DNA of 63,584 nt, the filler included, from Octopus bimaculoides (lineage: Eukaryota), in assembly GCF_001194135.2 (NCBI RefSeq). It is 4 parts of 4 records of this genome, joined end to end, with 100 filler letters (N's around TTAATTAATTAA, not from the genome) between each part and the next. Parts side by side here need not be neighbours in the genome. Positions count along the whole stretch, not along the records: positions 1 to 29,834 come from NC_068994.1; 3 more parts are not named here. One strand, given 5' to 3'. The notes beneath the pieces were generated by a model. The model made no database searches. It was not told the DNA's origin and saw nothing but the letters and a program-made list of their open reading frames with translations. The position numbers and the translations under genes were made by a program. Position 1 is the first letter of the stretch; each line of letters opens with the position of its first letter. Below, piece after piece: positions 1 through 63,584 of the stretch.

Positions 1-288
1 CACTGACACGTGTACCCTTGACATTGTTCTCGGGGAGATTCAGCGTGACACAGTGTGACAAGGCTGACCCTTTGAATTACAGGCACAACAGAAACAGGAA
101 GTAAGAGTGAGAGAAAGTTGTGGTGAAAGAGTACAGCAGGGTTTGCCACCATCCCCTGCCGGAGCCTCATGGAGCTTTAGGTGTTTCCGCTCAATAAACA
201 CTCACAACACCTGGTCTGGGAACCGAAACCGCGATCTTATGACTGTGAGTCCGCTGCCCTAACCACTGGGCCATTGTGCCTCCACTAC
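1..288 (-). mobile_element. SINE family C copy in a dynein intron, truncated by window edge
   Basis: Aligns to 53760-54049 with 7 CpG to TpG/CpA changes. Confidence 0.88.
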
Positions 289-722
289 ACAAACCCACAC
301 ACATACATAAAGCCAGGCATATTCACAAACCCACACGCATACACATGGACTCATGCCAAAAATGTAATTTTCATTCCATAATCTACTTAATTTTATCGAT
401 TGTTACTGATAAGCCATAATTATTTGTGAACTATTTTTGTCAAAATCATATTTGAACTATTATGCTAGAAATACACTGTTTATTTTCTGACAGCAATATT
501 CTACAAACAACTTTACACTAGAATACTTAATGATCAATATATTACATGAATGAATTATCATTCATTTGCCTCTAATTTTATTTTTGTAAAAAGTGAGTTA
601 CCTGTATCTATTCTGGTACACCAATTGTTTGCTACAATCTTTGACTGTGCTACTGTTCTGTTATACAAAATATTTACTCTGGATTCAGTGTAATCCAGCT
701 GTTGCTGTTCTTGTTTTTGTTA

Positions 723-782
<60 letters not shown>

Positions 783-785
<3 letters not shown>

Positions 786-1009
786 GGCAACAAGCTGGCA
801 GAATCATTAGCATTCCAGGCGAAATGATTAGAGGTATTTCTTCTGTCACTACATTCTGAGATCAAATTCTGCTGAGGTCGACTTTGCCTTTCATCCTTTC
901 AGAGTCGATTAAATAAGTACCAGTTATGCACTGGGATCGATGTAATCAACTTAATCCCTTCCCCCAAATTTGAGGCCTCGTGCTTCCAGTAGAAAGGATT
1001 ATTATTATT
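783..1009 (+). mobile_element. SINE family A (tRNA-like head, Meta/MESC-like core, (TTA)n tail)
   Basis: Core GAGTTCAAATTCCGCCGAGGTCGACTTTGCCTTTCATCCTTTCGGGGTCGATAAATTAAGTACCAG. Other copies about 1455-1670, 11790-11970(-), 18005-18195, 19265-19470(-), 34050-34150, 50710-51000(-), 51030-51250, 56910-57130, 57760-57905, 62035-62370. Domain name from recall. Confidence 0.85.
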
Positions 1010-1011
1010 AA

Positions 1012-1450
1012 GAGCACCATTCAAGTCTGATCACTGCCAGAGCAGCTGACTGGCTTTCATGCCAGTGGCATGTAAAAAGCACTATTCGAGCGTGATCGTT
1101 ACCAGCATCACCCTACTGGCACTTGTGCCGGTGGCACATGAGAAAACATTCAGGTGAGGTCGTTGCCAGTGCCGCTGGACTGGCTCCTGTGCAGATGGCA
1201 CGTAAAAAACACCACTTGAGCATGGCCATTGCCAGTACTGCCTGATTAGCCCTTGTGCCGGTGGCATGTAAAAGCACCAACTACACTCTCGGAGTGGTTG
1301 GTGTTAGGAAGGGCATCCAGCTGTAGAAACTCTGCCAGATCAGACAGATCAGATTGGAGCCTGATGTAGCCATCTGGTTCGCCAGTCCTCAGTCAAATCG
1401 TCCAACCCATGCTAGCATGGAAAGCAGACATAAAACGATGATGATGATGT
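1012..1450 (+). mobile_element. Repeat family D (about 65-bp internal subrepeats, RTE-like 3' tail, (GAT)n end)
   Basis: Tail GTTAGGAAGGGCATCCAGCTGTAGAAA..CCATGCTAGCATGGAAAG..(GAT)n; copies 8735-9187, 14590-14772, 16290-16708, 19635-20130(-), 6520-6655(-). Confidence 0.82.
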
Positions 1451-1694
1451 AATTCAGCAAGGTGGCAGAATCATTAGCACGCTGGGTGAAATGCTTAGTG
1501 GTATTTCGTCTACTGCTATATTCTGAGTTCAAATTCCACCATGGTCAACTTTGCCTTTTATCCTTTTGGGGTCAATAAATTAAATACCAGTTGAGTACTG
1601 GAGATGATGTAATCGACTAGTCCCCTCCCCATAAATTTCAGGCCTTGTGCCTTCAGTAGAAAGGACTGTTGTTATTATTATTATTATTATTATT

Positions 1695-2245
1695 GAGTGA
1701 GAGAGCAGTGCATGTCATCAAAGTGACACTGGGGTAAAATATACGAAGCCCAGTTTACCCATCATGACTACCTGTCTGATAAGGGTACACCAGGCACATG
1801 CATCACAACCACAGTGCGACATGCTGATCTCATATCAAGATAAACAGCGCATGACCTTGCAGGTGGGACCCAGTTAGAATTTTCATAAGGTCGAGTAGCC
1901 CATCTCACTAAAAAGGTCCCTGAATAAAGGTTGTTTAAGGATGTTGAATAAAACACCCACATTTCCAAAGGTGAATTATTCAAACCCCAAAGAATTCCTC
2001 TCAACACATGGCTATGATGCTCCCCCACTACTCCTGCTCATGATCAGAGATGCACATATTGTCAGCCACTAAGGGACATGTTCAACTGGTTAAGGTCAAA
2101 TAATGGCATGCAAATCTGTGGTATTGAGCAGAATATTTGTTGTAGCCCATCTTTTTATACCAAAACAAAACAATGTACATGATAACACTTCCAATCAGCT
2201 AAGATGAGAAGCCATGAGAGCCACTGCCTGGTACTGCATCAGGGC

Positions 2246-2247
<2 letters not shown>
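1695..2247 (-). mobile_element. Family E, about 550-bp non-coding element flanked by (TAA)n
   Basis: Second diverged copy at 57198-57720 (shared GTGACAC..AAAATATACGAAGCCCA, TCATATCAAGATAAACA, CAAACCCCAAAGAATTCC, GATGCACATAT.GTCAGCCAC). Strand inferred from tail polarity. Confidence 0.78.
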
Positions 2248-2302
<55 letters not shown>

Positions 2303-2534
2303 TAGCATTAGCATTATTGGTGTGTTTCTGCCCCCATAACTTCATGGGTCAGCAAAAGAGACTGATAGAATAAGCACCAGGCTTAAAAAGAAAGTTCTGG
2401 GGTTGATTCATTCGACTAGGGATGCTTGAGGGCATGCCGCAGAATGACCACAGTCTAATAACTGAAACAAGAAAAAGGTAAACGGTATTCTCAAGTACAT
2501 AAAATACAATAACTCTTTGACTTATACAACCTAC

Positions 2535-2655
2535 CTAATTTTGGAGCTTTAAGATGCTCTGGATTTATGCTTTCATTTTCTTGATAAAATCTCTGACAAG
2601 GAAGGAGGAGATTAACATACTGAACTGCATTGTTGAAACCACTTTCTAATGCATC
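2535..2655 (-). CDS. DNAH6: DNAH6-like axonemal dynein heavy chain, internal exon (phase 0 to 1), last exon seen in window
   Basis: ttttgcag|GAT...TTA G|gtaggt; 121 nt; DALESGFNNAVQYVNLLLPCQRFYQENESINPEHLKAPKL resembles recalled human DNAH6 ETIQAAFESARIYAATFEKFQIFFKENESLDLQALK. Confidence 0.88.
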
Positions 2656-2964
2656 CTGCAAAATATAATAGATATATGACATTTTGATTTTTCCACGAAC
2701 AGTATATAAATAGTTGTATTCATGGATATTCTAGTCATTATGAAAATATAAGATTGTTAGAAGTTTATACAGAGATCAATGAAATACGTACTTTCTTTTG
2801 AAAGTACATGATTTTTGAGATGATGTGTAAAATCCATGAAGGTAGTAATTTCATTCAGTTATACTATCCCACTACCAACACATAAGTATTGAAAAATAAA
2901 ATCATTTGGTGTGAAATTGTAGTCAATCAGTGTATATATATATACACATACGCACATAAATATA

Positions 2965-3040
<76 letters not shown>

Positions 3041-3917
3041 GGAGAAGAAAATGGATATGATAACAATGGGAAACTTGTGGTTTTTGCTGGTATGTCTTTA
3101 ATTAAATAGATAACAAAGAAGGAATAAGCAGAGATGAGGGTAGCATTTATGATCGTTTCAATTTACTGGTTTAAGTAAATCTCTTCAGAATGCAAATATA
3201 TATAGATGCATCGGTTAGGATACAAAAATAATTGATACATATGTGATGGTAATGTAAAGAAAATGGTAATTCTTACATTAAATTTTTGTTCTTGCGCTGG
3301 CAAATTCGCTGGGCAGAGGTTTGCTTGTGGTAGATTGGTTAGTTTCGTTGGGTAATTAGGGCAAAGTGAGTATTATTTAGGTGCGGGTTTCTTAGTTTAA
3401 TTAAGCACAAAATGTGCTTAATTAAACTGGCAAAATATTCTACTTGTCTTATGTTCAAACTGGCCAGATCCAGTCTCTCACATCAACCCTACAATGTTAT
3501 TCTAAAAATTAACAATCATATCACTGAAATCTCAAAGCTACAAGATAATAACGTGATTAATTCAAAACAATGTGAATAAAGGAAGATTTTTAGCTATATA
3601 ACTCCAAGTTTAACCTTTTAGCATTCACATTATTCTGTCAAAAGTAATGTCTTATTTATTTCAATAACTTGCTTCTCACAATGCAGAAACATTTCTCATG
3701 CCTCCAGCAGACAAAATGGAAAAGGTGTTGCCCTGGAGGATGGTGAGGAAGATGTTCTGGAACAGCCACTCCATCTCATGGGGCTCGCACTTGTGGACAG
3801 CCATTTCTACCCCAATAGCGGTGAGCAGGGATATGGTCTAGGAGGGATCGAGGAATGCCAGAGATCTCTACCGCCAAATGCTACAAAGTTAAGCAACAAA
3901 CGAATAATAAAACTCAC

Positions 3918-4026
3918 CAGGATGCCATTTTTCAAACTTTGCAAGATTCTATCTTCTTCAAATATAATACCCAAATTTGGACCTTCTCCACAGGTTTTCT
4001 CTGTGATACTGTGATAAGCTATTGGT
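3918..4026 (-). CDS. DNAH6: DNAH6-like exon (phase 2 to 0)
   Basis: tctttacag|A CCA...CTG|gtgagt; 109 nt; RPIAYHSITEKTCGEGPNLGIIFEEDRIL vs recalled DNAH6 PYINNKLEGKTCGTGPSLAAVFEDDKNF. Confidence 0.92.
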
Positions 4027-4452
4027 CTGTAAAGATACATATTAAGATTGTCTGAATGCATCAAAATAATTCTTAATAAAAAACATTTATGCATTTATCT
4101 TTTACTTGTTTCAATCATGGGACTGCAGCCATGCAGGAGTACTGCCTTGAAGAATTTTAGTCAAACAAATAAACCTGTGAAAATAAACTAGCACCAGTTG
4201 TCACCTACATTTATTGCCAGTAGAATTTCGTTCTGGAATTTTTTTGTTTACAACCTTAACTTACCATGACATATTTCTCCCCCACAATTGTCAAGAGGTT
4301 ATGTACCTCTCGCCAATGACATTTGACAGAGTAATCTGAAAGCTAAAGGGTTAAATTATAGATTTACTTTATCGAGGCTGACCTGGTATTAGCCCTTTTG
4401 ACACCATCCTGCCTGAGACTGCTCCTAGTTCTATAATACAAACTTAATGCAA

Positions 4453-4665
4453 ACCTTTTAGCATTCAGATTACTGTGTCAAATGTGACATTTATTTATTC
4501 ACATTCATTTGAATTAGTCATGCTTTTCTTATAGATCTGAGATTTCAATGACATGATTGTTTATTTTTAGAATAATATTGTGAGAGACCAGAGCCGGCCA
4601 GTTTAAATATAAAGCCAATAGAATATTTTGGTAGGATATAGCCAGTTTAAATGCCAAAGAGTTAA
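4453..4665 (+). mobile_element. piggyBac-type MITE, family 1 (about 225 bp, TIR CCCTTTAGCATT)
   Basis: Same family at 3421-3600(-), 3610-3662(+), 4310-4354(-), 7300-7528, 10500-10700, 11440-11543 and 28736-28960; TTAA-flanked ends visible in several copies. Confidence 0.85.
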
Positions 4666-4885
4666 CCCTTTCGTTACTGTATTTATTTTGAGATGCTCTG
4701 TGTTTCTTTCACGTACTTTAAATATAACAAAGAATTTAGTAAAATAACTTAATTATCATTAAGCTAGTGTTAGTAACATAAATTGTGACTAAGGTTTGGT
4801 GGAAGATTTTAATTCAAAACTTATGAAGACAAGACATTTGTACTCAGAGCCAAGGCCAGTTTCAGCCGGGCTGGTAACGAAAGGG
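4666..4885. mobile_element. piggyBac-type MITE, family 2
   Basis: TTAA-CCCTTTCGTTAC...GTAACGAAAGGG-TTAA: perfect 12-bp TIRs with TTAA TSD. Confidence 0.88.
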
Positions 4886-6848
4886 TTAAAGCAGTGGTTC
4901 TCAACTATTTGATTCCTATTTTATTCTGGTGGACCCCCATAACCATGCAATATTTTTAAATGAGTTTTATAGATATTTCCTTCAAAATTCCTATTTTGTT
5001 TTTCACACATCATCAACTTGTGTAGTTTGAACTATATAAAACATTAGAGAAAGGAACCTAGCTGTTTTTTGCAGTAAATACATCTAAAGCAAATTTTTTC
5101 AGAGACCCCTAAAATACTACTGTGGATTCTCAATAAGCACATGAATATTGCACCCTATTAAACCCCAATAAAACAGTAGGCTCCTATTAAGATGCTAATT
5201 AGGCCCACTAATTAAGCTACTGAACAAACCACAGATCAAAACACTGATCAATTCAATGATTAAACTACTTATTAAACCTATTGATTAAGTCATAAGCAAT
5301 GAATTGACAGTCATTAGAGCATTAGATAAAATAACTTGTGGTGTTTGCTCCAACACCCTATACACTGAGTTCAAATCCAGCCAAGATCAACTCTGCCTTT
5401 CAGGTTCAATAAAAAAAAATTTTAATACCAATATAAGTACCAGCATGACTGTGTGGCATGGAGGTACATGGCTTAGTGGTTAAGGATTTTGCCTCATGAG
5501 CATAAGGTCGTGAGTTCAGTTCTTGTTGGTATGTTGTGTCCTTGAGCAAGACACTTTATTTCATGTTGTTCCAGTCCACTCAGTTGACAAAAAAGATTTG
5601 TACCTGCATTTCAAAGGGCTAGCCTTCTCACCTGTGTCATACCAAATCACCCTGAGAACTACGTTAAGGGTACGTGTGTGTGTGTGTGTGTGTGTGTGGA
5701 GTGCTCAGCCACTTGTATGTTAATTCCATGAGCAAGTTGTTCCATTGATCAGATCAACTGGGACCCTCATGATCGTAACTGTTGGAGTCCCAGTTATAGT
5801 TGTATGGTTAGAAAGCTTGTTTTGCAATCACATGGTTTTGGGTTCAGTCCTTCTGCATGGCACCTTAGGCAAGTGTCTTCAACTATAGCCTTGGGCCAAC
5901 TAAAGCCTTATGAGTGGATTTGGTAGACAGAAACTGAAAGCCCATTTTATATACATAAATACATGCATGTGTGGGAGGACAGGGGTCTTCATGTCTGTAT
6001 TTGTCCCCTCACCACTACCTGACAACAAGTGTTGGCTTGTTTATGTCCCTGTAACTTAGTGGTTTGGCAAAAGAGACCAATAGAATAAATACCAGAATTT
6101 ATAACAAATAAGCACTGTGGTCAGTCTGTTCATTTTAAACTCTTCAAGGTGGTGCCCCCAACTTGGCCACAGCAGTGACTGAAACAAATAAAAGATATAT
6201 ATCGCAGACAGTGCATTCACAGAAATGTAAGTATGTTGGACCGCACATTTTTGGAATTATTTTTACATTCTGAGTTCAAATCCTGGTATGGCCTATTTGG
6301 GTGATACATTTTATCAGACATCACCACCACCACTACATGGAAATTTTGAGTGCCTTTAGCAGAGTTCACTTTGTTGTAAGCATTCAGTCCAGGTCTCTAG
6401 TTGAGGGTACCTTCCAACCTCCTTTCTTCTCCTCAGTCTTAGAAACCCTATAAAAAGTCATGGGTACCACCTTCCCCTTCTGACTAAAATCATCAGCAGC
6501 AGCATCTTCATCTTCATCATTGTTTAATGTTCATTTTCCATACTTGTGCTAGCATGAGTTGGATGGTTCAAGAGAATTTGACAAGTCAAAGGACGGTACC
6601 AAGCTCCAATGTTTGCCTTGGTACAATTTCTATAGTTTTTACAGTTGGGTACCCTTCCACAGAAAAAGATAGAAAAATAGAAAATATAAATATTGACAAA
6701 CTACAGATTAAATTAATTATTAAAAGCTCTGATTAAACATATTGATTAAATATGTGAAAGAATCACCAAAGAAGGAGAAGAAGGATTTCAATAATGTAGA
6801 ATAAGGCTTTTCCTTTTAAGAATTTGGAAGACTTTACTCTTTTTTTTT

Positions 6849-7048
6849 AATCTTTTACCTGTTTCAGTCATTTGACTGCGGCCATGCTGGAGCACCGCCT
6901 TTAGTCGAGCAAATCGACCCCAGGACTTATTCTTTGTAACCCTAGTACTTCAGCTCTTTTGCCGAACCGCTAAGTTACAGGGACGTAAACACACCAGCAT
7001 TAATTGTCAAGCGATGTTGGGGGGACAAACACAGACACACAAACATAT

Positions 7049-7112
<64 letters not shown>

Positions 7113-7289
7113 ATATATACATATATACGACGGGCTTCTTTCAGTTTCCGTCTACCAAATCCACTCACAAGGCTTTGGTGGGCCCGAAGCTATAGTAGAA
7201 GACACTTGCCCAAGGTGCCACACAGCGGGACTGAACCCGGAACCATGTGGTTGGTAAGCAAGCTACTTACCACACAGCCACTCCTGCAC
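6849..7289 (-). mobile_element. SINE family B (tRNA-like head, CORE-like GGCACCTTGGGCAAG, internal (TA)n), full length
   Basis: Other copies 2320-2478, 5800-6195, 10720-11065(-), 11225-11437, 15650-15810, 21045-21310(-), 23818-23885, 29377-29768, 48010-48350(-). The internal (TA)n often coincides with assembly gaps. Confidence 0.88.
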
Positions 7290-7299
7290 CTTTGATAAT

Positions 7300-7528
7300 T
7301 TTACCCTTTAGTATTTAAACTGACCATATCCGGCCCAAATATTTTACCTATTTTATGCTCAAACTGGCCAGGTCCAGCTTCTCACACCTATCCTACTGTG
7401 TCATTCTAAAATGTAAACAATCACATCATCAAACTCCTGAAGCTACCAGATAATGCATGGTCAATTTAAACCAATGTGAACAAATGAACATAACACTTGA
7501 TAGAGCAATCTGATTGCTAAAGGGTTAA
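7300..7528 (-). mobile_element. piggyBac-type MITE family 1, full-length copy
   Basis: ttACCCTTTAGTATT...TTGCTAAAGGG-TTAA. Confidence 0.85.
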
Positions 7529-7747
7529 TAATTAACCAATTGACAAATAATAAAGAAGTGAAATAGAGCCAGTGCATGTTTATTATTGGAATAATGACCT
7601 TCCTAAGATACAGCAAAATTATGCAGACCATGTGTGATTCCTTATTGTTTTGCACAATGTTAAATCAGTAAAAGGATGTTAAGTTAGTAAAAGACATTGA
7701 GTTAGTAGTGTTAAGTCTATAAAAGAAAATAAGAGAGAAAGAGATAA

Positions 7748-8232
7748 TGATGACAACAGATGATGATGATGACATCAGATGATGATGATGAAAACAGATG
7801 AGGATGATGACAACATCAGATGATGATGACATCAGATGATGATGACAACAACAGATGATGATGACAACATCAGATGATGATGATGACAGTAGATGATGAC
7901 AACAGATGATGATGATGACAACAGATGATGATGATGATGATGACAGCAGATTATGATGACAACATCAGATGATAAAGATGGAAACAGATTATGATGACAA
8001 CATCAGCTGATGATGACAACATCAGCTGATGATGACAACAGATGATGATGACAACAACAGATGAAGATGACAACATCAGATGATGATGACAACAGATGAT
8101 GATGACAACAGATGATGATGATGACAACAGATGATGATGATGACAACAGATGATGATGACAACAGATGAGGATGATAACAACAGATGATGATGATGACAG
8201 TAGATGATGACAGCAACAAATGATGATGAAGG
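7748..8232. repeat. Cryptic (GAT)n-GACAACA minisatellite
   Basis: Variable units such as GATGATGATGACAACA. Confidence 0.9.
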
Positions 8233-8400
8233 CAAATACTAAAGATCAAACTGCACTTTTGTAAAAGTTAATACTTTAACATTGGTCTTCCACAATTGAG
8301 ATTCTAAATATATCTGAAAAACAAACAAACACTTTTGATAAAAACATAATTTAACATTATTAACATTTTACAAATGAGATTATAAATATCTATCTCTTAC

Positions 8401-8636
8401 CGAGTAAAAGCATTGAAATAGTCATCAGGTAGTAAATTTGGCACTGACAATGCTGTCTGCTGATACCTTATAAAGATTTGATTCATTAGGTCACGGAAAC
8501 CTTTCACATCTGGTTGAAATGCAATTCGGTCAATTTTAAGAAGTAAGTCAGTTCTAAACAGAGGATTCAATACCCTGTTCTCTTCCTCTGGCTCTTGAAT
8601 AAATATATCAAGAGTCTCGGGGTTAAAGTCAGTTTT
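8401..8636 (-). CDS. DNAH6: DNAH6-like exon (phase 0 to 2), absent from the ORF track
   Basis: ttttttcag|AAA ACT...ACT CG|gtaaga; 236 nt open; ends PLFRTDLLLKIDRIAFQPDVKGF...LSVPNLLPDDYFNAFTR vs recalled DNAH6 LSVPNLVPDSYFDAFTS. Confidence 0.93.
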
Positions 8637-9316
8637 CTGAAAAAATAAATAACCAGCATTAGAAACTTACTTCTAGTGAGCCCCTATGTAACTGTTCAAC
8701 TTGCTAGAAATAGCAGTGTAATCTCACTCATTTTCTACCTAATTTCGACGGATGGCACCCATGCCAATGTTGTCTCCTTCATTGGACACAGAAACTCGGC
8801 TTGCGAAGACCTGTTCAGGCAAATGAAAGCGAAATTGTGATGGCACCTGTGCCCTAGCACTTGTGCCGGTGGCACATGTAAGGACATTCGAGCGAGATCA
8901 TTGCCAGTGCCGTTGGACTGGCTCCTGTGCAGGTGGCACGTAAAAGACACCATTTTGAGCGTGGCCATTGCCAGTAACACCTGATTGGCCTTCGTGCCGG
9001 TAGCACGTAAAAGCCACCCACTAGACTCTTGGAATGGTTGGTGTTAGGAAGGGCATCCAGCTGTAGAAATTCTGCCAAATCAGATTGGAGCCTGGTGTAG
9101 CCATCTGGTTCACCAGTCCTCAGTCAAATCGTCCAACCCATGCTAGCATGGAAAGTGGATGTTAAACGATGATGATGATGATGATGAACACTGGGGAGAT
9201 GACAAACAAAGTTAACCTCAGCAAGACTTGAACTCAGGAATGTAAAGAACCAGAAAAAATACCGCAAGACCTTTTTCAGAACAACAACAACAACAACAAT
9301 AAACATAATATCTTAC

Positions 9317-9452
9317 TCTTTTAATTACTGTCTTTGAAAAACTAGGAGCATTGTTCAATAATTCAGCAAAATAGGCAAGTAAATTCCGTACAGCATCAAT
9401 AACAAGTTGACGTAAAGCAGAAACAATGATATAATCAAGATAGCGAATGAAA
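9317..9452 (-). CDS. DNAH6: DNAH6-like exon (phase 2 to 0)
   Basis: tttttccag|T TTC ATT CGC...AGA|gtaaga; 136 nt; FIRYLDYIIVSALRQLVIDAVRNLL vs recalled DNAH6 FIRLNDYLIENTMHILTVNAVNSLL. Confidence 0.92.
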
Positions 9453-9736
9453 CTGGAAAAATAAAGAAAAAAAAAACAGGAAAATAAGGACAAGCACAGA
9501 GTAGAGTCAGTAAAATCAATAAACAAGTGCAGTCTTCAGGAGCACATTTACTTAGTGATTTCCTTATCACTAGTTTGACATGTGTAGTGAAGTCTATCCT
9601 TTGTTGAGGATGTCTAATTAGAATAAAACATGACCAAAGTTCACTCCCTTACTTGCCAGTTCAATTTCTATCAGATGTTTAGAAAAGTTATATATACATT
9701 TGAAAACATAAAATAGTGAAGTTTGGATCAAATTAG

Positions 9737-10179
9737 TGGTGTTTCCCAACTTATTTTTGCCCCAGGCCTGACTATAACTTTCTAAAAAATATGCCCCACC
9801 AGTGGCTGGAAAAAAAAAACAATTTTATTTTTAATATTTTATCACAATTATTTAATACAAAAGACTATCAATAAGTCTTTTATTAAGCACTGAGTACAAG
9901 AGGAAAGTACATTATTGACTAAGAATTAAAAAAAGTGAATCACTTTGAGAACCTTGTGCCTGCAGATTTCAGCAGATTTCCTTGATTCAAGGAGATAATT
10001 TTTTTAGCTTCAACCATAAATCACCACATTTTGTAATTTCAAGTCTGCTTCTCTTGACTCAAAGCAAGTCATCCACAGCACTAAACCACATTTAACCAAA
10101 TAAGACTAAAAGCAAAAGAAAAAAATTTGGGATCCCATGCTCCACTAATTTTCCCAGGCCCCACATTGGGAATCACTGG
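9737..10179. mobile_element. Possible hAT-type MITE
   Basis: Ends GTGTTTCCCAAC...TTGGGAATCACTG resemble Charlie-like TIRs; a similar single end CAGTGGTTCTCAAC at 4892. TSD not confirmed. Confidence 0.4.
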
Positions 10180-10902
10180 ATTAAATGTTAAGTACTTCAA
10201 GCCAATCTTCCTAATCAAAACCTCTTGTTTTTAATCAAAAAGCAACTTCTGCAAGTCATACAATCTCTTACTGTGCCTTCAAAATATTGGGATCTTCTAA
10301 CAGTCTATATACTACACTCTACTAATGAATTTAAATACCACATCAGATAATAAAGTTCAATATCAAAATAAACTATAATTTTCTGTTATTCCATAACACT
10401 AAGTACCAGATTCTCCAGCCCAGACTTTACCTTCCAATTTCATTACTTTACCTTCCAATTTCAGTGTTGCTATGGATTACCCTAAAATACTATTCTATCA
10501 ACCCTTTAATATTTAAACCAGCCATACCATTCTGTTTTATGTTCAAACCAGTCTCTCACACTCATCTTAAACTAGCATTCTAAGAATAAACAATCACATC
10601 GTTGAAATCTTGAAGCTATGAGATAAACCATGATTAATTCAAAACAATGTGAATAAATAAGCATTACATTTGACAAAGTAATCTGAAAGCTGAAGGACTA
10701 ATTGTTCTTGTGAAACCATTGTTATTAAACATGTGCTGGGGTGGTGCTGCCTTGAAAAGTTTCATTGAACAAATCAACCTTGGTACTTATTTTTACGCCT
10801 GGTATTTATTTTAATGCCAAAGCCCCAAGTTATGGAGAAGTAAACAAACTAACAGCAGTTGTCAAACAGTGGTAAGAGTCAAATGCAAACACACACACAC
10901 AT

Positions 10903-10993
10903 ATCAAGATAGCGAATGAAACTGAAAAAATAACGAAAAAGAACATAAAAATAAGGATAAGCACGGCCTAGAGTCAGTAAAATTAATAAACAA
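10903..10993 (-). repeat. Local duplicate of dynein intron/exon junction 9434-9526
   Basis: ATCAAGATAGCGAATGAAACTG identical (22 nt); the intronic part aligns with scattered changes through TAGAGTCAGTAAAAT.AATAAACAA. Confidence 0.92.
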
Positions 10994-11581
10994 CTGTATA
11001 TATACACACACACACACATAGAGTTTCCACACAATTTCCAGGTACCAAATTTATATATAAGGAATTTATAGGGGCACATTATAGATTTTTATTGAAATCC
11101 AATTAGCCTATTATTGAACTGGACGTTAGTGTAACATGTATGCAAAGTTTCATGAATATTGGTTCACTGGTTTAGGCACTAAGATGGTAACAGACAGACA
11201 GAAATTGCCATTAATATATTAGATGTGTGTGTGTGTGTGTGTGTGTGTATTTATCCCTCCATACTGCTTGACAGTGTTGGTGTGTTGGTCTGTTTACATC
11301 CCCATAACTTAGTGGTTTGGCAGACACCAATACAATAGGTACTAGGCTTACAAAAAAAAGGCCTACAATGATTTGTTTGACTCTTCAAGGCGGTGCTCCA
11401 GCATGGCTGCTGTCACCTGACTGAAACAAGTAAAAGAGTATCATTGAAATCTCAAAGTTATGACATTATGCATGATTAATTCAAAACAATGAAAATAAAT
11501 AAGTAGAACATATGACAAAATAATCTGAATGCTAAAGGGTTAATAATATTTAGAAGACTTTAAAAATAAATCCAAACAAAC

Positions 11582-11636
11582 CTTGTAAGCCTTTGGCAAA
11601 CAGCATATTTATTTTTCTTTGGTTTAACTCCAGGTA
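11582..11636 (-). CDS. DNAH6: DNAH6-like short exon (phase 1 to 2)
   Basis: T-rich tract gatttttgtag|TA CCT...ACA AG|gtttgt; 55 nt; VPGVKPKKNKYAVCQRLT(S) joins FIR, matching recalled DNAH6 KRHYCMRLTCFIR; bridges the phase-1 donor at 14034 and the phase-2 acceptor at 9452. Confidence 0.8.
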
Positions 11637-12159
11637 CTACAAAAATCAACAATGATAAATTAAAAGTAAGAGGTGAAAATATATCTCCCATAATTTTCTT
11701 TATTTTATACATCTTCTCAAAATATGATCAGCTGAATGTAGCAAGCTAATTTCTAATAATACTTGCTACAATTTCTAATAATGCTTTCAGGCACAAGGCC
11801 TGAAATTTGGTAGAAGGAGCTAGTCAATTACATTGACCACAGTGCTTGACTGGTACTTATTTTATCAACCCTGAAAGGATGAAAGGCAACTCGGAACATG
11901 AAGACAGATGAAATGCTGCAAAGCATTTCACCTGGCATGCTAACGATTCTGCCAGCTCGCCACCTTAAGTTAATTTTTAATAATTAGGTCCAACTTTTGT
12001 TGATCTCTGAGTTTTGGGATATAAAAAATACAACTGGGATATTGTAAAAGAAACTAACAGTAAGGAATTTTGTCAAAAATGGATATAAATTAAACTTTCA
12101 CTGTTTGTCTAACCCCTTAAATACCTGGCTTCATGCCACACTTAAACATTTTTATAATT

Positions 12160-12378
12160 CATACCTGGATACAGTTCTTGAATGATTTATTGCCAATGCT
12201 ATTATTCCTTGCACCTGGATGCAGGTATTGGATGTTTACTTATCAAAGTTATCTTTCTTCACACCAGGATGCGGGTACTGGATGTTTAATTATCAAAGTT
12301 ATTATTCTTCACACCTAGATGCAGGTATTGCATGGTTTATTATCAAAGCTATTATGCTTTACACCTGAATACAGGTAA
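12160..12378. repeat. About 50-bp tandem repeat, about 4 units
   Basis: Unit CACCTGGATGCAGGTATTGGATGTTTA.TTATCAAAGTTAT..TTCTTCA. Confidence 0.8.
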
Positions 12379-12649
12379 AAAGAAGTAAAGTTACCTTCTT
12401 GAGTCATGCTGACTCATAAGGATCAGTTTCCCAGTTTCATGGCATATATATTCCACACCTGAATGGGATGCTGATCCATTAAAGGATTACTCATATTTGC
12501 CAACTGAGTGAACTGCAGCAACGTGAAATAAAGTGTTTTGCTCTAGAACACAATGCAACACCTGGTCCAGGAATCAAAACCACAATCTTATGATCATGAG
12601 TCCAATACCCTAACCACTAAGCCACATGCCTCCCCCCTGGATACAGGTA

Positions 12650-13700
12650 TCATTATTATTCCTTCGCAACACAGTGTAGGTAAAAATGCACCGGAGTCTT
12701 TAGTCATCTGTCAAGTCACAAGGACCTCAGACAGATAATACTTTCCTTAAGATGTGTACTGTGCCCAGTAAGGCTGCTTTTTGCAAGACATGAATCTTGC
12801 ATGGGATTTCCAGTTGCCTTAAGAAGTTTTGAAGTTTCAATGGGATTGAGCCCAACGCTCCGACTACCACTGGTATCACTTTTACATTACCCTCTCGCAT
12901 TCCATACAGTCTTGCCATTTCCACTTTCAATTCAGAGTACTAGGTGATTTTTTTCAACCTCTTTACTCACAGCATTCATGTCATTTGGTATGGCTACATC
13001 AATTAAATGACAGTATTTGTCTCTCTTACTCAATATGACAATATCCAGCCGACGGTGTTTGATTACACAATCCGTCTGGAAATTATAGTCCCAGAGTATC
13101 GTTACTTTTCCATCCTCCTGCATAACTTTACTTGGTACATGCTCATACCAGTTCTCTGTTACTTCATATTGGTATTTATGTCATAAGAGCCAATGAAGAT
13201 AAATACGCATTTTATTGTGACGGCACTTGTATTCTTTTTGTGCAAGGCTCTCACGTTCACTTACCAAGTAGGTCACATTTTCCACTCTCTTTCCACACAG
13301 TCTGCATTTCTGGGTGTCAGAAGTTTTATAGATGTTATACCTCACTGAATTGGTAGTGAAAGCCTGGTCTTGTGCAGCAATGATCAGACTTTCAATGGTA
13401 CGCTTCAAATCACTTCACTCAAGCCATGCCCATGATGCTGTATTATCCTTAATGTCCTGTGTATTCATTTCAAACTGTCCATGCATTCTTATTTCAAGAA
13501 GATCTTTTCTCTTTTCCTCAGCTCTTTGGTTAAACTCTTCCTTGCCCATCATTTCATCTGCATTTATACCCATATCTTTCATGGCATATTGCAGCAGATC
13601 TTCATCACTAATTTATCAAATACTCGGTAAGCATTTTCCTTTCACTCCTTATACAATGCTCTATACTACTTAGCCCTCTGCTACCATTCTTTCTTTTTAT
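12650..13700 (-). mobile_element. 5'-truncated, decayed R4/Dong-clade non-LTR retrotransposon (CCHC finger plus RLE endonuclease)
   Basis: Frameshifted pieces AAQDQA..CRLCG..RH..HW, ILWDYNFQTD..HRR.DIV..IDVAIP.D, VIPVVVGALG..LQKAALLGT.HILRKVL; short 3' UTR ending in (TAA)n near 12650. Confidence 0.88.
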
Positions 13701-14033
13701 ATACAGTCTGCTAAATTTTCAGTTGGAAATTATCCATGTGTAGTTAAATAACATTTTAAAAAAATAAGTACAAACATAGAAACTTGACTGACTTGCATAA
13801 ATTCCTCCAAAATGAAGGATATACTTCTTTAAAATCCTTTGCTCAGGAATAGATTTCAACATTAATATGATTTTAGTATTTATGTGTAAAAACATTTTCA
13901 AAGAGGAAGTACATCAAATTCATTTATAGGCTAATATTAATTGATTAAAACTAACTCACAGTTGGTTTTGATTACAAGAACTACAAAATTTGAGCCAAAA
14001 TTTTAAAACATAAGAAAAAGAAACACTTTGAAC

Positions 14034-14169
14034 CTGTCAATGAAGTATGGCCATCAGCATTTTGGTGACAGTCATCTGGCACAAAACCATCTTTTAGCAT
14101 TGCATTCCGACAAGCAATTCTTGCAATATTTTTAACAATGTCCCGAAATGTTTGTGTGTGTGTTACAAT
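14034..14169 (-). CDS. DNAH6: DNAH6-like exon (phase 0 to 1)
   Basis: ttttctttaag|ATT GTA...ACA G|gttcaa (weak donor); IVTHTQTFRDIVKNIARIACRNAMLKDGFVPDD vs recalled DNAH6 VTERLGEFRNEAKYVVRRACRFALRAAGFVPDD. Confidence 0.88.
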
Positions 14170-15119
14170 CTTAAAGAAAAGAAAAAACAATGGTAAAGTA
14201 AATGTAAAAAACACAATTTTATATGATAAAACATTAAATTTAGAGTTTTTTTTTTAACTAATTAAATAATTCTAAATTCATTAAAGGTCAATATGATTTG
14301 TTATTTTAAAGAGTAACTTGTATTAGAAAAGACATCACATTTATAAATTAAGCTAAATACTATGAATATATTCACTACTAAGATTTTCAACTTAATATTC
14401 TAAGGGCTGATTTGTCAGTGGAGTTGTTTCTCTTTTCAGTTTCGATCCATTGCTTACAAGGAGCATTCCAGAAGGTTTGAGACATTTTTAGGAGAAGCAA
14501 CTGTGCTAGATTATCGTCATTTTATCATATCATTATTATACATCGAATAACCTGACCTGCCAACTTATTTTCTTTCAGATTGAAGGAGACACCTGTAACA
14601 GCACTTTCAACACACTCTGTACAGTGGTTAGCATTAGGAAAGGTATCAAGCCATAGAAGCCAGGCCAAATCAGAATGGAACCTAGTGCAGATCTCCTGCT
14701 TTCCAGCTTTGGTCAAACAGTCAAATCCATGCCAGCATGGAAAATGGAGGTTAAGGGATGATGATGATGATGAGGCGTGTAGCATACATCACAACTATTC
14801 TAATTCTATTCTAAAGCTAAAGAATAACACTACAAAAATTCTGTCAAATTCCAATTAGTATCACACCTCAGTCAAGATAGAATTTGATCATTGAATAGTA
14901 CAATCCAAATATATCCCCCATTTCAGGGTTGTTTTCTCATTGGATTTATACTAATATGTATTCTTTTGAAAATAACTGAAAGTGAAATGAAAATGATCAT
15001 GAAATAGGGTTCTTTTATTGAGAATAGTGTTGACATAAGATCTTTGTTGAATGGCTATTCTAAGTAAAGCAGCTATTTTTTTCTTGATGTAAAACAGTGA
15101 GAAGCCAAATCAAACTTAC

Positions 15120-15254
15120 AATTTTTGATTGCTCACATTGAGCTTCATAAAATTGTTGAGCTGCATATGTTCGGTCCTCTTCGATTTTACATAACCTCAT
15201 TTGACTGACTTTGTCACACATCTCTTTTATTTTTAAAATGGTTGCAGTCAGCAT
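15120..15254 (-). CDS. DNAH6: DNAH6-like exon (phase 0 to 0)
   Basis: gtttatcag|ATG...ATT|gtaagt; 135 nt; MLTATILKIKEMCDKVSQMRLCKIEEDRTYAAQQFYEAQ vs recalled DNAH6 LRPALLKINELCYHLSFMGLCYIEKCHTYTLQEFKAAQ. Confidence 0.92.
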
Positions 15255-17318
15255 CTGATAAACAAAATGGGACACGTCTTACAAATACAGTTATATTTTA
15301 AGCGAACAGCAACAGAAATATATATGCGATGTACCCCTGATTGTCAGCTATCACAAGGGAGACAATCCCTTCTCAATTAAGTTAAGTTGAGGCAGGTTTG
15401 GAAGTCTGAAATTTAAATCACAGTGTAACAGTATACAGAACATACACATTTAATATTTCTTTTTCCTCCATATTATAAAGATCTTCCAGTCTTTGGTAGC
15501 CATGTATAGCACCATTTCATCCTTCTTCATCAGCACAACATAACCCAAGGCAAATAAATTAAGCTAAGTTAAACACTTTTACATTCTAGAAATAAACAAT
15601 CACAATATCAAAGTTATGAGATAACGAATGATAAATTTAAACAATATAAATAGGCACGGCTGTGTGGTAAGAAGTTTACTTCCCAACCACATGGTTCCTG
15701 GTTCAGTCCTATTGCATGGCACCCTGTGCAATGTCTTCTGTGATAACTTTGAGCTGACCAAAGCCTTGTGAGTTGATGTGGTAGACAAAAACTGAAAGAA
15801 GCCTGTTGTATATCTATATGGTGGTGGTGGTGGCAGCGGTGGTGGAGAAGAAGAAGAAGGGGTAATATTTATCCCCACTTAAATGTGGCTGTTCTGTTAA
15901 AACATATTTTACTGTAGTAGATACCTTGAGAGAAATTCTCATAAAGAAACTATGAGAGAAACATTAAAACAGAAAATAGAAGGGTGCATTTTTCACCCAA
16001 AGCCTATATGAAAGTTTCTCTCATGGTATCTACCACTGTATAGTTTGTTCTAACAGAACATCCATGTTTAAGTGGGAATAAATATTACTTCTCAGTATTA
16101 ATATTGCCTCTGTCGCTATTATATATAAGAATTATATTGTTTTATGTTTTTATCCAGGAAAATACATCATTGAATTCCAAAAGCCTTTCAAATCATAACA
16201 AACTCATCTAGTAAAATGTCTGTTATGTCTCATATACAAATTACAATCTAAATGAAATCATCACTGTATGTTTTCAATGGTCATTTGAGTCAAAGAACTT
16301 TCACCTGTTTCTGTCTCCTTGTCTCACCATAACCTTTCATCATCTGACACAAGATCACCGCCTCCAATTCCTCCTCCCCTCTCAAAAGACTTTTGTCTTG
16401 CAAGTTACTTGGTGACCTTGTCAGTGCAGGTGCCACTTAAAAAGCATCAAGTTCACACCGTAAAGTGGTTGGCATTTGGAAGGGCATCCAACTGTAAAAA
16501 CCTTTCCAAAACTGACCTTGCCTGTGCTTGTGCCATGTAAAAAGCACTAAGTCCACTCTGCTGCATGATTGGTGTTAGGAAGAGCATCCAGCTGTAAAAA
16601 TCCTGCCAAAACACCAAACGTCTGGTGCAGGCTTCTTCCTGGCTGGCTCCTGTCAAGCCATCACCGCCATGCCACCATGAGAGGTGGATGTTAAATGATG
16701 ATGATGATATATATATTTCAACAATTAATCAACAACTGTGATGTGTATGCATCACACATATATTGCCAACCATATTGCTTCAATATTATCCCCAATTGTA
16801 TTCCCTAAAGTTGTATTTTATTCCTTCTCCACACTAACACCATCAAGAATTCACTAGTAATGAACGCTTTTTTCAGTTCAATAAATTACAGCTTGGACTG
16901 GTTTTAAGCCATTTAGAAAGATTTGTTCAAACTGGGCTCCATGCCAAGAGATGGTCCTACACACATGCTTGTGCAGAGTATGCTATGATGAGTTTTTACT
17001 ATACCATTGTGGCTAATGGTGGAGCCACAAGCCCTCAACACTTTTTGACAGGGACTGACATACTACAAAAGCATAAAACATCAAGCTTCAGCTCTTGAAG
17101 AGTAGAGGGCCCTAATGGCAATTCTCTAATTAGGCTCGCATTTCCTAGTACCAGCCCTGACTATAACTAAGATAATGGTCTTTAGATTGCATTTAAGTTT
17201 TTCTCTTGTAAGAAAATGTATTGTTTTTTTTCTTAAAGTTTGCACCCCCTTGTATGAAGCTCAAAATATATACAAAAACATAGAAATGCTCATAAATAAA
17301 CAATTCAAAAGTTCTTAC

Positions 17319-17441
17319 AGGATTCAGCATATATAGATTTTCTCTCAAAAAGTTTTCACTAGTCTTGAATTTCATCTGTCGGATGTTCTTGTGCCATAAC
17401 TTGAATGGTTTCCACATTTGAAATTGAGCAAAAAAGCGAGT
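17319..17441 (-). CDS. DNAH6: DNAH6-like exon (phase 0 to 0)
   Basis: cactttgtag|ACT CGC...CCT|gtaaga; 123 nt; FAQFQMWKPFKLWHKNIRQMKF...LRENLYMLNP vs recalled DNAH6 FSLFRKWKAFSVWRKNVRSKK...LQKNLFIVNP. Confidence 0.93.
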
Positions 17442-17609
17442 CTACAAAGTGAAAAACAGTAATTACTATCTATATTACACTAAAACTCAAAGTTTGTCTG
17501 TTTTCCTACCCTTTGATTAAGATAACAAAGATTACAAATAAAATAGTCATTTCCCCCTTCAAGAAAAAAAAAATCAAGTTGAAAATTTCAATTTGTGGCA
17601 ACAGTGTAA

Positions 17610-17900
17610 GCCCCTGGCATGGCCTCTTGTACTGGACAGATCAACGGACAGAGGCCAGACAAAAATAAACCACCTCTTCCCAGAAGCATCAATGACAATT
17701 CAAAATCAACAAGATCTGAGAGAGGAAGGGCATTCCTCTCAAAAACATGATGTGCTGCAGCCAAATTCCAAAGGAAGCTGCAAGGAAAAGTAGGGATCCA
17801 ACTGGAGAGAAGGAGAAAAGGTAAGCCAGAGTTGAGAACAGTGGAAAACAGTTGTCAATGGCCTATGCTCCTTACAGAGTGAAGGGTGTAAGTAACAAAG
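17610..17900 (+). mobile_element. Decayed RTE-like LINE 3' end
   Basis: Ends Q..EQWKTVVNGLCS..SEGCK*, resembling the RTE terminus QDR..WR..V.GLCS; short taag-like tail. Confidence 0.45.
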
Positions 17901-18664
17901 TAAAAGAAGACTTATATTCAACATATAATAGCACATCAAAAATTCTTCCATGCCATTGTAGTAAACATCCAAAATCAACTAAGCTACATTATTGTAATAC
18001 TTCAGTAAGATGGCGAGCTGACACAATCATTAGCACACTAGGTGAAAAACTTAGCAGTATTTTGCCTGTCTCTACATTCTGAGTTCAAATTCTGCCGAGG
18101 TCAAATTAAGTACCAGTGAAACACTGGGGTCGAAGTAATCAACTAGTGCCCTCTCCCCGAATTTCAGACTGTGTGCATTCAGTAGAAAAGATTATTGTAA
18201 TAGTTCAGTAATACTAGAAATAATTTTTCATCTAAATCTTATTTTTAAATGAAAGGTCAATGATATTAATTAAAGTAATTAGGGAAAATACTAAAGATCT
18301 AAAAATAATGCTTATGTGCTAGCATTTAAATTTGAACAAATTTTCCAGAAAATTACTTTATATATCTTTATTGTAAGCTCTCATAAAAGAGATTATAAAA
18401 CTCAGTTTAAAAACACTGCTTTCTCTTACTATCTGTAGTTTTTGCTGTTTTTTATCTTATGTCCTTCAAACCATCTTAGATACTTACATAAGTTTCAGTC
18501 AAAATTGGCCCACCCCATGACTAAATAGCACCAAAACCCCCCAAAAACCCATACCCATCATTTGTATGCAACTATGACCTGGTTTTTAGCTGGAGTTTTT
18601 GTTGTTTTTTTTCTTTTTCAATTTCCTAAAATTTTCTATTATCCTTAAAAAATAAAAGCCTCAC

Positions 18665-18812
18665 CTTTCTAATTTTGGAAAAATTGATATAATCTTGCTG
18701 CCACTCATCGAGTTCAGTGAATTCTGGTTCATTGTTTGCCAAATATTTCATAACACCACGAGTGCTAATAGTGGAGTAATTATTTCGGTCAATATCAACA
18801 TAATGGACAACT
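18665..18812 (-). CDS. DNAH6: DNAH6-like exon (phase 2 to 0), absent from the ORF track
   Basis: ttattcaacag|A GTT...AAG|gtgagg; 148 nt; VVHYVDIDRNNYSTISTRGVMKYLANNEPEFTELDEWQQDY vs recalled DNAH6 VVSYENINKNDYYTISQRAVTHIYNEDIEFIEIDRWEQEY. Confidence 0.93.
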
Positions 18813-18925
18813 CTGTTGAATAAAGTAAATACCGTTGATTAATATGAAATTAAAGCATATGAAACAATTCTTTTAAACACCCACACACATACACACACAC
18901 ATATATTGCAGAAAAATACGTTACC

Positions 18926-18998
18926 GGCCAGCCATGAGACTCGAACTCACATCTCTGTGATTACGCGTCAAGTGTTTTACCATTAAACTAAACTGCCC
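18926..18998 (-). tRNA. tRNA-Thr(CGT)-like sequence, gene or pseudogene, intronic
   Basis: 73 nt; acceptor stem GGGCAGT/GCTGGCC (1 mismatch, 1 GU), D stem GTTT/AAAC, loop CGCGTAA, T arm GTGAG-TTCGAGT-CTCAT; anticodon stem only partly paired; no SINE body follows. Confidence 0.5.
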
Positions 18999-19632
18999 AG
19001 CAACGAATTCTTTTAGAACTTATAAATTTAGCTTCATAAGATGCTAACATTAAATTCAGCTTTACGATGAAAGTAAACAAACATTATTATTATTGTCCTC
19101 TTCATTAACATCATCTTATTGTTTTTTTTATATCCACTTTTTAATGGAGTTATGGGTCGGCTAAGATTTCTTCGGATAGTTTGCTACAGTTGGATGACTT
19201 TCCTGACACAAAAGCCTTGTTTTCACACAAAGTACCTTATTTCACATCATCATACGGTTTCAAATTTTTCCACAAGGGCAGCCATTTTGGGGGAGGGGGT
19301 GAGTTGATTACATTGACCCCAGTGTTCATCTGGTATTTGTTTTATTGACTCCTAAAGGATGAAAGGCAAAGTCAACCTCGGCGGTATTTGAACTCAGAAT
19401 AGAGCAATGGGCAAAATACCACTAAGCATTTCATCCAGCATGCTAACAATTTTGCCAGCTCACTGCCTTACTTCACAACATCAAATGTCAAACCACTGTC
19501 AAACATAAAGAATGTCAGAGCTGCTGAATTAGTGTCAATGTGGAGACATGTAGAAGCAAACACACATACACAAGGGCTCCCATTCCCATGAGTTCTGCTT
19601 ATTTGATATTAGATCTGTAGATCTGTACCCAA

Positions 19633-19673
<41 letters not shown>

Positions 19674-20640
19674 CTTGACGTCTGTTTTCCATGCTGGCAT
19701 AGGTTGGATGGTTCAACTGAAAACTGGTAAGCTGGAGAGCTGCACCAGGTTCCAATCTGATTTGGCATTGTTTCTACAGCTGGATGCCCTTCCTTATGCC
19801 AACCATTCCAAGAGTGTAGTGGATGCTTTTTACATGCCACCGGCATGGGTGCCAGTTACATAACACCAGCATTGGCCATGACTACGATCTCACTTGGCTT
19901 GACGGGTCATCTCAAACACAGTATATTACCAAAGATCTCAGTCACCAGTCACTGCCTCCATGAGGCCCAATGTTCGAAAGGTGCTCTTTACATGCCACCA
20001 GCATGAGTTCCAGTTACGGGCACAGGCATCGGCCATGACTACAATTTCACATGGCTTCACAGGTCTTCTTAGGCGTGGCATATCACCAAAGTTCTCGGTC
20101 ACTTGTCATTGCCTCCATGAAGCCCAACGTTCATGCTTCACCAGATGCTTCACCACATACCGTTGGAAATTCTAAACACTGTCATATTAGCACCTCCAGA
20201 TACTCAATGTTTTAGGTCTTGCTCTCAAAGACATAAAGAGATTACGAGGGGCTTTTTCAACTTATGAGCATCCTACACAAAATTGACCAGTATCAGTAAA
20301 GCAGAATTTCTTAAGATGTAGTCCAATGAGTGGTGCAGCTAAAGTATGTCAGCTCTTGAGTTTGTCACCCCTCCCACCGCTATACAGGTATATACAGCAG
20401 ACCTAAAAGTGCCACCTCCATAAAAGCATTGCCCAGGATGGAGTACCCCATTGCTCACCTCCCAGCTACACTACTGAGTCCAACAACAGTTAATGTTTGT
20501 TTGGAGATTTATTGATTGGCATGGCAAAATTTAGGTAATTCAGGAAACTTAAATTTGCTAAACTGAAAGGGTCCAACTGTTACTACACCTGGAATTCTAA
20601 GTATAGCTGCATCCATTCCTTTGGTGTGCTCAGAGAGAAG

Positions 20641-20978
20641 TGAAGGTGCATGGCTCAGTGGTTAGAGCATCGAGCTTATGATCATGAGGTTGTGAGTTCG
20701 AATCCCGGACCTGGCTGCGTGTTGTGTTCTTGAGCAAGACACTTTATTTCACGTTGCTCCAGTTCACTCAGCTGTAGAAATGAGTTGCGACATCACAGGT
20801 GCCAAGCTGTATCGGCCCCTTTGCCTTTCCCTTGGATAACATTGGTGGTGTGGAGAGGAGAGGCCAGTATGCAAGGGCAACTGCTGGTCTTTCACAAACA
20901 ACCTTGCCCGGACTTGTGCTTGGAAGGGTAACTTTCTAGGTGCAATCCCATGGTCGGTCATGATCGAAGGGGGTTTCA
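20641..20978 (+). mobile_element. SINE with tRNA head and CTTGAGCAAGACAC..TTGCTCCAG (V/Ceph-like) core
   Basis: A box TGGCTCAGTGG, B box GAGTTCGAATCC; same head/core with other tails at 5455-5790, 12400-12635(-), 41320-41525(-), 46535-46838(-), 55960-56170. Confidence 0.82.
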
Positions 20979-21737
20979 GCTCAGAGAAAATATTCATGTC
21001 AATAACATTGTATAAACTTCTTAACTGTTACTCAAACATACTCTTTTACTTGTTTCAGTCATTTGACTGTGGCCATGCTGGAGCACCGCCTTTAGTCGAG
21101 CAAATCGACCCCAGAACTTATTCTTTGTAAGCCTAGTACTTATTCTATCGGTCTCTTTTGCCAAACTGCTAAGTTACAGAGATGTAAACACACCAGCATC
21201 GCTTGTCAAGCAATGTTGGGGGGGGGACAAACACACACATATATATATACATATATACGACAGGCTTCTTTCAGTTTCCGTCTACCAAATCCACTCACAA
21301 AGCTTTGGTCNNNNNNNNNNNNNNNNNNNNNNNNNNNNNNNNNNNNNNNNNNNNNNNNNNNNNNNNNNNNNNNNNNNNNNNNNNNNNNNNNNNNNNNNNN
21401 NNNNNNNNNNNNNNNNNNNNNNNNNNNNNNNNNNNNNNNNNNNNNNNNNNNNNNNNNNNNNNNNNNNNNNNNNNNNNNNNNNNNNNNNNNNNNNNNNNNN
21501 NNNNNNNNNNNNNNNNNNNNNNNNNNNNNNNNNNNNNNNNNNNNNNNNNNNNNNNNNNNNNNNNNNNNNNNNNNNNNNNNNNNNNNNNNNNNNNNNNNNN
21601 NNNNNNNNNNNNNNNNNNNNNNNNNNNNNNNNNNNNNNNNNNNNNNNNNNNNNNNNNNNNNNNNNNNNNNNNNNNNNNNNNNNNNNNNNNNNNNNNNNNN
21701 NNNNNNNNNNNNNNNNNNNNNNNNNNNNNNNNNNNNN

Positions 21738-21813
21738 GCCAAGTAAAGGAAACCAATACTCTTATCCTTATTAGCACATAGACACCTGATTACGTCATTC
21801 ATATCTCTCATAC
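21738..21813 (-). CDS. DNAH6: DNAH6-like exon, 5' part only; 3' part lost in gap 21311-21737
   Basis: gtttgatctag|GT ATG AGA GAT...; MRDMNDVIRCLCANKDKSIGFLYL vs recalled DNAH6 IRDPLQIIKIIRENEHLGFLYM; phase-1 acceptor. Confidence 0.8.
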
Positions 21814-22285
21814 CTAGATCAAACGAAATATAATATGAAATAAAATAATGTCATTTCCATGAACACATAAAAATTTATACAACAGTATCAGTCATCAAAT
21901 TTTGAAAAGCGTCTGGTAAAAGAGAACAGAGAAAAATAGACAATAGGAATTTCTTTGACTAGCGAAAAAGTAATTAATCAAAAACAGAAATAAATTGGTT
22001 TCAAATTTTAGCACAAGGCCAGCAATTTCAGGTGGTGGTGGTGGTGGTGGTGGTGGTCATCTCATCCTCCTTCTCCTCCTCATCATCATCATCATCATCA
22101 GAAACTTAGAAATTTGTACATATTCTGATATATGAGGATCAGAGGTTTGAAGTATCCTGGATTGCAATATGAAATACAGCATCTTGTTCAAGGACACAAG
22201 ACTTCAGGGCACAGACTCATGACCTTATGATCATGATTCGAATACCCTAATCGCTAACCCATGTACTTTGCACTATCCACTTTAC

Positions 22286-22460
22286 TAGATATTTTAATGA
22301 TCTCAGTTAGTATCTCTGATGATTCAGCTGCTTTTCTTGTCATTATATTCTTAATTGTGCTTCTGACTATATTGCTGTCAACTTTAATGATTGTCCTCTT
22401 TGTTGTGTCTACTTGAGGTAAATCCTTCTTCTTCCATGCATTCTTCTCATTTAATAACCT
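22286..22460 (-). CDS. Probable N-terminal exon of the dynein gene (phase 0 to 1)
   Basis: ttcttatcag|AGG TTA...TCT A|gtaaag; 175 nt open (RLLNEKNAWKKKDLPQVDTTKR...EIIKIS); phase fits exon 21813; no homology recognised. Confidence 0.55.
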
Positions 22461-22904
22461 CTGATAAGAATGCTTTCATACTTCATTTTTGTTTTCTTTT
22501 ATTTGTGCATGTTTTTCTCTTTCTCGGGCAAGGGTATTGTTAGCATTCCATACATGTTTCTCATCAGTTACAACTTTACACCTTCTACACATCCATCATG
22601 CAATCCTAAGTTCAAATGTAATAATGTTTTACTGACAGAGATAGAGATCACATCATCAAAGGTCAACTTCAACCAATGGAGGCCTACAACTACATAAATT
22701 GTTGTTGTTGTCTTGGTTTTCATTTACTTTTATTAATTGGACAACCATCAGAAAATTATCTGAGAAATGCAAAGACATGAATAGTTTTAGCTTTATTTAA
22801 ACTCAGACAAATATTCATCACTATTCAGTAGATTATATTTCCCTCTTTTTGCCGCCCAATAATTAAAAAATTCCTCTCAGTTCATGCACTTAATTTCTCT
22901 CTCT

Positions 22905-23390
22905 CTCTCTCTCTCTCCCTCTCCCTCTCTCTCTCTCTCACACACACACACACTCTCTCTCTCTCTCACACACACACACATACTCACTCTCTCTCTCTCA
23001 CACACACACTCACTCTCTCTCACACACACATACTATCTCTCTCTTTCACACATACTCTCTCTCTCTCACACACACATACTCTCTCTCTCACACCCCTTCT
23101 CTCTCATACATACACACACACACACACACTCTATCTCATTCTTTCTCACACTCTCTCTCTCACACACTTTCTCACACACTCTCTCTCTCTCTCTCATTCT
23201 CTCTCACTCTCATACACTCTCTGACGCACTCTCTCACACTGTCTCACACACTCACTCACTCTCAGACTTTTTCTCTCATACACTCTCTCACACACTCTCT
23301 CACTCCCTCACACACTTTCTCTCTAACACTCACTCACTCTCACTCCCCCTCATACAATCTCTCACTCTCTTACACACACAAACACATACA
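22905..23390. repeat. Compound (CT)n/(CA)n low-complexity tract
   Basis: Direct reading; explains the 172-aa S/L/H/T ORF. Confidence 0.95.
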
Positions 23391-24194
23391 CAGATAACAT
23401 AAATTCACACATTATCATATTCTTAGGTAATTTCATTTAAAAACATTTCCATTTCAAGACCTAATTAATTCTCTCACACATTTTCAGCTGACAACTTGAA
23501 ATGCAAATCTAAATATTTTTGCGTAGGAATAAGCAACTCTGTTTCAAATTTCAGACGGAAAAGATTCTCCCATATTCCACAAACACTTTGATAAATGATC
23601 ACAAAGTCTCACTTCATCTTCCCTATAAATCTAAGCAGCTGTAGTTGTTGGAGGTGGCAGCTGCAGCAGTAGTGGTGGTGGTACTGCTGCTGCTGCTATT
23701 AGAAGTGGTTCTGCTATAGGTAATGACAGTGGGGGTTTCCTAGCCAGCAGCTCTGTTTCAACACACCCATGAGGAGGAGGTAAGTGATCAAATATGAATT
23801 CTGTTTGGAACTTTTAGCTAGGTGTGGCTATGTGGCTGAGAAGCTTGCATGGTTTTAGGTTCAGTCCCACTGCACAGCTCATTGAACACGCACACACACA
23901 GATAGATAGATAGATAAATATCTTTTTATTATAGCCACACAGGGCTAAATACAGAAAATGGACAAATTACAAAGTAGAGCTTTTCTTGTGGGGGGGGGGG
24001 GATAAGGTCTACAGTAGTATTTTAAAAGCAATTGAAAAAATTTTACTTTAGATGTATTTATTGCCAGAAACAGCTGGGTTTCTTTCTCTAATGTTTTACT
24101 TAGTCCAACATGTTTCCAGCCACTGAAACATGTTCTTTTAAAGAGTACTATTGCAAATCTACACAAGTAGAACCCATTTCAAGATGTCACTTAC

Positions 24195-24309
24195 CTCTAT
24201 AAATATTTGTTTCGACTTTGCCAAACTTCTTAAATTTAAATAAATCTTTGGCATAAGATTCAGGGAAGAGCGATTTCATACGGTGAGTTCGTTTCTTCCC
24301 TCTCAAAGC
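24195..24309 (-). CDS. Probable N-terminal exon of the dynein gene (phase 0 to 1)
   Basis: Strong sites tttctgttttgaag|GCT...AGA G|gtaagt; 115 nt open (ALRGKKRTHRMKSLFPESYAKDLFKFKKFGKVETNIYR); no homology recognised. Confidence 0.6.
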
Positions 24310-24890
24310 CTTCAAAACAGAAATGAAACCATCATTAATGACAATCTTAATTCCACATCACTTAACATTTCAGACTATGGCTGCTGCCAGCAATTGTGTT
24401 ATATTCTTAAACAAGATTCATAACTCAATTTGCTTTAGTCTGGCTGGCAACAAGTTCAACACCTACTTAGTAGTAACGATTAGCAAAAACCATCCAGCTC
24501 TTAAAGTGCTAATTCCATCAATATACAAGTGATTACATTTGCAAACATTTTTTCATGATGCTGGTTGGAAATTTGTCACCACCATCATTAATTTGTGTTT
24601 GTTCGTTTTTTTTTCTTTCGTTATGTTTTTCCATTTTTTTTTACTTGTTTTAAATGTCCTGATTTGTGAATAATTGCATCATGTTTAAAGTTTCCAAACA
24701 GATTCACTGCATTTCTGACAGAAAGAGTGGCAAAACTGAGTCATTAGTTTTTCTGTGCTTTGCCACTGTTTATCTCCTTCACCGATATACATTAGCAAAA
24801 GACGCACACCATAAACATAGACACACATATACATAAATTCTAACTGGAAAGTATCAATTTTTTAGCCATCACTCTGCAAGCAAATCAATT

Positions 24891-24925
<35 letters not shown>

Positions 24926-25029
24926 NNNNNNNNNNNNNNNNNNNNNNNNNNNNNNNNNNNNNNNNNNNNNNNNNNNNNNNNNNNNNNNNNNNNNNNNNNN
25001 NNNNNNNNNNNNNNNNNNNNNNNNNNNNC

Positions 25030-25490
25030 ACCAGTGCCCCCTGTCACTGACAGTCCCATGCCAGCCCCTCTGCATCCTCCAAGGTCATGTGAAGCCTCTT
25101 TCTTAATCACATTGAGCCATCTTGTGTGGAGCTACTTACTACAGAGCCTCTTCCAGCCCACAGCTGCTGCATCAAGAGTAAGGCCCTGGTAGGGTGATCC
25201 AACGGACAGAGGAGGAGATGTCCATACCAGCATAGGCAGCAGATGGCTATGAGGCAGGAGGCTGCTAGCTGATGCATGCACACATGCAGCTCTTCACTGG
25301 AAACATGATGGCACCATCTGATGCCCTCAATGGTCCTTAGGACTGTGTTATCAAGGCCAGCAATCCTCTTTGCCAGGGTCTTCATGAGAAGCCACATTTC
25401 TACTCCATAGAGGAGAACGGAGAGGACCAACACATTGTAGATGTGGAGTTTTGTCTTCCAGGAGATAGAGCAGTTGCACCTAAGGGGCTT
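25030..25490 (-). mobile_element. RTE-clade LINE fragment (C-terminal RT region)
   Basis: ISWKTKLHIYNVLVLSVLLYG.E.W..IEGIRW.HHVS.EEL..WYGHLL..P.DHP.R.LL. Confidence 0.82.
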
Positions 25491-25536
25491 CTATAGGGCT
25501 ATCCCATAAAAATATAGAAACATTACTAATACTTAC

Positions 25537-25689
25537 AATTGGTAAATCGGTTTCAGCTTCAGCTATGTCAATAGGAGGCAAATGAGTTGAACTTGTTTTT
25601 ACCAATTTTGTAGACACATCAGTTACTTGTACTTTATCACAAATGTAGTACTGTGCTGCAACCTTTTCCTGACGTAGCTTCAAACATGG
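25537..25689 (-). CDS. Probable N-terminal exon of the dynein gene (phase 0 to 0)
   Basis: ggatttcag|CCA...ATT|gtaagt; 153 nt open (PCLKLRQEKVAAQYY...HLPPIDIAEAETDLPI). Confidence 0.62.
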
Positions 25690-26050
25690 CTGAAATCCAA
25701 ACCATTAAAAAAAGTTATAGATGCAGCTCGAAGTTTAGAAGACTAACAAATGACACCGTGTAACAAAATTTTTATTTATTCATTTTTTTAATCTTTTGTC
25801 AGTAAAAGTTATTTCCTGTAAAATGCAAAATATCTTATTTTTTTGTAGATTAGGTAGGCATAATTCGCCCCTGCCTTTCAATTTCAGTATTAAAACTATG
25901 TATAGTACTGCTGTAGTACACGTGCTGCATACATTCCTACAACAACGTTTTTTTTACATGCTATAAAGGCAGAAGTAAATCTGCCTCCAACTCAGTCGCA
26001 TGCCTGTGTTTCGTTTATTTTTTTTGTGTGTTTTGTTACATAAACGTCAC

Positions 26051-26139
26051 CAACTGCCTATCCTGAGTAATCACTGACAGCACTTGCCTGCTCAGAAGAG
26101 ATTGCAGGAGTTGGAGTTTTTTGGTGGGCGGAGTTATAA
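26051..26139 (-). CDS. Candidate second exon (phase 1 to 0)
   Basis: tctcaaatag|TT ATA...TTG|gtgacg; 89 nt open; links the candidate first exon to exon 25689. An alternative GC donor CAG|gcaagt also exists. Phase logic only. Confidence 0.28.
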
Positions 26140-26198
26140 CTATTTGAGATAAATATTTTACAGTTTGATTCAAATATTTTTTTCATTAGAAGAAGATA

Positions 26199-28114
26199 AG
26201 CTGGTAGAAACGTTAGCTCACAGGGTGAAATGCTTAGTGCCATTTCATCAGTCTTTACATTCTGAGTTCAAATTCTGACAATTCTGCCTTTCATCCTTTT
26301 GGGGTCAATATATTAAGTACCAGTTGCAAACTGAAGTCGATCTAATCGACTAGCTCCCTCCCCAAAAATTTCGGGCCTTGTGCCTAGAGTAGAAAAGGAT
26401 ATTTTTTTCATTAGTGCAAGTTTCAGTTCTTCCTTATCAAGTTTTTGTCATTATTATTAACTCAGGCAAGGGTGGCAAGCTAGCAGAATTGTTAGCATGC
26501 TGGTCAAAATGTTTAGTGGCATTTCATCCATCTTTGTGTTGTGAGATCAAATTCTGCTGAGGTTGACTTTGCCTGTCATCCTTTCAGGGTTGACACAATA
26601 TGTACCAACTAAGCACTGGAGTCAATACAATTGATTTATCTCAACCCAAAAAATTGCTGGGCTTGTGCCAAAATTTGAAATCATTATTATCTCAGGTGAG
26701 GGTGACAAGCTGGTAGAATCATTAGTACAGTGCGGTGAGCTGGCAGAAACATTAGCACGCCAGGTGGTATGCTTTCGTCTGCCGTTACATTCTGAGTTCA
26801 AATTCCGCCGAGGTCGACTTTGCCTTTCATCCTTTCGGGATCGATAAATTAAGTACCAGTTACACANNNNNNNNNNCATCCTTTCGGGATCGATAAATTA
26901 AGTACCAGTTACACACTGGGATCGATGTAATCGACTTAATCTCTTTGTTTGTCCTTGTTTGTCCACTCTATGTTTAGCCCCTTGTGGACAATAAAGAAAT
27001 AAGAATCATTAGTACACTGGATAAAATGCTTAGTGACATTTCATCCATCTTTACATTTTGAGTTCAAATTCCGCTGAGGTTAACTTTGCTCTTCATCCTT
27101 TCAGGGTCAAAAAAGTAAATATCAGCTGAGCATTGATGGAATTGACTTACCCCTCACTTAAAACTGATGGCCTTCTGCTAAAATTTGAAACCATTATCAG
27201 CTCAGGCAAAGGCAGTGAGCTGACAGAATTGTTAGCATGTTGGAAAAACCGCTTAGTGACATGTCTTCCAGCTCCATACATTCTGAATTCAAATCCTGCT
27301 GAGGTCAAATTTGCCTTTTATCCTTTAGGGGCTGATAAAATAAAGTACCAATCAACTACTGGGGTCAATGTAATCAACTAGCTCCTTCTCCTCAAAGTTC
27401 AGTTCCTTGTACCTATATTAGTTTCGAATTTTGGTACAAGGCCAGCAATTTCAGGGTAAGGGTTAAGTCGATTACATCACCCACAGTGCTCGACTGGTAC
27501 TTGTTTCATTGACCCCAAAAGGCTGAAAGATAAAGTTAACCTCAGCAGGATTTGACCTCAGAATGTAAACAACCAGAAGAAATGCTATTTAGCATTTTGT
27601 TCAACACAATAATGATTTTAATAATTAATAATAATAATCCTTTCTATTATAGGTACAAGGCCTAAAATTTGAGGGAGGGGTCTAGTTGATTACATCGACC
27701 CCCAGTNNNNNNNNNNNNNNNNNNNNNNNNNNNNNNNNNNNNNNNNNNNNNNNNNNNNNNNNNNNNNNNNNNNNNNNNNNNNNNNNNNNNNNNNNNNNNN
27801 NNNNNNNNNNNNNNNNNNNNNNNNNNNNNNNNNNNNNNNNNNNNNNNNNAAGAAGAAGAAGAAGAAGAAGAAGAAGAAGAAGAAGAAGAAGAAGAATGGT
27901 TTCAAATTTTTCCACAAGGGCAGCACTTTTGGGGGAGGGATTAAGTCGATTACATTGACCCCAGTGTTCAACTGGTACTTATTTTATCGCCTCTGAAAGG
28001 ATGAAAGGCAAAGTCGACCTCAGCAGAATTTGAACTCAGAACCTAGTGGCAGGCAAAATACCACTTAGCATTTCGCCCAGTGTGCTACCGATTCTGCCAG
28101 CTCGCCACCTTAAC

Positions 28115-28148
<34 letters not shown>

Positions 28149-28680
28149 TTACTAATAGTTTCAATTTTAGTACAGAACCAGCAGTTGTTTTGTTTTTTTT
28201 TTGAGGGGAGGGGAAGTCAATTACATCAACCCCAGTACTTGATTGGTACTTATTTTAGCGACCCTGAAAGCATGGAGCTTGAAACAAAATCAAATGGAAG
28301 GAACATCATTAAAGCCATATATTTTAATGACCCTGAAAGGATGAAAGACAAAGTCGACTTTGACAGAATTTGAACTCAGAACATAAAGACAGATGAAATG
28401 CTGCTAAACATTTTGGCCAATTCTGCCAGTTTGCCACCTTTGTTCAAGTACTTATATGAGAAACTATTATTAACTTTGGCAGTGTGTTGGCAGAATCATT
28501 AGAGCACTGGGAAAAATGTATTGCAGTATTCATTCTAAGTCTTCATATTCTGAGTTCAAATCATACTAAGGTCAACTTTATCTTCCATCCTTCTAGAGTC
28601 AATAAACTAAAGTACCAATCAAGTACTGGGGTCGATGATATGAGCTAATCTTCTCCCTCCAAAATTGGTAGCCTAATCCT
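26199..28680. mobile_element. Cluster of about 11 family-A SINEs
   Basis: About six plus-strand copies at 26199-27410, four minus-strand copies at 27430-28440, one plus-strand copy at 28480-28680. Confidence 0.85.
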
Positions 28681-28735
28681 GAAAACAAAGAGAATTGTTT
28701 GCTCTGTTGCCAGGTAAGTGAAGCACAGTACTCCC

Positions 28736-28960
28736 AACCCTTTAGCAATTAAACCAGCCACATCCAGCCCAAATATTCTACATGTTCCATGTTCAAACTG
28801 GCTTGATCTGGCCTTCCACACCGACCCCACAATGTTATTCTAAAAATATACAATCACATCCTTGAAATCTCAAAGCCACAAGATAATACGTGATTAATTT
28901 AAAACAATGTGAATAAATAAGTATTATATTTGACAAAATAATTTGAATGCTAAAAGGTTC
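28736..28960 (-). mobile_element. piggyBac-type MITE family 1, full-length copy
   Basis: aaCCCTTTAGCAATT...AATGCTAAAAGGtt; body aligns by eye to 7300-7528. Confidence 0.8.
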
Positions 28961-29801
28961 ATTACTTAATCTTTCTTGGTTTTCAAAGAATATTGCTGTG
29001 TCTAAGATCTTTTCTGTAAAATTTAACCAAACACATTTTAAATTATCATAATGAATATTAATAAAATTTTTCTCTAAAAATCTAATGGTGCCAAATGTCT
29101 GACAATTAAAGTTTTGTTAAGGAATCTTAATACATTTGCTTACTATTTTAGCAGATCTTCGTCTTTTAATTAGAGACCAAATGAATATCATTAACAATAA
29201 GTGGTGATTAAGCACATGAAGAAGGAATTTTATGCACTTTATTTTTGAATATATGAATTCTTCAAATGTAAACCAACTTTTTATGGCTGAGACATTACAG
29301 CTCCAGACCGGAGAATGTGTAAATAGGAAATGTATTCTAATGTTTTCAGCTCTCTCTCTCGCTCTCACACATACATATAGGTGCAGGCATGGCTGTGTGG
29401 TAAGAAGCTTGCTTCCCAACAACATGGTTCTAGGTTCAGTCCCACTGTGTGGCATTTTGGGCAAGTGTCTTTAGCATAGCCTTGGGCCAACCAAAGCCTT
29501 GTGAGTGGATTTGATAGATGGAAACTGAAAGAAGACCATCATGTATGTGTGTGTGAGTGTGTGTGTGTATATGTATGTGTCCCACACCACTGCTTAACAA
29601 CCAGTGTTGGTGTGTTTACGTCCCTATAACCTAGCAGATCAGCAAAAGAGACCAAGAGAACAAGTACCAGGTTCCACCAAAAAAAATAATAAGTACTTGG
29701 ATCAATGAGTCCAACTAAATTCTTCCCAGTGGCCGCAGTCTAATGACTGAAACAAGTGAAAAGATAAAAGACAAAGTACATTTTACATATATATATATAT
29801 A

Positions 29802-29834
<33 letters not shown>

Positions 29835-29878
29835 NNNNNNNNNNNNNNNNNNNNNNNNNNNNNNNNNNNNNNNNNNNN

Positions 29879-29890
29879 TTAATTAATTAA
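29879..29890. other. Assembly linker TTAATTAATTAA inside a 100-nt gap (also 46898-46909 and 60853-60864)
   Basis: Identical palindromic 12-mer between 44-N blocks; stops in all six frames. Confidence 0.9.
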
Positions 29891-29934
29891 NNNNNNNNNN
29901 NNNNNNNNNNNNNNNNNNNNNNNNNNNNNNNNNN

Positions 29935-30897
29935 GAGGGCGGGCGTTGTCGTGCAGCAGAAGAACTCCATGCTGCCGATTAAGTCTATTCTCTTGAATAG
30001 TCGTTTTGAGTCGTTCCATCTGTTGAACATAGAGTTCCGCGTTGACCATTGGTTTCCGTTCAAGCAATCCGTAATGGATAATCCCTTCCCAGTCCCACCA
30101 TACGCACAACATCGTTTTACGCGGATGAAGATCTTGTTTCACGTGCGGTGTCGCTTGTTTAAGCAATTTCTTACGTTGCAATTTCTTACGTTGCAATTTA
30201 TTACGTTGCTTCATATTGATGTACAGGCACCATTTTTTGTCGCCAGTAATGATTCGGTAAAGAAATCGTTGCTTGTGTCCATGAGTTGAGCGGTGACGAG
30301 CAAGCAAACCAGCGGAGATTGTTGCTCATTGATTTTTGTTGTCACTTAAAGCATGCAGAACCAATGCTCTATACTTCTGAACCTTTCCCATCCAGTGAAG
30401 ATGCTTCTCTATAGCAGTGTGGGAGCATTCCATTTTCTCTGCCAGTTCTCTTGTCGTTTGACGAGAAATTTCGTGCAAAAGTTGGTTTAATCTCTCTTCA
30501 TCGAACTCAACTGGACGGCCAGAACGAAGTGCGTCTTTGAGGTCAAAATTTCCATTTTTGAACTTGGCATATTAATCACGAGCGGTTCTTTCAGCTATGG
30601 CACCCTCTCCATACACAGCACAAATGTCGCGAGCAGCTTTTACGGCCTTAGAACCTTGATTAAAAGCAAAAAAGAGGTGTCGAAAATGCTCGGTTTTCTT
30701 AACTTGACATTCCATTTTAATGATCTGAAAATAAACAAAAATGAACTAAAATTAACAAGAAAAAAAAAAACAAAACAGAAAATACATTCCAAAATGATTC
30801 AAAAATAGAATTCGCGAGAAAAATAGATTCCAAAATTTAAAAACGCAATAAATTCCAAAATTTAAAAAAACGGTGGGAACTTAGTTGCCACCCAATA
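29935..30897 (-). mobile_element. Decayed mariner transposon, 5' TIR plus most of the transposase, 3' end in gap
   Basis: TA-TTGGGTGGCAACTAAGTT TIR at 30897; MECQVKKTEHFRHLFFAFNQG..RSGRP..; RIITGDKKW..HPRKTMLCVWWD..LLHDNARP; internal stop, and LQRKK duplicated. Confidence 0.92.
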
Positions 30898-31786
30898 GAT
30901 CGATAAAATAATACGAGTCTGAAAGGATGAAGGGGCATTGTTCAACTCAGAACCTAAGGAGCCTGAAGAAATGTCGCAAAGTATTATCTCCGACACTTTA
31001 ACGATTCTACCAGCTTGCTACCCGAGCATTGAAAGCTATATAAGAAAAAGTAGTACCGACTTCAAATCAATCTGCAAACAAGGAAACGAAACAGTATCAT
31101 TATTGAAACAGACTGGTGGGTGAATGTTGGAAGAATGGCCAGTGTGAAAGGACCAATTCTGAGCGTGCATCTGTAAAAAAAAAAGAAGGGCTCTTTCCCT
31201 GTTGTTCAGTTACCCGTGGCTTTTGTGGGTTTTCCACGAGGTCCTTAAAGCGCCTCCCCTATTGGGAGTTTTACAGTGTTTAATTTTTAATCGTTATATA
31301 TATCATTTACACGTTGTAAAACCCATTGTATCGTCCTGTTTTTGTCTTTTATGTTGTATGTGTTGTAACGTAATTTTATGTAAGCCCTTATGACCAATAA
31401 ACGAATTAATTATTGAAACAGACTCACTGTTTTGTTTGAGGGATGGAAGGTTGTTGCTAAAAATCGAATTCATGTTAAGCTCCTTGACTAGTAAAACTTT
31501 GAATATCTTCTCCGCAATTAAGGAATTCTTAGCAAAAGTAAATTATATTTCTAGCAACAATTGAAGAAGTTTTTATAGCAAATTTTGGTTTGTTGGACTG
31601 ATTCAAAACTCAAGTAGGAACTCCTTATACTACGAGTGCAGACAACATTGCAAGAGCAAAATGTTTCTATGTTTTGGTAAAAATAATCGAGAGCGTTATA
31701 ATGGCAGTATTCAGTTCTGAAACGGATATATTCTACAAGCAAATCCTTCAAAATCCTTTTTATGGAAGAACAATCGCAACCCTTAC

Positions 31787-31847
31787 TTGGAGCGTTTAAT
31801 ACTTCCGTTGAGAGGAAAGCTGATGGCAACGCTAAATTACAATTCAT
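31787..31847 (-). CDS. Candidate first coding exon (MNCNLALPSAFLSTEVLNAP, phase 1)
   Basis: ATG at 31847 and strong donor CAA|gtaagg at 31786, in unique DNA near the CpG transition; no homology support. Confidence 0.27.
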
Positions 31848-33004
31848 GACTGCGTATTATGAGTAAAATCTCAGATTTCTTAAAAGCTTTTAAAACTATT
31901 AAAATTTGAGTATTTTACACTCTTTATAAGACAACAATGGCGACCAATGTAATTTTAGAAGTTAAGCTTTTAACCTATTTTGCCCGGCCATACAAAAGTA
32001 TTGTGAGATGAACGCTCTTTACAAGGAAAGTTATATATATTTTTTAATGATGATAGTCCTGCTAGCCATCTCACTGCACATACAAGCTTGCGAAAAAATA
32101 TGAAAGTTATATACATATTTATCCCTGAATATGATACCCTATTTATCGTGTAAGAAGCAATGTCTACTTTTAGATACCATTTTTTTCACGAATAACCTTT
32201 GCAATTAAATTCACAATATGCGAAATACCATTTCGTGAGTAGTGATTTAATTTAAAGATATTGAAAATATTCATGTCATCAAACATCATGACGTCTCTTT
32301 GGAAGCGTTTTATCTATCAACGCTAATGACTTAACAGAATTTTTTATGAAGGACAAATTAATGAAGAATTAGTTAACATTGGAGGAGTGTTTTCCTTGAA
32401 AGAGACGACACAAACTTTCGTGATTCGAATCCCATTTTGAATTGCATTTAGAAGAATCAAGCGATCACGGTATTTTTAATTTTGATTAAAATGAATGCAT
32501 ACAAGCAAGTGGACAATTAAAAAGACAGCGGAAATGACGAAAAGTCAGAATTGAATTTAATACGAAGCTCCGTGAATTTGATAAGTTGAGGCAATTAATA
32601 ATAACTGTCGGACTCCAGCCTCGAAGAAATGACTATTTTAATAAAGAGGTGAATAATTAGATAGAAAAATAATTAAATAGCTAAATAAATATATGTGGGA
32701 GATAATGCGTAATATGCTATAAATATGGCCCTGAACGAGGGCGGTGGGTTTTTGATTCAGTAGAACACTGTAAAAGATGCTTTGCTGTATTTAGTAACGT
32801 TTCTTTATGCTCAAATCCAACTATTGCTCTCTCTTCCTTTTTCATTACTCTGCATGTGTCGCAAATATATATATATATATATANNNNNNNNNNNNNNNNN
32901 NNNNNNNNNNNNNNNNNNNNNNNNNNNNATACATACATACATACATACATACATACACACATACACACATAATACCCTTTATATATATGTATATGCATAT
33001 ATAT

Positions 33005-33050
<46 letters not shown>

Positions 33051-33535
33051 TAAAGAAGGAGGATGCAAGATAGGAGGCATAATGAGGTTGACACCAAATT
33101 AGAGACGAGAAGAGGCTCGGAGGAAAGCAATGAGTGTAAAAGAAACAAAAATACAAGAAATATGAAGACAAACATCCGCTTGTTATGTCTAACAAATGGT
33201 TTTCGCTAATTTATAAACGTTATGTTTAATATGCATACGTACACATACACGCACACATACTCGCAACCACATACACACACAAACACAGCAACACATATTA
33301 GACATATACACACATACACACCAACATATATATATAGGTAATATTGTGTTTGAAGGTTATGTTTATATCTGAATGAAAATATAAATATAAATATAAGTAA
33401 GGAAGTGACAGAATGAATATAACCACGGTAAGGAAAAAGAATTATTACAGAAAACGGATATATAAATATTTCGTTTTCGTATCTGGTTTGCAAAACACTT
33501 TATGTGAGTTCGCGTGTTGAAACAAATTTTGTTAT

Positions 33536-33832
33536 GTCTAGGGAGAGTCATTGTGCCAATATGATTAACACGCACACTGGTTCATTTCCACTCATATATT
33601 AAATATGTGATTTTTTGGGTTTTGCTTGTCAAAGCTCTTTCATTGTTTCTTGCAACCTTTTCAGTGACTATTGATTTAGTCCATTTAAAGTCAATGAGAA
33701 GGTTGCAAGAAAGAGCTCTGACAAACAAAAAAAAACAAAGCAATGGGATATTTAATAAATGAGTGGAATTAAACCAGTGTGCGCGTGTATGTGTATGTGT
33801 TAATTATATTGTCATAATGACTCTCCTTAGAC
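33536..33832. mobile_element. Foldback (nearly fully palindromic) MITE-like element
   Basis: GTCTAGGGAGAGTCATTGTGCCAATATGATTAACAC pairs with GTGTTAATTATATTGTCATAATGACTCTCCTTAGAC; inner pairs CCACTCAT/ATGAGTGG and TTTCTTGCAACCTT/AAGGTTGCAAGAAA. Confidence 0.8.
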
Positions 33833-34189
33833 ACACCAAATATAATAAATATATTATGGATATTATGAAGATCGTAAAATTCAGTAAAAATAGCAGATGT
33901 CATAAGTTGATGTGAGGGATGGGTGTTAGAGAGAAATTTGTAAATGGTAGCTGTAGACTAAAACCAAATAACATACATACAGTTTACCAGACTCTTAGCA
34001 CCATCCTAAAATCAAGAATTATGTCAATAACATCAGGATACACTTGGCGGGGCTATTTTCATATAAAGCTTCTCTAACTAGCGCATCTCCTATTTTTGAC
34101 GATGTGTCGGTCTTCACGTCTGAGTTCAAATTCCACCAAAGTCGACTTTGCCTTCTATTCTTTCCGGGTCTTTTTGACATGCCTTTTCA

Positions 34190-34659
34190 ATCCTCCACAA
34201 GATGTACATGTTCTGTTGTGAAAAATCGCCGTATCACAATTTATAATGGGTTGATTCCTGTGTGTTCTCTGGTTGCTGACCAGGCCGGCACGACTCAAGC
34301 ATTTCCTTTCACAACTCGCTCACATGAAAAGCAACACTCCTTCATTTTCTACACGTTCATTCCTTCTAAAGCCTCCTCTTGATCTTCTCGTCCTTCATTT
34401 TCTCTCTTTCAAACTTCGGACAACCATTGTGCACTTTTTTCCTCCGTTCATTTCGGTCTTGTGCCTCCCTTTTTCAATCAACAACTGAAACTCCTGTCAG
34501 TGCCAAAGCAATTCTGCGGCAATCCTTGAACCTCATTTTGGGTTTATGTCCTGGTCTCCCACCATCTTCCAGTTCACCATACAAAAGTTGCTTAGGAGGT
34601 CTTTCATCATTCATTTTCACCAGATGTCCATCCTACCCCAAACGACTTTGCAGAATCAT

Positions 34660-34660
<1 letters not shown>
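34190..34660 (-). mobile_element. RTE-clade LINE 3' fragment
   Basis: Minus translation RL.*.GHLVKMNDERPPKQLLYGELEDGGRPGHKPKMRFKD..W..EAQDR, typical RTE C-terminus. Confidence 0.75.
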
Positions 34661-34726
<66 letters not shown>

Positions 34727-34738
34727 TTATATATATAC

Positions 34739-35186
34739 GGTGTCGACTTTGCCTTTCATCCGTTCGGGGTCGATAAATTAAGTACCAGTTGCGTACTGGG
34801 GTTGATCTAATCGACTGGCCTCCNNNNNNNNNNNNNNNNNNNNNNNNNNTTTCGGGCCTTGTGCCTAAAGTAGAAAAGAATATACGGTGTGTTCTGAGCA
34901 CTTTGAGTCTTGGCAGAGCCCGTCGGTCGCCAGTTCTGGCTACAATTGGTTTCTTTCAGAGACAGACAAGATAGAAAAAAAGAAGACGAAACAATTTGCT
35001 GAAAGAAACCAATTGCAGCCAGAACTGGCGACCGACGGGCTCTGCCAAGACTCAAAGTGCTCAGAACACACCGTATATTCTTTTCTACCTTAGGCACAAG
35101 GCCCGAAATATCGGGGGAGGAGGTCAGTCGATTAGATCAACCCTTAATTTATCGACCCCGAAAAGATGAAAGGCAAAGTCGACACC
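34739..35186. repeat. Near-perfect inverted duplication (arms 34739-34959 and 34999-35186)
   Basis: Half of a family-A SINE plus about 85 bp of non-SINE sequence, mirrored around a 39-nt spacer. Confidence 0.9.
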
Positions 35187-36211
35187 TTATATTACGACTT
35201 CGCCTCTACGATTTCCTGTTGACACATTCTAAATAGGCCAAGGTCTGGGTTTCTGGATTCTCACACACAAGCATACATACAGACGCCACACATACACAAA
35301 CACACATGCACACACATACACACTCACAAGCACACGTACACACGCAATCACGCATACACATACGTTTTGCACTCATAGTTTTTATTAATGTATAAATAAC
35401 AACAGATTCATTCATAAATAGATACGCTTAATTACATGCAAACATGTATACATACATGCGCGCTCTCTCTCACACACACAAACGCACACACGCACACACA
35501 TACACACTCACACTCACACACACACTCGCTCTCTCTCTTTCATAGATATACTTCATGTACGTGCATAACAATACTGACATAGAAACGATTCCGACTCTAG
35601 CAAATCTTTTATAATTATCTCAGTCCTCTCTGCAGCTTTTCTGCCAACGCCTTTTGCGTCTGGCAGTTGTTCTTAATAAAAGATTGAAATAAACCTTGGC
35701 AGCTATTTTAGAAATCCTATGGCAAGTAAAGGAAAGATGTGGAAGAGAAAGTAAAAGGGAGAGGGCGGTAGAAAGGGAGATAAATGATGGGAGTAGGTTA
35801 GTGGAGAAGTAAGGGAAAAGGAGAGTATAACCGCAGACGATGACGTTTGGGTTTGTGATTGGGTAGAAGGTATTTGTGGAAAGATAGAGAGAATAGAATT
35901 GTGTGTGTGAGAGAATGCAGGAGAGAGAGAGGGGGGAGGAGAGACGGGGAGAAAGAAAGGGAGAGGGTATGAGAAAGAAAGAGAAAGAGAGAGATGAAGA
36001 GAAAGACTGTGAAATGAAAAAGGGAGACACCTTGAAAGTGAAGACAATGTGTTGAAAAAACGAAAGGTAGAAAGGCACACCCAGGTGTGTATGTATGCAT
36101 GTATGTATGTATGTATGTATGTTTATATACATATACGAATGTATAAGTTATATTTATATGTATATTTATATAACATATGTAATATATGCGTCTGTATATG
36201 AAGAGAAAGTA

Positions 36212-36270
<59 letters not shown>

Positions 36271-36811
36271 AGGAGAGGAGAGACGGGTGTTGAGGTGGAA
36301 ATAGAAAATATTCATGTAATGAGAAAAAAAAGCAGTTAAGCGTTACTTTCGCAAAAATATGAAACAGATTTTATGTTTGTTTCATAAGATAAGACAGATC
36401 TTTACGCATGGAAAAGGTTTTTGGCAGAAGGCTCCCATTTTCGAACATCATAAGTCAACATTTTGACACTGGTTCATTACCTGTGAGGTTTATTAATTGT
36501 ATATCTTCTGTCATAAGATATATCTTAACCGATAACGAAACTGTCAGTTTGGTCTGCATAATTCCCTTGAAAGTCCTCAATCGATTCTGGAAATGATAAA
36601 TGTTGGCGCATTTTTGAAGGATGGTCAGTAATTGCTCTAAATGTTCCCTCACTCCAGTATAAAGCACAATTTTCTACAGGAAAACAATGCTTGTGTTTAG
36701 ATTTATTGCTTCAATACAGAAATGACATGCACTCGGTTAACTTACAGGAGGAAGTTCTTTGACAAGCTTTATTGACTAGAGGTCTAAAAGTCAATATCAA
36801 TTGTTGCCAAA

Positions 36812-36850
<39 letters not shown>

Positions 36851-37429
36851 NNNNNNNNNNNNNNNNNNNNNNNNNNNNNNNNNNNNNNNNNNNNNNNNNN
36901 NNNNNNNNNNNNNNNNNNNNNNNNNNNNNNNNNNNNNNNNNNNNNNNNNNNNNNNNNNNNNNNNNNNNNNNNNNNNNNNNNNNNNNNNNNNNNNNNNNNN
37001 NNNNNNNNNNNNNNNNNNNNNNNNNNNNNNNNNNNNNNNNNNNNNNNNNNNNNNNNNNNNNNNNNNNNNNNNNNNNNNNNNNNNNNNNNNNNNNNNNNNN
37101 NNNNNNNNNNNNNNNNNNNNNNNNNNNNNNNNNNNNNNNNNNNNNNNNNNNNNNNNNNNNNNNNNNNNNNNNNNNNNNNNNNNNNNNNCGATGAAGGGAT
37201 ATAATAAATATCCTGGAAACAGCTGTAAGACCTTCTATTTATAAATGTTCTAAAATCTTCACAGCCTTGGTTTTTTTATCTTATTTTGAAAATTTTTGTT
37301 ATATATACATATATATATATGTGCTCCTTATTTTTGATACTCACACGCGCACGCACAAACACACACATACATACACACACATATGTATCAAAAATGAGGA
37401 GCGCATATATATATATATATATATATATA

Positions 37430-37868
37430 CTGGGTCATCCCATAAATAATGCGGTTTTAATACTTTTATATATTCAAAATTAAGATAAACAAAGTTCTTT
37501 TTTGATCTAAAATATACTCTCCTTCATTTTCTGCAATGCTCTTCCATCCATCTGGTAGACTTGCAAAGCCCCTGTTCCAAAATTCACTTGTCCATGACGA
37601 AAAATACTCCTCCACTACTGTTCTTACCTCGTCTACAGAATTCATATTTTTTCCATCCAAATGATTTTGAAGACTGCGGAATAAATGATAATCAAATGGG
37701 ACAATGTCCGGCGAATATGGAGGGTGGGACATCGTTTCCCGTTCAAACTGTACCAGCCTTTGGAATGTCACCTTCGCTGTATGTGGCCGAGCATTATCCT
37801 GATGAAAGAACAACATTCGTCTTGTAAGTAAAGATGGTCGTTTTTCTTCTAGCGCTGACTTACTCACA
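37430..37868 (-). mobile_element. Mariner (DD34D) 3' half with TIR, in (TA)n
   Basis: HQDNARPHTA..HPPYSPD.VP.DYHLFRSLQNHL..GEYILD; TIR CTGGGTCATCCCATAAATAATGCGG at 37430. Confidence 0.92.
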
Positions 37869-37869
37869 G

Positions 37870-38564
37870 TAGATCTCTTTTGTCATTGGCATTCGCACCG
37901 GAAGCTCCAATATGAACATACAGAACAACCATTGTCTTGCCGTGTCCCCAAAACATGTACCGAGAGTGATAAAAATAAAACACCAGTCAACATCATGGTG
38001 TTTGGAGCGATCACTACTGATAGTGATGTTATGCCGCCATTCATCTTCCCACACGGCCTCAGACTCAACACGGAGGCCTATATCAAATTCCTGGAGGAGA
38101 TTGTGCTGCACTGCGTCAAGAGGGTGGCTGCTGGAAGACCCTATGTCTGGCAACAGGACCCTGCACCATGCCACATAATCAGGAGAGTCCAGTCACGGCT
38201 ATCAGACAATTTCTGCGACAACATCACCCCTAACATCTGGCTACCTAACTCCCCAGACTGCAGCCCTCTTGATTATTATGTGTGGGGTGCAGTTGAGCGA
38301 GAGACCAATAAAACTCCTCGTAACACCAAAGATAAACTGAAGGGAAGGATTATGGCAGGATTCACCAACTTAAACAAGGAGACCGTCTAGAAGTGTTGCA
38401 GAAGATTCCGAAGTCATCTCGAGGCCATGGTTGAAGCCAATGGCAATTTTATTGAACAAATTTACTGTTTAATATTTCAAGATATTTTTTATGTAATTTT
38501 GTAAATATATCTGTTAAAATAAAATGTCAGTGCTGTTTTCTTTTTTGCATAATTTAGACGACAG
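37870..38564 (+). mobile_element. Tc1/mariner-superfamily maT-type (DD37D) transposase 3' half with TIR
   Basis: VMVFGAI-like motif..WQQD-37 aa-D (counted: PAPCH...SPDCSPL); continues past a stop to EANGNFIE; terminus ...AATTTAGACGACAG-TA. Confidence 0.85.
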
Positions 38565-39027
38565 TATATTCACCGCACCCTACACACACGGTGTATATAC
38601 TGTGTGAATATGCGTGTGTGTGTGTGTGTGAGAGAGAAAATGTATAAGAAAAGCACAAACGAAAACAGACACAGAATGGCAGGATAGCAAATTAAAAAAA
38701 CATAAAATGCATAGATGAACGGAAAACAGATATATATATATATATAAATATATAATGTACACACTTAAATAAATTACTGCTCACATAACGTTGATCAGCT
38801 ATCACTGACACGTTGCTTAGACACCAGTCTGCCATAAACGAATGAACATATTTGAAGCGATGTTTAACGGTCTTCTACTAAACTGGAAATACCTTCATTA
38901 AAACAACATTGGGTCATTTCTGGATACTCTTCAGCTTGAACAATGCTGGGTATCCTATTACTGTGCCTGTGTGTGTATGTGTGTATGTGTGCGTGCGCGC
39001 GCTTATATAATACGTATATTTTCATGG

Positions 39028-39087
<60 letters not shown>

Positions 39088-39089
39088 TA

Positions 39090-39485
39090 ATGGATGTGAT
39101 ACGACGATGGCGAATATAAGAGGAGATACGAAATGTGGCTAGATATGTCCACTGGCTGTTGTGCAGTAAAGAAAGCCTCAAGAGAGCCGAACAATAATAT
39201 GAACACATGCCAGAGGGAGTAATGGAAAACGAACATTACAAAATACTCTGGGATTTTAGCATGCGTTGCGACCAAGTCATAGAGGCGAGACGACCAGATA
39301 TCTTGCTCATCCATAAAGATGAAAAAGAAGTAAAGATAACAGATGTTGCAATACCAGGCGATTCGAGGGTGAAGTGTAAGGAAACCAAAAAGAGTGAGAA
39401 ATACCAGCCACTGCAGGACAAAATAGGAAATTTATGGTGCATGAGAAAAGTAATGGTGATACCGGTAGTAAATGAAGCATTTTCA
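39090..39485 (+). mobile_element. R4/Dong-clade C-terminal (RLE) fragment
   Basis: KILWDFSMRCDQVIEARRPDILL..DVAIPGDSRV..KYQ.L; preceded by ARYVHWLLC; starts directly after (TAA)n at 39029-39088. Confidence 0.85.
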
Positions 39486-39725
39486 ACTTGCTGGGCAACA
39501 TGCCTTCGCTAGACATCTTTTCACCACTGACAACATACAGTGGAAGAGGTTGATCTTCGTTGCCTGTCAAATGAAACCCAAATTTTAAATAGCTATTGCA
39601 GTATTGACGATTGGGTCGAGCTTTCGTATTATTATCACTACGCTTAGTTGCTTTCGACGAATGTTCACTTTCAAATTTATACTCGTCACGGTTATTTCTC
39701 CTTTTAATAACATTTTCCATTTTAT
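39470..39725 (-). mobile_element. hAT (Buster/Charlie-type) transposase N-terminal BED-finger fragment
   Basis: RQYCNSYLKFGFHLTGNEDQPLPLYVVSGEKMSSEGMLPSKLK resembles the recalled Buster/ZBED5 motif Y..SYL..GF......P.C..C...LSN..M.PSKL.RH; Cys residues mutated. Confidence 0.78.
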
Positions 39726-40448
39726 GGGTAATTTAATCTGTCAATATGAAATGCCTGGCACAAAGAGCACAGATTACTAACAGAGTCAAACTGCAACTGA
39801 GACAAGTGACCAGTGAGTTGTGAAAAGTGGCAGCGTGTCACATATTATCGGACTCATTGAAGAAGTCTTTCAAAATAAATTGAAAAGATGAAAATTCTCA
39901 CCACTATATGAATGAAAAAAATTGAAATACAGCCACAATACGTGAGAACGTATTAAAAGATTTAGTTCAACATCGTATATTTTAGTTCAATAGTTTATTT
40001 TTCACAATTATTATTGAAATGAAAACTGCTGAGAATATGACCGAAATAAACTGAAACATAGCCGTGCACTGAATATGTCCATAAGACGTCAATTTCGAGG
40101 ATAGATTGAGGCCAATTTAGTTCTTATCCTTATGAAATTTCAGATTAAAAATTGAATAACAGTCATAGCATAATTAGCCTAAATGAATTGAATGACACAA
40201 TCACCTCTCATTCTTAGTTTAGAATTTAGTATTTAGTTTTTTGTCACTTTGACATTTATCTATGAACATTCTAGAGAATTTCGGTTTGTAGTTTTCATAT
40301 TTTCAAATATAATTTTACATTCTCGAGGCGCACCTAATTACCACTGCCCCAACCCAACAATTAATTCATCTTCATTATTGACAAGTTTACTCAAGGTGGA
40401 TTTAATTGCTAATTCTATCCTACACTCTTTTAATTATATCCACCACCC

Positions 40449-40492
<44 letters not shown>

Positions 40493-40751
40493 ATCTATCT
40501 ATCTGTTTGTCTGTCTGTGTATCTATTTGTCTGTCTGTCTGTCTATCTATCCCACCGTTGTGTGTGTGTCTGTATGTGTACATAGATATCCACACACTTA
40601 CAGAGACGTACAAACACCGAAATACTGAACAGACGTTACTCAAGTAGAAAATAAGTACAAGTGCATACACCTACATATATACAATTACTACTCAACCGTA
40701 TATTAACAAACTCCGAACACTGTCTTTACTCAAAGAATAGCTTTAACTCCA

Positions 40752-41214
40752 TAAAGAACGAAAATAAATTTCAAAGAACGAAATGAAATTTCAAAGAACG
40801 AAATGAAATTTCAAAGAACAAAAAGAAACTTCAAAGAACGAATATAAATTTCAAAGAACGAAAAGAAATTTCAAAGAACGAAAAGAAATTTCAAAGAATG
40901 AAAAGAAATTTCAAAGAACGAAAAGAAATCTCAAAGAATATAAATTTCAAAGGACGAAAATAAATTTTAAAGGATGAAAATAAATTTCAAAGAACGAAGA
41001 TAAATTTCAAAAAACGAAAATAAATTTCAAAGAACGAAAAAAATTTCAAAGAACGAAAAGAAATTTCAAAGAACGAAAATAAATTTCAAAAAACGAATAT
41101 AAATTTCAAAGAACGAAAATAAATTTCAAAGAACGAATATAAATTTCAAAGAATGAAAATAAATTTCAAAGAACGAAAATAAATTTCAAAAAACGAAAAT
41201 AAATTTCAAGGAAC
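40752..41214. repeat. 20-bp minisatellite, about 23 copies
   Basis: Unit AAATTTCAAAGAACGAAAA(T/G), counted by eye. Confidence 0.95.
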
Positions 41215-41617
41215 AACTCCCTCCACCCACATAATCATAAATTATTGTATTCTCTCGTAGTCCTAGAAAGACGGTTCTGCTATTTCTTGTTGAACAAGCT
41301 GCACAAACTATCTGTTTGTAGTGATCAAATGGTTTTGTTGAACGTTAGATGACTCCATTCCATCAAATCGACATTTCCCGATCTGTTGCACGGCGTGCCA
41401 TACATCAGATGCCCAAATGATCCCAGACCAACAAGAGATGAAGTGTTTTGCTCAAGAACACAATGTCCAAGAATTGAAACAACAAGCGCTAGATCGTGAG
41501 TGCAACGCTCAGCCACTAGACCATGCACACTCACCTTAGTCCCACCATATATATACTAATACATCCATTTGTTGCTTACACCACCTGTGTTCGTCTGTTG
41601 TTTTATCGTGAATTCTC

Positions 41618-41665
<48 letters not shown>

Positions 41666-44479
41666 CCAAGGCGAGCGATTGAGGGAGTGGGACAGGAAAC
41701 AGCCAGGCTACATGCTTCTTAGCTAGTTGATCCCCTGATGTAATAATTACTCAAACAGGGGTACTCAACTTAGCTAATCAGCAGGCCGAGAATATCTCAT
41801 ATTACGTTGCGGTTACATTGTCGCTTGAAATTTCGAAGTCGACTCACAGTTTGATTCAAATTTCGTGCTACTTAGAGTTTCAAAGTACCTGATGGCTGAT
41901 GGAACTTATATAAGTCCCGTCAGAGGGTTTGAAACTTTAAGTAGCACGGAATTTGAACCAAAGTGTTCTCCCAATAAATGTGTTGAGTGCCCTTTCTTTC
42001 GTTTTTCCACTCACTCGTGCATGTATATATATATATATATATATNNNNNNNNNNNNNNNNNNNNNNNNNNNNNNNNNNNNNNNNNNNNNNNNNNNNNNNN
42101 NNNNNNNNNNNNNNNNNNNNNNNNNNNNNNNNNNNNNNNNNNNNNNNNNNNNNNNNNNNNNNNNNNNNNNNNNNNNNNNNNNNNNNNNNNNNNNNNNNNN
42201 NNNNNNNNNNNNNNNNNNNNNNNNNNNNNNNNNNNNNNNNNNNNNNNNNNNNNNNNNNNNNNNNNNNNNNNNNNNNNNNNNNNNNNNNNNNNNNNNNNNN
42301 NNNNNNNNNNNNNNNNNNNNNNNNNNNNNNNNNNNNNNNNNNNNNNNNNNNNNNNNNNNNNNNNNNNNNNNNNNNNNNNNNNNNNNNNNNNNNNNNNNNN
42401 NNNNNNNNNNNNNNNNNNNNNNNNNNNNNNNNNNNNNNNNNNNNNNNNNNNNNNNNNNNNNNNNNNNNNNNNNNNNNNNNNNNNNNNNNNNNNNNNNNNN
42501 NNNNNNNNNNNNNNNNNNNNNNNNNNNNNNNNNNNNNNNNNNNNNNNNNNNNNNNNNNNNNNNNNNNNNNNNNNNNNNNNNNNNNNNNNNNNNNNNNNNN
42601 NNNNNNNNNNNNNNNNNNNNNNNNNNNNNNNNNNNNNNNNNNNNNNNNNNNNNNNNNNNNNNNNNNNNNNNNNNNNNNNNNNNNNNNNNNNNNNNNNNNN
42701 NNNNNNNNNNNNNNNNTATATATATGCATATTAATATATAAATGTATATATATATATATGTTGGCACTCCGTCGCTTACGACGACGAGGGTTCCTGTTGA
42801 TCCGATCAACGGAACAGCCTGCTCGTGAAATTAACGTGCAAGTGGCTGAGCGCTCCACAGACACGTGTACCCTTAACGTAGCTCTCGGGGATATTCAGCG
42901 TGACACAGAGTGTGACAAGGCTGAAAGTTTCTCGTCGTTTAAGCTGGAGAGTAGACATTTTACTCATTCACGATAACTAAAATAATGCTCAGCAGTTCAA
43001 ATTATTTAACAGGTCTTTGTGGCTGTTGTTGAGCTGCAGGTCAGTCAAATAGAAATAGATATATTGGGATAGACATTCTAGTCGTGGTCTTTACGCCATT
43101 TATTTTATATATTAGGGGCCACATTGTTCAATGTGTTCTTTACGTTAGATGGATGTTAAGCTGTGAGCTGAGTAGGATTTGGTTTTTATTTCTAACCAGT
43201 GAAATGATTGCGCAGAGATTTGTTCATGTATGCAAGCGCGTTCGTACATACGTACATGCATACATACACACATAAGCACATACATGCATACAAACATACC
43301 TATATACATGCATGCATACATACATGCATTATGTATGTATGTATGTATGTATGTATGTATGTATGCATGTATGTGTATGCGTGCCTATTCCTATCGTTGT
43401 GTATTGCGTGCGTGTTCTTATCGTTGAAGTTAGAACATGAAATCGAATTTTCTGCACCTAGATGTGTACAGAAAGTTCTCCGGTTTAGTTTTAATGTCAG
43501 GTCAACTGGTATATGTGTATAGTTTTCTTATTAAATTACGAACAGAATATCACCAAAGTTAAAATTTGTACTCGCTACGAAGCCATCCAGACGCCATAAT
43601 TATTCACCTATTTTTACTAAAGCTGTCAGAAATTGATTCTCTCTCAAGATAGGAATATATAAGATTTTTAAGTTATTATAGGAATCTAGGTAGAAGTGGC
43701 GGCGGTTCGAATATTGTCACACGCACTGAGTAGTATACTGAAGAGCCGCCAATAGAAACTTCGCAAAACAGAACGAGGTTACTTTCGAGAATCCTTAGCT
43801 TCACTCAGTAAAGTGTATACGTGTTCGGTGGGGAGAGGGGCACCGTAAAATATTCATGAGGCTTTTCTTGGATTTTCTGACCCCCACCTTGGATCTCTTG
43901 ACCACGATAAGAATCCTGCTTGCAAAGACCATATATATCAACGATAGTTTATAATTATATAGAGTACATAGATCTAAATAGTTACCATAAGAGGTATGCA
44001 ACATACAAGAATAAACTCATACTGTAAATATTCAAAAAAAAAGAAAAGAAAAATGCACAAAATCCACATGTGCCATAGAAGGCCAATATCCGATAGAAAA
44101 ACACAACCTGAATTGCACAAACAACACACAATATGAAAACTAATACAACAGAAGGCTCAAACCAAACTCCGTAACAAGACGTACTGATACAATACAGTAT
44201 TCTCACCAAAAAAATGTAGCACTCCCCGCCCGACCAGCACACAGGTGCAACAAATGATGCAATAGAAAGTTGCTTGAAACTCTCAGATGTCGAAAAATAA
44301 TAGTTGTGATGACGGTGGTAACAAACGTTACCTTACCTCAGTTTATGAGAGACAGGAGTTGCCGAAGAAAATTTAGTTGTAACAGTGTAAACGAAGCTGG
44401 ATTTTTGAAGGAAGGCCTTTCGCCTAGCAGTGTTTCAGTAACGATGTAGACGCACCAGAGCTGTTATCCTAATACAGCA

Positions 44480-44830
44480 CCAGCAGATAATAGAGCAAGG
44501 AGGAGGAAGCGGACCGGCGAAGAAGACAGGATAGTGATGCAGTGCTACTTAGAAAGTGAACCTAAAAGATGTCTATAGAAAACGGATGTTAGCATTTTGG
44601 GTAAAGACGGGTATGTTTAAAGCGACTCAGCAGAGATTTGTTGATTAAGCTAATACTATTAGGAGAAGAAAGTGGATGACAGAATTGGAGGTAGAAGAGA
44701 TCACAAGAGAACTGAAAAAGAAACACCAGGCAGTGGGAAAGACAAACAACAACATGAGAGATGAAGCTCAAACCAAAGAAGAACCAAAAGGAAAATTAGC
44801 AATAGCGCTACCAATAATAAGGAAGGGACA
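44480..44830 (+). mobile_element. R4/Dong-clade ORF N-terminal fragment
   Basis: Across one frameshift and one stop: RRK(R)TGEEDRIVMQCYLESEP..YRKRMLAFW..GMF..TQQRFVD*ANTIRRRKWMTELEVEEITR, the recalled Dong N-terminal motif. Confidence 0.72.
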
Positions 44831-46176
44831 ACTGGTACCAACAACTCTCACCACACATTGTGCATTTCTCGCTGTCGGTAGTGTTGTCACCTGAGTCTGC
44901 TGGCTGTGGACAGCTGACACATTTCATCATACCCAGTAAAATAAACTGAGAGTTTTCATCAAATAATAATGGTGATCTTTTCTTTATTAGTCAGAAGGGA
45001 TTGAAAAGATACAGAAAAATTCATGGGAACTTTAGATAAGTGGTTTATAATGACTTTCGGGATGGGCAAAAAAAAAGATGTAAAAAGTATTTTACACAAA
45101 GATTATGTTTGGGACGAAAGACACCATGCAATATAGAAATGGACGAATTAAAACTTTATGTTGCACAAATATTTATACAGAATAAATAATAAAATAGCAT
45201 AAGACATAATAATCAATATTTTAGAAACAAATTCCCAACATTCCTCACCCACAAAATTCCTCCTTATATCTCCACTGAGAAAATTAACGTTAAGAGGGGC
45301 ATTCAGCGCGTGTGTGAGGTGATATGCAGTGGAAAAAAAAAAGAAAGAAAAGGGTTTTTTCCAGCAGGGTCATAAGAACGTTTGGAAGGGATATCTAAAC
45401 GGAAGTTAGACTTCTTATCATGTAAATACGCAATGATACTCCGTAACATGACCTTAGTAACTTTAGGGTGCACTACGTTGCAAGAGGCAAACATACGGAA
45501 GATAGCAAGACGATAAGAATGACTATTTCTACTACGACGACGATGATGATGATGGTGGTAGTGGTGGTGAGAGTGAATGAAGGTGCGTGACAGAGAGAAA
45601 GAGAGAGAGAGAAAGGGGGGTAAGGGGGATGAAATTCAATGAACCTTAGTGTTAAGATACCAATGTAAAACCTTATCACAGATTTGCTGGCGATTATTTT
45701 AATCGCAAATGAATTAATATTCTATCTTGTTTTATTTCCTTCCATACAAACAACATCCTGTCGAAGGGCGAGGATTCAGCTGCAAAGAACACGATATGTT
45801 CTTCTTGCAGTTGTTTTTGTTATTGCTGTTGTTATTGATGTTGCAGTTGTTGTCTTAGCTTCAGATTAACCTTGATCGAGCAAAACTTTGATCAGGGGTG
45901 CTCCAATTTATTACCACAAAGGCAGAAATCGATTGGCAGGGTCGTTAGAGCTTCAGATAAAATGCTTTGCAATATTTGTTTCGGCTCTCTGCGTTCTGAG
46001 TTCGAATACTGCTGAAATAAATTTTACGTATAATACCATTCAGCAGCCGATAAAATACCAACAAAATATGGGCTCGATTTCTCTCTCTGTTGATGTCTCC
46101 CACTGACATGCACACTCTCTCCCACTGTCTTTCTTTCACACACACGCGCACGCGCACTCACATGTACACACATACA

Positions 46177-46208
<32 letters not shown>

Positions 46209-46953
46209 TGTTCCATTCACATCTCTCCCTCTCTCTCACTCACTCCATTTCCCCATCTCCCTCACTTTGTTTACTTTGTTCGGATCTGGAGAGGGATGGG
46301 CTCCCACAGATTAAAAATGCCCGAGGGTCCCCTATAACTTCATCAAGTATTTTTGTATAAAGTAGTTTCATTGACAACAGCAATATATATTCTTACCAGC
46401 AGATATAACTTTATACACCCCCCCACACATATATATATATATACGTACATGCATGTTATATATCTGTGTGTGTATGTGTGCGCATATAGTTTTTATATAT
46501 GTAGTTTACATAGTTATATATATATATATATATAACGTCGGTTACGACGACGAGGGTCCCAGCTGATATGATCAACGGAACAGCCTGTTCGTGAAATTAA
46601 CGTGCAAGTGGCTGAGCACTCCACAGACACGTGTACCCCTAACGTACCTCTCAGGGAGAACAGAGTGTGACAAAGCCGGCCCTTTGAAAGACAGGCACTA
46701 CTCATTTTTGCCAGCTGAGTGGACTGGAGCAACGTGAAATAAGGTGTCTTGCTCAAGGACACAATGCGTCGCTGGGAATTGAACTCATGACCTTACGATC
46801 GCGAGCCGAATGCCCTAACCACTAAGTCACGTGCCTTCATATATATATATATANNNNNNNNNNNNNNNNNNNNNNNNNNNNNNNNNNNNNNNNNNNNTTA
46901 ATTAATTAANNNNNNNNNNNNNNNNNNNNNNNNNNNNNNNNNNNNNNNNNNNN

Positions 46954-46990
<37 letters not shown>

Positions 46991-47485
46991 ACACATATAT
47001 ACATGTGTGTCTGTGTGTATTGTGTGTGTGTATGTATGCATCGATGCATATCATTCGTTAAAGCTGGGACAATGTAGGAAATAGTACGTTTCACCGCAGT
47101 GCTGCTCGCCTTACACTTTCTTTCACAGCATGGTCAAGTGATGATTAGAAGATATTTTGCGAATGATGGAATTTGTTCTTTCATCCATACATGTTTCCAG
47201 TGTCCGAATTCAATTATTCACACTCACCTGATATAACATAGATATACACACACACACACATACACATCTGTACGTCATTTTTTAATATGTATGTATAGTT
47301 AGATAGACACAGACACACAGACAGAGAGATAGATACATAGATAGATAATGGACAAATAGATTGTCAGTTACATACCTACATACATGTATACTCATATATA
47401 AATATATGCATATATGTGTATTTAAATATATCTTTGTATGTATATGTATGTGTGTTTGCGTGGATGTCTCTCTCTCTCACTCTCA

Positions 47486-47523
<38 letters not shown>

Positions 47524-48704
47524 TATATATCACAATTCCTCTTTATTGACCGCCAATACTTTCTTCTGCCACGCTAAACCATGGTAGGCTTTAGGTATTT
47601 TTTCCTTAAATTCATTCTCATAGAATAATAGCAAAAAGAAACAATGTATTCTAGACCCTAGTACTGATGAAATAATTTGCTAAAGAATTATAATGGAGTA
47701 TCCTGTATGTTGGAAATATATATGTTCATAAGCATTCGAGGAAAGCACTTTATTTCAAATTCATGTAATGTTATACATATAATTTTTCCGTTTTTTTTTT
47801 CTTTTTCTCTTCCTTTACTGTTTTCCTTTTTTCTGCTGTCAACCTTCGGTCTACTGTCAATATTCCACTGGTAAAGTTCAAATCGTTCTGATGATGTTTG
47901 TTACATCACCCCCCCCCCAAAAAAAAAACTGAAACAGCTGTAAATGCCATCTAATCATAATTAAACTATGATCATTCAATACTAATGATCAACTCCTAAT
48001 TATTACATGTTGCTAGGTTACAGCGACGTAAACACGCCAACATCGCTTCTGAAGCGAAGGTGTGAAGAGAAACACAGACAAACAAATGCACACTTACACA
48101 CACACNNNNNNNNNNNNNNNNNNNNNNNNNNNNNNNNNNNNNNNNNNNNNNNNNNNNNNNNNNNNNNNNNNNNNNNNNNNNNNATATATATATATATACG
48201 ACGAGCTTCTTTCAGTTTTCGTCTGCCAAATCCACTCACTTTGGTTGGCCTGAAACTATAGCAAAAGGCAGTTTCCCAAGGTGCCACGCAGCAAGACTTA
48301 ACCCAGAACCATGTGGTCGGGAAGTAAGCTTCTTACCACACAACCACGACGGCGACTTTTCTGAATATTTTCAGGTTTGTTTCCCATTATATAGAATATA
48401 TACATATACACATATGTATACTTATATATGAAGCTCAAGTGTGTCTATTTGTTGATTTGCATCATTATTTCGATATCCGTTCAGTTGAACTCTTCTTATA
48501 GCATTTTTACTTCGAGGAATTGTTCCTTGTTTATGATATGTGAGGGTAATTTTAAATGGTTTGAGCACTACAGTTCTCTATACTGACCAACTCTGGATCC
48601 CGTAAGTTGACTCTCCGTCTCTTTCTTTCTCTCTCTCACTCCCTCTCTCTCACACACGCTCTCTCTCTCAATATATAAATATATATATATATGTATATAT
48701 ATAT

Positions 48705-48735
<31 letters not shown>

Positions 48736-49045
48736 TGTATATATATATATATGTATATATACACACACATATGTATAATATATAAATACTAAATAACCTA
48801 TATGTAAGCTTAAATATTTAAATATACATTTACACGAATATATTGAACATATACACATTTATGCAAATGGATAATGGCACAAACTGCATATGATAATCTT
48901 CGAATATCAAATGTAAGTCTATAGCATAATAGTAATAATTACTGCCATATTTCATGTAAAATTATACATACCTAATACATATATTTATATATGTATACAC
49001 CATATCTAAATTTATAGATAGATAGAAAAATACACACATATATGC

Positions 49046-49088
<43 letters not shown>

Positions 49089-49275
49089 CACTCAGTGAAA
49101 TAGAGTATCAAGTATGGAGGAAGAGAGCGTAAAAATCAAACAGAAAACAACACAAATAATCAAATACAGATCTATTGATTTTACATAAAGTACACTGTAT
49201 GCAATCCAAAATTCGGAACATATATATTAAGAATATATATATATATATGTAACACATACCTACATACATACCTAC

Positions 49276-49335
<60 letters not shown>

Positions 49336-63584: not shown

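What the first reader, a model, noticed from the sequence alone, without database searches (positions are those of the whole stretch)
10720..11065. Possible birth of an in-frame microexon: a dynein splice acceptor copied into a SINE microsatellite
Seen: 91 bp spanning the polypyrimidine tract, AG and first 19 nt of exon 9452 are duplicated 1.47 kb upstream in the same intron (10903-10993), inside the (CA)n/(TA)n core of a family-B SINE. The copied AG is intact and comes first in transcription order. The adjoining (GT)n gives AT|gtgtgt, one mismatch from GTGAGT, defining a 21-nt phase 2-to-2 exon (10901-10921). Inclusion yields CQRLT-SFIRYLD-I-FIRYLDY, an in-frame 7-aa tandem duplication. Read-through without that donor gives SFIRYLDMCVCVCI*, a poison isoform. 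The 22 nt at the junction are unchanged while the intronic part has diverged. Inference: templated repair at a fragile microsatellite can create microexons or decoy acceptors.
Basis: partly seen in the sequence, partly recalled or inferred. Interest (0 to 1): 0.75.

Follow-up and report, generated by a model that had tools for sequence, protein, structure and literature searches.

The report
Splice acceptor copy in intronic SINE
A 94-base copy of a dynein gene's splice acceptor really does sit inside a repeat element 1.5 kb upstream in the same intron, but all available RNA shows only normal splicing, so it is most likely an old, silent by-product of DNA repair and not a newborn exon.

Summary
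A 94-nt segment (10903-10996, minus strand) copies the branch-site-like motif, polypyrimidine tract, AG and first 19 nt of exon 9452-9317. The gene is a DNAH6-type axonemal dynein heavy chain. The copy lies 1469 nt upstream in the same intron and interrupts the internal (TG)n(TA)n microsatellite of a 5'-truncated SINE that has the gene's orientation. The pair is far beyond chance (E = 8e-26). All 13 DNA runs of the species that hold the stretch carry the copy's exact words. A sister species about 3-4% diverged also carries it. Divergence (11 substitutions and one indel) dates it to roughly four times that split.

RNA gives no support for use. The only run of this species that expresses the gene, and two runs of a related species, each hold a single transcript contig joining 11582 directly to 9452. 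Contigs drop rare isoforms, and the raw-read runs barely express the gene, so minor use is not excluded.

The best reading is a fixed, silent templated insertion at a microsatellite break, which left a pseudo-acceptor. This is a new member of a known kind, of low to moderate interest.

The parts
10903..10996 (-). The copy: a 94-nt duplicate of a 3' splice-site module, made of a TACTGAC branch-site-like motif, a polypyrimidine tract (25 of 30 pyrimidines), cAG and the first 19 exon nt
   Evidence: for the alignment (E = 8e-26). for the pyrimidine count. for single-copy depth.
9434..9529 (-). The source: the last 77 nt of the intron plus the first 19 nt of exon 9452-9317
   Evidence: The exon boundary at 9452 is confirmed by the X1 transcript contig.
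10901..10921 (-). Hypothetical 21-nt in-frame microexon (TTTCATTCGCTATCTTGATAT); no RNA evidence of use
   Evidence: One search shows it is in frame and open. Searches show no contig containing it.
10889..10902 (-). AT(GT)6 half of the interrupted SINE microsatellite. It contains the candidate donor TAT|GTGTGT (6 of 9 matches to MAG|GTRAGT).
10997..11018 (-). (TG)7(TA)4 half of the interrupted SINE microsatellite, 5' of the copy on the sense strand
10749..10888 (-). Body (3' half) of SINE copy 'a' (family Y), in the same sense as the gene
   Evidence: A species D contig bridges the unique flank 10703-10748 into 10749-10789.
11019..11063 (-). Diverged remnant of the head (5' half) of SINE copy 'a'. 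The element is 5'-truncated here.
   Evidence: alignment with the post-microsatellite part of copies c, d and f
11071..11447 (+). SINE copy 'b', inverted relative to 'a': a different head-type repeat at 11071-11222, (TG)n at 11224-11250, and the body to 11447
   Evidence: (inverted repeats I1, I2), and the depth profile
11582..11638 (-). Upstream exon, donor AAG|GTTTGT. The true acceptor is probably 2 nt inside, at 11636.
   Evidence: (X1 contig record 1244-1300)
9317..9452 (-). The real exon, whose acceptor was copied. It encodes SFIRYLDYIIVSALRQLVIDAV..., which aligns to human DNAH6 residues about 429-470.
8401..8636 (-). The next downstream exon of the same dynein gene
   Evidence: (X1 contig record 1437-1672; X23 and X24 too)
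10576..10702 (.). A copy of a second high-copy short repeat (family X); another lies at 11440-11544. It is context only and not part of the duplication.
   Evidence: (D1), and depth

Best explanation
What it is (shown): a small intrachromosomal duplication. About 94 nt spanning the branch-site-like motif, polypyrimidine tract, AG and first 19 nt of an exon were copied in direct orientation. The gene is a DNAH6-type axonemal dynein heavy chain. The copy landed 1.47 kb upstream in the same intron, at the (TA)n/(TG)n transition of the internal microsatellite of an older, 5'-truncated SINE.

How it arose (inferred): the microsatellite broke or stalled a replication fork. The lesion was repaired by copying a nearby stretch of the same locus and then rejoining in the microsatellite. 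This is a templated insertion of the MMBIR/FoSTeS or polymerase-theta end-joining type. Junction homology is 0-2 nt (AT), next to a TATAT run in the source flank. The event is old, about 18-24 My on an octopus TE clock if the organism is an octopus, against about 5 My for the split from species B. It is present in every sampled individual of species A that holds the stretch.

What it does now (inferred from RNA contigs): nothing detectable. It is a pseudo-3' splice site that is not joined to the upstream donor in the predominant mRNA. Likely reasons are as follows. The only frame-preserving exon is 21 nt, too short for ordinary exon definition. Its donor lacks the -1 G. It is embedded in UG repeats and between inverted SINEs. 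At most it is a weak kinetic decoy or a source of rare NMD-bound transcripts.
For: The duplication and its exact placement are shown. Other family-Y copies have a continuous microsatellite, and so do many genomic contigs that skip 10904 to 10997. The insert is single-copy while its flanks are high-copy. There is independent assembly support, and all 13 species-A DNA runs that hold the stretch carry the copy. Species B carries it, with 5 substitutions and 1 indel, linked to the same unique flank by contigs 10889-11018 and 10991-11102. The SINE itself is present in species D. Divergence is JC 0.127-0.171 for copy vs source, against 0.03-0.04 for A vs B. The clock comes from PMC13282606. There is no poly(A) and no target-site duplication other than the microsatellite itself. 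The canonical 11582-to-9452 junction is the only one in X1, X23 and X24. There is exactly one contig per run over each flanking exon, and X1 depth is zero on 10910-10993. Templated insertions at breaks are a well-described class (PMC8421209, PMC5068794, PMC4032859).
Against: Silence is shown only at contig level. Assembled contigs discard minor isoforms. Only one RNA run of the species expresses the gene. The three raw-read runs have about 0-1 read on the exon.

The splice signals are not obviously worse than real ones. The copy's tract has 25 of 30 pyrimidines, against 27 of 30 for the source and 20-22 for two other real exons. Its donor matches 6 of 9 consensus positions, against 7, 6 and 6 for three real donors of this gene.

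The 22 nt around the AG are unchanged from the source in A. In B the copy shows no difference from A's copy within 10903-10923 (P is about 0.03 under a uniform rate).

The repair mechanism is inferred from anatomy alone. Junction microhomology is ambiguous, no empty site was recovered in an outgroup, and an RNA-templated origin is not excluded.

Predicted RNA structure that would hide the donor (P paired 0.99) is not discriminating, because the real donor is also predicted paired (P 1.00) and yet is used.
Confidence: 0.68

Rival explanations
1. One reading: the copied acceptor is functional at a low level or in a particular tissue. It would give either an in-frame 21-nt microexon adding FIRYLDI to the dynein tail, or a decoy or poison acceptor that lowers productive splicing, so that this is a proto-exon caught early.
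For: A complete 3' splice-site module is present, including TACTGAC and a tract with 25 of 30 pyrimidines. The donor TAT|GTGTGT matches 6 of 9 consensus positions, like real donors of this gene. The 21-nt exon is in frame and open. The copy is transcribed before the real acceptor and lies 660 nt from the donor, against 2129 nt. The 22 nt around the AG are unchanged from the source in A, and in B the copy shows no difference from A's copy within 10903-10923. Decoy exons are a known regulatory class (PMC7373989, PMC6097662).
Against: No contig in X1, X23 or X24 carries either junction, and exactly one contig covers each flanking exon. X1 has no contig on 10910-10993. The conservation signal is weak: P is about 0.16 once constraint on the source exon is allowed for, and the copy's A-B divergence (5.3%) is not below background (3-4%). 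The insertion would duplicate part of a conserved tail motif (RLT.FIR..DY). From general knowledge, 21-nt exons need dedicated enhancers, and UG repeats recruit repressors such as TDP-43; neither point was tested here.
Confidence: 0.12
2. An alternative origin through RNA. During target-primed reverse transcription of the SINE, the reverse transcriptase switched in the microsatellite from the SINE RNA to the nascent dynein pre-mRNA, copied 94 nt across the intron-exon boundary, and switched back. The insert would then be as old as the SINE copy.
For: The SINE copy and the gene have the same sense (minus strand), so SINE RNA and pre-mRNA are co-linear. The insert contains unspliced intron-exon sequence from the very locus being targeted. 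The SINE is 5'-truncated, as expected for reverse-transcriptase-mediated insertion. An error-prone reverse transcriptase could explain part of the 12-15% divergence.
Against: It needs two internal template switches that return to the same microsatellite register. A break within an existing microsatellite explains the contiguous flanks more simply. None of the five other family-Y copies in the window has such a filler. From general knowledge, known reverse-transcriptase chimeras usually arise by end-to-end jumps at the 5' end of the template.
Confidence: 0.12
3. A remnant of a larger tandem duplication of the exon (a failed mutually exclusive exon pair), later eroded and invaded by repeats.
For: Tandem exon duplication is a known route to alternative exons, and the copy is direct and upstream.
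Against: Homology stops 19 nt into the 136-nt exon, exactly at a microsatellite. No further similarity to 9317-9433 or to 9530 onwards lies anywhere nearby. Both flanks are the two halves of one SINE's microsatellite.
Confidence: 0.03
4. An assembly artefact or a chance similarity.
For: The region is repeat-rich and the piece contains N gaps.
Against: E = 8e-26. An independent contig spans 10662-11100. All 13 listed DNA runs that hold the stretch carry the exact words. The copy is present, with its own substitutions, in species B.
Confidence: 0.01

Closest known systems
Templated insertions at DNA breaks or stalled forks (MMBIR/FoSTeS; polymerase-theta end joining)
   Same: A short stretch (tens to hundreds of nt) copied from a nearby donor that is itself retained. 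It is inserted at a discrete site with little or no junction homology, and repeats are typical break sites (PMC8421209, PMC5068794, PMC4032859).
   Different: This is an ancient germline event that is fixed or near-fixed in species A, known only from its scar. The polymerase or pathway cannot be assigned. Its length (94 nt) and distance (1.47 kb) are at the upper end for pol-theta scars and the lower end for MMBIR. The payload happens to be a splice-site module.
SINE/Alu exonization
   Same: A candidate new exon located inside an intronic SINE, with splice signals lying next to the SINE's low-complexity sequence.
   Different: In Alu exonization the splice sites evolve from the element's own sequence. 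Here the acceptor is imported ready-made from the host exon, and only the donor comes from the SINE's (GT)n. No inclusion is detected.
Decoy exons and pseudo splice sites within introns
   Same: An unproductive but well-formed splice site inside a >1 kb intron that could engage the intron-terminal donor (PMC7373989, PMC6097662).
   Different: Known decoy exons are conserved and are shown by reporters or antisense to cause intron retention. Here there is no evidence of conservation above neutrality, of intron retention, or of any effect.
Tandem exon duplication giving mutually exclusive exons
   Same: A direct duplicate of exon-boundary sequence in the upstream intron.
   Different: Only 19 of 136 exon nt were copied. 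The copy is not tandem and cannot encode an alternative version of the exon.
Regulated microexons (3-27 nt)
   Same: 21 nt and frame-preserving.
   Different: No inclusion is seen. The gene is a ciliary motor and not a neuronal microexon host. No dedicated enhancer context was identified (not tested rigorously).

Membership tests
Templated insertion (break or fork repair) | The inserted sequence has an identifiable donor elsewhere, and the donor is retained | tested here: met
   Source 9434-9529 is intact and used as the real acceptor
Templated insertion (break or fork repair) | The insert interrupts a sequence that is otherwise continuous | tested here: met
   Five other family-Y copies and many genomic contigs have an uninterrupted (TA)n(TG)n
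Templated insertion (break or fork repair) | Microhomology at the junctions | tested here: inconclusive
   There are 0-2 nt (AT) at the 3' junction and none clearly at the 5' junction. The boundaries are ambiguous within TA repeats.
Templated insertion (break or fork repair) | No retroposition hallmarks (poly(A), target-site duplication) | tested here: met
   No A-tail is present. The flanks are the two microsatellite halves and not a duplicated target.
Templated insertion (break or fork repair) | An empty (pre-insertion) site in an outgroup | tested here: inconclusive
   Species C and D contigs cover neither the copy nor the 11059-11072 flank. Short-read contigs break at the repeats.
Functional cassette microexon | Acceptor with polypyrimidine tract and AG, a GT donor, and a frame-preserving length | tested here: met
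   25 of 30 pyrimidines plus cAG; TAT|GTGTGT matches 6 of 9; 21 nt, in frame and open
Functional cassette microexon | Junction-spanning RNA showing inclusion | tested here: not met
   Only the canonical junction is seen in X1, X23 and X24, with one contig per exon. Power is limited to the predominant isoform.
Functional cassette microexon | Conservation above the neutral level across species | tested here: inconclusive
   The 22 nt are unchanged from the source in A, and B's copy shows no difference from A's within 10903-10923, but P is 0.03-0.16 depending on the model. The copy's A-B divergence (5.3%) is not below the 3-4% background.
Decoy exon causing intron retention | Retention of the host intron in RNA | tested here: not met
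   X1 depth is zero over the unique intron parts, including 10910-10993. This is contig-level evidence only.
SINE (family Y) | Short, non-coding and very high copy number | tested here: met
   About 350 nt in total, with at least 6 copies in 30 kb. Depth is about 5x10^5 over 11238-11324 against about 10 for single-copy sequence in X2.
SINE (family Y) | A pol-III (tRNA-like) head | tested here: inconclusive
   By eye the head has a box-B-like GGTTCAGTCCC. The Rfam tRNA model gives no hit on 7120-7300 even at E<=10. A tRNA hit at 18926-18997 belongs to a different element.
DNAH6-type axonemal inner-arm dynein heavy chain | Best sequence match to DNAH6 over other dynein heavy chains | tested here: met
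   Human DNAH6 8j07_g5 gives E = 1.5e-47, two further DNAH6 chains give 1e-45 to 1e-46, and the other dyneins give 1e-20 or weaker. Pfam finds no domain in this tail segment.

The most novel reading that the evidence does not exclude
The copied acceptor is a real proto-exon or decoy. In testis or ciliated cells a small fraction of DNAH6 pre-mRNA would be spliced to 10921. That would give either a 7-aa tandem repeat in the dynein tail or an NMD substrate. Templated repair at SINE microsatellites would then be a recurrent way of seeding ready-made host splice sites into introns in cephalopod-like, SINE-rich genomes.
Probability: 0.07. Interest if true: 0.6.

Novelty: new member of a known kind. 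Interest (0 to 1): 0.25.

Why it matters
If the copy were used, it would be a rare, datable example of an exon seeded by importing a finished host splice acceptor into a transposon, instead of by slow mutation of the transposon's own sequence. As the evidence stands, it is a clean single-locus illustration of two things. Microsatellites inside SINEs can capture nearby sequence by templated repair. And a well-formed pseudo-acceptor can persist in an intron for many millions of years without disturbing the predominant mRNA. That is useful as an anecdote for splice-site-fidelity and repeat-instability studies, but it is not a new mechanism.

Tried and rejected
1. Raw RNA reads (X6-X8) laid over the intron were swamped by microsatellite and SINE cross-mapping. 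The gene's exons had depth of about 0, so they give no power.

2. A search for long-read RNA libraries found none.

3. Presence or absence in species C and D could not be settled. Only the source contigs cross-map onto the copy, and the flank 11059-11072 is also uncovered.

4. Protein searches with 64-aa and 142-aa exon peptides found nothing, and Pfam found nothing. The gene was identified only after adding upstream open stretches and searching PDB sequences.

5. RNA structure was tested as an explanation for silence. The candidate donor is predicted paired with SINE b's (CA)13 (P 0.99). I rejected this as evidence because the real donor is predicted equally paired.

6. A tRNA origin for family Y was not confirmed by Rfam or ARAGORN.

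7. My first statistics used 13 substitutions. I corrected this to 11 substitutions plus one 2-nt indel.

8. The tandem-exon-duplication remnant and assembly-artefact readings were rejected.

9. The organism names are coded. I could not verify 'Octopus' independently, so the dates that use the octopus TE clock are conditional.

Full report
**Observation.** Reading the minus strand and aligning shows that 10903-10996 (94 nt) is a direct duplicate of 9434-9529 (96 nt), 1469 nt away. The source is the last 77 nt of an intron plus the first 19 nt of an exon. The two differ by 11 substitutions and one 2-nt indel, all within the intronic 74 columns. The last 22 nt (cag plus 19 exon nt) are identical. 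A self-BLAST of the whole 29.8-kb piece gives E = 8e-26. It shows this is the only dispersed direct two-copy duplication present.

**Gene and exons.** A 12,410-nt transcript contig in RNA run X1 (same species) lays on 11638-11582, 9452-9317 and 8636-8401 as consecutive blocks. This fixes the strand, the exon boundaries and the canonical junction. The three-exon peptide alone hit nothing. Joined to upstream open stretches, it matches human DNAH6 with E = 1.5e-47, far better than other dynein heavy chains. The duplicated codons lie in a conserved tail motif: C.RLT.FIR..DY in both octopus-like and human sequences. So 'dynein' is confirmed, specifically a DNAH6-type inner-arm heavy chain.

**Repeat anatomy.** BLAST and alignments of window copies define a family (here called Y) of about 350 nt. 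It has a head, an internal (TA)n(TG)n microsatellite and a body. Depth implies tens of thousands of copies.
- The copy around the finding ('a') is in the same sense as the gene. It is 5'-truncated, with only about 45 nt of head (11019-11063).
- On the sense strand it reads (TG)7(TA)4 | 94-nt insert | AT(GT)6-TTGC-body.
- The other five copies in the window, and many genomic contigs that join about 10904 directly to about 10997, have an uninterrupted microsatellite. The insert itself is single-copy.
- A tRNA origin of the head could not be confirmed.
- A second, inverted SINE ('b', 11071-11447) lies head-to-head with 'a'.

**Reality and age.**
- An independent DNA run (X2) has a 439-nt contig across 10662-11100 with one mismatch.
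- The insert's exact words are in all 13 listed DNA runs of the species that hold the stretch, from at least 10 samples.
- Species B (about 3-4% diverged) has contigs 10889-11018 and 10991-11102. They carry the insert with five substitutions and one indel, and link it to the same unique flank.
- Species D has the SINE at the orthologous site. In C and D neither the insert nor the adjacent flank is assembled, so their status is open.
- Copy-source distance is JC 0.127 overall and 0.171 for the intronic part. A-B distance is 0.03-0.04.
- With the octopus TE clock quoted in PMC13282606, this is roughly 18-24 My against about 5 My. That holds only if the organism is an octopus, which I could not verify because names are coded, and if copying was faithful.

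**Is it used?** The frame arithmetic is right. Acceptor 10921 plus donor TAT|GTGTGT gives a 21-nt open, in-frame exon that would add FIRYLDI. All other donor candidates within 400 nt give exons containing the stop in SFIRYLDMCVCVCI*. The signals are respectable. The tract has 25 of 30 pyrimidines (the source has 27 of 30). The donor matches 6 of 9 consensus positions (real donors here match 7, 6 and 6).

RNA does not show use.
- On a 201-nt stretch around the real acceptor, X1 (depth 63) and two runs of a related species E (depth 91 and 111) each contribute exactly one contig. Each contig runs from 9452 straight into exon 11582.
- Depth over both flanking exons in X1 equals that single contig.
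- X1 has zero depth on 10910-10993.
- A bubble contig for the +21 isoform would contain more than 30 nt of the real exon and would have been laid.

The limits are clear. Contigs drop minor variants. The only raw-read RNA runs (X6-X8) have 0-1 read on the exon in the 6% sampled. No long-read RNA could be listed. So the canonical form is the predominant isoform, but rare inclusion is not excluded.

**Is the unchanged 22-mer meaningful?** Under a uniform rate, the chance that none of the 12-13 differences falls in the last 22 columns is 0.026-0.035. If the source exon is constrained, so that only the copy can change there, it is about 0.16. Between species A and B the copy has 6 events in 10924-10979 and none in 10903-10923 (P = 0.14). 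Its overall divergence (5.3%) is not below the flanks. This is compatible with neutral drift.

**Origin.** The two halves of one microsatellite flank the insert. There is no poly(A) and no target duplication. The donor is 1.47 kb away in the same orientation. Junction homology is at most AT, next to a TATAT run in the source flank. This is the anatomy of a templated insertion at a break or stalled fork in a microsatellite, a well-described class. Because SINE and gene share the same sense, a reverse-transcriptase double template switch onto the nascent pre-mRNA during SINE integration is a possible alternative. It is less parsimonious, and it could be tested with an outgroup empty site.

**Structure.** The inverted SINEs, together with (CA)13 pairing to the (UG) tracts, give a strongly favoured predicted fold (551 nt, z = -5.4). 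In the whole-intron ensemble the candidate donor is paired with P = 0.99. The real donor is predicted equally paired and is nevertheless used, so I do not count this as evidence.

**Comparison and verdict.** It works like a templated-insertion scar that happens to carry a 3' splice-site module. It resembles SINE exonization and decoy exons only in potential. The defining feature of both, RNA evidence of use or of intron retention, was tested at contig level and not met. It is a new member of a known kind. It is real, old, present in all sampled individuals and probably silent. Interest is 0.25. The most novel reading not excluded, a low-level proto-microexon or decoy together with a general mechanism, has a probability of about 0.07.

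Noticed in passing
window 10815-10901 vs 11232-11322 (with (GT)6 at 10889-10900, (TG)7 at 11004-11018 and (CA)13 at 11224-11250): Two SINE copies lie in inverted orientation 330-430 nt apart inside the intron. They give a strongly favoured predicted pre-mRNA hairpin (551 nt, z = -5.4). This is the kind of intronic dsRNA that ADAR edits. A>G and T>C are the commonest differences in the RNA contigs laid on the window, but cross-mapping of repeats confounds this.
   Followed up: partly
window 12730-13612, minus strand: Four consecutive open stretches (65-82 aa each, e.g. ...VIPVVVGALGSIPLKLQNFLRQLEIP...) look like the decayed 3' end of a retroelement ORF. RNA contigs of species A and E lay on 12743-13681 at about 90% identity, so the family is transcribed. 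Pfam gives no significant hit.
   Followed up: partly
window 18926-18997, minus strand: An Rfam tRNA match above the gathering score (34.3 bits against 29) lies beside an (AC)n array at 18877-18905. ARAGORN calls no tRNA. It is probably the tRNA-derived head of a different SINE family and not a gene. It lies about 100 nt from the dynein exon-like stretch 18629-18838.
   Followed up: partly
window 7743-8229: A minisatellite of about 490 nt with a 19-nt period (GATGATGATGACAACAGAT, about 26 copies, 77% matches) sits in the intron just downstream of exon 8401-8636. It is open in several minus-strand frames as low-complexity peptide.
   Followed up: no
window 9439: The species B source contig showed G>T at 9439, which is CTT>ATT (Leu>Ile) in the FIRYLDY motif, when laid on the source. 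The corresponding mismatch was not listed when the same contig was cross-laid on the copy. It is unresolved whether this is a real exon difference between species.
   Followed up: partly
window 10889-11102 in run X3 (species B): The two contigs that carry the insert and its flank have depth of about 15, while neighbouring single-copy contigs have 33-37. This could be heterozygosity for a larger structural difference or just low depth of short AT-rich contigs. A simple presence/absence heterozygote is unlikely, because the flank contig is unbranched.
   Followed up: partly
window 11636-11638: The upstream exon as laid (11582-11638) is preceded by ...tttttgt and begins with AG. The true acceptor AG is probably 11637-11638 and the exon start 11636, with the 2 nt shared with the end of the previous exon.
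   Followed up: no
window 15862-16088; also 5027-5126 vs 24008-24108: There is a 229-nt self-inverted (palindromic) segment at 74% identity. Separately, there is a low-copy inverted pair 19 kb apart at 82% identity. Both are unexplained and are probably transposon remnants.
   Followed up: no
window 21311-21737, 24926-25028, 26867-26876, 27707-27849: There are assembly gaps (runs of N). The first cuts the head of SINE copy c (21020-21310), and several abut microsatellites. This shows that this repeat class breaks the assembly.
   Followed up: no
genomic contigs of species B laid at 10902-11001 (section 5c): Some other copies of the same SINE family carry non-repeat fillers of 30-40 nt between the two microsatellite halves (e.g. 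CTTATATTTTATATTTTACTTGTCATTAGTCAAATAATG). This hints that the internal microsatellite may be a recurrent insertion site. The donors are unknown.
   Followed up: no
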